64,000 nt of DNA from Curvularia clavata (lineage: Eukaryota): the NCBI GenBank assembly GCA_023920165.1, contig CP089277.1:1550001-1614000 (forward strand), given 5' to 3'. The notes under the pieces are model-generated. The model was not told the DNA's origin, searched no databases, and saw nothing but the letters and a program-made list of their open reading frames with translations. Every line of letters starts with the position of its first letter. Positions within the stretch are counted from its first letter, which is position 1. The position numbers and the translations under genes are program-made. Below, one piece after another: positions 1 to 64,000 of the stretch.

Positions 1-2
1 CC

Positions 3-743
3 AATGCGGGTATCGCTGGCCGCGACATACTTCAAGAAGGGTCCAACCTCGATGCGGCTGAACCGCCCCAGCCTAAGTTTAACATCATGGACGTGAATTT
101 GACGGGTGTGCTATACACTACCCATCTTGCTTGCTTTTGGCTGCCCAAGAACCCCGGTTCATCGCCTTGCAGCATCGATTCGAAGCCCTCTGCAGACTCG
201 CCGCGCGACCGCCATCTGCTCCTGCTAGGATCTGTCGCGTCTCTTGCTCCGATTGCTATCCAACCACAGTACTGCGCAGCAAAGCATGCTGTGCTCGGGT
301 TGTTCAGGAGTCTCAGGGTTTCCAGCGGTGTGCAAGGCATACGTGTCAACTTACTATGTCCTTACTTCATCGATACTCCTATTGTAACGGCAGGTGCACG
401 CTTCATTCTCGCCGGAGGAGCTTTGGGGAAAGTCGAGGATGTCGTGGATGCAGGCACGCGCTTTGTGGCCGACTCTCGCATTTTGGGACGAGCGCTGTGC
501 ATAGGACCCAAGGTGCATGTCCGCCAGAAGCCCAATGGGGAGTGGGAGTTGGTCGCGCCAGGAGCACCGGATAGCATCGAAACGGGTATATTCGAGCCGT
601 GTGTCGACGACTGGGAGGACCAGGATCAATGGAACCGCAACTTTGTGAAGATTCTGAACTTGGTCCAGGCCGGCAGAGGCTGGGTGGGATGGGGAATGGA
701 TATTGCCAAAGCGACACTCTACACGCTCGGCTTCAGACGCTGA
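3..743 (+). CDS. Short-chain dehydrogenase/reductase (5'-truncated by the window edge)
   Basis: Frame is open from position 3: NAGI..., DVNLTG, LLGSVAS, catalytic YCAAK, IRVNLLCPYFIDTP. Confidence 0.9.
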   Translation, partial: NAGIAGRDILQEGSNLDAAEPPQPKFNIMDVNLTGVLYTTHLACFWLPKNPGSSPCSIDSKPSADSPRDRHLLLLGSVASLAPIAIQPQYCAAKHAVLGLFRSLRVSSGVQGIRVNLLCPYFIDTPIVTAGARFILAGGALGKVEDVVDAGTRFVADSRILGRALCIGPKVHVRQKPNGEWELVAPGAPDSIETGIFEPCVDDWEDQDQWNRNFVKILNLVQAGRGWVGWGMDIAKATLYTLGFRR

Positions 744-1471
744 TTACCATTGAGGTGGATAGTTTTGTGATTCGGTACAACCGAATGTGCCATAGTGGGT
801 TTGCATCTAGCGTCGATGGCATGGCCATGAGATGCTTGGGAAAATCATGGCCCACCTCTTTAGCATACACATGTTCCAGACTCTGGCTCCAAAAATGCCC
901 ACCATATCAGCAGGTGACAAGCTACAAGCCAACCCGTGCGACTGATGGCTCGATGTTCTACAATCTGACAACCCGCAATCAATTCACCTAAGTCAACCTC
1001 CATTCAGCATACCGTGGGGATTCCGGTGTCGCCAGCCCTGTCGTCTAATCGTACAGATCTTCTCTCGGCTAAAACCGAAAACGCCCAGGCACAGGTTGGA
1101 TTTCTCTGCCGACCAATCCGCCGAAACAAGTTAGTTCCCGCGACGTGCCTGCCGCCCATCTGTGCCTGTGATGTCATGCCGCTGCACTTGTCCTCCCTTT
1201 TGGTGGTTCGACAATTCTCGCGCCTCTAGCCCTCCGAAAAACGCCCTTTTGGGCGTGCTGGTCATTCTCATTCGGTCGATTATCATTTTATTCGAAGAAT
1301 TGTCGTCATCCGCCGACTGTAAGTGGGCCCAACCAAGCACTCTAGCCTGAGCTCCGACTCTTTACTGCGTTGTCACCACCATCATCGCTCCGTCACTACA
1401 CTGCCGACACCCGAACGCGTTATTGAGCTTCACACCACGCGACCCACCGGGTCAGTCAACCTATCCACACC

Positions 1472-4400
1472 ATGACCATGGCGGACACTGCTCCTATGGG
1501 CAAAGACGAAAGCGGCGTTGCGCCTATTGGCATGGTCATTGAAGAGCCGTCCTTCCCTGATATCCCTGGCCAAGGACCTAAGACAAGATCCGACACGACA
1601 TCTTCCGTTGACAACATTGCAGCCGCAAACATGGCGCAACAAGAAAGCATTTCGCGACAAGATCATGCAGAAGACGGGAAGTGTGGGCCCTCGGACACTA
1701 CGCCCGTCAACCAAGATTACTTTACCAAGTCGCGTCCAGCCCAGCAACAACGATGGGCGACTGAGCGACCGAAACCCTCTGTGAGGCACTCGCTGCTAGC
1801 AGGAACACGGCAACCGCAACAGAAGAGGCCGGCGCAGCCTGAAAGACAGGCGACCATAACCTTTGATGCCGATACCGATTCCTCGGACTCCTCGGACGAG
1901 GAGACATTGTACTCACGCACAAAGAGTCTCGGTCATGCCGATGAACTCACAGCCCAGACGACCCAGAAATCGCGTGAAAGAAGATCACGCCCCTTCTCGC
2001 GTCTTCGAATCTCCAACGAACACTTTAATACCAAAGGCAGAGTTTCAAGAGCAGATGGCAGGCTGAAGTTGAGTATTCTCGAGGAGAATTTGGGCAGCGG
2101 ATACATAGCAAAGGCTCTTGGGACCATCGTCAAGAAACATGGCAACGACGAGGATCATGGACCAGAAACCTACAATGATATCGACGCTACTAAGATTGCT
2201 CCTGAAGATGACGAGATGGAACACAATCCTGCGAGGCGGGTGAGACTCAATATCGTTATCATTATCATTGGATCTCGCGGAGATATTCAGCCCTTCATTC
2301 GGATAGCCAAGATCCTAAAAGACGACTACGGCCATCGGGTCCGCCTAGCCACGCATCCAGCGTTCAAAGACTTTGTCGAGAAAGACTCGGGGCTAGAGTT
2401 TTTCTCTGTTGGTGGCAATCCAGCTGAGCTAATGGCTTTCATGGTGAAAAATCCCGGGCTGATACCCAACATTGAAACCATCAAAGAAGGTGAGATTGGC
2501 CGCAGGAGAGCTCAGATGTACGAGATGTTTCAGGGCATGTGGCGCGCGTGCATCAATGCAACCGATGATGAGACCGACATGACGAATGTGAAAATGAGTA
2601 AGTGATGTTCACTCAGCTTGGGTACCTCGCCAGCTAATCTTGTGCAGTGGGTGACAGGGCTCCTTTTGTCGCCGATGCCATCATCGCCAACCCACCCAGT
2701 TTTGCACCGCAGCACATTGCTGAGAAGCTTGGTATTCCACTTCACATGATGTTCACGTATGTACTATTGCTTGAGCATAGAAACCACGACTGACATCCTC
2801 TAGGTTCCCATACACACCAACAAGCTATTTCCCTCATCCGCTAGCAAACATCAAAGTCAGCAACGTTGAAGCGACTTACAGCAACTTCATATCATATCCG
2901 CTAGTCGAGATGATGATGTGGCAAGGGCTAGGGGATCTCATCAATCGCTTCCGTACTCAGGTCCTGCATCTTGAGGAGGTCAGTAGACTATGGGCGCCAG
3001 GTCAATTGTATCGGCTCAAGGTACCATATACATATATGTGGTCACCGGGTCTCATTCCAAAGCCAAAGGACTGGGGCCCAGAGATTGAAGTTTCTGGCTT
3101 CGTTTTTCTTGACCTCGCATCATCATTCACGCCGCCAGACGAGTTGCAGAAGTTCCTCGACAGCGGTCCTCCTCCGGTATACATTGGCTTTGGTTCTATT
3201 GTTGTCGATGACCCAGACGCATTTACCAAGCTGATTTTTGAGGCTGTCAAGCAAGTTGGCTGTCGTGCCCTTGTTTCTAAGGGTTGGGGTGGTTTCGGTT
3301 CCAATGCCGACTGCCCAGACAATATCTTCATGCTCGAGAATACTCCACATGACTGGCTCTTCCCTCGCTGTAGTGCTGTCGTGCATCACGGCGGAGCAGG
3401 AACTACAGCCATAGGTCTCAAGTGCGGGAAACCCACCATGATTGTTCCTTTCTTTGGTGATCAGCCATTCTGGGGTGCAATGGTTAGCAAGGCAAAGGCA
3501 GGCGCGCATGAATGCATACCCTATAAGAAGCTTACGCCAGAGCGTCTGGCCGAGGGAATCAGGCAATGCCTGACTGACGAAGCGAAGGAAAACGTCCAAA
3601 AAATTGCCGATAGTATAGCTAAAGAGGGTGACGGTGCGCTGAATGCTGTACGCTCATTTCACCGGTCGCTGCCACTCTCAGGCGAGGGAAGCATGCGATG
3701 CGACTTTCTCGACAACCGTGCCGCCGTCTGGAAAATCAAGAACACGAACGTCAAACTCTCAGCACTAGCTGCAGAGATACTTGTCGAGAAGAAGAAACTT
3801 AAGTGGAGCGAGCTGCGCCTTGTCCGTCACTATGAATGGAACGACTTTGGTGGGCCTGGTGAGCCTATTACCGGAGTATGGGGCAGCCTGATGTCCTCTT
3901 TCTCGGATGCTGCTGCTGGTGTTGGCGGTATGCCTGTCGAGATTGGAAAGAGCATTAGAAAGAGAGAGAAGATCAAGGAAAAAAAGAGAAGATTACAACA
4001 TCGTAACAACTATAAGAAAGGCACACAGACAAAAGCAGACGCCAAGTCTCCCAAGGAAGCAGAGTCTGATTCGAACAACAAAAAGCAGAACGGTAGACCG
4101 CAACCTACGCGAAGTGAGACGACGCTGTCGAACATTTCCGAGCCTAGCGAAAACTTGACTGATGAACTTGGGCGCGAGGCTGCTTTTGGTTTCAGGAGAA
4201 CGGGACACGCTATCGCTCGCTTCCCAATGGAACTGATACTCGCCACTACTCAAGGCTTTCACAACGCACCACGCTTGTACGGTGATGAGACAGTTCGTCG
4301 CCCACCTCGTGTTACTGGTTTCCATTCCGGGGCTCGCGCTGGTCGTGATGAGCTCCTGTATGGCGTGATGGATGGCGTCTCTGGACTTGTCACTCAGCCG

Positions 4401-5372
4401 TACCATGGTGCCAAAAAGAATGGAGTAATTGGCGCTCTGAGAGGTGTCGGCTTTGGTATTGGTGGCTTTGTTCTTAAAGACATCGCAGCCTTGCTTGGCC
4501 CTGTGGCGTACACCATGAAAGGATTGGATGCAGAATATATGAAGAGATATCAGCCTACCAGCTATCTCCGCCGTGCACGCATTGCTGAAGGACAGCAAGA
4601 ACTTATGATGCTGAGTTCGAAGTTGCGAATCGCGTCTCAACAGGGAAGCAACAAACCAACGGAGACGAAGGAAACCATTGAGAAAATGGTCAGTCTGCGC
4701 TGGAAGTCTCTACAGAAGCTTATCGCAGAAGAGAAAAAGCGGCACAAAAATGGCATTGTCGGCTCGCTCACCGGACGAGGCGACGAGAAGGATGGGCAGC
4801 GCGTAGGCCGCAGGAGCACTGAGGTGTCGAGTAAGGAAATGCGGCGGTCGCTATCCAAAGGAAAATCTAACACACATGCACCCAATGACAAGCTGGGACG
4901 CGTGCATCCAGACAAGCAAGACAAGGACGGCCATGATGGCGTGAAGCAGGCCAAAGTCAAGAAGAGCATGGAACAACAGCCAAGAGCGAGTGTAAATAGA
5001 ATGTGCACTGCGCCCACCACGGCACTCGAGCGCGAACAGCATGCAGATAGAGAAGGCTTGGATCTTGCCTCTCGCAAGCTACTTCTTGTCAACACAGAAC
5101 CTCTAAAGCAAAGTCATGCTTCGCTCAGTCAGGAAGCGGAGAGTAAACCAGACTCTCCGGAGACGGTCCTGCCTTTGAAGCAAGACCTTGATAAAGAGCA
5201 GAAGAGTCAGCAAGATGGGCTCGATCGCGCGGCGGTTGATGATAGCGGATCTGATAGCACGAGGGTTGAGAGCGAGGTAGATGGGCTGGTGAGTACTGGA
5301 AAGTTGGAAGACGTAGGAGGAGAACGCTTGGGGGTTCAGCATGGGATGAGGACTGTGAGTGGTGGCATTTGA
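1472..5372 (+). CDS. GT1/GT28-type sterol 3-beta-glucosyltransferase-like protein (no PH/GRAM domains recognised)
   Basis: Motifs [49 protein letters not shown] introns 2598-2647 and 2757-2803 join the two ORFs in frame ([19 protein letters not shown]...MFTFPYTPT). Confidence 0.92.
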
Positions 5373-5940
5373 GGCATTCTGAGCTTGTGCTGGTGTCTCT
5401 TGGGGGTTTGACATTTTTGGTTTTCATTCTATCTTTTCCTTACGGGTCTTCCGCAACTTGATGTTGATGATTGGCATGACGAGGTTGTCAAGGTTTGTTT
5501 GAGATACCCCCCTTTTCCTCTCTTCTTTCCTACACTTTGTAATTGCTTGTGCCCTGCAATTCTAATGTAAATATAAAACAATTTTTCTCATTCCATTTTT
5601 ATTACTGTTAGGGTTCTCTGCATGCACTAGGGAAATAGCAAGAAATGCAACAGCAAAGATTAGCAAAATTGTCGCTCAAGCAATTCATCAGACGGTTTTA
5701 TGACCTTCTTTGAATTGATTTGTGTACCATGTGAATTCGTCAATAATGGAGGGCGTATACAAAGTTGCCCTCCTGTAATTCTTTCATTGTCATTGTCATT
5801 TATCTTATCGTCTCTTCATGCTTGATATCTCTACTTGTTCACGCCACATCATTCAGCCATGTCCTGCATCGCGAAGCGAGACCAAAAAGTTCTCCGCATT
5901 CTCCCACTCCATCACATATATGCCTTTCAATTCCAGCATC

Positions 5941-6620
5941 TTACAAGGTCAATCCATCCGCGAGAATGGCACCATACCACACCATCGCGCCCAGACCAAT
6001 CAAGTTCACCACAGTGCTCACGCCATGCAGAATAGCAAACTGCTTGTTCAGCGCCTGCATCTCCTTGCTATGCGGGCCATTATCATAACTCCTCTTTCCA
6101 TCCCTTGTCTCCTGGTGCTTCCTGATTCCCATGATCTCCGTCGTCTTCGGTCCAATGTAAACCAAGTTCGCCAGCGCAGTCACAAACATGGTCGCATGTA
6201 GCCATCCTGCGAGCTTGTTTCTCGACGGCGCGGTAGCAACGGGGGCGAAGAAAGAGAATGCGGGAGTGGGGCTAGCGGACGAAGAAGGGACCAGAAAGGA
6301 GGGCAGAAGCGAAGTTGCGCCGCCGCGGGGATACGTCAAGAGCATGGCGGCGGGGAGAACGGTTTGTAGGCTGAAGTAGACGGGGAATGTGTGTTTCTGT
6401 AGCGTGGAGAATTGCGCGCGAGGGAGGACGCGGTAGGCGACGACGCCGGAGATGAAGGATTGAAAGAGCGTGGAGCCGAGGAGCGTCCCGTAGCTGTGGA
6501 TGTGGGGTGTCAGTTTGGGTGCGACGACGGGGTGTGGCGGTAGATGGAGTTGGAGGGGTTGCGGTGTGCGTACCTCAGCAAGTGGTACATCGCCGGGTTT
6601 TTGAACGACGAGAGCGACAT
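5941..6620 (-). CDS. DUF4149/TMEM205-like membrane protein
   Basis: Exon 1 6620-6574, intron 6573-6494, giving MSLSSFKNPAMYHLLSYGTLLGSTLFQSF. Also FPVYFSLQ and LNKQFAILHGVSTVVNL. Confidence 0.85.
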
Positions 6621-6946
6621 GGTGGCGGTGGTGTGCGAGCCAGTCGTGGTGTATGTGGTGGTGGTGCAGGCGTCGAGCCAAATGTGGTGGTGGTGATAGT
6701 GGTTGAGACGACGAGTCAAAGTCGCAGAGTCAAACGGCGGTCTCGCCGCCTCGGCAATTGGATGATCTCACGACCTGGTTTGACACGCGTTATCCCTGCA
6801 TAGCGGAGCCTTGCATGTCTGCTAATCTACGCCTGGTTTAGGGCGTCTGCCCCGCTACCAAATCCTAATGTGCGCCTGCGCGTCATCCCGTGGAATATTA
6901 TTCTACGAGCCAACCAGTCGATATTTGTACATGCGCATTCTTCGCG

Positions 6947-8008
6947 ATGCCAATGCGCCTACCCTCGCTCATCAATCTCCGCCGCCCACAGGATGCGCCC
7001 CTAGAGCCTGAAGACATCTTCGGTTCGTCGCTTGGCGGGGTAATCACAGACGATCTCCAGAACCAGCATGGCGAAGACCCAGAAACCGTCATACTCTATA
7101 GAAATGCCAAGTACGGAGAGTTAGAATTGCGGACGGCTGATTTTGATGGCGAGGAGCAAAGGCGCAAATTTGCACACTACCTATGGAATGCAGGTGTAAT
7201 GATTGCAGAATTGGTCACTGGGCGGGTCAAGGATGGCGAAACGGAACTCGGTCAAACGACAGAAGATGACGAATTTACACGCTGGGAAAACGGGGAATGG
7301 TGGACTAATGAGGAAGAAGAAAGGCGGTGGAGTGTCAAGGGCGAGAAGGTGTTGGAATTGGGTGCAGGTGGGTTGTGTTGCAAGGACGTAATTCTACGTT
7401 GAAGACTGATGGTGAATCTTCCGAGCAGGTGTAGGATTGGGTGGGATACTGAGTACATTGGCGGTTGCGGATGAGGTGTGTTGCCTTCTCCTTTGGCTGC
7501 ATGCGCGTCTCAATTGACAACATGCTAGGTTGCTATCACCGACTATCCAGCACCTCCAATCCTCGAAACTCTCAAGACGAATGTCGCAAAAAATGTGCCG
7601 ACCGACCTTCAACCGCGTGTAACCGTTCAAGGCCACCAATGGGGATCAACATCCACAGACTTCGAATCGTCACAAGCTCACGCCTATACACGGATCCTTG
7701 CAGCAGACTGCCTGTGGATGCCTTGGGAGCATGAGAATCTCGCAAAGTCAATGCTGCACTTCCTCGCTGATACGCCCGATGCGCGCATATATTGTATCGC
7801 CGGTTTCCATACAGGTCGCGCAAAAGTTGCGCCCTTCTTTGAAGAGGTTGTTCCGGCGCAAGGACTTGAGGTAGAGGAGATATACGAGATGGACGCGGAC
7901 GGACGACGGCGGCCATGGGCCAAGGAGCGCGATGGCGGTCAGGAGGATATGGGCGAGCGGAAAAAGTGGCTCGTCGTCTCGCGATTACGGCGGGCTGTTC
8001 AAGTGTAG
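6947..8008 (+). CDS. Nnt1/Efm7-like class I SAM-dependent methyltransferase (Methyltransf_16 type)
   Basis: AHYLWNAG, KVLELGAGVGL, VAITDYP, HQWG, ILAADCLW. Introns 7368-7428 and 7476-7528. Start could be 6947 or 6953. Confidence 0.85.
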
Positions 8009-8021
8009 GAGAAGGTGCCTC

Positions 8022-8741
8022 TCACGCCCTCTTGAAGCACAGCGTAACAACACTGCTTCCTGTCTTGCCTCCAAACGTGAAACTTGGATATTTGACTTTC
8101 CCATCAAACTCCAATCCTCTGCCCCCAAACCACTCTTTCAACTCCTCTTCTGTCCAATTACAGCTTGTGATGAGGAATCTTCCTCCTTTCTTCACCAATG
8201 GCTCCACCTTGTCCCTGTATCCCTCACATATTCTCCGCCCTTGAGCATCCTGCTCTTGTGACAAGCAAATCGCATCAAACGTGCCCTTGTCGAGTACCAC
8301 ATCGAAGCCGTCGCCCAGCCACTCGCCAGGTGCCTGAGATAAGATATCCCATTCATGAAACGCAATATCGGCATAGGCCTCACCCTTTGAGTCGCGAATC
8401 GAAGACGCAAGCGTGACACTTTGCGCCGAATAATCGACACCAACCATCTCCCCACACCACTCTTCCTCGCGTAGCGCAAACAGCAAGTGTCCATTTCCGG
8501 TACCTAGGTCAAGGAATCGCGCGCCCTTGTTGTCTTCTCCGTCTTCCTTATGTATGTGGCCCTCATCGCTGAGGTCTTCGAGGAAAGAGAGCATGCGCTC
8601 TTCGGCGCCAGCATCGCTGAACCAGATAGTTCCTTCGTCTGAGGCATTTGCGGCAAAGTTTTGGCGCTCGGTGCTGTAGGCAGCATCCCAGTAAGATTTG
8701 GTGCCTAGTTCAGAGGGGTCGAGGTGCGTAGGTGCGGTCAT
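8022..8741 (-). CDS. EFM4: Protein-lysine N-methyltransferase Efm4/See1 (eEF1A)
   Basis: LDPSELGTKSYWD, GTIWF, FLDLGTGNGHLL, VLDKGTFDAI, FLITSCNWT, YPSFTFGG. Intronless. Confidence 0.92.
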   Translation of the reverse strand: MTAPTHLDPSELGTKSYWDAAYSTERQNFAANASDEGTIWFSDAGAEERMLSFLEDLSDEGHIHKEDGEDNKGARFLDLGTGNGHLLFALREEEWCGEMVGVDYSAQSVTLASSIRDSKGEAYADIAFHEWDILSQAPGEWLGDGFDVVLDKGTFDAICLSQEQDAQGRRICEGYRDKVEPLVKKGGRFLITSCNWTEEELKEWFGGRGLEFDGKVKYPSFTFGGKTGSSVVTLCFKRA

Positions 8742-9306
8742 GGTGGGGTGTGTCGGAATATGGGCTTAAGATGGCGGAGTAGTTGTTTCTGCAAGGGCGG
8801 GAGACTTTTTGGAGGGGTTTAGAGGGGTAATTGATGCCCCGCGGCATTCTTTTTCAGGAACGCGACAGATCTGCGCCTAGGCATTGTACTTTTTCCGCCT
8901 GCGTTTCTTTGCGCATAATGGCTTCCCATACTTTTTCCCCTCCTCATCATCTGTGTAATGGCTTCAATGCGTTAAATCAATCGTTGTAGCGACTCATAAT
9001 CTGCGAGATATATGATTGAGTATGCCCATAGTTATATGAAACATAACATATCAGCTGGACATGTTGTATCTAATGTAGATCTTGGAGAAGTTTTAACATT
9101 CGTTTCGCAGGTATTTTTAAATATCAAGGCCTTCGCCCAAACGACAGCATTGCTTTTGCTGGGATCACCAATCTACGTTGATCGATTCTGCCCCGACTCA
9201 GTCCAGAAATCCGACGACGCTGCTATGACTAGCTGCATCACCCTGCCCTAACCCATGTCCGACCTCCAACCCCATTTTATCTCTAGTATGTCTTCCTGAA
9301 CTACCA

Positions 9307-9795
9307 TTACCACAGCGGGTCATTCCGACCCCAGTACAGCAAGCTGCCTCCAATCGCCAGACTGTTAAAGATGCCAACATAGTGCCCCACAATCTTATCC
9401 TTTGCCCCATATGCCCTGACAATCACTGTATCCGCAACTGTCGCAACTAATCCAGCCATAACTGCCACGCCCAAGCTCCTGCGATCCCTCAGCACCAGCC
9501 CAAATGTTGCTAGCAAAATGCCGTTCTGGACATTGCGCGCTGCTATAGCCGCGACGAGGGCCTTTTTTGTTTGATCGTCCTCCTTTTGTGTGGCAGTAGA
9601 TGAGCGCTTGGTTTTTGAGGACGAGGGCGCCGGGGGAGGGCTGGTGATGGGGAGACCGTAGCCGTCGGCGAAGGAGGAAGGATCGCGCAGGCCTAAGAGG
9701 CCAAATGGAAGTATCTCGAGAGTTGCAATGAAGAGAGCGAGGCATTCGGCTGGGGGTGGCAGGTGCTGGAAGAGGTTTCGCGTTTGCGTAGCCAT
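9307..9795 (-). CDS. Small membrane protein, DUF4267-like
   Basis: 162-aa ORF with several hydrophobic helices; motifs F.DGYGLP, AIAARNV.NG, VAD..IV and a late His. Confidence 0.7.
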   Translation of the reverse strand: MATQTRNLFQHLPPPAECLALFIATLEILPFGLLGLRDPSSFADGYGLPITSPPPAPSSSKTKRSSTATQKEDDQTKKALVAAIAARNVQNGILLATFGLVLRDRRSLGVAVMAGLVATVADTVIVRAYGAKDKIVGHYVGIFNSLAIGGSLLYWGRNDPLW

Positions 9796-10901
9796 GGTGT
9801 TGAGTGCGATGTTTGACTTGCAATGGATGAATCGGACGGTGTGATCTATCGTTAAATGGGAAATAAACGGTTTCTAGTCTCATTTAAGGCTGCATGCTTC
9901 GAGTTGCGCGTATACATTTGTCTAGATCTCATCGAGCGCCCATTGGCTATGCGGCTCGGACTTCGGCTGCGGGGATGGGTGTTGGTTTGACCATCGCTTT
10001 AAGACCTTTGGATCACAAGAATGACCCGGCTATCGACTAGATTTACTGCTCATGTTTAGCCTTCGTCGTAAGGTTGACGTAGATTTTACATTCAGCGTTG
10101 ACTATCAACGCGTGATCTAGCTACTACTAGGATTGGACGGTCTTCTCTACTGTCGCTCCACATAACCCCCTCGTCCATCCATCTTCCAATTCAACAGATA
10201 TAGCGTTGAAGTAGATTCAAAATCTTGTCCCAATACCCCCCATATTATTAGTAGAAAACTAATATCCTTTACAGTGCCGGAAAGAATTGGAGAAAATGAC
10301 TCTAGGCAAGGAGAGCAAGATAGGACTGCGTGGCTGAATACATCGCAGCCCGTGCTAAGCATTTGATTTTCCCATCTGAAAATCCCTTGTTAACATGTCA
10401 GTTGGACCCTGGGCGTCTTAGTTACGGGCATTCACGTATCACGTGCACCTGTCGATTTGTCCATTCCTGCCAGCAACTTTTAGCAACACTTGAATATCCA
10501 CCAGAGACCAGGTAATATAAACTAACAGCATATCAAATGGATGGTCTTTCAAACGGTGAGTGAGGTGCTTTGGCCTCTGGGTCCTACTTTCCCTTCGCGG
10601 AAGGCTTGTCATGTGCCGTGCCTTCACCTTCACTTCGTAGACAAACGCTCTAGACCCACACTTTAATCACACAGACACAAAAAACTCGCAATCAAACGGA
10701 CAAGCTGCCGCCGTGTCCGCCTAGTATTTATTGCATGCCCGCCCTCACTCTTTTCTCACCAACGCCACTCATTTCAACTCAGTACCGCTTTCCGCTGCTA
10801 AGCTCTTGTACTGCCAACGCGTCAACCTCTCACTTCTAGTGAACCAACAGAACGCTGTCCAGCAGGAAACCCTATTGTTTGGTCTTTACAACAACGATAC
10901 A

Positions 10902-12697
10902 ATGTCTAGCGCAACCGCTTTTTGGGCCGCAGGTAAAGAGATTGTCGCGACCCCAACTCCCACTACCCCAGCTCCTGCCATTCAAACTCCCACCATGGCC
11001 GATGCGCTCCCGAAAGGAGGCTCCGAGCCCACTACGCAGCAGAGCAATGGACTAGTGTCAAAGTCTAAGACCAACGACCACAAGCCAAACGGTCCACAAA
11101 ACGGCAACTGGGTTGTTCTTACCGCCCCCGTAAACCAGACCACTCTTGTATACAAGACGGCTCCTGTAATAAAGAGAGCTTGTTGGGCAGATGAAGAGGA
11201 CGATGATGATGACACATTTCTCACTCAGTTTGTGACACAGCCAACGCAAACGGAAATGACTAGGCTGGAGAAGGAGAATGCTGTTAAAGAAGAGGGAATC
11301 AAGAAGCTAGAGGAAGTTCTGGCCACCAAAACTCTTCGAATCGCCGAGCTGGAAGGTGCAATTAGGGAACGTGACGCTTATATCGACGATCTCGAGCATG
11401 ATCTCCAGAAGAAGGACAACGAGATCGAAGAATTGAAGCAAAAGAATCACGAACAGTATGTGGAAATTCAGGAGCTTCATTGTGAGGTCGGCGAGAAGGA
11501 CGACCACATCAAGAGAACTGAAGCCAAGTTGGAGCCAATCCCGACCACGGAGGACATCAAATCACTCATTCTGCACTCCGGCTCTTCGACGACAAGCGAT
11601 GACACCAAAGGTGAATACAAAGAAGGAGCTGCATATATGACTTCACTGCTTACATGGTTGTTCCAGTATCGTTTGAGATGATCAACACATCCGAAGCTGA
11701 GGTGGCTCTACCTAAGACTCCAGAGCCTATCAAGACGCCCAAAGTCGCTCTACTCACATCTCCGAAATTTACGAAGTCGGAAGGTACAACCGATACGCAG
11801 AAGACAGAGGCTAATCACGGCCCGGCATTTTCTGATTCCACCTCCCCAACCTTCGTCACCAAGGAGACGTTGAAAGAAGGACCTCCTGTGCCTAAGCCAA
11901 AAAAGTTGACATTCCCGATCGACTTGTCCAAGTATGGCAAGAAGCCTTCTACATCTCCTGCCGCATCCCCTGCCACCAAACCATCTCCAGCTTCTAGAAC
12001 TGCCAAAAACGGCGAGACAACTCCATGGGTCCATTTGTCGAAACCATCGCGCACCAAAACCGACGTCAAGCCTGTCTTCAAGCCTCTAGCTGACATCCGT
12101 AAAATGTCGTTCGAGGAACGCGCCTTGTTTGGCAACGGCCAAGATGTCACCGTCAAACTCGGAGACGTCGCGCTCAAGACACTACCCCAATACATTCTAA
12201 TGCAATGTTCGAGCAAGGCGATGGAGTACTTCAAGGCGAACCCGAAAGCAACTTCCTGGAAACTTCCGGAAGGATCCATGGACGCTGAAGCTGCGAGGGC
12301 CTTCCTGAACTGGATGCACGAGATGACATATCAAGGCCGTGTGTACTCGATCGCCCTGAATACCTCTCCCACAAAAGACGAGAAGAACCTCCGCATTTGT
12401 CGCGCCGCTCGTGTCCTGGGCGTGAAAAACACCTATATCGGCCACTTCACGAAGCAGTTCTGTGACCGCATCCGCGCCAAGGAGATTTCATGTGACACCA
12501 TAAGCGCCATCTGCGAGCAGTCGTACCCAGACAATGACCCAGTTCTGGACTGTCTCGCAAACAATCTCGTGGACCGGAAGATTCGTGGAAGTGCGGAGGA
12601 TAAGGCCTTTGCCGAAAAGGTGGCTGCTAGGCATCCAGTCCTGAAGGCTAAAATGGACAACATTGAGAAGAGAGTCCGTACTACTCGGAGGAAGTAG
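10902..12697 (+). CDS. Hypothetical protein: coiled coil, Pro/Lys/Thr-rich linker and C-terminal BTB/POZ-like domain
   Basis: Intron 11611-11666 (GTGAAT...GCTTAC...CAG) fuses the 316-aa and 347-aa ORFs in frame (DTK V SFEM). E/K-rich heptads at about 11250-11530. Confidence 0.75.
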
Positions 12698-13203
12698 TCT
12701 GTCAATGGTTAGCATGACGAGCAAAGTGGACAGCGCTGAAGACGGCATTGTGTTCTGAAGAACAAATTGATCTGAAAGGGGAGTAATAAAGCCGCATTCA
12801 CCGCGCAGCAAGCGCTTGTAGGATTTGAGCGAGAGTTTGATTGAGTGTTCTACTAGACTGGACTGCAGGGGGAATAATACAGCCGCGTGCACCGCACAGT
12901 GTGCCTTTGGAGGATTTGAGCAGTGATTTGATCAAGGGTTTGACTTCCATACCTGTATAGTATAATGTAACTTTATATGTATAACGATTCCTTCTTTGAG
13001 GATGCAGTGATATATACGACGTCAGACTCAAGACCTTCTGCCCATCATGTCAGAAGCAAGTCTTCTACTCAGAGGTTGTGAATCAAAAGACACCAAAAGC
13101 AACAAACAATCACGCGATCAAAACAAACAGAACCAGACAATCAACACTGAGACTCAAACAGGTCATTTCGTCTTTTGCATTCCCATGTGAAATCAACATC
13201 TAT

Positions 13204-14969
13204 CTAGCACCTACACTCAACCCCCTTGCGACTCACACACAGATACTTGACGCCCTTGTACGGCGTCACACCACTCCCCAATCCTTTGCTTCGCCTCTGG
13301 TCCAGATTCAAACTCTCTACCTTGATACCGCTCGGCAGCCACCCTTTAACCGAGAAACTTATCGTCGCACAACTGGGCATGAGGACCTTGTTCGCCTGCT
13401 TGATCTTGGCCTCGGAGTCAGGTTTGCTGGGGGCAGGGGCAGCAGGATGGGATGCGGACTTGGCAGAGGCAAGGACGTCGTTTGTGTCGTCGTCGTAGTC
13501 GTAGGTGGATGTGGAGAAGGAGACGGGGCCGCCTGCATCGAGGGAGTCGTCAGAAGGGTCGTCTTGACCGATAACAGTGCCGCGGAGGGTCGCAAGGACG
13601 CCCATGCCTGCGCCGCGGTCCTGCGCCATCAGAGCGCTGACTTCGCGGCTACTGATGCGCCATTCTATGGCTCGGTCGCCGGGCGCGTAGCCGGCATCGC
13701 CGGTGCCGCGGGCGACACGTATGTCGACGACATTCTTCACGCTTGCAGGAAGAGGGATGTGAATGACCATTTCATCGATGGCGGGTGCAGCAGTGGTGCC
13801 GGTCGAGGATGATGTGCGCGCCAAACTGGCTTTTGCGGCACTGGATTGTGACGAGGACTTGCCGGTGAAGCGGGGATTCAGCTGGAGTTTAACTTCGAAG
13901 TCTGAGCCGGTTGGGCCCAGAGAGGGAAGGACGGAGACGGTGGCGGGGATGTTGAGTTTGGGCATTGCATTTCGAGCGGATTTGTCTGTTGAGAAGGACT
14001 CTAAGGCGGCAGAGCCAAGCAGGTCAACTTCATAGCCTGCCAGTACAAAGCGGCCGTCTGGTGGGACGAAGGATAGTTCTCCCGGTCTTGCCTTCCACTG
14101 ATTGAGTCTTACACAAGGATGGAAGACAGGGAGTGAAACGGTGTTCTGAATACCACCAGCACATCCTAATTGTAGTATGAGATCGGGTACGCCCGAGACC
14201 TTGGCTGTGAATGCGATAGTGCCGTTGGCCATGGCAGCCAAGGGCCGGCCGGACGGCGATAAGGTAACTTCGAGCGTCTCGACGATGTCGACGTACATCT
14301 CGTTACTGGTATGTCTGACATTTGCTCTCCTCCATGGAACCGGTGAGGCTGTCTGGCTTGAACTTGGCGAGGGACCTAATCTTGGGCTTGCCCTTCCACC
14401 ACCAAGACCAAATGCACCTGTGGATGAGGGAGCTAAGGAACTCGGCGTTGAGGACGGCAATCCTACGCCTCCTAGGAGGCTCTTTAGTAGATTCGGCGCC
14501 TCAACGACATCCCTCAACGCATTGGGCTCGGTGTTTGCAATGATGCCGCCGTCCACCATTTCGCTAAGCAGCTGGGCGACAACATCGTAGTTTGCTTCTA
14601 TCTTGCTGGCCAGCAGAGGGGATCCTAGGAAGTCTTCGAGGACATCGGTGAGGCGGTGGAGAAAGGTGAGAACGGCAAGAGGATCGGTGTCAGCAGAGGA
14701 GGGGCAGAGGAAGAGTAGCTGGTCTTGTATTATCGAGTACAGCAGGGTCGGTGGGTTGGTGTTGGGCAGGTAGATCAAAGGTGGGCGTGGAGTCGGATGG
14801 GCAAGATATAGCGGTAGGAGGATGCTAGACGGCGGTGGGCGGTTGGCGTATACGTGCTCGAGAAGAGGCGTGCTGATGTGGTTGTTTTTAGCAGTGCGGG
14901 ACAGCAGGACTGTGAGGGGACCGGTTACTTGTGCTCATCAAAGATGTAGAGAGCTTCAATCGCGCTCAT
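13204..14969 (-). CDS. APM3: AP-3 adaptor complex mu subunit
   Basis: Exon 1 MSAIEALYIFDEHN, intron 14928-14873. Motifs VPWRRANVRHTSNEMYVDIVE, FHPCVRL, SFVPPDGRFVL, SGIKVESL, PYKGVKY. Confidence 0.92.
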
Positions 14970-15146
14970 CTTGGGAGAATGTCGGCGTGCGGCTGCGCGC
15001 GTGCGAGGACGCAAGAGGGCGCCCGCGTTCGTGGGGCATGTTTTGGCGGGGGAGACGTGCCTGGCTAGGGCCGGCCCTGCATGCACGATGTCATTCCAAC
15101 TTTTTGTTCGCCATGGCGATCCTTCTATCCGACCTCTTACGCAAAT

Positions 15147-15475
15147 ATGTCACAACCAGCTGTAGATACGCCAACGCCCAAGGAAGCCTTGAAGCAGGAC
15201 CGCGCACAGTTTGAGGACTGCACGCCTTGCCGCGTCGTGGGTTCGTTCCTCCGCTCCATCATTGCCCTACCCAACGCTGACAAGCACCTGCAGGCACCGC
15301 AACATTCCTCGGCCTCGGTGCATTTACCTACGTATCAGGTCATTCTCAAATCCGCGCCAATGAAGCCGCCATTCGCGCCAGCAAGAGCATCTTCGGGGTG
15401 CGCAGTAGACACATGGCTATCACAGGAACTAGTGCCGTCATGGTGGGTTTGGGCGTCTACCGGTGGTTCTCATAA
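15147..15475 (+). CDS. DUF4536/DMAC1-like small membrane protein
   Basis: DCTPCRVVG, intron 15241-15293, then GTATFLGLGAFTY...VGLGVYRWFS*. CxxC followed by two TM helices. Confidence 0.8.
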
Positions 15476-15840
15476 TCATCGTCACGCATTCACAAACAAA
15501 TTTGCAATAGCACAGTCAGGCACTAGGAATCCCATAGAGGGCTTGAAAAACATGATATTAACAATCGAAATCTCTCCTCATCCTCCACACACAGCTACCA
15601 ATAAATTGCCGCCGCTGAAACAAGAACGAAGAAAGGTATATGTATGCCCAGAAAAGTAATGAACACCAGAGAATGCGTCTATTCAGCCTGCTCCACCCAA
15701 TGCATAGAATGATCAACAAGCCCACTGCGCCGTCTGGGTATGATGCAATTAGTCATGATTCGTGATTCCTCAAGCTGCTGCTCTTCTCGTCGCAAACCGT
15801 GTTTCGACGACTTGGCTTCAGGTGTGCCTGGCCATCCGTC

Positions 15841-16599
15841 TCACGACATGCGGCCGCGCTTGGGTCCCCCAGAGGAGCCATCCCGCCGGTCGTTAAAACC
15901 GTCGACGTTGAAAAAGTCGTTCATGAGCCGTCGCTTCTGCCCAGCGCCGCTACCGAGTTGGAAGAGATTTTGAGCTGCGGATCGTTGGAGATTTCGGGCA
16001 GTTGAGCGGTTGGAAGCGCGGCGAGGATTGGGGAATGCACGGCGTGCGGCAGCTGAGATATCGACAGTGTTGTTTTCGTTTGGAGAGTCAGAGGGGAAGG
16101 CCTGGGGTGCGGAAAATTGGAAAACGTGGTGCAAGGGCGACAAGTCGGAATCGGTAGTGGTAGCTTCCATGTGAACTGGCGGCGGTGCGGATTCGCAGCG
16201 GTCTGATGTCTCCATGACTGGGTCGATTGTGCGTGGGTCGTCAAGGCTGAGGTTTCGCTCCATGATGGGCGACGAGCTGCGAGCGCGCTTGTCGTCTAGG
16301 TATTCCTCGTCACTCTCGCTACCTGACTGCTTGGGCAGAGATCCATCCAAGCGTTCTGTTGCCCACTGTCGTATTCTGCCGCCTTCGCCGCCTAGATTCC
16401 CGATGTTCTCTTTGTCCAGAAAAGCCAATAGGTCGTCTAGTGCTTCTTGGTAGCCATCGGCGCGGGCCCTGTCGAGGTCGGCAAGGGCTGACTTGTACAG
16501 ATTCGTGACGTTTAGGGCAGCGGTACGGAACGCCTGGTGCACGTCAGGCTGTCGACGCGTCTTGGGCAGCGATGTGTTTAGGCTTCGCATCGAGTCCAT
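15841..16599 (-). CDS. Conserved fungal protein, possibly HAPSTR1(C16orf72)/YJR056C-like
   Basis: N-terminal AFRTAALNVTNLYK...GYQEALDDLL helical motif; basic NLS-like GQKRR and PKRGR at the C-terminus. Family assignment from memory only. Confidence 0.7.
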   Translation of the reverse strand: MDSMRSLNTSLPKTRRQPDVHQAFRTAALNVTNLYKSALADLDRARADGYQEALDDLLAFLDKENIGNLGGEGGRIRQWATERLDGSLPKQSGSESDEEYLDDKRARSSSPIMERNLSLDDPRTIDPVMETSDRCESAPPPVHMEATTTDSDLSPLHHVFQFSAPQAFPSDSPNENNTVDISAAARRAFPNPRRASNRSTARNLQRSAAQNLFQLGSGAGQKRRLMNDFFNVDGFNDRRDGSSGGPKRGRMS

Positions 16600-17031
16600 G
16601 GCTGTGGGTGAAGCTTGTTGTTGCTCCAGTCGATGCCGTGCAAAGGCTTTGCGGTGCCTGGGTGAGCTGCAGAAAGACTTCTGCAGCTGCTAACAGTGTT
16701 GTGGTTGTTGTTGGGTGCGCAAGAGTGTGCGCGAAAAAAAAGAAAGTAGCAAGGCAGGTCCAAGTAAGGGAGCTGCAGCAGTGCGGTGCACTCACAAAGA
16801 GTGTCAGGGTTGAAGATGTGGTCGATCGTCGGCAGCCGTCTTTCCCGCGGGGTTCACGTTGTCATGATTGTTTAGGGCAAAGTATGCTGGTCCGTGCACC
16901 AACCACGCCCCCTTCTCTTGACAACATCACGCTTCACCACAGCAATCGAGACGTCACGGTTTTGGTGGCTGCCGGTCAGCGATATACAACATCGTGCCAT
17001 CCTTTACCATCACCTTTGATTGCTGCTCGCT

Positions 17032-18351
17032 ATGCTTTCGCCTGTCGAGAGCCTACCTGTTGAGCTGTTTGATATTATATCAGACGAATTCAGTATCCCA
17101 GATTGCCAAAGCCTCCGTCTGACTTCGCGACAACTGCACCGACTCATCCATGCAAAATTCGTGCGGCTTGCCTTCTGTGAGCGAAGAACCACTCTCAGCT
17201 TATCGTCTCTTAACCGCCTTATCAATGTGTCCAGCCATCGCGACTTTCGAGATGCTGTCAAATGTCTCCACATACGGCTCCTAAACCACCACGAATACGC
17301 AAATCTGAATGCAATTAGCCGTGCGGGTCGCTTTCCTCCCCCGAAGCGGTTTCCTAGAGTGTCCGGTATTAAAGACAGGCACATCAGCGATGAGGCGGCG
17401 ACATATGCCTACGTGATACAAAACGAACGCCCGGCTCGGCTGTACACAGGACTGCTGAAAGCTATGGAGAGTCTGCCCCAACTAAAAATTATCCGATTCA
17501 GCATGAAGCAATCCGCATCGTCTATATCGGAACATGACGAAACATTATATGATTCGTTTCGCAACAGATGCTTCGAAGCAGTTGTCTTTGCCATGAGCCA
17601 CAGCAAAATCAAGCTAGAGGAGTTCAGCATGGGAAGAAAGAAAGGCCGTAAGATCATGTATAAGCAGCTGGATCTGTCATTTTTGGTCTTTCAACTGGCT
17701 CCTGCCTCTCTACAGGCCCTGCAATATTGCTTCTCCAATCTTCAGTCTCTCACGCTATCCATCATGATCAGTTACAACATACCACACCCAAACAGCTGGG
17801 CGAAAAGTATTTGTGATTTCATCAACACTGCGCCTAGGCTGACGAAATTGACTCTGAGTCTCGATCGAGTCGCGAACAATAGTCTAATTGCGTTCTATGA
17901 ATACAGCTGCGTCATGGTAAACTCCTTGGCTACTTCTTGCCGGCTGCCAGATCTCGAAACACTCGAAATTATGAATTGTGCGCCCCATGGAAAAGATCTG
18001 TCTGATCTAGTCCAATCCCATTCGTCGTCGCTTCGACGTATTGTCTTTTCCAATATTCGACTATGCATGATCAGGTGGTGCTCAATGGGGGGCGCATTGA
18101 AGGCATGTCAGAGACTCGAGTATTTTCGGCTAGTTGCGGTCGAGGATTCCTGGAACAGTGCCACCAGGGAAGCGCGCATACAAGATGAACCAAACACAGT
18201 ATGGGATGGTCGGAAAAACACCCAAAGTGTGTTCGATTGGCTTCACGAAGTGTGGGCAATAGACGAATTCGCAGAACATACGGACCACCATTCACCTATC
18301 AACAATAACATTCATCATGCCGAGTCAGATTTGGGTAGTCACTCTGACTGA
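17032..18351 (+). CDS. F-box protein with degenerate LRR-like C-terminal region
   Basis: N-terminal ESLPVELFDII...CQSLRLTSRQL F-box motif; repeats such as SNLQSLTL, PRLTKLTL, PDLETLEI. Confidence 0.85.
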   Translation: MLSPVESLPVELFDIISDEFSIPDCQSLRLTSRQLHRLIHAKFVRLAFCERRTTLSLSSLNRLINVSSHRDFRDAVKCLHIRLLNHHEYANLNAISRAGRFPPPKRFPRVSGIKDRHISDEAATYAYVIQNERPARLYTGLLKAMESLPQLKIIRFSMKQSASSISEHDETLYDSFRNRCFEAVVFAMSHSKIKLEEFSMGRKKGRKIMYKQLDLSFLVFQLAPASLQALQYCFSNLQSLTLSIMISYNIPHPNSWAKSICDFINTAPRLTKLTLSLDRVANNSLIAFYEYSCVMVNSLATSCRLPDLETLEIMNCAPHGKDLSDLVQSHSSSLRRIVFSNIRLCMIRWCSMGGALKACQRLEYFRLVAVEDSWNSATREARIQDEPNTVWDGRKNTQSVFDWLHEVWAIDEFAEHTDHHSPINNNIHHAESDLGSHSD

Positions 18352-18370
18352 AATAGCATCGCAATGTCGA

Positions 18371-18394
18371 TGTCATTGTCATTGTCATTGTCAT
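18371..18394. repeat. (TGTCAT)4 microsatellite
   Basis: Four perfect hexamer copies just downstream of the F-box stop codon. Confidence 0.9.
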
Positions 18395-18414
18395 TCGTAC
18401 CACGAACCGCATAG

Positions 18415-18557
18415 CAGCCTTGTCAACAATTAAACTGAGATCAATCTCATCAAGCCAAGCCAGCCAATATTTGGACCAGGTCGAGTCAAGCGAGGATTTT
18501 TAAGATTTTGATCAAGTCAAGTCCCAGCTTGACTTGGCTTGATTGTTGACAACTCTG
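18415..18557. mobile_element. 143-bp non-autonomous hAT-type element (MITE)
   Basis: Imperfect TIRs CAGccTTGTCAACAAT / ATTGTTGACAActCTG. Flanks CCGCATAG (18407-18414) and CTGCATAG (18558-18565) match at 7/8, consistent with a TSD. Subterminal CAAGY repeats. Confidence 0.75.
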
Positions 18558-20130
18558 CTGCATAGCGATATTAGTCCACAGAAGCCTAGCTACCGCTTCA
18601 TGGATCAGTTATGCAGTACGTGGCCACCCTCGTGCTGGAGAACCGTTCGGTCGGATGTTTCGATACGAGAAAAACCCGGCATGATTCAACAATGTATCTG
18701 GGATAGAAGAGCATATTTCATAGTGTATATGAGAGACAGGTTGTACGACATATCTAGGACCATGTGGTTCGAGATCGACACTGACCTGCCTTATCTAGTC
18801 ATTGTGCATGTTGCTCAGCTGCTTGGCATACCTTTTTCAGAGGCTGTACGACCATGGACTCGCCGCCTGTGTCACGGCATTATCATATCCCAGCACGGCC
18901 ATTATGATTCAGATCCACAGAACCCTGTCCTTACCTCAACAAGAGTATCGGAGTGTCACACAGCGCAGAACGGAATGTGTTCTGTAAGGCGTTCCATGCA
19001 GAAAGCGGAAAACTCCCAGGTATAGTGACTATCCCGAGAGCATTTCACTAGAGTGCAGCGACTAAATTGACGCCCTGGACCCACTTCCTCATGGCCCTAC
19101 ATATATGTACATATGCTCCAGCGGTCTCGGTATATACCAGGTTCCGGTGAGTTTCCACTAACCAAATTCAATTTTTCTCCCGCGACGAGCGAACCAGTTA
19201 TATCCGCCCTCAATTTGATACCCGCAACGCCACGGCTCCGCGGTCAAAGCTTGATTCAACTTCGATCTGCAGCCTTGCATACGCATGGACCAATTATGTT
19301 GCTCGGATAATTGATTGCTCGCAGGAGAGCAGGCAAGTGGGGTGATGCGCAGTCACCGGAACATCAATAGGACGCGGGAACTTTTTGAGGCGATGTTTGG
19401 CGAAGAAGTCGGGTACAGGCGGTGCATCTTATGCAGGCACCTAAAGGAGCGCATGACAGAGTAAAGCAATCATTCATGCCAAGCACTGCGACGGTCGCGG
19501 ATCCAGGCGTGATCCCGAAAGCTCTTCCGCCATGCCTCGTTGCCCAGAACTGCCGAGAACAAGATGTTGTAGGTGATCATATGCACCCACAGAAGCAGTA
19601 AGCCGCCTTCGACAAGCACAAAAGTTCAGCTTTTCGGCTCTCCACGCTCAGACCCGAACACAGCTACCAGCTGTACCGCCACTGCAATCCTTCAGGGACC
19701 CCGCAGTGGCGGGACTTTGTTGGCCCGTCGATGTAGATCTGGCGTGGTACGCTCCGCCCTAAGGCGCAGGTCAGCACTGATGCTATGAATAAGCTACTAG
19801 GTCTTATTACCCACGCTAGCAGTTCGGCTCAACACTACAACGTTGCCAACGTCCCACAGCGATAGGTCTCGCGATGGCCACGAGTCGTCCGCCAATGCTG
19901 TGTGTCGTGCCATGACAAGACTATGGCTTGTGGAGCTGGTAAGCGCCATCGTCCGCAGCAAACAATACATTTGGTCCTTTAGTCATGAAGGGGGAGCCAC
20001 CATGTGGGTAAGATCACGCTCTAGTCAAGATCAAGTATTGACTTCTTGGGAAGGAGGGTGGAAGACCTACGAGATACTCGCCTGGTGCCTAGATCGCCAC
20101 TCCGGGGAGAGCGGAGCATCTCCAGGTCAA

Positions 20131-20140
20131 CTATATATAA
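20131..20140 (+). promoter_or_regulatory. Putative TATA box of the peroxidase gene
   Basis: CTATATATAA about 260 bp upstream of ATG 20396, followed by a CT-rich leader. Confidence 0.5.
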
Positions 20141-20395
20141 CCTGGTGTTTGGTTCCTGACTTTCGCTTTATCGTTGTGTTTCAATAACGGTTCACGATAT
20201 CGAATTTGTTGCTTTTTTGCATCAAAGTTGTTGCCCTATCCTTATCCTCTATATCATCCTTATAACTGTACACACGGACACGAACACGGGGAATATTGGT
20301 CGTATTTCTCCTTTCGGTTCTTTTTTTCTCCTTCATCTTTATTATCTCTTTCCACCTTCCTTCCTCTAGTCTCTCTCTTCTCCAATCTGCCCCCG

Positions 20396-21391
20396 ATGCA
20401 TTATCCTATCTCAGTCACACTCCTCGCCCTCGCGGCCACATCGCCCATTTCCGCTATAAGCCTCTGGCCCCGCACCGACAGTTGCCCGTCGGTATGGAAA
20501 GAGGTAGCTTCGGAACTGCAATCAGCATTTGCTGGCTGTGGCGCTGATGCTCATGGCGCCATCCGCGCGCCTTTCCATGATTGCATCAACAACGGCTGTG
20601 ACGGTAGCCTCATCCTCTCAGATGAGTGCTCGCGCCGCGAAAACTCAGGCCTCACCGACATATGCGGAAAGCTCAAGGGCTGGACCGACAAGTACAAGGT
20701 TGGCGCTGCAGATATGATTCAGTTCGCCGCCGCAACCGCAATCTCTGCCTGCCCGTTGGGTCCCCGGGTGCAAGCTCTTGTCGGCCGAAAAGACAACAAA
20801 GCCGCATCGAACGTGGGAAGCGTGCCGTCAAGTCGCGGCTCAGTCAGCAGTATCTTGTCAGCGTTTTCGGCAAAGGGATTTTCGGCAGAGGATGTTGTGG
20901 CGCTCTTGGGAACACATTCTGTCGCGCTACAGTTCAATGACGATCCGGCGCAGGCGGGTAAGGCCCTGGACTCGACACCTGGAACATACGACAACACATT
21001 TTACAAAGAGACTAAGGCGGGTACGGCGCCCTATAGTCTGCAGAGCGACCGTCTGATGTCCAATGCCACCGAGGTATGTTTTCTCAGTTTTTTTCACGTC
21101 CCACATAGGACCTCTACCTGCTTCTTTTCCGGCTCACTTTAGCACTTTAAATATGCATTTTGACTAACGCTTGCGATGTAGACTGAAGCTGCATGGTCAT
21201 CATTTGCCGATTCAACAGACAAATGGCTCGCCGCATTCACCAGTGCGTGGAATAGATTTGCAGTCATCGGCAACGACGCAGGACAACTCAAGGATTGCTC
21301 TAGCCTCATCGCTGGCAGCCGCGCGAGCAGGAAGCGCATGGAGGCTAACGCGAAATTTACCGAGAGAATGAGCGCAAAATTCAGGATCTGA
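20396..21391 (+). CDS. Secreted class II heme peroxidase (CAZy AA2, generic type)
   Basis: Signal peptide MHYPISVTLLALAA; distal RAPFHD, GCDGS, GRKD, proximal LLGTHS, LDSTPG.YDN, LQSD. Intron 21074-21181. Confidence 0.92.
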
Positions 21392-21871
21392 GTAGTTTCG
21401 TTTTTCCGTTTTGTTTTTTATTTTTCGGCGAGACTGGCGACATGCGCGGGAAACTTGCTAAGAACGCTTTGGCGTGTTGGTGGATCGAAACAAAGGCATT
21501 TTTGGCATTTCAGATCATGTAAAATACTGTATGATGTTTATTTTAGTTTTCTTAGGCATGGGAACTTTGAGTAGGATAGGGATAGGGAAATTGGTAGTGA
21601 AAAGAATACATTCAGTCCATGTACCAAAATTGTACATCCGGATTCAAGAATTGTCGTATACTTAGTGTGAGAATGATGCCGTGATCCCTGCTCTGTGCAA
21701 CATCTTCAATCACAAAATGTCACCATAGCAGATACGCACAAGAATATGAACAAGATTTCGTCATTCGAAAAGATAATAATCAACATCGCTACAAGAATCG
21801 AAGCTTTCACCATCTAGGGAGAAAAGTATATACAGAAGGTATCTCTTTTTTTTGTAAGGCGAGTATTCGCT

Positions 21872-23418
21872 TTACATGAGGGCCTCGATCATACGGCGGA
21901 TCTTGGCAGCAGAGGCGCTTCCAGCCTCCTCCTCGAGGAAGGCAATGAAGGTCTCGAGAGTATACTTCTTCTCACCGGCACCAGCGGAGGGGGCGTCGGA
22001 AGGAGTAGCGGTGGGCTTGTTAGCCTCGGGGGCTACGCTGGTAGGCTCGGGCTTAGGCTCGGCAGCGGGGGAAGAAGGCTTGGGCTGAGAGCCGGCTGGA
22101 GGCGCAGACTGAGCTGGCTGAGCGGGGGCAGTGGTGGGCTTAGCAGCGGGAGGAGAGACAGGCTGAGGGCCCTTGCTGGGACCAGGCTGGTTGGTCTCAG
22201 GCTTGACACACTGGAAGTAGTAGGGGTTCCATTGCTTGCACTCGAGACCCTGAGCACACTGAGTGGAGCCCTTGTAGTTGAGGCCGCCACACTGGTACCA
22301 TTCCTTGATGGGACCGGAAGGCTCAGCAGTGGCGGTGGGGCGGACAGAGGTCATCATGGTGGTGGGAGCAACAACGACAGAGGAAGTGCTGTTGCTGGTA
22401 GGGAATGGGGCTACAGCGCTGGAGAGCGTGGCAGAGGGAGTAGGAGCGGCCTCAGACTTGGCGGGGGTAGAGGTAGCCTCAGCAGCGACGGGGGTCGAAG
22501 CAGCGGATGAAGCAGCGACGGACGAAGCAGCAGCGGACGAAGCAGCGACGGACGAGGCAGCGGTGGAAGAAGCAGGAGCCTCAGCGCCACCAGTAGCAGC
22601 GGGGACATCAGAGAGTGTGCCGAAGGTGAGGAGCTTAGGAGTAGCCTCAGTACCGCCGGCGATGAGCTTAGGGCCAGGGGCGGGGTAGGAGTCGAGGTTG
22701 GCGTGAATGGAGAAGCCGAGACCAGGGCCAGTCTTGCTGTAAGCCTCAGGGAAGGTAACACCCTTGGGCTCAAGGGTACCGCTACCGGTAACGGTGAGCT
22801 GGTAGCAAGTCATGTAGTGCTGAGCACCACCAGCAGGGCCAGCGGCGTGGAGGGCAATAGCCTCAGCACGGAGAAGGTAGTCACCAGCGGCGAGGTCCTT
22901 GGGGATGGTGAAGCTGAGCTTTCCGCCTGTGTTTCTGTTAGCAGAGCACAATGTGAGTAAGTGAGCAACGTACAGTTGTAGTTCAGGTCCTTGGTGCCCC
23001 AGAAGTCGTTGTCTCCCTGAGAAGCGGCTGGGTTCTTGGCCCAGGTGTTCTCGTAGATCTTGAAGAACTCGCTGGAACCATCGGCAGTGGCGGCATCCTC
23101 GACCTTGGACATGTATGCAAGGACAGGACCCCAGTGAGCACCACCAATAGCCTCGGTCTTGCAGTCACGGCTGTTGAACTGCTGGTGCATCTCAATGGTA
23201 ACTGTGTCACCAGCCTCGAAAGCACACTTTCCCTTGGCAGCGGCAGGGCTAACATTGCACTGAAGAGCCTTGCTAGTGTAGTCCTCGACAGGGCTGTTGG
23301 TGGAAGGCAACCTGGCACAGGTGCTCTCAAGATCCTCTCCGTTCTTCCAGAGCTGTTGGAAAGTGGCGTGGGCGTTGGCCATGGCCGCCAATACGGCGAT
23401 AGTTGCTACGGTCTTCAT
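21872..23418 (-). CDS. AA9 lytic polysaccharide monooxygenase with internal CBM1 and C-terminal extension
   Basis: Signal peptide then His1 (HATFQQLW), HWGPV, YLLRAEAIALH, GAQHYMTC. Intron 22973-22927. CBM1 WYQCGG...WNPYYFQC. Confidence 0.95.
22496..22575. repeat. Imperfect 15-nt tandem repeat encoding SS(V/A/T)AA units of the AA9 linker
   Basis: GAAGCAGC(G/A)(G/A)CGGA(C/T)-type units repeated about five times. Confidence 0.75.
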
Positions 23419-23657
23419 GGTGATTGGGATAGTTGGAGTAGTAGCGATGTTGTGGAAAATGAATGACAGGTCAAACGAGTGACTAAAGAGTGACTGAAAA
23501 AAAACAAAGAAGGGATGAATGACGAAGTCTTGCAAAGAGAGAATGTCCAGCGCAGCTGCGTTACCGTTAGAGAGGGTGGAGGGCACGAGGGCTTATATCG
23601 TCGTGCGTAGGAATTGGTCCCAGCCCGTGAGGCCGAGAAACAGTTAGTATAGTCATG

Positions 23658-23862
23658 TTTAGCCGTTTCGTCTACTGGCCATCCAATATTGACTGCGGCG
23701 CAGGGGCGCAAACGTGTTTGAAGAACGGGCGGGAGACATGAACGAAGGAACGTATGCTATGCCACAAGGAGTAGTCTGCGAGCTAGAACCAGGTGGGTGG
23801 GTCGCGTTCGAGAAACTGACAGCAAGCTAGCGCCGGCAGCCTTTGCCGGGATGGGCTTAGCC
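23658..23862 (-). promoter_or_regulatory. Two XlnR/Xyr1-type GGCTAA sites upstream of the AA9 gene
   Basis: GGCTAAA at 23664-23658 and GGCTAA at 23862-23857 on the minus strand; TATAA near 23595. Short motifs that could occur by chance. Confidence 0.4.
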
Positions 23863-26800
23863 CCGGTTTGATCATGACATAGGCGAGATTTTTGGGGCAT
23901 TGCAGGGGCTTTCTCAAGCATCCTCTTGACCGTTGGCGACACTGACTTTGCAGCTTGTGCACTTGATTCCAACCCAGGGCGTCATTGGTGTTCACTGGCT
24001 GTTGCTGGAGTCTGCATTGTTTGCAGGTATCCAAGTCCCGAAACCCAGTAAAGCATCCATACAAAAATTAGCTTTCGGCTGACCACGTCATGGACGTATA
24101 CATGTGTTCGCCGGCTCCGATGCTGTCGTCCCGTTGAGCGGGAGGTTTTAATCATGGGCTGCGCTGTGCAATTTCACCAATCTGCGCGATGAAATACATT
24201 GCGGGTCAAGCACCAGTGGCGTGAGCTCCCCCAGAAGAACTGTTCCCCTTCAGAACGCAACTGCACAAACATGTTGGTTGTTCCACAGGTTATCCGGAAA
24301 AGTAAAAAGAGCCTTACCATGAAGACGTTACTGCTTACCCAGAGCCCAGTTCACCAGGCGTATCAACTATAGTCCAACGGCAAGTGCTTGTTCTGCGCGC
24401 GCCAAGGTGAAACACTGTAGTGGAGCAAGGCGAAACACGCTCTGCACGAGATGCTGATCCCGTATTGGCGCCAACCAAATCCAACATGAACCTGCATTGA
24501 AGAGCGGTTAAAATGATCGGTAAAGTAGACATAGACCAATGACGTTGTTTGCAGACTAAGATTAGTGCTGTTTCGTTCAGATTGTTTTAGGCGCCATTGA
24601 CCTTCTCCCCCATCTCAGATCATGACCCCCCACTCCAGGCGTGATTCGAGTCGACAAAGAGGTGGCCTTGATAAGCCTCTTAACGCACCAAGACGTATTT
24701 GTGAAGGCTACACAACTGCGGTATCAACAAATTATCTATTTTTGATGCTGGTCGCCCTATTCCAAGATCTTGGCATTGCCCTTTGCTGTGAACCCGCTAT
24801 TACACTGGCTTTTCATAATGCCCCTACCCCCTTTGCCTTGTCGAAGAGCTTTTCGGTTTTCGTGCGTTCTCCTTGACACCGCTTTGTCGAAACCCATGTC
24901 AGCCGGACAAATTACTCGGGAGCCAGAACATGAAGTCATTCACCATCCGTTTGCTCTGGGATTCCCTGACGTGTCTACTGCTGGCCCTAAATTCTTTTGC
25001 AGTTCGAAATCTCCGATAAAGCGGGTCGGCAAGCATATCCTCGTACCGACCAACAATGGGAAAATTTTCAGTGTGCTATACGCGGAGTTTTACAACTATA
25101 AGATTACCTTCAAGCTTATGCTCCGGCTGCCCCTGTCGGCAGCTTCGGATTGTGTATACCATAGCAGAGACCAGGATGTAGCTAGGCGCGAGCTCTGTCA
25201 TGACTGTGTCCCTTTGAAAGTCTATTGACTGCGTTGAGCTGCGAGACAGTAATTGATGAGGCATGCAGGTACTTCTACGTAATCTCTTCGCAACGTATCC
25301 GATCCCCGGCTTCTTTCGCAGCCCTACAAGGCTCTGGTCTTCTCAACGTCTGTCGTACCCCACAGTCGCAAAACTGTATCAGATATCTGACTTCCGGTCA
25401 TGGTGTCGGACCACCTGACGAGATACTGTTCAACTGTTACTTCTTCAGCATTCATTCAGAACAGGCCGGCCCAGACTCGTTTTAGGGTTTCTGGCAGTGC
25501 AGAGAGGCTGTGAATCACTAGCGCCATAGCCAAACACAAAATTGGCTATGTGGAAGCCCCGCAATTGCAAATACTCGTGAATGCTGGGAAGTGGCAGAGG
25601 TTCATTAAAAACAAAACAAGAAGGATTCGAGTGATAACGCGGTTGTTTTCCTATGGCCACTTCTGTAATGACCGGCCTGCATACGATTTGACAGCTATTA
25701 CGGACCTTGAGCACTCGTTCTAAAACAAGTAGCGCTTTTAGTCTAGGCTCATATTCTGCGCCTCTCTTGATGCAAGGTCGGCTGCCAAGCGAAGAAAAGT
25801 CTGTTGATGGGCTTGTGATAGTAATCGAAGCCGCTCTCCGGATACGCGGCACTTTCGCTAGGAGCTACCACTGAAGATGGATACGAATAAGCAGTCATTC
25901 CAAGCGACAAGCTGAAACCGTGGTGGCAAGACTGAGGGGAAGATAATCGAGGGCGCTGGACTACAGAGTTGGCAGTGAAAAGCATTTGCTCTTTTTCAAT
26001 TGCAATGCTTTATAGACTAAGCTGACATCTGGTAGTGTACCAAGGACAAGCCTGGGCGCCTAGGAACATAAGTTCTTTGCCCAACACACTAACACACGCT
26101 GGAAATCCAGAACGTCTCGCCTGATCAGCAATCACATATGTGGCGCGTCAGCGTCAGCTCCCATGTATCCGAATCACACGCCGTGCACTGCGGACGGAAA
26201 TGCAGCTGTCAGGAGCATTTCAAGCACGGTGTTGTTATGCTGCGTAGAAGAGGAGGCAATTCAGCAAGGTGTACAAGGGTCCGAACACCCCAGTTGCATT
26301 GCATATCAGAGAATATCATTTGCGATTGTACCTGACGTTAATGACCTGTTCCAGTGGTTACAAAATGATGCGCAAGCGACCCCTTTACTGATTCCGTGGT
26401 GCACGGCTGGGCATAGCTTATTTTCACATCTCAATTGTCACTTCGGCATTATTATTGCTTTTTTGGCGGCGCTATCGGCATGCGGGATCTTCACAGCCTC
26501 ATCCCTGTCTGGGCTTTGTGGGCCGCCGTTGCGAGGCTGCTCGTGTGAGCCTGGGATACCTCGAAAACGCGTTGGGCTTGCGACAAGCGAAAATGCATCT
26601 TTTCAATCTACTCTGGTTTGGCCCTACAATCTAGCCGAAGATGCGCGTCAAGAGATAGTGCATTCAACTCACTGTGAGTAGCTAGGTATTCTTTCAGGTG
26701 GGTGTTGTCTACATCACATCCTCGACATTCGTCTGCACATCCCCTATGCCACTGCATGCAGGAACCGGCACTAGGTACCGTGCGTTGCTTTTGTAACGAG

Positions 26801-27314
26801 CAAAGACAAGCGAAGCCACCACTGGCCTTACTGCAGATCTCACACCGATGTGTGCGCTGTTGGGATTGAATGGCTGATTTCGTGCCCTGCGTGGGATCAG
26901 CGTATGTGTGGCGCTTGTAGGGCGTTTTTTGGCGTCTGAAACCATGTACTAAAAGAAATATACACTCGCTTTTCTCTTCGTACGATTCGCTCGCGAAAAC
27001 CATTTGGGAAAACAGCGTCCCGCTCACTCCCCAGACTTCCTTCTTCGGTCAATACACTCGATACCAGTGTCTCAAGTCTGTGGAATTTCGGGCTTAGCCT
27101 TCGCTTCACCGTATACCAATATTCAAAGTTAAACAAAGCACATGAAGTTGACGTAAAGCACGGAGCAGAGATGATCGTTTATATACGGCACTCGCCCTGA
27201 TGCATTTGATCGATCAGGCCAGTTGTTTTTCAACTCAGTCACTCGTTTCTTTTCTGGTCGTTTTCAAAGCAAGTGCCTCGCCGTTGTACTTGTTGCATTC
27301 TTTATTACTACGCA

Positions 27315-29588
27315 ATGGTCGCCTACAGTCCTTACCTTGCTGCTTCAGCATCACTTTCGTCTGTCTATCATGCAGCTACACCGTCCGAGTTTCAGGCCCC
27401 GTCTGCTTGCCATGTAGTCACTGCTACTGTCACCGAGTACGCCACTGCTCGGCCCACCACCAACGAGCATGGACACGGCGGACCATACTACAATCCTTAC
27501 AATGATGTGCCACTTCCGTTTGAGTGGCCGGGCAAGCCTTCTCATGGCGAACTCTACCCTCCTCCTATGCCGACTCCGCCTTATCCGTACGGCGGTCCAG
27601 CAAAAGACTCGTACGAAGGGCCATGCTGGATCCCGAAAGGCACCGACAACCTCGTGCCCGCTCTTCCAAGTGTAGAGCAGTGTGGAAACTCGCAATGGGG
27701 ATCGATCGACAATCCGCATCTTCCCGTTGATGGTCTTCCGGGTGGCCACTCAAACTATACGCACCCATGGGCCACCAAGTCGATCGCTAGACCTCCGTAT
27801 CCTACTGCGGTCGGATCAGGGTATGTCTCTTTGAATGTTTCAAAGACGTACACTGCTGGGCCTACTGGTACCCCGGTGCCAGACCCTCTATGCCCTACCA
27901 TACCTGACACTGGTGTAACGAGGACTTACGATCTTCATATTGCATACCAAACTATCGCACCAGATGGTGTGACCAGGAACGGGTTGACTATCAATGGGCA
28001 ATTCCCCGGCCCACTCGTGGAGGCTAACTGGTGAGTGTGAAATGAGTATACATGTTCATCTGGCTGACGGCTTGCAGGGGTGACTGGATCCTATGGAGAG
28101 TTACCAACGATCTTACCGACGAAGGTACCACACTTCATCCGCACGGTCTTCTCCAGACCCAGACGAGCTGGTACGATGGGGTCCCTGCAGTAGCCCAGTG
28201 CCCTATTACACCCAACGGCGGTTACCAGGAAATGTTGTTCCGCGCTGATCGATACGGAACATCATGGTACCACAGTAAGTTCCAGAAGTTGATGACTACC
28301 TTCGAGTCCCATGCTAACCTGTTCAGGTCACTACAGTGCTCAGTACTCCGGTGGTGCGCATGGTCCAATGGTCATCTACGGTCCAAAGCACGAGGAATAC
28401 GACATCGACATCGGTCCTATCGTTCTCGAGGATTGGTTCCATGCTGATTACTACTCTTTGGTAGAGGGAACCATGCAAGGCAGATTCCCTCCCTCGAACA
28501 ACAACTTGATCAATGGCCGCATGAACTACCCTTGTGCTAACACGACCTTGCCTTGCACACCCAATGCCGGTGTCTCCAAGTTCAAGTTCCAATCCGGCAA
28601 GAAGCACCTTTTACGCCTCATCAACATGGGTGCTGAGGGTAACCAGAAGTTCAGTATCGACGGACATGTCTTGAAGGTTATTGCTGTTGACTTTATTCCG
28701 ATTGAACCATACACGACCAACGTCGTCACGCTTGCAGTTGGTCAGCGCTCTGACGTTATCGTTGAGGCAGTTGGAAAGCCCAGTGACACTTTCTGGATGC
28801 GCTCTCAACTTGCTCAAGGTTTCCGTTGCACACTTACTGACGGTATTTCGCCAAACGCCCTTGCTGCTGTTTACTACGAGGACGCCGACAGCAACGCCAT
28901 CCCCCAGTCCGTCTCGAACGTCACTCAAGCGCAGCTGCAGCAGTGCAAGAACGACCCCATTGATCTTGGTGCTCCTCTATGCAAGATTCCCTTGGAAGAG
29001 CCTGACCATGTTGAACGTGTTGACTTTGAGTTCCGCTCCAACGGCACAAACTTCATCTGGTATCTCAATAACAGCACCTACCGCGGCAACTTCAACGACC
29101 CTACGCTCCTCAAAGCGAAGAAGGGCGAGACCCAGTTCCCGGCCGAATCCAACGTGTACCAATTCCCTGGCGCAAAGAACGTTCGCTTCCATCTCGTGAA
29201 CCACGGTCTCATTGGCGGACACCCAATGCACCTTCACGGACACGACTTTCACGTTCTGGCTGAAGGTTATGGGGAGTGGGATGGCACTGTCACCAACCCA
29301 GAGAACACTCTTCGCCGTGATGTACACCAGATGCAGAATGCGCGCAACGTAAGCGGAGTCGTCGAGCCATCCTACATGGTGCTTCAGTTTGTGCAGGACA
29401 ACCCAGGTGCCTGGCCACTGCACTGCCATCTTGCATGGCACGTTAGCGGCGGCTTGTTCCTGCAGATCTTGGAGCACCCAGATGAGATCCGCAAGCAGGA
29501 GTTTGATGAGGATGTGTTCAGGGTCTGCGAAGAGTGGGATGCGTATACCGCGGAGAACGTCATAAATCAGATTGACTCGGGACTGTAG
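27315..29588 (+). CDS. Laccase-like multicopper oxidase (CAZy AA1)
   Basis: Copper motifs HPHG, WYHSH, HPMHLHGH, HCHLAWHVSGGL; ascomycete C-terminus IDSGL. Introns 28031-28077 and 28275-28326. Confidence 0.95.
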
Positions 29589-30017
29589 ATGATTTCTTAA
29601 CTTTCTGCTGTTGTAAATATTTTTAAAGGACTAATTGTGTTGTGGAGGTCCTTCGCGGTTCTAACTTCAGACATTCTTTTATTGTAAAATCATATTTTGT
29701 TTGAGCTTACGATCGTTTATTTGCGCGCGAGGTATTTGTTGACTTTTGATATGAATGGCCAAAGTAAAGCAGCACGAGAGCTACCATGTAGCAGTGGAAT
29801 TGCATCCTCATGTTGAGCGTTGTGGTGACGTCATTCCAGACACTTTAGAACGACACCACACGCATCTCTATTCCAAGAGCTTTCTTTAACAAAAGGCTGT
29901 CTTCTCAGCACCTACTTAGCTAAAGAAAATCATCATCGGATTGTTCCAGACTCGCGATAACCACGCTGCACAAAGCCAAAGCCTCTAACTCAGTACATCA
30001 ATCTGAGTGTTCAGAAA

Positions 30018-30863
30018 ATGACTATGAATGCAACACCCCAACAGCTGAAAGTTTTGCTCACTGGCGGCGCACGAGGCATTGGGCGCGGCCTCTTCCGGCA
30101 CCTTCTGACCGCCGGCCATGAAGTTATAATCCTAGACTCAAACCAGGAAGAACTCGAGCACGTGAAGACGCGGGCGCAGGAATGGTCCAACGGCGACAAG
30201 CAAAACTGGCACGCGCTCCAATGCGACCTCAGCTCGCGCAACCAACTCAAGGCCGCCGTCGACGAGGTCAAACAGAAATTTAATGGCAAGTTGGATGTTC
30301 TAATTAACAATGCGTTCCCGACGGACCTCAACATCTCGGAAGACCGCCGCATGGAAGCGCAAGGAGAGGACATGGAGAAAGAATGGGATTTGAAAATTGC
30401 AGTTGGACTCACTGCGCCGTTCATTCTAAGTCGCCTGTGCGTCCCGCTTCTGGCAGCGGGCCGCTCGACGCCGAATTCGCCGGGCACAATTATCAATATG
30501 TCGTCGACCCGTGCATATCAAGCAGAAGAGAATCACGAGGCGTACTCTGCGGTAAAAGCGGGGCTTTTGGGGCTGACAAAGTCAATGTGTGTGTCACTGG
30601 GGCATCGTCATAAAATCAGGGTGAATGCGATTATCCCTGGGTGGATTCATGTCGCCAATGAAAGCAAAGCTGGAGACGGGAAGGGAGCGAAATGGGAGGA
30701 AGGGCTAACTGAAGATGATACAGCTTGGCATCCTGCGGGGAGGGTGGGCAAGGTAGAGGATATTGCCAAGGCGGTCGAGTACGCGGTGGGCAACGAGTTT
30801 GTGACTGGCCAGGAGATAGTGGTGGATGGTGGTGTTGGGCGGAAGATGGTGTACCCAGAGTAA
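30018..30863 (+). CDS. Short-chain dehydrogenase/reductase
   Basis: TGGARGIG, LDVLINNA, NMSS, YSAVK, IRVNAIIPGWI, VTGQEIVVDGG. Confidence 0.93.
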   Translation: MTMNATPQQLKVLLTGGARGIGRGLFRHLLTAGHEVIILDSNQEELEHVKTRAQEWSNGDKQNWHALQCDLSSRNQLKAAVDEVKQKFNGKLDVLINNAFPTDLNISEDRRMEAQGEDMEKEWDLKIAVGLTAPFILSRLCVPLLAAGRSTPNSPGTIINMSSTRAYQAEENHEAYSAVKAGLLGLTKSMCVSLGHRHKIRVNAIIPGWIHVANESKAGDGKGAKWEEGLTEDDTAWHPAGRVGKVEDIAKAVEYAVGNEFVTGQEIVVDGGVGRKMVYPE

Positions 30864-32085
30864 AGAATGGGAGTGCCGAGACGTGGTGTTGTTGCTTCTT
30901 GCATTACGATAGTGGCACGCACAGATGCGAACAGCCCTTACAGAAGAAGCAAAGCAGCAAAAGAAATATTCTAGAAGAAAAACTGTCTTTAGCTGGATGT
31001 GCTTTTGCGGTAGCGGCCCGGGACGCATCGACCAAATGCTGCAGGGGCCAGTTTGCTTTTGTTTGCTGGCTAGTCTGCATCGAGCCTGCTCGTAGGAAGC
31101 TGCTCAATTTGGGAAGCCCTACGCATGGGAAGTCGATATTTAAATATTATTGTAATGAACTTTGGGGTAGTCTTAGTCGATGGGAGTTGTGACCTACTCA
31201 CTGACGTCTTTCGATGTAACTTACTTAGCATAGCTGTTTACTTTGCTAGATATAAAAGCAATGTGTGGAGATGATGAGGGTGTATTGAAAGTTTCTTCCT
31301 CTAGGTTTGTTTCTATAGCATTGCACTGCCTTGGCTTGGTACAATCTAGATATGGATATCTCTTACTAGTCTCTCATTGTTAACTGTTTGCTTAGTATGG
31401 CTTGAATCCTCGTCAGCCGAGAAATTTTTTCATCGATGTTTTAATTTCCAAATCTATTTGTTGATTGAACTAAACGTATCTGCACCGTAACTCGGTGAGT
31501 GTATCTTTGTTGTTATGAAACTAGATCACAGATAGTTTTGAAATGAGAGACTGCAGTTTGTACCTTCAACTGCTTTCAAGTTGGTTGGCTTTCAATTGTT
31601 TACATTTTCTAATTAGTAGTTGACAAGCAGGCTATTACCGTACGGAGTACTGACAGAATCGAGTACTGGACTGTTCTAGAAAGCACAAACGGACTGCGCT
31701 AACAAGGCTAATTTCACGTCTGCTGTCCCTATAAGGTTTGCATCCCGCCGTTTGTGCGCCGATTCCCATGTTTTTCCGCCATAGACAGTTGCACAAGCAC
31801 GTGTGCTCGCTCCGTTTGCAAACCAAATCAACTTGCTCACAGGCCCGTTACATCAATTTTTTCATACGATTTGACCTCTGTTCTCTTCCTAACAATCCCT
31901 CAACCTCTTTGCAAACCTCAGACTAACCAAATTCAACTTCTCTGCTCGTATTGCTGGACTGGCACACCTATCTCTGGAGATCACGAACTCAGATTTGGCA
32001 AGACCGATTGGTCTTTGTGTACAGGAAACAAGAAATAATTAAGTCGTCTGCTCTGGAAAAACTTATTGAAAGGTCCGGAAACGCA

Positions 32086-33338
32086 ATGTCAACAAATAAT
32101 ACACCGAACGCCTTTGTACCTGGCGACGGGTGAGTTCTATCGTACATTTCAACCTGGGATTGTACTCATAATACTACAGAGTTGCTCCACCTCAAGGCCA
32201 AGGCCCGGGCGAAACCGTTTCCAAGTCTCAAAAGGCTCGTCATCGCAAGGCCGCGAAGAAAGCTGAAGGTCTCGCCGCCGACGTCGCTGAGCCGGGAGAC
32301 AACGATACTGGTCAAAAGCAGATGCAAACTGCAGGAAGTGCCCTGAAGCCTACGCAAAAGCCTCAGCACGGTACGTAAGGAACATGTATCACGCTGGAAC
32401 ACTCAAGATAGGCTAATGTTCAGCTGGCAGGCAATTCGGGAGTGTCCTCTGAATCACTCAACACAGAGGCCGATCCGACGGAGGTCATACCACTGTCGTC
32501 GGAGTCTTCTTTTCCCGCAGCCTTCTCATACCGAGGATCCTACTTGGATACCGCTGAGAACAAAGGCTTATCATATCGTGAGGATTCTTCAGCTATCGTC
32601 GCTCAGCCCGTCGACAATCTTCTGGAAATGATCCGTCAGCAGCGCCAAGCTCTTCTCACTGGCCCACAGATAAGCATCCGTATCGGCAACACGTCTGTGA
32701 CAGGAATCTACAAACGAGCCGCAATGGCAGCGTCTCCCTTTTTGCAGCGGTACTTCTCAGAGCATCCCGAGTCACTGGAGTACCATTTCACAACAAGCAC
32801 GATTGACCCAAGTGTCATCCACTTCTTGCTCGTTGAATGGATTCATGAAACCTGTAGCGGGTTCGAGGCCCATGCTGTTCCAGCCCGGAATAGTTTTGAA
32901 GAGGATGTTGCCGTGCTGCGTGCTGCTCACATGCTACGCATGGAAAGATACTGTGCTGACACCCGAGCTGAGTACCTCAACTACTTGAAGACATGTCTAC
33001 CAAGTTATGAAGAAATTGCTATCATCGAGAAGAACTTTCCTGGTGATTGGAGCAGACTTTGGAAGGTAATGGTCAAAAATCTCAGTTACCAACGCTTCAA
33101 GAAATGCATCCCTGATCCAGAAGAGTTTGAGAAATTCTTGGAAGAGCACCCTCGTCTCAAGAAGGGAATGCAAGCTGCCGATGAAGCCCTGGCGCGTAAA
33201 GCAAAGGAGCGTAGGGACTATCGCGAGAAACAGCGCCGCCAGCGCAAGGAGAAGCATGAGGCAGAACGACTTGAGCACAACCCGCACGAGTCTGCTGCTG
33301 CCGAGCTGAAGAAGAAGATACGCGCACTGGTCTCGTGA
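32086..33338 (+). CDS. Hypothetical protein with BTB/POZ-like domain and charged C-terminal helix
   Basis: Introns 32130-32179 and 32371-32430 link ATG 32086 in frame to the 298-aa ORF. The domain resembles the C-terminus of the 10902-12697 protein. Confidence 0.75.
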
Positions 33339-34127
33339 CTGTCATAGAGATGCTGCCTGACATTGCCTCTATGCGCTAGAAGTCTCAAAGCAGGCGGTTG
33401 TTTTGCGTTCAAGAGATCGATACTTTGAACCGAGTCATTTGTGAGACTTTCTGGAGAAGTTTCGATGTCGAGCGCTCGAAGCTGGGTATGAGGTATCCGA
33501 GTTGCGATATGGTCCGCGCTGGATACTGTTCATCGGAGGTAGTCAATTCCAAATGGTGTGTAGTTCACAAAACTTCTTTTGCACTGCCCGTGTCCTCGCA
33601 AACATTTTCGAAGTGTTGTTGCCGTCGCCTCAATGATTGGCCTGGTTTAACAGGCGTGATGTTCAATTCTGGGTGCATCTTGACAGCTTCATCTTGTTGC
33701 ATTTTGTGCTGCTACGTCCATGAAGAGACCAAATCCATCATGACAGTTGCGCTGGTCGTCCAACGGAGTCTGAGTCTCGAACAACGCAGAAAAAGTTCAC
33801 TGCTCTGAAGCATGTCACTCGGAATGTATTGCCTAACAGTAAGCGTAACAAGACTCAGATTTAGGTTGCATGCCGAGCCGCTAAGCCCCAGACCGGTTCT
33901 CAATTGGCTGTGCGGGCGGGTGAAATGTCAGGGACAAGCGCGACCAACCGGAGTGGCGCGGGGCCAACCCCTCATTGGTTCAGTGTTAGAGACACCTGCA
34001 GCATCATCAGAACACATCACTCCTTCTGTTTATCCTTCTGTTGTCCTGTCGTTACGCTTACCCTTACGAACGTTACAAATCGCGCTCTCTCTTGGTTGTT
34101 CCATTCCAGCCTCGCCCTGCCGAAAAA

Positions 34128-35079
34128 ATGGTGTCTACGCGCTCACACCCTCAAGGTGACTTTCCCGCCACCGAGGCGTCACCTACTAAGAAGACGTCCC
34201 GATCATCGCGCAACTCAACCGCGTCGCCTGCGCCACCAGACTTCGACTTGTCGCCGACCGGCGCAAAGTTGCTGGCCAAGCGCGCAGTCTCGAATGCTGC
34301 GTCGGAAATCAGCCCTCCTTCACCTGTCGAGATCAACGAGCCTACCTGGTGCCATACAGCCTCTAAGCTTACCATCTTATGGCTGTCCATTTCTATGCCG
34401 CTTGTGCTATGGGACGCTCTTTACATTCTGCTGCGCCCGCATACCATGGCTGGTGGCGCAATCCAATGGCCGATATGGAAGCCTTACGAAGTCTATGCAG
34501 CCATTGATCATGTATACGGATGGCCCGGATGGAACAATCGCGATGGATTTGGTGCGGCGCAGGGCGTGCTCAACGCTGTCGAGCTCGTTCTATACGGACT
34601 GTACTCAATGATAGTATACAACCATGGCATTCCCGTCGCTAGTGGCACTGGTGTGAAAGCCAAAGGTGGATTCTTCTCCGGTGGTCTCAAGGTGCGCGGT
34701 AAGCCCGGCAACCGCGCACTCATTATTGGCTTCGCTGCCGCTGTTATGACGCTCAGCAAGACTGTCTTGTATTGTGAGTATAGAAGAGATGCTGCCTAGG
34801 CAACAGCATGTGCTGATGAGAACAGACTGCAACGAAATCTTTTCCGATTTTAAAAACATCAAGCACAATGATTGGTTTACAGTTATATCACTCTACGGCA
34901 TCATGAAGTACGTTATTTTCCCTTCTTGCGCGAACATGATATGATTCGAACATTGAGCTAATTACCGCCAAAGTGGCCTTTGGATCGTTTTCCCTGCATA
35001 CATGACAATTGTCTTTGGTACCGACATCCTCGAAGCTCTTGACAGGACTTCAGAACCCTCGCCCAAGAAGCGAAATTAG
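34128..35079 (+). CDS. EXPERA-domain (EBP/TM6SF2-like) membrane protein
   Basis: LVLWDALYILLRP, IWKPYEVYAAIDHVYG, AVMTLSKTVLYY, NGLWIVFP. Introns 34774-34825 and 34908-34973. Confidence 0.85.
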
Positions 35080-35744
35080 TTTTCAGCACGCGTAATGAAC
35101 GTTGTGTTTTATTTTGTTTATACCTTACGAGTGACTGAGGTTCGGCTATTGCAAACGAATCCGCGAGATTTTTCTTTGCCTTCTGTTGCTCAATGAGGCA
35201 TTGTAAACCAGTAAAGGGGTTCTCTTGAACAGCTTAGCAAGTGCCATCGGGCCTTGCAGCGCTCCTACACCAGCCAATCACCGTACCAGGATTATCTTGG
35301 TTGGAACTCATGAGGCATAGAGAACCGTTTTCATTTTGGTCAATTTTGGTTTTGTATCTAGTTTTCGGGTGGCAGGCCGCCTGATGACCATTGCCATTTG
35401 TAGTCCAGCGTCTAGCAAATAATGTTTTTGATCGCCTGACAACAATGTCGTAGCTGGAACGATGAGCCGATTGAATGGAGGATACATCAACAGTATTTTC
35501 TAATAGTTCAACTCTATTCGCTATTTCTTTGCTAGTGTGCTCCTCGTAAGACATCGATGTCCTTATTTTTATTCGTCATCATTCCATCATTCCTAAAACA
35601 AACATGACTCAATGTACAGAATCCTCACTTCCTCAAACTCCTCTATCCCAGCACTCGCAGAATAACACCCGTCAGGCCGCTCCTCCCTCGATAAGCCTAT
35701 CCCAGTCCTTCGCTCCACATCTCCTTTCTCCTCTCCCAACAATC

Positions 35745-36992
35745 TCACATAACACTACAGTCCATACTCATCCCACACCTCCTCTCCTTCAGCCCACCCT
35801 TCCCAGCATACATGTCATCATCATCTCCTCCACTAATCACCCTCCTTGCCTCGTTCAGCTGCGCAACGCTAACTGCCCTTCCAAATGGTCCCTCGTCCAC
35901 CTCCACCATCGCCTTTTTCCGCTCGAGCTCGTCTCGGCCTGGCGTGCTGAAGACGCTGCGTTGTGACTGCGCTGTGCCGCCTGAGTTGTTGGAGGTTGCG
36001 GAAAAAGAGACGAGGCGCTGGATTGGGGTGGAGGATGTCGGGATGGGCTTGCGTGATTCGGTTCGAGGGCTGGTTTGGGCTGGCACTGGGTTAATGGCGT
36101 TTACTTGTGGTGCTGTAGGTTGGGAATTTGACTGGAATGGGAGGTGGTAGGACTTTGCGTGTGGCTGCGGCTCTGTTGATTTGGTTGTCTCGTCTATATT
36201 GTTGGCTAGAATGATCTGTGAGTGGATGTGCGGGTGCTGTGAGAGCGGGTTTGTCCGTTGTATGGTATGATTTGCCAGCGGTTTTTTGAGATTGGTAATA
36301 GACGCGTTGGAGCTGGGAGATGGTCCTTGGCTCGCTGCTGGGTTGGCTGGGGTCGGTACAGTGTCGGGACTAGGTCTTACGTTGGAAGAACGCTTGGGAA
36401 GTACGATTGGAGTTGGTGAGACTAAAGGACGATATGCGGATCTCATTTGCGACAAAGTCATAGGTGTGGGTGTGTCGGGACAGTCGATGGACAGGTCTTT
36501 GTTATAGTAGCCCTGCACTTTCTTGGGTTCGTATTGCTTGAAAACGCCACTCCCATCTTCTGCTTTGTCGGTTTGATCATCAGCTGGTATTCTGCGGCGC
36601 GAAGGCTGCCTTGTCGGCGAAGTCGGTTTGCCTCTATGGCTTTTACTCCGACCTTGCCGCCTGACAGGAGACCTTCTTGCCATTCCTGCGCCGTTTCTTT
36701 TCAGCTCTATGTGATCTCTTGTCGCTTCGTGCGCAAATCCAATTTCTTCGCTTTTGAGAATGCGGTTGTGTGCTCGTGGTATCTCCTCACTCCGGGGTCG
36801 CGCCAACGACTGCTCTTTCATCTCTGGCGACGCACCATGTGGCTTCTTTGGATGAGCACGACTTCCATTTGTAGCGTCCACGTCTTGGGGTGGAGAAGGC
36901 GTGATAGCGCGGATTGTCGGACGAGCTGATCCAGGGCGAGCTGGGCTCTGTGGCGCAGAGGTTGATGGGCGCGGGTGAAAATGCGTTGTCAT
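35745..36992 (-). CDS. Intrinsically disordered Pro/Ser/Arg-rich protein ending in a CaaX box (CSVM)
   Basis: About 415-aa intronless ORF ending KERRCGMSMDCSVM*. Confidence 0.7.
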   Translation of the reverse strand: MTTHFHPRPSTSAPQSPARPGSARPTIRAITPSPPQDVDATNGSRAHPKKPHGASPEMKEQSLARPRSEEIPRAHNRILKSEEIGFAHEATRDHIELKRNGAGMARRSPVRRQGRSKSHRGKPTSPTRQPSRRRIPADDQTDKAEDGSGVFKQYEPKKVQGYYNKDLSIDCPDTPTPMTLSQMRSAYRPLVSPTPIVLPKRSSNVRPSPDTVPTPANPAASQGPSPSSNASITNLKKPLANHTIQRTNPLSQHPHIHSQIILANNIDETTKSTEPQPHAKSYHLPFQSNSQPTAPQVNAINPVPAQTSPRTESRKPIPTSSTPIQRLVSFSATSNNSGGTAQSQRSVFSTPGRDELERKKAMVEVDEGPFGRAVSVAQLNEARRVISGGDDDDMYAGKGGLKERRCGMSMDCSVM

Positions 36993-37840
36993 TTTCGTTG
37001 TATACACTCACTGATGTTTGATGCCGGATATGTAACTGATGTCGAGACTGTTGTGGAAATAGGTATGTGCAATGTCGGTGAGTGAGCGGTTGTGTGATAC
37101 TGACGAGTGGCAAAGAGAGTGTAGCACGTGGGATTTCACGATAGCAAACGGCGGAGCTTGCGCAGTTGGCGAAAGGCAATATGGGACGACCCTCCTGTCA
37201 GCACATATGTGTCTTCAGAAACATACATGCTTTCTGTAGTTCAGTTCAAGTGCTTTTGCTCGACGTGTGCACGATCAGCCACAACAAAGTTTGCAGCCTC
37301 GGTGTCGAAAAAGGGCAACTCTTCAAGATATTAACGATGAAACACAAGTTGGTGCAGTTTCGTCTAGAAAGTTTAAGATCCGCTTCCACGATACGGTATT
37401 CCGAGAGCCAAGCAAAGTTTCGGAGCGCGATGTGGCTTTGTTACACAAGATACGTCATTGGTGGCTTTTTGTAATACAGATGGTGTGGAGCTATATGACA
37501 CGAATACTCTGGGTTAACTGATTGGTTGGGTATATATTAGAAGGCAACCCTCACTGTAGAAGCAGTGTCTGCGATATTCGATACATGCAACGAAGAAGTA
37601 GGCGTAGAACACGTGTACTCGTTACAATATGTAGCCAGATAGTGTGGCGTTTCTGCTGTTGATTCCATGCTCCGTCTGTCTTGTGATTCCCTTGAGATGG
37701 CGTTCGCAGTACTACCCGTTGGTCGCTTCCACCTCTCCATACCCCTGTCCTCGCCAATGATTGTGACAGCGACATTACACCAAACCTCGTTTGAACATCA
37801 GCCATGTCCTTAGATAGAACACCATACGAGGCCCAAATCT

Positions 37841-38824
37841 TCACATCACCACACAACAGACACATCCTCCCTTATCTTGATCAGCATTTCCATCAAGCGT
37901 CATGTCCGGATACACGCTGAGGATCTGTTGCCTGTACTCCTCGACCTCTCTGGATAAGTCCTCACTTAAGTGCTTTGAAGAATGCAACTTTTGGTAAGCT
38001 GACATAGAGGCTGGTGCCGTGTCACCGGCAGGGTTCTGTGCCTGCTCTCTCAACATGCTGCGTATTCGGCGCTGCAACGCGAGGTCGTCGTCAGAGCCCC
38101 AAGGGGGTGGTCGCGGACCGTTCTGTACATCTGGTGATAGATAGAGCGCAGATTTAGGGCGTGTTTTCAAAGGAATACAATCATTGAGCGAGGTCTGATG
38201 GCCTTTTCTGTTGGGTGTTTGAGAAGCAGAGTCGAAGCCTGGAGGGGCGGGGCGGTGGTTTGCTGTTGCACTTTCTTCATTATATGGCATCAGCTTGCGT
38301 TTTATCTCATGCTTTGTAGTGCTGTCGTCGTATCTCGATGGTCGCAGCTGCGAACTCTGCGAGATTGGATCGTAATCTGTCGGTCCGTCTTTCGCTGATG
38401 AGTGGCCGCCTTGTGTAGTGCTAGGTCGTGCAACTTGATCTGAAGATAAGAATGAGATATTTTGGAGTGATACCTTTCGAGTCATACCTTGCTCAGGCTC
38501 CTTGCTACATTCCGTCTTCAAAACAAATTCTGTCGAATTGAGGTGCTTCTCAGCACTGTCTGTCGCAGTTCGGTCGAAAGATTCTTCTTGTTTAGACGAG
38601 TCAATATTTAGAGCTTGTGTAGCGACACCAATTCGGTGTGAATGCACCTTTTCCACTCGCAATGGGCTTGGAACAAACTGGTCTGGACTCGATGGACATG
38701 ATGAGGCTTCTGTGGTGCAGTATGCCTGGTATGGTTGTCTTTCCAATGTATCTCGAAGTAAAGAAAAGACCTCGCTGATCTTGTCTGCTGTCGCGTCAGT
38801 AGGCATGACATGATTGTTCTCCAT
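37841..38824 (-). CDS. Intrinsically disordered protein ending in a CaaX box (CCVVM)
   Basis: About 327-aa intronless ORF ending DKGGCVCCVVM*. Start codon uncertain. Confidence 0.7.
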   Translation of the reverse strand: MENNHVMPTDATADKISEVFSLLRDTLERQPYQAYCTTEASSCPSSPDQFVPSPLRVEKVHSHRIGVATQALNIDSSKQEESFDRTATDSAEKHLNSTEFVLKTECSKEPEQGMTRKVSLQNISFLSSDQVARPSTTQGGHSSAKDGPTDYDPISQSSQLRPSRYDDSTTKHEIKRKLMPYNEESATANHRPAPPGFDSASQTPNRKGHQTSLNDCIPLKTRPKSALYLSPDVQNGPRPPPWGSDDDLALQRRIRSMLREQAQNPAGDTAPASMSAYQKLHSSKHLSEDLSREVEEYRQQILSVYPDMTLDGNADQDKGGCVCCVVM

Positions 38825-39082
38825 GATTGGCTTTGGTTGGCTCTGATTGCCAACAGGTTGTGCAAGACTTGATGGAGTGAGGTGAACAGGAATATTCTGC
38901 TTGATGAAGAACATACTGCAATTCACTTGTAGTCCGTCACGAGTTCGTTTGTCTCTTGGTGGACGCGTTAATTTGGTGACTGTTTACAAAAGGTGAAGGT
39001 ATTCGACTGGCTATCACGTGGTCGTGTTTGCTCCCCTCCCAACGTGGTAGTGAATGAAGTTTATGGGGTCTGTGCGTAGGCA

Positions 39083-40708
39083 TCAGACACTCAGTGCAGA
39101 GTAGCAGTCATGCACACCTTTCCGTAATCCCTGTTCAAACAACCAGGTAAAGCCACCCCTGTATCCACTCTCTCTAATACGCTTCAAAACCCAAAGTTCG
39201 AGCATACCGATTTTATCCCCACGTGTATCCCTTCCCTCGAAGAATGCAAGCGCATCTTGATACCCGACCTGCCAGCCGTGTTCGTACTTTTCATGCTCAT
39301 ACTGGCCGTTCGGATCAACGCCGCTCCAGTAAGACACATGCTCTTGGAAAGCTTTCTGGAAAAGCTCCGCTCGCTCATGTTGAGCTTTCTCAATCGACCC
39401 GTGCCTTTGCTCAGCAGTCATAGTTGCATAGTTTGGCGGTACAATACTGCCTTCTTCTGTCTTAGCCTTGAAGCCCCACTCACCCCCCGGCATCCAGTCC
39501 ATCTTCCATGTCCAAAAGAAGCTACCTCCAGCTCGCTCCTGATACCTTCTGCTCTGCGCTTGGCCAAACTGTTTGACCAACTCTTCCTTTGGTACACCAC
39601 CCCCCTTGGCCCAAGAGTCCTCAGTCATGACGCACGAGTACTCGCCAACAATGACTTGCACAGCGCCACGGTCATGGACGGAGCCTTCCTTGCCATCCAG
39701 TTGTCCCAGCTTAGTACCAGCCTCGTGAATGATTTGCTGTGGCGACTTTGCTTTGTCCTCATCCGTGAAGGCCCAATAGTAATGTGTATCGACTACTACC
39801 GGGCACTGGTCAGAGTAGATGGAGTTCTTTTGCAGTGACCAGTCAATAGCTTTTTCAACGTTCCAGCCATCAGAAATGACAACGGGCATTGCAGGGTCAA
39901 TGGCAGATATAGCGCCTATACACTCGTCATACCACTCGTACATTCGCTCTGACTCCCACTCGGCCTCGTTCACGAGCTGTATGCCAGCAATCTCAGCCCC
40001 GGCTTTTGTGTCTTCAGCAATGAACTGGCAACAACGAACCCCCAGAGAGCGGCAGGTGGGGCTGCACCAAAATCCAGCATGTCCACTATTTGTTCCAGAA
40101 TGCTCCTGCGCGTTTGCACCTCCAGGAAGGGCGTGCAAATCGATCAAAACTCCAATCGAACGTGCGCGCAGTCGTTGAATCAAGGTGCGGATGCTGTACC
40201 ACGCTCCAGTATAGACTTCAGCATAAGGTTCAAAGGGGGTGCCCTTGGTGAAGACTGCGCCAGGCAAGTCGTAGTAGCCGATGGGCAAACGAACAGTAGT
40301 GCATTTAGCTACGTTAGCAAGCCACCCAATAGCATTTTCTGAGACGATATTGGCCCAGTGCTCCTCAAACTTTTTCTTCGTCTCGTCGATACCAATCCTG
40401 TCGACCCATGCCTTGACTGCTGCAAGCTCACTGGATCCTTCGGCTCCTTCAGGGAATCGAGAATGTTGGAGCCAGCGCTCAATGACATAGACGGACCCGA
40501 GATTCGTACCATGGTGGTAGCGGTAGCGAAGAATATCTAGGAATGTAGGGTCGGAAATACCCCGTTGCTGACATCCAGAGCCATGTGCATTGTGATGATG
40601 GGCAGGAGAAAGGGGGGATTGATGTTGGCTCTGTGGATGGCCAGGGTCGGCATTCTGTTGAGTCAGATTTTTGAACTCGCTCTTGGCTTTCTGAAGAAAG
40701 CCTCTCAT
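39083..40708 (-). CDS. Intracellular GH5 beta-glucanase/glucosidase (Exg3/YBR056W-like)
   Basis: NLGSVYVIERW, VRLPIGY, DLHALPGGAN..EHSG, acid/base VNEA, DTHYY, nucleophile VGEYS, FFWTWK. No signal peptide. Confidence 0.9.
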   Translation of the reverse strand: MRGFLQKAKSEFKNLTQQNADPGHPQSQHQSPLSPAHHHNAHGSGCQQRGISDPTFLDILRYRYHHGTNLGSVYVIERWLQHSRFPEGAEGSSELAAVKAWVDRIGIDETKKKFEEHWANIVSENAIGWLANVAKCTTVRLPIGYYDLPGAVFTKGTPFEPYAEVYTGAWYSIRTLIQRLRARSIGVLIDLHALPGGANAQEHSGTNSGHAGFWCSPTCRSLGVRCCQFIAEDTKAGAEIAGIQLVNEAEWESERMYEWYDECIGAISAIDPAMPVVISDGWNVEKAIDWSLQKNSIYSDQCPVVVDTHYYWAFTDEDKAKSPQQIIHEAGTKLGQLDGKEGSVHDRGAVQVIVGEYSCVMTEDSWAKGGGVPKEELVKQFGQAQSRRYQERAGGSFFWTWKMDWMPGGEWGFKAKTEEGSIVPPNYATMTAEQRHGSIEKAQHERAELFQKAFQEHVSYWSGVDPNGQYEHEKYEHGWQVGYQDALAFFEGRDTRGDKIGMLELWVLKRIRESGYRGGFTWLFEQGLRKGVHDCYSALSV

Positions 40709-41323
40709 TGTGGAGGGCTGGGCAACGTTGGCAAGATAGCGGTGCACAAGAACGAGTCAACCCCGCCTTTCGTATAACAAGAAGATGATGGCAGTAGAGC
40801 TTTTGTCGGCTCGCAAGGCACTGGCGTTTGAGTAAGGTTTGAAGATTGAATGGGCATGGAGAGTAGAAGGCTGCATGGCTGGAATAAACACTAAGAGCCG
40901 CGTACCCGTGTCTATGCTTTCTAGGAATGACGTAGCCTGTAGGGCTGGAGACGTGCAAGCGCGAGTCTACTGTCTGCACGCAGGGACTATGAGATGCCGC
41001 ATCTTATCGGACTGGGCCGCCGTTCGGCAAATTACCCCTTGGTGTAGCATGTGGGGGTTGACGTTTTGCTCAAAGGTCCTAGGAGCAGCATGACATGTGT
41101 GATTTCCACTGGTGGTCTAGCGGAATGGCCCATCAGAATCGCCGAAACACGATTCCGCCACCATGACGAGAAAACAGACAGATGCCGTCCCAATTTCAAA
41201 GACAATCACCGCATTGACAATACTCGGGAGAGAGAAGTGTTGTAAAACTCGTAGGCGAAAAGAGATTAGGTAGCCACGCCGCAATCCCGCCAAGCTGGAC
41301 CCTGACGTGCCCCCCCGCCTCAA

Positions 41324-41524
41324 TCGCGTCGACTAGCGTCCGTGGTACACCTTCCCTAATCACGACGCGACTCTCGCACCGCCATCCAGTCACGCCTTTC
41401 TTGTTGTAAATTGTTTCTACCAAAATTCGGGTGACAGCCCAAGGTGTTCCTTCTCCGCCTTCAGTCTTTCCATACAGAGCATCACACCATACCCCCACGC
41501 GTCATTCCGCTTGCATTAACGCGT
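41324..41524. promoter_or_regulatory. Cluster of MCB-like elements
   Basis: TCGCGT 41324, ACGCGA 41365, ACGCGT 41497 and ACGCGT 41519, all within 230 bp of ATG 41554. Confidence 0.6.
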
Positions 41525-41553
41525 CGCAACATACGGCAGACTGCAGCGACAAC

Positions 41554-42826
41554 ATGAGCGCTACAACCCCACATAGACCGAACATGGCTGCTTACCATAC
41601 TCCCTCTCAAACACCATCTCGACGCGTGTTGGGCGATCTCACGCCAAAAGCCCTAAATACGCCCCAAACTCAGACAAAGAGCTACGGATCTTCCCAGGTT
41701 GCGCAAGCTGAAAGACCGTTGAAGCACGTCACTCCAAACACGCCGGCCAACTTGGCTGACAAAGAGAACCTGTCAACGCCCGATGCGACTGTAAGGAGCA
41801 AGAAGCGGGGCATAGAAGAGGTCGATGGCGCCGAAACGATTGAGAATGCAAAGATGCTTGCTCACGTGCGCGATGAAAGTCCTTCGAATGCCAGCATGCG
41901 GTTGACTACCGACGCGGTACAAAAACACACTGTTAGCTCACCAGAGCCTCCCACGTTTCTACAACTAACCATTCTCTAAGGAAAACAACCCCATTGGCCT
42001 AGCGGATCCTGGATCGCCTACCGAGCGCGCCACGCCTTCGCCTTCTCCCGAGCCGGAGCCTGAATTGATACAAGCATCTCAAAAGAGCAACCAATCCTTC
42101 TCAGACTTTCTCAACTATGAAATGTGTGCGAGTCAAAAGAGTGAGCAAGGCAAAGAACATGACCGTTCAGCTGTATCAGCGCCTGCTCCAGTTGCAGAGG
42201 GAAAGAAGAAGTCGCGAGCGGAACAACTGCGCACACGCCTCAAGTTTGGGCTGTATAAAGTCAAGACGAATCAGATCAACAAACGCGATGTGGACATTAT
42301 TGCTCCATACGAGGCCAGCGCATTGTACTCGTCTGGCACATTCCATACATCGAGATCAACAATGACATCCTCTGGCGAAACTCTAGGTGCTCACCGTGTC
42401 CCGAACATCACTATATCATCACCGCAACGCGAGCCAGGACCTGTTTTTGTAAAAGCGAATCTCGACCCTTTCCGACCAATTAGCAAACTCGGGCCCGCTC
42501 CGGTCACATTTGCATTGCCCCAGGGCAACATGTCCTCGTCGCGTACTCTTCAGCAGTATGACATCACCTCGTCACCCCCAGCAGTCGAGCTGCCCAAATC
42601 CGTGACACCAGAGCAGCCTACGTCACCGGTCCATCGGAGAGATCACTATCAGATGGCTGCCGAAGCAAGGATGCAGAGTAGCATGTACGGTACAGGAGAG
42701 TCTGCCCGAGAAAGACTGCAACGGTTGAAACAGCAGCAATATGCCGAGGGTAGCCCGTCAAATAGTGTCGGTGTCAAGGACGATGCTGCAGAAGGACTTT
42801 TACAGCTCATGCAACATTCGCGATAG
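41554..42826 (+). CDS. Whi5/Nrm1-family G1/S transcriptional co-repressor
   Basis: GTB motif LRTRLKFGLYKVKTNQ, D-box RRVLGDL, KEN box, many S/T-P sites. Intron 41932-41980 joins the two ORFs. Confidence 0.8.
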
Positions 42827-43352
42827 CAGCGATGATCGTATCTAAATATAACAGTATTGGTTCACGTGGGGCTTAATATAGGAGTAGCTACATGCACCTC
42901 TTACGAATGACGACAAGCAATACCATTTAATTCTTCCAACCGAGTCAACATGTTTATGGTGCCTTGATTTCCACGTGATGACGTCTGCTTGGCAGCCAGT
43001 TTGTCTGGTTCTGCATCCGCATTCGGGTGTGATTCCGATCACGGGCAACATGCACATGCACATAAGGAATCCGGTACATCTGCCATATCAACGTGCATCC
43101 AAAGATACACATGATCCAAGCATGACGACACGCAAAGCCTCACACTGCAACAAACGACACTGCCAACCACAAAGTGCAATGCACGTTCATCGACGACTCA
43201 AAGAAAACCAAAGTTGCAGTGTGAAAGTAAAGCTTCTTCATCTTCCCAAAGGAATTCCTTACACAGCCAAAATCTTGAAACAAAATTAAACTTACCATAG
43301 CTCCAACAAGCTCGTCCTGTGACTACCCTCCAACCTACCTCATGTCTCCGAT

Positions 43353-43954
43353 TCTAGACCTTTTATCTGTGCCTCCGCCTCCGCGTCTTCCCCACACTAT
43401 TGTTCAAGCCACCCCAAACGCCAAATATCTTGGCCTCTCCCCACACCTCTCTCTCTCCCAAAAATACAAAAAGCCGCGGATTCTAACCATCAGCCCGCCC
43501 ACACCGTGCGCCACACTCGCCTTACCCCGTACCACGTGCATTAGCGCAACCACTGTATCAGTGGTCTTGGCTACTCACTCGTACGTGGGAGCAGGTTATT
43601 GTGGCGTGCGCGTATCCAACGGGGCCAGCCAAAGTACCAGAGGCAGTTGGGTGGCTAGCTGGGTAGATTAGATGCATGCATAGGTAGTGAAGTGGGTCAA
43701 GTTAAGGCTACACATGCGAAAACCGTGTCATGTCATACGCAAGGGGGTTGAGTTTTCTGTTGGGAGAGGTAGATAGGCTCCGCGGGAATGACGACAGTTG
43801 CTCTTCTCTTTTTTTATTCTTTGTTCTCTTGTGTTCACTCTATCAGGTTTTGCTACATAGGAGCTGAGGTTCAATAGGTGGTAGATAAGATAAGCCAAGA
43901 ATTGGTATACGTATGCGCCTGTGTAGTCGTCTTGTGTGTGGGGGGAGGTCTGGA
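43353..43954. other. Nested long-range inverted complementarity (candidate structured ncRNA or decayed fold-back element)
   Basis: Eight correctly nested stem pairs (listed in findings); C-rich left half, G-rich right half; no credible ORF. Confidence 0.45.
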
Positions 43955-44689
43955 TGGCATTTAAACTTTCAGGGGGAGGGGAGATTTTGATTAGACAATA
44001 AGCGGGGGACCGTTGAGAGATAATAGTCTGGTTTATACTTTGGCAGTTGGAAAACGCCCCTGAACATCAATTAATCAATCGATCGAGCACAACCGACAGC
44101 CGGTGACCTGTCGATCGTTTTGTGGGGTTCAAGGTGACACACGCGTCACGTTGCGGATGCTTGTGTAACGAGTTCAGTCCATTTTATAATCACCACTCTC
44201 AAGATGGCCCAGACAATGAGTTTCCCAATGCATTTTGATATAAGCTACATGATTACCCGGCGCACGGCACTCCTCCAACCATTTCCCCTGCTGCCATGAC
44301 TCCTGCAACGGCAAACTTAAGTCCGAAATATCGTACAAATTCGCCAGACGCCCCGTTGTATTAGGAAGCTGGGTGTAGCAGTTGATAATCCAAAAAAAGA
44401 AAAAACGGCGAGGACAGATGCCGTTGAAATGTTCCCAATGCGGCGTTGGACTACTATACGTGAATGGTATCCAGAACTCGTGTTTTCTCAAGGCCAAATT
44501 ACTCCAATGCCGGAAAAAGAAAGAAAAGTTGTAAATCCCCAAACAAGGCGGATGACAACAGAAGAATAAGGGCCAGTTTGGGCCGAACCGTAGCTGCTAC
44601 GCTGTGGCTGGCATTTGGTGGGACAGAATGTGGAGGTGGGATCAACACGTCGAGACTAGCGAAGGCGGTTAAACCATAGCATTGTCAAC

Positions 44690-46517
44690 TCAAGCTGGAC
44701 GGCGGCGACCGCCCTTGAGAGACTTGACGCGGTTGAGGAAACCACCACCAGCTGGCTTGGCTTCGGCGGTAGGAGAAGATGCGCTGTCAGTAGTGATGGA
44801 TCGTTGCAGAGCAGCACGGGGCGGTGAGGCTCCATTCTTTCCGTCCATCTCGTTGTTCTTGATGGACGCGCCCTTGGCATCGTAGGCCCTGTCGTAGTCG
44901 TCGTTGAAAAACGGGTTCTTCTCGTTTGCCTTGGTCTGCGAGATGGATCCGGAGCTATAAGGGCCGCTCGGGCTAGTGGCGGTTCCGTAGCGTGCCTCGG
45001 GTGAAGTGATGCGAGGGTTGTCGCCATAACGGCGAGGCTGTGAGATACCACGAAAACGCTGCGCAATCGACTTCTTGCGGCCCAAGCCACCCTCGGCCAG
45101 CATCTTCTGCCTCTGAGCTTCAGTGTCTTCTTGGATGGCTTTGCGGGATGCTGGGGCGCCTTCAAGGAAAGTCGAGGTTCCAAGGCCATTGCTCTGCTCG
45201 CCGTGTACAATGTCGTCTCGGCTCTTGGCACTGAACTCTGTAGTTACTGGCTTCTTCCACTCCACCTCAGCGTTACTAAAGTCCTCGAAGCCCTCGGCGC
45301 CTCGGCCGTGGATCCTGTCGAGATCAATCTTTGTGTTGAGTGGTCCAGCGCCGCCCAGCGTGTTGTTGGCGGATCCGGCCGGGAAGGCTTCCATGGGCGC
45401 GCGCTGGTCCTTCTTACGATTTCGGTGGGGCTGGACGGCGTCATAGGGACCATCATGATGAATCATGCTGGGACCGTAGATGCCGGTAACGTCGAGCTTA
45501 TCAATGAGGTCAAGGCCTTGAGGCTTGCGGACACGCTTGCCGGTCTTGGGATCCTTGCCATCCCTAGCACGCTCGTCACGCTCCTTGCGGCGCTCTCGGC
45601 GTCGGCGCTCCTCGCGCGGATCCAGGGAGCCTCGATCAATCATGGACGACTCGGAGTTGCGTCGGGGCCGGCGGGTCGTCTCACGGCGTTCGGGACTGTT
45701 GGGCTGGGGCGGGCGTGAGGAACCCGGAGGCCCACGGGGTCGAGGAGGGCCGTGGTGACCGTCACGCATACGTTGCCTCTCCTCGTCAGAACGTGAGGGG
45801 CGGTGCATGGGACGGGGGTCGGTGCCGCTTCGGTTGGCAGCTGGGCGCTGAGGGGCTGGCTTCTTGTCGCCATCGTCGATGGAGAGACTCTTCTGTGGGA
45901 GGACGGGATAGTCAGCAAACTGGCTTGCAAAGCGGTGGAAGGGGTCCATGGCGCGAGCAGTGTGGGGAGTTGTCAGGAGCGAACCAGGAGTGTCCACAAG
46001 GGTTGTGGGGAGAGAGAGAGAGGAGGGCGCACACACGCACAGCCTGTGCGACAGCGATGTGCAAGCAGCCGTCAGGAAAAGGGCAATTGGGCAGCAAAAG
46101 CGCAAGATGAACGTACAAACAGGTCCTCGGTGGCTGTGCCAAAAGTGGACTTTTTGGGCGACTCTTTCAAGGTGGCGGACATGTCGATGAGGTCTCGCGA
46201 GGCCTCTTTGTTGAATTCGGCCTCGAAGGTGGTGATGAAGGGATTGCGCGACATTGGTCTGCTGCCGGAGCTGGAGCGGTTGGTGGCGCTTGCGGGAGAA
46301 GGAAACCCAGGTGAGGGATATCCGGGCGAGGCAGCTCTGCGGAAGGGGTTGTTGGAGGAAAGGTTGAGCTGCAAGCCAGGCGAGGGCCGGCGTTCTGTAG
46401 ATAAGAGAAGGGAGATCAGCGACGCGTCCAAATTGGGCACAACCAAGGAAGGGAGCGTGTAGGGTGAAACAAGCGATGGAGGGGGGGGCTACCTGGCATT
46501 GACGGCTCTGCAAACAT
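44690..46517 (-). CDS. PAL1: Pal1 cell-morphology/endocytosis protein
   Basis: Exons 46517-46493, 46394-46117 and 45892-44690. SNNPFR and SRNPF motifs, LDLIDKLDVTG, HHDGPYDA..PHRN, GLGTSTFLEGAPAS, FLNRVKSLKGG. Confidence 0.9.
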
Positions 46518-47679
46518 GATGCCGTGGGTTGTCGTCAACCCTGCTTGGGGACCCAATCAAAGCACGGCGATGCAGGAGACGGCAAGCGTGCGCTGTGCAA
46601 CTGCTGGCTGGTGACGCGCACTGAGGATAAGCCTGGCAGTGTCGCGGGCTGACGTGCTGCAAAGCGGTGCAGAAGCAAAAAGGGGGGCGTAATTTAAGAC
46701 TGGCGATACCAATGCTGTAGTGTTTCGCGCTGAGGATAGGATGGGTCCTGTTGGCTGGCGAGACAGGTGGTGGGTGCAGGCGGGCGGGGCGAGTGCAGAT
46801 AGGCTTGTGTTTGAAGGCCCGTTAATAGTCTATGCAACGGCTAGTGATGTGTACACCAGTGCCCGGGCGGTAGTGCAGTGCAGGGCAGGGCAGGGCAGTG
46901 CGGTGCCGGTGTAAGTATGGGCGCGAGAGTGAGTGGGTGGGAGAGCGAGAGAGGAGAGGCGAGGCGAGGAGAGGTGAGGTGAGAGAAGGGGGAGGCGAGG
47001 CAGGCCCGGCGGCTTAAAAGAAGTCGTCAGTTAGTTAGTCGATAGCATAGTGTCCGCTTGCAGCAGGCGCGGCCTGGGGCTTGTAATGTATCCTTCTTCG
47101 CTCACAGCAGCTGGCCTCGACTGGACCGCGCCCGTCATGTGGGCGCCGGGTCACGAGCGCGTCGTGGGAAAAAAAGCCACCAAGAGGCCGATGCCCTCGC
47201 CCAAAGCAGCGCGGCTCAGGGCTGCTAAGCTCGCCGCGCATGTGGGGGGTGGGTTTGCCCAGGCACGCACACCACCAAGGCGCCGCTCCCCGGCCGACTC
47301 TGCTCGCCGCCCCATTGTGCCATTGTCTTTGCCATCCGCTCTCTCCGCTGTCTGGCGTGCGTCACAGTGCGGGTGCTCTCGTCGTCCCCTGCTGCCCGCT
47401 CCTCTTGCTCGTCTGCTCGCCTCTCCGCGCCTCTCGTCTCGCCGTTGGGTGCCCATCGCCGCTGCGCTCGCCGAGTCGTCGCTCCCCCTGGCCTCCCCTA
47501 GCCCGCCTCAATAGACCCAAGCGGATTAGCTGCCGACTCTTCGCAGCCTCGACTTTGCGGGGAAAAAGACCCTGAATCCGTCCTCTTGAGCCTCAGCCCG
47601 CCTGGCCTGACCTGGCCTGACAAGAGCCCTACCTACGCCCTCGCACCTCAACGCCCGCCACTCGCTCCGCCGTCGCAGC

Positions 47680-48156
47680 ATGGCCCAGCAGTCGACAGCC
47701 GACGTGCCCGGCCTGGGAGGCTACTCGCGCTTTGAGCTCGAACTAGAGGTCCGCAATTCCCGTCTGCCCAAACGTCATTAGCCCCTGTTTTACCTTCATT
47801 AACACGAGCCTAGTTTGTCCAGTGCCTTGCCAATCCCGTCTATCTCAACTTCCTGGCCCAGCAGAAGACGCTCGATAGGCCAGACTTTGTGGCGTACCTG
47901 GCGTACCTGCAGTACTTCAAGCATCCAAACTACGCCAAATTCCTGCAGTAGGTCCACCCGCACCACCATCACCACCACCAACCACACTACACATCAGCTT
48001 ACTCACCACTGCCACTGCAGTCACCCTGGCCCCACGCTCCGTGCCCTCGAGCTGCTGCAGCAGGAGCGCTTTCGCCACAACATTCTGGCGCCCGGCCTCG
48101 TCGACCGCCTGGTCATCCAGGGCCAGCGCAATGCTGTCCCGCCCACGCACGACTGA
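47680..48156 (+). CDS. SOH1: Mediator subunit Med31/Soh1
   Basis: SRFELELE|FVQCLANPVYLNFLAQ...YLQYFKHPNYAKFLH|HPGPTLRALELLQQERFR. Introns 47749-47813 and 47948-48020. Confidence 0.93.
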
Positions 48157-48687
48157 GCCAGCCCACGTGGGACCAGGCTGCCAAGGCGCAGCCCATCCCA
48201 TCATCACCCTGAACCACTAGTAGGACTATTAGAGCCAACCCGAATCAGCTGAAACCATCTTCTGTTTGTTCAATAGACCTCTCCTGCCCTGTCCTTGTCC
48301 CTTCTCAGCCCCATAGGGGGGTACCGGCAACACACATCGCAATCGTATCGAGGTAGTACCCTAGAATAGTGCACGACGCTATCGTTTGATGCTCGATCCG
48401 TCGTATTCGTATCACCGTGACGTCGTTCATCGAGAGCACCCCCGTGAACCAAACAAACAATAAACAGCCACAATCGATAATCGCCACCAACCCTGGTACG
48501 TGTAGCGCCCTCGCGTGCCAGCTGATGCCGGCTGCACGTGACATGACGCCCTAATTGCCCCGCGTCGCGCCATGGCTGCCCCTGCGAGCCACCGACCGCG
48601 GCTCAGTCTCGTCTCGTGAGCTACCAACAGGGTGCTTGGTTGCCGTCACAGTACTCACCACACCCCTCTCTGCTGAACCTTTGCACC

Positions 48688-51152
48688 ATGCGCTCCCTCT
48701 CCGAAGCAGAGTATGCCCAATGCGTCTCCCACTTCACCACGCTCCCATTCTGACCATGACGTAGGAAGCACTGGCAGCTGCTCGACGACTTCCACTCGTT
48801 GACCGATCTCAAGATTCATGTCTCTTCCCACAAGGAGCCCCAAATCACGGCCGGACTTCGCTCCGTCTGTTGGAAAGTGCGATGCACCGCTTTCCCCCTC
48901 CTCTTCTCCTACCATTGCTCACCCCCACGACTAGATCTTTCTCGTCTTCAAGACGCTCGATCGTTCGTCATGGCCCACACACCTCAGCCAGGCGCGCAAA
49001 ACATACGAGTCGCTCCGCTCCCACTACCTCCGCGCCATACAGAACCCAAATGAGTTCGAGTCTACCGTCGATCCCCTGAGCGAGCTATCAGAGGTGCGTG
49101 TGCCTTGCCACCCGGTCATGCGCCGAAACATACCGCTTATTGACAAGTGCTAAGCCTTAAAAAGTCCCCGTGGGTAGCCCTGCGAGCTGACGAGGAGCTC
49201 CGCGCCGAAATCTTCCAAGACATTGAACGATGCATGCCAGACAATGTCTACTTCCGCCAGCCCGCCACCCAGAACATGATGCTCGACATACTGTTTGTCT
49301 GGTGCAAGATGCACCCCAACATTGGCTACCGCCAGGGCATGCACGAGATACTGGCCCCCGTGCTGTGGGTCGTCGAACGAGATGCCATTGAGCTTGCACA
49401 GCAGAAACTCGGTGCTAAAGACCGTACCCTCGCAGACATGCTAGACTCTGCCTACATCGAGCATGACACGCACATGCTCTTTTCCGTCATCATGCAGACT
49501 GCAAAGTCCTTCTATGCGCCAGCTGAGACGGGCTCTACCGCAAAAAACACTCCAATGCTTGCCCGCAGCTCGAGAATCTTCGAAGACTACCTGGCAAGAG
49601 TCGATCCAGGGCTGCATGGCCATCTTGTCAAGCTTGATATTGTTCCCCAAATATTTTTGCTGTAAGCCGCTGATTGTGCTACAAGTGATCCTCGACTAAC
49701 ACGAGCAGCCGCTGGATACGTCTTTTGTTTGGAAGAGAGTTCTCTCTCGACGCCGTCTTTGACATGTGGGACGCTTTGTTTGCAATAGACTCGACGCTAG
49801 AATTGGTCGACATGATTTCCATAGCTATGCTACTGCGCATCCGGTGGGAGCTGATCGCCGCAGATACCAATGAGGCCTTTGCCTTCCTGCTCAGATACCC
49901 GGAGCCCGCTACTCCACCCTACACTTTCATCAAAGATGCTTTGTATCTTCGCGATCATCTGACTCGGCAGGGTGGTGCAGAGATCATCACAAGATATGGC
50001 AAGAAAGCACCTGCTGTTGAGTCCGAGAATACACCCAGTATTCGTGATGCTTCGCCATCCCCATCATTCGCCTCAAGTCGGACACGAAACAGCCTGGGAT
50101 CCCCAAGAGGCTTTGCAACACCGGGCGCAGGCATTGAGGCTTTGATCCAGGGCGCCGCCAAGAACGTGTTAGACCGTGGATCGCAATGGAATGTGGGCAA
50201 GGCTCTACGTGATGCTGTGGGAGAAGTAAAGAAGAATGTCGAAGCTTATCAGTCGGGTGGAAGCTCAGGGTATGCAACGCCACGATCCGGTGGAAGGGAA
50301 TTCCGGAAGCCTGCTGCGGCTGCGAACGGACGCCCAAGTCTTGAACGAGTTCATTCGGCAAAAACAGCTAGTAAAATTGAAGAACTCGACCGGAGGAACA
50401 AGAGTCTGGCCAAAATGTTGGAAGCTGCAATTGGCGACTTATGGGAACACCACAGAGAACGCGATGAGGCTCAAAGATCCAAGGAAGAGGACATCAAAGG
50501 TAAGGAGGCCAATGAAGCCCTCAGTCTTGCCATCGCAAAGGTGCAGTTTGTGCAAATCTACCTCGAGGATTCATCGATACCATTGCCTGTCGATGAAGTC
50601 ACCGAGCAGGCTTCGACAGCACAGGCTACAGCAACCCTAGCTTCTCCGGTTTCTCAGCCCGAAGCGCAACCAGAACGGACTCCTAGTACCCGACCCATCT
50701 CTTCAACAGCAAGTCCACGGCCTACGACACCTTTGACAGCGGTATCAAACAATCCCACACCACTCGCCTCACGCCCGGCATCACCACCTGCTAGCTCATT
50801 GTCCCCACCGTCCAAACTCGCTCCATCTCTATCCCCAAGGTCACGGCCGCATCTCACCTCGTCCAGCTTTTCGTGGATGCTTGGCGAAGACTCGGCGTCT
50901 TCCAACTTTGCTTCTGGCACCGCACACTCTACGTTTTCATCTGACGAGAAGAGAAGGATGAAGGGTAAAGGGTTCCTGTTTGGCGACGATGATGACGATG
51001 ACAGCACTACCAAGGACGCGAAGAGGGGGAGTGTCAGCAGTAGGAGTGGCGCAAAGGGTGCCAAGAATGCAAAAGGAAAACATGTACCCGAGCCCGAGGT
51101 GGAAGAGGAAGTAATCGATCTCGCAAACATGGGCAAGAGAGGTGTAGTCTGA
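48688..51152 (+). CDS. TBC-domain Rab GTPase-activating protein (TBC1D5/Gyp6-like)
   Basis: LRSVCWK, IFQDIERC (R finger), GYRQGMHE (Q finger), RWIRLLFGREF. Introns 48711-48764, 48877-48934, 49094-49164 and 49662-49708. Confidence 0.9.
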
Positions 51153-51957
51153 TGTCACTGGCCTTCCGAGCATCAACGTAAGGAGTAGGGATCTCTGAAG
51201 GCGTTGCAGGAAGCTACAGTAGGTAGCACGACGTCGGCCTGCCTAGTCCGAGGGCGCGGCCAAGGACCCCACGTAAGATGGCCACTGTGCCTTTTACACG
51301 ACACGGCCCAATGAGTACGTGGAGAGTGGGTGAATGCATCCAACCGAAGAGGGGGAGCATCCCTCGGACGTGCAATGACGAACTCTGGTCCAGATACAAT
51401 TCATCATTTGCCGCTTACGTGCTCATGAGCATTCCAACCACTTGGCAACCCGATCTTGTAACTTCTTTTAGGCAGCTTACAATATGCTCTATACTAGCCG
51501 TCTCACGCGCGCACCGTATACTCATACAACCATACGGCAAGCCATGGTGTGGGTTGTCCCCACGCCCCGACCGCCACGCAACTTGCTCAAACAAGGTTTG
51601 GTGCAGCCGCCCATGTCTCACCACGCCGCTGGATTCGCCACTCTAAACATTCCACCTTGCACGGCCTTTGCGATGATTAGTTGGGCACCAGGCCCGACCC
51701 GCCTTTATGAACAAGCTCGGGAAACAGCCCGCGCTCTAGTCTGCGCTCTAGTGCAGGGTACACTGGCAAGTGCGGCTATTGGCGTCACAGCGGCCGCCCA
51801 AAACAGTTGGTCACCGGTCATATCTGAGTAGATAAAAGGCTGCCCCGCTTCTGCCCCTCCATCTACTTCTCTTTTACCTCCAGCAACGTTCAAAGCAACA
51901 AATCACACTACCTTTTTCTACCACTACCAAACTACCACGCTTTATCCACTCATCAAA

Positions 51958-52129
51958 ATGAAGGGAGGCTGCGGAAACGCTGGATGCACTTGCGCCGACT
52001 GCGGCTGCGCTCAGGGTGCTTGCACTTGCGGCAAATGTATGTTTTGATCCATCGAGCTTGGATGGACTACATGCCAGCTTGGCCTAGATGCTCTCTTTGG
52101 AACAGACTGTGTGCTGACAGACTGTAGAA
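51958..52129 (+). CDS. Small fungal metallothionein (26 aa, 7 Cys)
   Basis: MKGGCGNAGCTCADCGCAQGACTCGK. Start context CAAAATG; TATA-like GATAAAA at 51831. Intron 52037-52127 (GTATGT...GCTGAC...TAG) splits the stop codon T|AA. Confidence 0.88.
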
Positions 52130-52801
52130 ACTCTCATACGCGACTACCACCATGCGACAAGATAACATCGTTCGACCGGCTTGTCCTTAACACGATATAC
52201 TCGACTATTGTCTCACAACTCGAGCGATCGTAGCATTGAGCGCAAGCTCGATGATTTGGACACATCAGCATGGGGGAGCAATACGAGCAGTAAATATAGA
52301 AACAATGGAATAACATAACCGATTACATTTCATACTGTTTTCCCGGTAGTGAATAATATGCCTAGGTCCCAAACTTGTTTTTTCGGAGTGACCTATAGCG
52401 ATATGCGGCAAGTTATGATACGAGGCTGTAAAACGGCAAAACATGGGCGTGGGTCCTCTGTATGTGCGACTTAAAGACGTGTCCTAGACGATGCTTACAC
52501 CTGTGGGCCCTAAACAAACTCTATTGAACAAGGTCATGAGTCTGTTACTTCGAGCCTTTTCATTTCCCATGTATCTGGCCATGAGAGACAGCATGTAAAA
52601 AGAGCCGCCGTAACCGTTGCTAACCACCGCCTCATCCGCACGTCACTTGCGCCTTCCACTCTCTAGCAACGAGACTAGCGCGTACTGCATCTCGGAACGA
52701 TTCCGAACAACATTCCTCGCGACTATCACTTACTCAACTACGCTTCTCGACCTTGCCAATCCCAATCCCAAATTCAATGAAAAACAAACCAGAATAAAAA
52801 C

Positions 52802-54266
52802 ATGACAACCATATCCTCGCCATCCCCTCCTCCAGAAACCGCAATCATTGAACGGCCCACCCTTGCATCCTCCTTCCTCACAGATGAGGACTTGGATGGT
52901 ATCCTCCCTCGCGTCATCTCATCAAACGACAATCAACACATTCCAAATAAAACCGAATACCTAACCACTGGCCTTAAAAGTCTGGATAAAGCGGCGTTAG
53001 ATGGGGGCTTGGAGCCCCGATGCGTGGTGGAAATTGTTGGGGCGGGTGTGGGTGGGGGTTTGAGTGAGGTACGTCTATCCATCTCAATAACAACCCCAAA
53101 TTACTTATGTTGAGAACTTTGGAGCCGGTCGAAATGGGGGCTAATGCAAAGGCAGATTTACAAAGCCTTACTTGTTAATTTTTTGATAGAATCCCACGGC
53201 CAGGCGGCAGTCGTGGATACGACGGGGAATTTCGATGTCCTTGGGTTGTATGCGTTACTGGTGGCGAGGTTGAAGGGGTTGGAGAAAGGAGAGGTGGAGG
53301 CAATGGCAGCAAAGATGCTGGACAGGGTCAAGATTATGCGGGTTTTTGACTTTGAGGGGGTAAAGGAGGCGGTGAGGGAGATTGTGATGGAAGTTGAGGG
53401 GCAGAGTAGGAAGAAGATAGAGGAGAAGAAGGAAAGAGATGAATTAAGGGTTGTGGAAGAGGCACCCGCGGCTGGAAAAGAAGAAAAGCCAAAGAGGACA
53501 TATGTGGCGGATAGCGAGGACGAGGATGATGAAGAGGAAGAGATGCTGTTTGAGTCGGAGACGAAAGACATTTCAGAAAAGGACACGACGGCAATGGAGA
53601 AACAAACACAGTCTGTACCATCGGGTATGCAGACAGAAGCCATAACCGAAATCGACACTCCGAGTGCGCTCAAGTTCATCCTCGTCGACAACCTCACACA
53701 AGTCGTCAGCCCCTTGCTGAAAAATGACTTGACACTAGGTTCGCTTCCTCTACCCTCACTCACGCACTCCAAACCAAGCAATCGAAACTCTCCAAAGATT
53801 AAGAAAATAGAAGAAAAGGCTAATCTACCCAACAGGAACACTCCAAACCACAAGCCTCCTATCCAGCCTCCTGACCGTCACCCGCACCCGCGCCCTCCAC
53901 ACCATCCTCATTACACCTACCGCTCCACCGCATCCCGCATCCTCCACTCGCCCTGTCCCAGCCACCGAAACCCCACAGCAAGAGAAAGAAATCCCTCCCT
54001 CTCTGTCCATTTTCTCGAGTAACAAAGCAGTCGGCATGCCTGCTCTGTCGGCGCAAATCGGCCTCTTCGTCGACGTGCAGCTCATGGTGAGTCGGGTTCC
54101 CAAACGACGGGGGGATGCAAGGCTTTATTACAGTGATGAGAGTGGAACGGGAAGGAGGAGGGGGGAGGTAGTCGGTGTGTTGGAGGTAGTCAAGGATCGA
54201 TTCGGGACTAGGACGGGGGCGTGGGGGGTATTTGGGGAGAGAGACGGTGGGATATACGAGGTATAA
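52802..54266 (+). CDS. Divergent RecA/Rad51-paralog-like protein
   Basis: LTTGLKSLD...GGLE...VVEIVG, VVDTTGNFD, RVKIMRVFD, Walker-B-like FILVDNL, EVVKDRFG. Introns 53069-53155 and 53739-53835. Confidence 0.75.
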
Positions 54267-54327
54267 GTGACATGATTGTTCGAGCAGCTTTTTCTTATTC
54301 GAGAGTGAAGGGATGGAGAATGCGGTA

Positions 54328-55990
54328 TTACTCAAGATGCCAGTCGTCGTCTCCCGCGTTTTTGATCCAGCCTTTCAATACAGTTTTGGCGTGGTTTTTT
54401 ACTCTCCGTCTCGCCTCGAGCATCTCGCTGTGCTTCATCTCATCGTACGTGCTCTTCTTACTTCCTAATAGCGTCACGGCGGCGGCGGTAGCACTTACCA
54501 AGCCCGCAACCCTCACCCTCTCCATCAACAACCCACCCACCCTCACCCCTTCCCCCCACAAACCCCTCCTAGAAATCCGACTCGCCCCCCGCGGATCCAT
54601 CTGCTTCCTCCCCTGCAACACGCCCCCGATCAGCGTCTCCTGCCAGTGCGGCGTCCACACCGCCGAGATATTACTCGGCAGCGCCTTTTCCCCCTCCCCC
54701 AACTTCCGCCTGCACCAGTCAAACTCTCTACTCGTAGGCTTCACTTCGAAAGGGCGGAACGAGTAGCCAGATGCCCATCTGTCTGTGGATAGGTTCTTGA
54801 GACGTCCAGCAGGGGAGAAGGCTCGAGAGATGGCGGAAGGGATGTATTGGCTGTTGGGTAGGATGAGGGTGGTTAGGTAGGCGTTTTCAGGGCTGATGAG
54901 CAGGGAGACGCTCGAGCTGAGAAGTGAAGTACATTGTTTGAGGGTGAGTTTGTCGGTGCAGGATTTGCTGAGGGTTGGGGGTGCGTCGGGGCGCGAGGGT
55001 TTGGCGCGGACGACGCCGAGGTGGGAGAAGTTGGAGCGGCCGCGGAGGGCGCTGGGTTCGGTGATGGATGGGGAGTCTTCAGAGGTTGGAGATGGTGACG
55101 CTAAGGCGGCGGCGGCGGCTTCGAGGTTTTGTTGAGTCTGGGATGGCAATGCTAAGGTCGCTTCTTGGAGGGTTGGCGGTGCGCTGGTCCAGGGCGTCGC
55201 ATCGGCTTGCATGGCCATGGTGAGCTCCATGCTGGCGTCGCCGCAGGGCGCTTCAGAACAGTACATGTGGATGAGGACATCGTCACGGATAGTGAATTGC
55301 TGTAGCGTGGACTCTTCAGCTCCTCGAGACTGAATAAAGTCGGACGTGGGATACGGCGACGAAGAGATACGAGCACATTCGTCGAGGAGATAGCGATTAA
55401 ATGCTCTGATGGCAATGACCTCGGCATGCCAGTCGTGGAGAATGTTTCCCTTTGCAAGCGGCAGTTTGTTGGAGGGGAGACATTTCATGCCCGTTCTACG
55501 AATGTCAGTACACTATTCTATGCTCACCTTCTCGCTACCACTGCGAGATGGGGCTGGATATGGCAGTATTGTCATGCATTATTCGTGTATCCCTCTGGAC
55601 CGATCCTACAGCGCACCGCATGCGGCGCTGTACCACCGAAGGGTATAGCCTGTTCGGGTATACTACTTGATGCATGCGGCTTACGACTCCACGATACCAT
55701 ACCCCATTTTACCTACGTTCGCCTCCGCAAATGGCGCAAGGGAGTATTGAAGGAATATTCGCTCACCCTAATGCTACACACGACAGCCTACCGCCTTTGC
55801 TAGTTCATGGGCATAAGCAAGTATAGCTGCATGCGTGTGCTAGTGAGCGATTACCTTTAGATAAGACGATCCCGGCCAGGGGAACCCATTCTCGCGCGCC
55901 AGGACTGCGGGGTCGAGGCTTTCTTTTTTCAGGCAGGCTGTCAAAAGCTTCAAGCACACAGTCGGCAATGGTGTCTGGATCGGGTGCCAT
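54328..55990 (-). CDS. TAD1: tRNA-specific adenosine deaminase Tad1 (A37 of tRNA-Ala)
   Basis: EWVPLAGIV|GRLSCVALG|TGMKCLP, LHDWHAE, EAPCGDAS, SKSCTDKL. Introns 55854-55795 and 55766-55496. Confidence 0.92.
55496..55766 (-). ncRNA. Structured RNA in TAD1 intron 2 (candidate H/ACA snoRNA)
   Basis: 271-nt intron with hairpin - ACAATA (ANANNA) - hairpin - ACA layout. No target verified. Confidence 0.35.
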
Positions 55991-56244
55991 GGTCGTCTGA
56001 TGTGGTCGTCTGCAGTGAAAGAAAGACGACGGTGCCGACGTGGGGGAGGCGCGGAGTTATGGCTCGGAGAAAGCTGAAACGGGAACGCCGTTGATTGCTC
56101 TGGCGCTGGCAGCGTTGCAAAGCCATCACTCCTGCTACCTGACGACAAAAGAACCCTGTCACACGCGCAAGACGACTAAGACGTTTCTTACGGCCTCCCC
56201 CTCCTGCGCCATTCTCCGGCTCCGTTTCTCTTCTTCTCTTCAAC

Positions 56245-57481
56245 ATGCAAGCGTTTGGTGAGCAATGGCTATGCGCCGCAAAGTCGCATTCGCGGCTCAG
56301 ACACTCACGATTCCAGTGCCAAAGAACCGACGAGTAAGACAAAGTTTGTATATACGCGTTGCAAGGACTGACAAATTGTACAGCCAAAGTTCGACCTGCA
56401 TCTGAGAGTACGCTGCCCGTCGCATCCTTATCGCTATGCCCCTGACATCAGCAGATCATCGACCTCAACAACGTCCCGCTTGTATCTGGTACCTCTTTCG
56501 TGAAATGGCACCTCTCCCACTCAACAGCCGCCGAGCATCGCGGCCGTACAGACAACTGCCAAGTAAAGGACCATAAAGTTGGCTACGACTACGAGGCCGT
56601 GCTCCCAGTCCGGCTTACTGTAGACAAGAATGGCATGCTGCAGGAATGCGGCATCGAGTTTGAGGTTGTACAAGAATATGGTACAGGGAAAGGCGAGAAA
56701 ATAACCCTGGGCACTGTCAAGCTCAATTTGGCAGAGTATGTGGAGCAGAGCGAGATGGCCACGGCTCCGGGCGAAGATCCAGGTGTTACCAGGCGGTATC
56801 TTATGCAGGACAGCAAGATCAACAGCACGCTCAAGATTGGCATATACATGAGACAGACCGAGGGAGACAAGAACTTTATTGCTCCGGCGTTGAGGACGGC
56901 TCAGGTCTTCAGCGGCATCGCAGGTATCATGGCCGGAGAGCAGGCCGAGCTCGAAGATCAGGGAGGCAAGTCAATTTTGTTTTTGCTCATTGACACCGCT
57001 GACCACCACAGTGTCACACTCGTTAATGACGAACAAGTCGCGCGAAGTCGGTGAGCTACAAGACATGTACCGGCGCACGCTCGCCGCGTACTGGTCGGCC
57101 CAGCCTGGTGAGCTCAAAGCAGACGAGTGCATAGAGGATATATTTGCGGGTGGGGATGGCTGGGGTGATCGTGAAAAGTCTTACCCGCAGCAAATGCGCT
57201 CTCAGCAGTCGTTACGTTTTGCTGGCGACAGCAGCGGATCTGTCAGCGAAAACGAATCTAGGCATATGCATGGTAGCAGCATCAGTCGCAAGTCGCATGA
57301 AACACTGCGCCCAGGCGACATGAAACCAATCCGTTCTCCACATGTACGAGGTCGGGAAAGCCTGGAACAGCGGGCATCCCACATGAAGGCTGAAGCAGCG
57401 CGGCAACGGCAGAGGCCGGTTCAAGAGGTAAACGAGTTTGACTTGCGAGAAGACTTGATTAGTTGGCATCGACCAACGTGA
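56245..57481 (+). CDS. NT-C2 (EEIG1/EHBP1 N-terminal C2) domain protein
   Basis: MQAFVPKNRRPKFDLHLRIIDLNNVPLVSG is built from micro-exons; LGTVKLNLAEY, RRYLMQDSKINSTLKI. Introns 56258-56316, 56334-56383, 56408-56454 and 56966-57011 (GC-AG). Confidence 0.9.
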
Positions 57482-57730
57482 TGCGGAGTCTGAAAAGCAT
57501 AAGCAATATAGGATTAATGACAGAATTCATCATTTGCTCTTTTTAGTCAATGCACTGTTCTTTTGGAATGAATGACATGTGATTGTACTGTAACCAACTA
57601 TGACGCGCCTTGCACGTGGAAGCGCGACGGCAGAATTAGGCGGTCACTAAAGTCGAGGGACGACGCATCGCACTTTGCGCACCAGACGCTGCATTCAGCA
57701 TTGAACGTCAGCCCCGCTCCGTCCTCCTTC

Positions 57731-60528
57731 ATGCTTGCGTCCCGCGCTCCCAGTGCATTTGTATGCCTCCGATGTGAAGCACAAATTGCCCGCCGACGAC
57801 TTCCTGTTGTTCCCAGCCGAGTTGCTCGCGCCAACTTTTCCACCTCTGCACGCCTCCGCGAAGATGGATCGGAGAATAAAGATGCTCTTTCCGAGTTGGA
57901 CCGCCAAGATTTAAAGATCACAAGGGTAGTTCAGCCATTGAATCGAGTCAAAAGAAGAAAGGGCAAGATTATCAAAGAGACATCCGCAAGTCTGGGTGGG
58001 ATAAAACAGCTCGGTGATAATGCCGATATACTGGTGCTGAGGGAAATCGAAGTCGCAAACGAGGAGAGTCACGCACAGAAACCTGAGATAGTCGAGCCTG
58101 CTAGACCGGTCGAAGTCCCGGATATCTTTGCCTCGCTGCAACAGGAGGGCAAGGCTATTACGCCTGAGGAAATATACCAGCAGATTGGCAGTCTGCGCCC
58201 AAAGAACGATGGAGATCCGAACGAGCCACAATACGTCGCGCAGACTACCTTTGTGAAACTGAAAAATCTGCTCATGAATGGATTCACCCAGCAGCAGTTG
58301 ATGACGTTCTACTCTGTCGCGAAGAACATCAAACGAGGACAGGTCAACAAAGGTGTTATCGATAGCCTGAAGCGAGAAGAAGATAATCCCAAGCGTCCGG
58401 TGGAGCGCTCAGAGTGGCAGCCGGGTACCACGAGCATCACAAAACGTCTCCCTGGAGTCGACCGCCATGTCAAAGTCATGGGTTGGCGCAAGAACGTCAG
58501 CAAACAGTTGCTTGTTGACCGCATCCTCCGCGACCAGTGGAATCTTGTCCTTTTGGAGGAAATCGAGGCCCCTGGAGAGCTTGAACTGTTTCTGAAGCCG
58601 TGGCAGATGACGCTGCTCACTGTTGGAGGTGGGTATTGACTTCTATCTGGATGAAGGAGTCTCACTAATTCTCATTACAGAACGCAGTGTACTCGAAGAT
58701 ATTCGACTTATGCGGAAAGTCAAGCTTCAGATATATAAGGCGCATGATATCGTCCGCATTACCGCCGACAAGAGTACCGCAGAATATGCCGCCAACGACA
58801 TCGAGGAGGCTTTGCAACACACCGAGACAAAACGGATGAACCTGAAGAATTACATGCACCTGCTAGAAGACGGCGTGATATCAAAGGACCAAAACTTGGA
58901 TCTGACTGCCCTCTATCTACAGAAAGACCTAGACGTCGTCTCAGCACTGACTAAGACGAGTATCACGGCCACTTCAAGACATATTGTAAGTGCACGTTGG
59001 AATTTGTGAAAGGGCATCACTGATTTGGTAGTTTACGATTAGAGGCTTCAGTAATGCAGCTGTTGAAGAGGCAAAGCGGTCCCTGGTCAACTTCTTACCG
59101 CTTAAGGATGCCATCACTCGCACTCTGGATACCGTGGACCTGAGCTCTAAGGGTGTTTCCGTCTATCCAGCACCAGTATATGTAGAGAAAAGCTCTTTGG
59201 AATACCAGGTTCGCAATGCCGCACTGGGACGCTTGTCGATGCCGCACCCACGAATGACCGTGGCCGAATCGGCAGATGTTGCGCAGGATTCTGCTGTGAT
59301 ACCTACTTCCTCCAATGCAGCACTTCAAGACCTGGTGGGCCGGACAGCAGCTATTCTCGTCCAGAATGTTCAGGAATTCCCTCAAATGGAAGACCAGGGC
59401 ATTTGGGTACCTGAACCGCAACACAAACTGGCCGCCAAATTTGGACAAGCGCTGCTTCCTCTTGACCGTGCTGGTGCTGAAGAAGCAGACGCCAATGCAT
59501 CTGGACAACTCTCGCAGAATACCTTCGTTTCTAGTTTGCCTGGACTCTTTAGTGTTCTTGCGTCAACGGACCTCTCCGTTTCGACGCGCCTGATCCCACC
59601 AGTTCTAAACTACCACTTCCGGCCTGATCCTGAGCAGACTGGCTTCGATGCCAGTCAGCTATTTCCTACCTTCAAAATCAGGATGATGACGGATCGTCAA
59701 GGCGCCAAAGCTTACTTTCGCAAAGCAAGCATCAGGTTCTGGCAGCACGCTCACACCGTGTCACTTCCCAACAAAGCAGCGGATCTCCAATTTTACAGCT
59801 ACGGAGGTTTGAGATTGCAAAAAGATCACAACGACGCCAACATCCAGAAATGGATCGGTGCTGCTGTCAAGAGCATTGTCAGTGGAGGACGGATTGTTGC
59901 GCCGCCACTGAGTATCGACATTCCCAAATGGACTATCCCTGGGTTCTCGAGGGATGAAAAGGGTATGGCTACCGTGAGGTACCACTTCTCCGGTGTTGAG
60001 TTCCGACAAACCCTATCGGGGACTATGTTGGGTGAAAGAATCTCATACAGCACTATGCAGTCGGGCAAACTCAATGCGAAAGGTGGTGAGCTATTGGCAT
60101 ATTACAATGGTGAAAGTATACACGACGAGGTTGCTATCAAGTCATTTGTCGAGAGATGCCACGGCATTGTCGATCTCATCACCAGCGCGAGTGCGCAGAA
60201 GTCCTCATTATCGAGGCAGATACGTGTGAGAGATATTGGAAGCGCGCGAAAAGCCAAGAGATCTGAGATGGCGAACAAAACATCGGACGTAGTGGATGAA
60301 GTGAGTGGAGAGCCGTCAGAGGATCTGCAGGAGCATGTTGCAAGTGATCCCAGCGTACAGGAACATGTAGTGATGGAAGAACCAAGTATCACAGAGGCTG
60401 GGATCAGGGAAGATGAGTCCGTTGCAGCAGCGGACCAGTATGGAAACGATACCCTGACGTCGCGTCGGCTATTCACTGGGCCAGAGGACGAAGGAGATTT
60501 TGCAGACTCTTCGCCTAAGAACGCATAG
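57731..60528 (+). CDS. Mitochondrial inner-membrane-bound regulator, Sls1-like
   Basis: Mitochondrial presequence MLASRAPSAFVCLRC...RANFSTSARLR; L.NGFT.QQL..F, SEWQPG, K..LVDRILRDQW. Introns 58629-58680 and 58986-59031. Confidence 0.7.
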
Positions 60529-61335
60529 TGTGGTACATTGTAATAGTAAAGCATCACTTCACTCAATTCTTGCTTCTGTGTTATGTCTCCTTTGAATGAA
60601 GAAGCGTGATACTCAAGGCAAATAATTTGTAACAGTACAACAGTGTGCTATAGTGAATTATTGTACCTCTTATCATGTGCAACACATTTATACAATTGTC
60701 AAAGCAGAGCCACTGTTGTTCTCTTCTTCAAAACCGTCATCTCTCATTCACTCGTCAGTGAAACGACAGACAAAACCTCACAGCACAGGCAGACACAATC
60801 AAGTAAGCGATATTGTTTCTATTTCATTCCCGCGTCTTCATGTCCTCGCTTGTCTCGTCCCGGACACATAGCTAGCAGTGGGTAAAGGTGATAATACATT
60901 GAGAAGAGAAGTGAAAGAAAAAGCCCTGATTATAAACACACCAAAAAAAAACTCCTTGTTATATGCAGATGATCGTACCCTAGACTTCTTTTTTTTCTCC
61001 GCTCTGTTTTTGTTTTTCGTTTACTCGCTCGGACAAAGTCTGCGGGTTTCCTTTCAGGGTATCGTGAATACACGTGCTTTGTCAAGATATGGTAAGAAAT
61101 AGAGGAAGAAAAACCCAGGCACGGCGCAGGAAGGAAGCTGGAAGGGGACGCCTCGCAATGCACCTTTCTGCCTGCAATTCCTCAAACCCCCAAGAACATG
61201 TGAAAAACCGGAGTGTGAAAAGTACAAAGTTGTTTCGGTCGGAGCCCCATTATTGCTGCCACTGACGTTGGTGCTGATATTTTTGCCACTTTTGCGTTCC
61301 CCTATTCAAAGACCCGGTTGCTGATGGAAGAGAAC

Positions 61336-64000
61336 CTATCGCCTCCTCTTCGTATCACCGTGTGCTTGGTCCTGGGGATCACGTCCTCTCTTGCGGCCAT
61401 CATCTCCTCCACTTGCTCCACCACCTCCTCGGCTCCTCCTGTCGCGCTCATCCCTTCCTGACGTTCGCCCTTCGTCGCGGGAGCCGCGCTCGCGCCTGCC
61501 ACTTTCACGTGGCTCCCGCCCAGATCTTGACTCGCCTTCTCTTTCACGGTCTCGTCGGCTACTTTCTCTGTCGCCACTACGTTTCTCCCGGCCTCCACGC
61601 TCACGCTCGCCTTCGACGCGCTCCGAAGGCCCACTACGACTGCTTCGCTCATCAGGCCGACGCTCAGGTCGATCTGCTGATCGCTCTCGTCCCGATTTTT
61701 CGCTTCGCCTGCTGTCCTTGTGAACACGAGGTTCCGAACGACCCTCTTCTTGCGAGAAACTCTCCATTCTGCCCTGACCATCGTCGTTTCTGCTGCCTCT
61801 CGTGTATTGGTTTTCGACGCGATTCGGTGTTGAGATGTGTGGTGGCGGCATAGGACTGGATCCTTCCACAGGACCATTGGCCCGGGCGGCTCCGCGACCA
61901 CGTACAGGAGGGTTAGAGGATGAGGCACCACGATCGCCTGACCTCTCAGCAGGTGTGTTGCCGGTCAGGACATTGTTGATCGCCCGTAAGGGGTTTCCAG
62001 AATTTCTAGGCCCGCGATCTCCAGCTGCGGGGCCCGTTGGAGGACCCCAGCCATTTGGTGATGATGGAATTTGACTTTGAGGTGCTCTGTTAGAGCCCCG
62101 TGGACCACTGGGAGCATTTGGCATGTTGGTCTGGAGAGGAGGACCATTTGGTCCTCTGCCCTCGATGTTCACCAGTCTGCTAGGATGGACACCTGCAGGT
62201 AATGATGCTGCAGGACCAGAAGGTGCAGTAGGTGTTGGGGGTTGTGATTGTGAGGACGAACGGTCGCCACGAGGGCCTAGTGGTGGTGCTGGCTCCGAAG
62301 GTTGGTTTAGTCTTCCATAATTGGGATCTTGAGCTTGATGCCCAGAGGATCGCGGGCCAGAAGTTGGTTGGAACATTTCTCTAGAAGCACGAGATGATGT
62401 AGAAGGATCGCTACGTCCGCCACGCGGTCCTGTGGGTGCACCTGTTGCGAATTCGTCCCTCCGGTCTCGACTACCAGGGGGTGGAGGTAGAGAGCGATCA
62501 TCTCGATGTTCACGTGGTACATCACCTCGTCCATGATAATTAGGTAAGCGCTCCTCCATCCGACGATCCTCCCCGCGCCTATCATCACCATGACGAGGAG
62601 AGTTCAATCGAGTGTCTCGCTCACGACGACCGTCGCGGTCAGGCCTTGGCGGTTCGTGTCTGCTATGCTGTTCGGCTTGATTAATTAGGGCAGCACGTGC
62701 AGGATTTACTGTAGGCTCCTCCTTGGCTGGCATTGGAGGCTGGGGAAGTCTTTGAGGTCTATCACCCTGCTCGGCGCCGTAAGGGTTGTTAGCTGGTGGC
62801 GCCTCTCGGCGATACTCATTAGCCAGTGACGAGGAAGACGGCATTCGACGAGTCTCCATTGTTTGATTTGCAGGATGCATGCGAGGATCCGGACGCTCAC
62901 GCTGGTCTCTCGGGTCTCTGGCGTCGCGTGCATCCCAGGTGGGCGGTGGTCGTACTGGTGGCGCTCGCGTGTCCCGCATTGGTACTCGCATATTCCTGTC
63001 ATCATAGTCACGCTCTCGGCCAGACCATTCCCGGTGTTCGGCCGTAGGAGGTATCCTTTCAGGTGTTCTGCCTTCAGGAATTCGTCCACGTCGACCAGGG
63101 GATGCTTCGCGGTGACGTCCGACGTCTCCAGGTCGGTCCAATCGACCATAGTCATTCTGTGGAGGACCGCGGTTATCATATCGGTTATGGGGAGTTTCAG
63201 GCGCCCGGTCCATGTTAGGGCGTTCGGATTGCCGCGTCCTCGATGGTTGTGAGTCCGGCCGTGATGGCAAAGCATGCGATGGTCTTCCAGCGGCATTGGG
63301 GTGCATCGCCATGTTTCTACCGTCTGGTCTTGGCGGTACAGACGATGGATGCATTGGAGGACCTGGTTTGGGTGCTGATCTACCCATCACTAGTTCTTGC
63401 TGGGAAGGAGTAGGTGGCCGAGCTTCTGAGTGTCTTGGTCCAGGCTTGACCGGCTCTCTTTCTCTAGAAGAGGGCCCGGGTGTTCCAGGTGCCGAAACAT
63501 CACGCTTCGACGCGTTGTCATTCGTATCCCGTGGAGGGGCTCCATTGCTGCAGAAGGGAGGTCAGTCTCATTGTCGAAACGGCAGTGTGAGTATTCTACT
63601 AACGGTTCGGGTGTTGGCTTAAAAGCGGGTGCAGTTGCATTGAGCTTCGTCTCCTGCGGTTGCGAAGGCTTTGTGTTCTCCGAAGGAGCCTTATCATTCG
63701 CATTGGTCGTACTTCCGGGAGCGGGCGGTGGAGCAGGTACCTGTGATGCATCAGTGGGCTGTTGTACATCCAGAGAAGGCGATGAACTTACATTACGGAA
63801 TATGTGGTCCTCCTTCCAGGACTTTTCACCCTTGGTGATAGGACCCAACACGGATTCCAATGACTTTTTGAGATCTCCCCTCTCTTCTTCCTTGCTCAGA
63901 CGCTCGATTGTCTCCTTTAGCTCTGTACCCAAGCTTTGGACTTTAGGGAAATTGCTGCCCAGAGCGTGTAAGACATTGATGGCATTACGCATTTGCATGT
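61336..64000 (-). CDS. THO2: THO complex subunit 2, 3' portion (gene starts beyond the window)
   Basis: MQMRNAINVL....NFPKV...E.RGDLK of the Tho2 C-terminal domain, followed by a long R/D/E/P-rich tail. Introns 63791-63741 and 63603-63548. Confidence 0.85.

What the first reader, a model, noticed from the sequence alone, without database searches (positions are those of the whole stretch)
20396..29588. Three consecutive oxidative 'auxiliary activity' genes: AA2 peroxidase, AA9 LPMO, AA1 laccase
Seen: the peroxidase is convergent with the LPMO, the LPMO and laccase are divergent across a 3.9-kb shared upstream region, and an SDR follows. Known: LPMOs produce and consume H2O2 and accept electrons from phenolics; laccases generate phenolic redox mediators; peroxidases use H2O2. 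Inference: a co-regulated extracellular redox module for plant cell-wall attack or H2O2 control, embedded among housekeeping genes. This is the best candidate in the window for an undescribed system.
Basis: partly seen in the sequence, partly recalled or inferred. Interest (0 to 1): 0.7.

Follow-up and report, generated by a model that had tools for sequence, protein, structure and literature searches.

The report
Linked peroxidase, LPMO and laccase genes
Three ordinary secreted oxidative enzyme genes of a Curvularia fungus lie side by side, and this neighbourhood is inherited across many related fungi together with unrelated housekeeping genes, so it looks like conserved gene order rather than a proven enzyme system.

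Summary
Window 20396-29588 (Curvularia clavata by a 100% protein match) carries a class II haem peroxidase (+), an AA9-CBM1 LPMO (-) and a three-domain ascomycete laccase (+), followed by an SDR. Spliced RNA contigs confirm all four introns.

Peroxidase and LPMO carry numbers at most 4 apart in 17 of 19 named Pleosporales species. They lie within 6 kb in 9 metagenome loci. The laccase sits beside them in at least 6 named species and in locus L001.

This linkage is not specific to the trio:
- The peroxidase already belongs to published Pleosporales syntenic block 266, one of 502, together with six upstream genes.
- Relatives carry an unrelated IBR/RBR gene between LPMO and laccase, and an F-box-like gene between peroxidase and LPMO. 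C. clavata lacks both.
- The laccase is missing at the locus in L024 and L011.
- The strongly conserved LPMO promoter motifs do not recur upstream of the other two genes.
- A published secretome lists the LPMO orthologue but not the laccase orthologue.

Verdict: real genes and real conserved synteny, but a co-regulated redox module is unproven. Interest is modest.

The parts
20396..21391 (+). Class II (AA2) haem peroxidase, 295 aa. Exons 20396-21073 and 21182-21391 (stop TGA 21389-21391). Signal-peptide-like N-terminus and a basic C-terminal tail.
   Evidence: PF00141. Exon 1 is 100% identical to P0241, named 'ligninase LG6 precursor [Curvularia clavata]'. Intron joint in runs X1, X9 and X11. 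Distal R..FHD and proximal GTHS motifs are invariant in A1. Nearest solved structures are versatile, manganese and lignin peroxidases and CiP.
21392..21629 (+). Peroxidase 3' UTR, ending in a poly(A) site.
   Evidence: Loose end of 20 A behind 21629 in X13; contig X1 record 1 reaches 21607.
21782..21838 (-). Conserved element in the LPMO 3' UTR. It holds an invariant TGTA[TC]ATA and the block TTC[GT]ATTCTTGTAGCGA.
   Evidence: blastn 82-86% in L001, L006, L008, L009 and L024, and 76% in L011. Alignment A6 of 8 sequences.
21872..23418 (-). AA9 LPMO. Order: signal peptide, His1 catalytic domain, Ser/Ala linker, CBM1, Pro/Ala-rich tail, 33-aa C-terminal X283-like motif. Exons 23418-22974 and 22926-21872 (stop TAA 21874-21872).
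   Evidence: PF03443 and PF00734. Intron joint in X1, X9 and X11. Orthologue alignment A2. The orthologue P0121 is nearest to NcLPMO9D, 5TKF/4EIR.
21875..21973 (-). C-terminal motif EKKYTLETFIAFLEEEAGSASAAKIRRMIEALM of the LPMO.
   Evidence: 78-89% identity over the 36-residue stretch in 7 loci (A5); 85-94% over the 33-aa core in tblastn. A profile search found it only on AA9/CBM1 proteins, fragments, and 4 spurious long repeat proteins. Paralogous AA9s end in RRHAR, which fits the published X283 consensus RXHAR.
23419..23960 (-). LPMO promoter and 5' UTR, with blocks invariant across 7 taxa: CCCCTGCAAT (23899-23908), CCAAT box, GTAGACGAAACG (23664-23675), TATAAG, and CGCAGCTGCGCTGG (23547-23560).
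   Evidence: blastn 71-72% over about 380 nt in L001, L024, L006, L008 and L009. Alignment A4. Motif positions.
23961..27314 (.). Rest of the LPMO-laccase spacer. No conserved coding sequence was found. It corresponds to the place of the IBR/RBR gene in relatives, and it holds an unspliced 747-nt contig at 24916-25652.
   Evidence: No Pfam hit for its 4 longest ORFs. No tblastn hit in the window for IBR genes of 6 loci at E<=0.01. X1 record 4.
27315..29588 (+). Ascomycete laccase (AA1), 724 aa, with a conserved N-terminal extension of about 200 aa that is predicted to be disordered. Exons 27315-28030, 28078-28274 and 28327-29588. The protein ends in DSGL.
   Evidence: PF07732, PF00394 and PF07731. 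Both intron joints, and contig 5' ends at 27284/27289. The orthologue P0005 is nearest to Botrytis aclada laccase 3SQR at E 9e-103. Extension aligned in A3. Model mean pLDDT 36.9.
30018..30863 (+). Short-chain dehydrogenase/reductase downstream of the laccase. It is a syntenic neighbour, not shown to belong functionally.
   Evidence: PF13561 and PF00106. Found beside the LPMO in L011 and L024.

Best explanation
The region holds three separately transcribed genes for secreted oxidoreductases. The first is a low-redox 'generic' class II haem peroxidase without a Mn site or catalytic Trp. The second is a cellulose-targeted AA9 LPMO with CBM1 and an X283-like tail, closest to C4-oxidising NcLPMO9D. 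The third is an ascomycete laccase. They lie together because the arrangement arose once in an ancestor of the Pleosporineae and has been carried along inside a larger block of conserved gene order that also holds housekeeping genes. In C. clavata two unrelated intervening genes seen in relatives (an IBR/RBR E3-ligase-like gene and an F-box/2EXR-like gene) are absent, which makes the three enzymes directly consecutive. Shown: gene identities, splicing, transcription, and conserved linkage. Inferred: secretion, regioselectivity, and that linkage reflects inherited microsynteny rather than selection. Outside the cell the three enzymes will share the same H2O2 and phenol pool, as any such enzymes do, but nothing here shows a dedicated, co-regulated system.
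For: Identities. Splicing and transcripts. Linkage with unrelated genes: window genes at 10.7-18.3 kb are colinear with the trio in L001, L004 and L006. The IBR gene (PF01485) lies in the same neighbourhood in 8 loci: L001, L006, L008, L009, L011, L013, L020 and L024. The 286-aa F-box-like gene lies between peroxidase and LPMO in L006-L009, L024 and L002. Table S8 of Ohm et al. 2012, syntenic block 266, places cluster 5651 as a block member with six further genes. I read 5651 as the peroxidase from gene order, from S. turcica protein 103216 = the laccase P0004, and from the consecutive accessions EDU39540/41/42. In that table the LPMO (clusters 98/31116) and the laccase (cluster 41) are unnumbered flanking genes. 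The same paper reports 502 such blocks in at least 75% of 8 Pleosporales (section 9). The laccase is absent between LPMO and SDR in L024 and L011, and no cluster-41 gene is listed in the A. brassicicola row. LPMO promoter motifs match at the LPMO only, or at chance level elsewhere. The peroxidase promoter is poorly conserved, at 41% mean column identity, against 67% with long invariant blocks for the LPMO.
Against: The peroxidase-LPMO pair survives local rearrangements. In L002, L011 and L013 the LPMO lies upstream on the same strand, and the upstream housekeeping genes of the window are not found in those loci. The pair is kept in Pleosporaceae, Phaeosphaeriaceae, Didymellaceae and Cucurbitariaceae: 17 of 19 named species have numbers at most 4 apart. 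Random placement makes this exact trio rare (0.00012). I could not run a genome-wide control of how long arbitrary neighbour pairs stay together, so selection for the pair is not excluded. The biochemistry linking H2O2, phenols and LPMOs is real (PMC10520884, seen only as a search listing and the start of its abstract).
Confidence: 0.62

Rival explanations
1. The peroxidase and the LPMO form a selected functional pair. The LPMO's oxidase side reaction feeds H2O2 to the peroxidase, or the peroxidase keeps H2O2 low enough to protect the LPMO. Linkage is maintained because the two are inherited and expressed together. The laccase is an optional third partner that supplies phenolic reductants.
For: Numbers are adjacent in 14 named species, one apart in 2 and three apart in 1. 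An LPMO lies within 6 kb of the peroxidase in 9 loci of about 8 taxa, in two different orientations. The pair is kept in Bipolaris even though the syntenic peroxidase there is only 53-55% identical to the window's. All three transcripts occur in each of the 4 runs laid.
Against: The IBR gene is retained nearby about as often, in 8 loci. No shared conserved promoter element was found. N. cava (tags 57 apart) and Coniothyrium glycines (different contigs) break the pair. Presence in the same runs is not co-regulation.
Confidence: 0.2
2. It is the full three-enzyme, co-regulated extracellular redox module that the first reader proposed.
For: The trio is consecutive or nearly so in P. seminiperda, P. 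tritici-repentis, P. teres, Phaeosphaeriaceae sp. PMI808, Neocucurbitaria sp. VM-36 and L001. By my reading of Table S8 it is also so in C. heterostrophus, C. sativus and S. turcica.
Against: The laccase is absent at the locus in L024 and L011. An unrelated IBR gene separates LPMO and laccase in L001, and lies on that side of the LPMO in L006, L008 and L024. The laccase promoter shows no DNA conservation between the window and L001. The laccase orthogroup extends across Dothideomycetes, far beyond the peroxidase and LPMO hits. The laccase orthologue 294641 does not occur in the supplements of a secretome study that list the LPMO orthologue 306352 of the same fungus.
Confidence: 0.08
3. It is a small tailoring-enzyme cluster for a secreted or wall-bound phenolic metabolite, with laccase, SDR and peroxidase acting on a small molecule and the LPMO as a bystander.
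For: Some sources name distant relatives of the laccase 'oxidoreductase ptaK' or 'ops5'. An SDR follows the laccase.
Against: No backbone enzyme family was found among the 38 largest ORFs of the window. The laccase is closest to classical secreted asco-laccases and ends in DSGL. SDR and LPMO stay together without the laccase in L011 and L024.
Confidence: 0.05

Closest known systems
Pleosporales syntenic block 266 of Ohm et al. 2012 (PLoS Pathog 8:e1003037; section 9 and part 55 of Table S8 read)
   Same: Same chromosomal neighbourhood. S. turcica protein 103216 (= the laccase orthologue P0004) and the genes I read as LPMO and peroxidase lie at the edge of this block in C. heterostrophus C5, C. 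sativus, S. turcica and P. tritici-repentis.
   Different: The paper numbers only seven gene clusters as block members. The LPMO and the laccase appear as unnumbered flanking genes, and no function or redox link is discussed. My assignment of cluster numbers to the LPMO and the peroxidase is an inference from gene order.
AA9 LPMOs with a disordered C-terminal region and the X283 motif, such as CoAA9A of Colletotrichum orbiculare (PMC10990093; abstract, section 10 and X283 passages read)
   Same: An AA9 with a long disordered tail that ends in a short, conserved, positively charged motif. Paralogues found with the tail profile end in RRHAR, which fits RXHAR.
   Different: The window's motif reads RRMIE instead of RXHAR, has no Cys before it (the Cys mediates CoAA9A dimerisation), and follows a CBM1. 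Dimerisation or a role in infection is untested here.
NcLPMO9D / PMO-2 (PDB 5TKF, 4EIR)
   Same: It is the best solved match of the orthologue P0121 (E 2e-35). The N-terminal His, the second His and the Q-x-Y motif are present.
   Different: Similarity is moderate. Regioselectivity and substrate are not established. NcLPMO9D, as solved, has no CBM1 or tail.
Ascomycete laccases (Botrytis aclada 3SQR, Aspergillus niger McoG 5LM8, Melanocarpus albomyces 1GW0)
   Same: Three cupredoxin domains, four copper motifs and a C-terminal DSGL. E is 9e-103 to 3SQR for the orthologue P0005.
   Different: A conserved N-terminal extension of about 200 aa, rich in Pro, Tyr and Gly. It has no Pfam hit, no Atlas hit and a model with mean pLDDT 36.9.
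Fungal class II peroxidases: VP, MnP, LiP, CiP and the ascomycete sub-classes CIIAA, CIIAB and CIIAC (PMC6937255, passages read)
   Same: PF00141. Distal Arg/His and proximal His. The Cys and Ca-site motifs are conserved.
   Different: At the positions aligned to the Mn-binding Glu, Glu and Asp and the catalytic Trp of Pleurotus VP, the window has Ala, Gly, Phe and Ala (the roles of the VP residues are recalled). It is therefore not a MnP, VP or LiP. The sub-class was not assigned.
In-vitro synergy of LPMOs with lignin-degrading peroxidases and laccases (for example PMC10520884; only the search listing and the start of the abstract were seen)
   Same: The same three enzyme classes, which share H2O2 and phenolic electron carriers.
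   Different: That work mixes enzymes on the bench. It does not describe a genomic cluster, and my searches found none.

Membership tests
AA2 / class II haem peroxidase | Peroxidase domain with distal Arg and His and proximal His | tested here: met
   PF00141 at 109 bits. R57, F60, H61, D62 and H174 are invariant in 30 sequences.
Ligninolytic MnP / VP / LiP | Mn-binding Glu/Glu/Asp triad or surface catalytic Trp | tested here: not met
   The alignment to VP 5ABQ shows A, G and F at the triad positions and A at the Trp position. The roles of the VP residues are recalled.
AA9 LPMO | AA9 domain with His as the first residue of the mature protein, a second His and an axial Tyr | tested here: met
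   PF03443 on both exons. The N-terminus reads ...MANA|HATFQ, with GGAHWGP and GAQHY conserved in A2. The signal cleavage site is inferred.
AA9 LPMO | Oxidative cleavage of cellulose, and its regioselectivity | not testable with these tools
   There is only similarity to C4-type NcLPMO9D and a CBM1.
AA9-X283 LPMOs | C-terminal short motif RXHAR after a disordered tail, preceded by a Cys in the dimerising members | tested here: inconclusive
   The tail and a conserved terminal motif are present. The motif reads RRMIE and has no Cys. Paralogues hit by the same profile carry RRHAR.
AA1 laccase (ascomycete type) | Three cupredoxin domains with the four His-rich copper motifs and a C-terminal DSGL | tested here: met
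   PF07732, PF00394 and PF07731. The motifs HPHG, WYHSH, HPMHLHGHDF and HCHLAWHVSGGL and the terminal DSGL are read. E is 9e-103 to 3SQR for the orthologue.
Co-regulated functional gene cluster | Members stay linked in relatives | tested here: met
   Peroxidase-LPMO numbers are at most 4 apart in 17 of 19 named species. LPMO-laccase are at most one gene apart in 6 named species. An LPMO is present in 9 loci.
Co-regulated functional gene cluster | Linkage is specific to the functionally related members and all members are kept | tested here: not met
   IBR, F-box-like, SDR and housekeeping genes are equally syntenic. The laccase is absent in L024 and L011.
Co-regulated functional gene cluster | Shared regulation (common cis-elements, co-expression) | tested here: inconclusive
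   The invariant LPMO promoter motifs are not found in the other two promoters. Transcripts of all three occur in 4 of 4 runs laid, but expression levels and conditions could not be compared.

The most novel reading that the evidence does not exclude
The convergent peroxidase-LPMO pair, with the laccase as an optional third partner, is a selected unit of Pleosporineae plant-associated fungi. In this reading a generic class II peroxidase is kept next to an X283-type, CBM1-bearing LPMO to couple or buffer H2O2 at the cellulose surface during penetration or decay, and linkage has been maintained through inversions for tens of millions of years.
Probability: 0.15. Interest if true: 0.6.

Novelty: new member of a known kind. 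Interest (0 to 1): 0.3.

Why it matters
If the peroxidase-LPMO linkage were selected, it would be a rare genomic hint of how fungi manage H2O2 around LPMOs in nature. It would also give a defined gene pair to test in crop-associated Pleosporales. As it stands, the result is mainly a caution. In Pleosporales, conserved neighbourhood alone does not show a functional system, because hundreds of blocks, including this one, keep unrelated genes together. The annotations may still be useful: RNA-confirmed gene models, an X283-like LPMO tail, strongly conserved LPMO promoter and 3' UTR elements, and a conserved laccase extension.

Tried and rejected
- **Own genome:** no whole genome is held for the window. 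A genome-wide count of AA genes and a control for neighbour retention could therefore not be run.
- **Earlier findings:** nothing was returned.
- **RNA holders:** The look-up of sequencing runs listed no holder on record as RNA. The four runs I laid nevertheless gave spliced contigs. Depths were not used to rank genes. The uncovered parts of the spacer are not taken as silence.
- **Laccase distribution:** I first read as showing no laccase orthologue in Bipolaris, Didymellaceae and Leptosphaeriaceae. I rejected that reading. The search only saw proteins of 230-734 aa, full-length orthologues reach 737-745 aa, and Table S8 lists a cluster-41 gene at the locus in Cochliobolus.
- **Docking hypothesis:** I considered that the LPMO tail docks onto the basic C-terminal tail of the peroxidase. 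The tails do not co-vary across families, and the motif occurs only on AA9 proteins. I therefore sent no complex-prediction job.
- **Laccase N-terminal extension:** no Pfam hit, no Atlas hit, and the AlphaFold model has mean pLDDT 36.9. No fold search was made on that model.
- **Spurious profile hits:** four long proteins with 6-10 partial matches to the tail profile (P0411, P0413, P0415, P0419) are repeat proteins. Three of them carry Por_Secre_tail. I treated all four as spurious.
- **Literature:** searches for a described AA2-AA9-AA1 cluster and for six orthologue locus tags found nothing relevant.
- **Peroxidase in the secretome study:** the peroxidase orthologue could not be identified in the secretome tables, because its JGI number is unknown to me.

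Full report
**What is there**

Translating the region and scanning Pfam gives four genes:
- a haem peroxidase (PF00141) on the + strand;
- an AA9 LPMO with a CBM1 (PF03443, PF00734) on the - strand;
- a three-domain multicopper oxidase (PF07732, PF00394, PF07731) on the + strand;
- an SDR downstream.

Exon 1 of the peroxidase is 100% identical to a protein that a source names 'ligninase LG6 precursor [Curvularia clavata]'. The window is therefore from that fungus or a near-identical strain. No whole genome is held for it.

I read the gene models from the sequence:

| Gene | Strand | Exons |
|---|---|---|
| Peroxidase | + | 20396-21073, 21182-21391 |
| LPMO | - | 23418-22974, 22926-21872 |
| Laccase | + | 27315-28030, 28078-28274, 28327-29588 |

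I laid contigs of four public runs on the region. The tool only guesses that these runs are RNA.
- All four introns appear as GT..AG joints. The peroxidase and LPMO introns are in X1, X9 and X11. Laccase intron 1 is in all four runs. Laccase intron 2 is in X1, X9 and X13.
- A 20-A loose end lies behind 21629.
- An LPMO contig ends at 21676.
- Laccase contigs start at 27284 and 27289, 26-31 nt before the ATG.

The three genes are thus transcribed as separate, spliced mRNAs. Pieces of all three occur in each of the 4 runs laid. Contig depths cannot rank expression, and I did not use them for that.

**What the proteins are**

*Peroxidase.* It is a class II peroxidase. The distal R..FHD and the proximal GTHS are invariant in 30 aligned sequences. 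Its best solved relatives are versatile, manganese and lignin peroxidases and CiP. At the positions aligned with the Mn-binding triad and the catalytic Trp of Pleurotus VP it has Ala, Gly, Phe and Ala (the roles of those VP residues are recalled). It is therefore a 'generic' low-redox type, whatever the automatic name 'ligninase' suggests.

*LPMO.* After a signal peptide it starts with His (MANA|HATFQ) and keeps the second His and the Q-x-Y motif. Its orthologue P0121 is closest to C4-oxidising NcLPMO9D. After the CBM1 comes a Pro/Ala-rich tail ending in a 33-residue motif, EKxYTLETFIAFLExxAGSxSAAKIRRMIEALx. This motif is 85-94% identical in taxa whose linkers are unalignable.

A profile of the motif, searched over 1.84 billion proteins, found 21 proteins at E<=0.001:
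- 17 are AA9/CBM1 proteins or short fragments;
- 4 are long repeat proteins that I regard as spurious.

Paralogous AA9s among the hits end in RRHAR. That fits the published X283 motif 'RXHAR' of AA9 tails (PMC10990093, passages read). The window's version (RRMIE, with no preceding Cys) is a divergent form.

*Laccase.* Its orthologue P0005 is closest to Botrytis aclada laccase (E 9e-103). The window protein has the four copper motifs and ends in DSGL. It carries a conserved N-terminal extension of about 200 aa. That extension has no Pfam hit and no Atlas hit, and it folds with mean pLDDT 36.9.

**Is the trio linked in relatives?**

Yes. I treated consecutive locus tags or accession numbers as a proxy for adjacency.

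Peroxidase and LPMO:
- Adjacent in 14 named species: Pyrenophora seminiperda, P. tritici-repentis, P. teres, Alternaria burnsii, A. arborescens, Bipolaris oryzae, B. maydis, Phaeosphaeriaceae sp. PMI808, Boeremia exigua, Didymella exigua, Didymella sp. IMI 355093, Neodidymelliopsis sp., Ascochyta lentis and Pyrenochaeta sp. MPI-SDFR-AT-0127.
- One number apart in 2 species: Ophiobolus disseminans and Neocucurbitaria sp. VM-36.
- Three numbers between them in Plenodomus lindquistii.
- Not near each other in 2 species: Neocucurbitaria cava (57 tags apart) and Coniothyrium glycines (different contigs).

That makes 17 of the 19 species for which I could compare numbers.

The laccase is adjacent to the LPMO, or one number from it, in P. 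seminiperda, P. tritici-repentis, A. postmessia, P. teres, PMI808 and Neocucurbitaria sp..

A scan of metagenome contigs with the peroxidase alignment gave 28 loci. Of these, 25 are at least 65% identical to the window's peroxidase and 3 are distant (43-46%). tblastn of all window ORFs against the loci gave the following:
- An LPMO lies within 6 kb in 9 of the 25 loci: L001, L002, L006, L008, L009, L011, L013, L014 and L024.
- 14 of the other 16 loci are too short or lack the relevant flank.
- L020 and L021 show no LPMO downstream and hold almost nothing upstream.
- By their best named peroxidase, the 9 positive loci come from three Alternaria groups, three Phaeosphaeriaceae and a Didymella.
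- In the three Phaeosphaeriaceae loci (L002, L011, L013) the LPMO lies upstream on the same strand. The pair has therefore survived local inversion.

**Is the linkage special to the three enzymes?**

No.
- In L001, L004 and L006 the housekeeping genes at window 10.7-18.3 kb are colinear too.
- An IBR-domain (RBR E3-ligase-like) gene lies between LPMO and laccase in L001. It lies on that side of the LPMO in L006, L008, L009 and L024, and near the peroxidase in L011, L013 and L020. That is 8 loci in all.
- A 286-aa gene with an F-box/2EXR-like 'ELRNRIYE' start lies between peroxidase and LPMO in L006-L009, L024 and L002. No Pfam hit was found, and the 2EXR label is recalled.
- Neither of these two genes has any tblastn hit in the 64-kb window. 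C. clavata therefore lacks both. Its 3.9-kb 'shared upstream region' is the place where the IBR gene sits in relatives.
- The laccase was found in only 1 of the 9 loci (L001). In L024 and L011 the SDR follows without it. In the other 6 loci the DNA held ends too early to tell.

The literature provides a baseline. Ohm et al. 2012 found 502 blocks of conserved gene order present in at least 75% of 8 Pleosporales, whose last common ancestor they date to 41-61 million years ago (section 9). In their Table S8, block 266 contains S. turcica protein 103216, which is the laccase orthologue P0004, as a flanking gene. I read the rows with the window's gene order and with the consecutive P. tritici-repentis accessions EDU39540/41/42. 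On that reading:
- cluster 5651 (a numbered block member) is the peroxidase;
- clusters 98/31116 are the LPMO;
- cluster 41 is the laccase;
- cluster 1947 is the SDR;
- the six other block members are the genes upstream of the peroxidase.

This mapping is my inference. On it, the trio is consecutive in C. heterostrophus C5, C. sativus, S. turcica and P. tritici-repentis. A. brassicicola shows LPMO and peroxidase without a cluster-41 gene.

**Regulation**

About 0.5 kb upstream of the LPMO is conserved at 71-72% in five loci. It contains blocks invariant in 7 taxa: CCCCTGCAAT, a CCAAT box, GTA[AG]ACGAAACG, TATAAG and the palindromic CGCAGCTGCGCTGG. In the window these motifs match exactly only at the LPMO, and near-matches elsewhere are at chance numbers. 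The peroxidase promoter aligns poorly across 9 taxa, at 41% mean column identity. The laccase-proximal part of the spacer shows no DNA similarity to L001. The LPMO 3' UTR holds a conserved element with TGTA[TC]ATA. Nothing points to one shared control region.

**Secretion**

The supplements of Zeiner et al. 2016 (PMC4951024) list the LPMO orthologues of Alternaria alternata (1006432), Pyrenochaeta sp. (533298) and Stagonospora sp. (306352) among the secretome proteins they identified. The laccase orthologue of the same Stagonospora strain (294641) occurs in none of the 9 files. I could not map the peroxidase orthologue to an entry.

**Chance**

A simulation with 5 AA2, 24 AA9 and 12 AA1 genes among 12,500 genes gave the following:
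- an AA2-AA9 pair within 2 genes in 3.8% of simulated genomes;
- the full trio in 0.012%;
- any three of 100 auxiliary-activity genes within 5 consecutive genes in 3.5%.

The AA9 figure of 24 comes from Ohm et al.. The AA2 range comes from PMC6937255. The other figures are recalled or assumed. Because all relatives share the arrangement by descent, it counts as one event.

**Conclusion**

However, the same test is passed by unrelated neighbours, one member is dispensable, and no shared regulation was found. The best reading (about 0.6) is three ordinary secreted oxidoreductase genes held in an inherited microsyntenic block. A selected peroxidase-LPMO pair remains possible (about 0.2). The full three-enzyme module is unlikely (under 0.1). 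My searches found no description of such a cluster.

Noticed in passing
window 21875-21973 (-): The LPMO ends, after its CBM1 and a disordered tail, in a 33-aa motif (EKKYTLETFIAFLEEEAGSASAAKIRRMIEALM). The motif is 85-94% conserved across Pleosporales and is related to the X283 motif of AA9 tails, but it lacks the RXHAR core and the Cys.
   Followed up: yes
window 21782-21838 (-): The LPMO 3' UTR holds an element conserved in 7 other loci, with an invariant TGTA[TC]ATA and the block ATTCTTGTAGCGA. The first resembles a Pumilio-type binding site (recalled), which hints at post-transcriptional control.
   Followed up: partly
window 23547-23560, 23664-23675, 23899-23908 (-): The LPMO promoter has blocks invariant across 7 taxa from three families: the palindrome CGCAGCTGCGCTGG just after the TATA box, GTAGACGAAACG, CCCCTGCAAT and a CCAAT box. 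They are candidate binding sites for unknown factors.
   Followed up: partly
window 27315-27950 (+): The laccase has an N-terminal extension of about 200 aa, rich in Pro, Tyr and Gly (motifs HGHGGPYYNPYND, WPGKPS, GNSQWG). It is conserved across Dothideomycetes, has no Pfam or Atlas match, and gives a model with mean pLDDT 36.9.
   Followed up: partly
window 24916-25652: An unspliced 747-nt contig of run X1 lies in the LPMO-laccase spacer, where relatives carry an IBR/RBR gene. No protein family matched the ORFs there.
   Followed up: no
L001:15480-16580, L024:6354-7532, L008:8186-9460, L008:1982-2839: Relatives carry an IBR-domain gene and a 286-aa F-box/2EXR-like gene inside the trio. Neither has a trace in the 64-kb window, so C. 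clavata has lost them or never had them at this place.
   Followed up: yes
P0350, P0354 (Bipolaris) versus window 20396-21391: The peroxidase adjacent to the LPMO in Bipolaris oryzae and B. maydis is only 53-55% identical to that of C. clavata, whereas the Alternaria one is 79% identical. This suggests accelerated divergence in the sister genus.
   Followed up: partly
window 22499-22558 (-): A contig of run X11 'goes back 60' here. That is a 60-nt length difference in the repetitive Ser/Ala linker of the LPMO. The same run also holds contigs about 92% identical to the laccase, so a second related strain or species is present.
   Followed up: no
window about 19330-20395 (+): The 2170-nt X1 contig that carries the spliced peroxidase mRNA extends about 970 nt beyond 20300 upstream. 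This implies either a very long 5' UTR or an overlap with an unannotated upstream transcript.
   Followed up: no
window 21310-21391 (+): The peroxidase ends in a basic tail (RKRMEANAKFTERMSAKFRI). The tail is conserved in Pleosporaceae but takes a different form in Didymellaceae and in Phaeosphaeriaceae. Its function is unknown.
   Followed up: partly
window 39086-40756 (-): A GH5 (cellulase family) ORF lies about 9.5 kb downstream of the laccase, among otherwise housekeeping genes (AP-complex mu subunit, Pal1, RabGAP, methyltransferase, glycosyltransferase).
   Followed up: no
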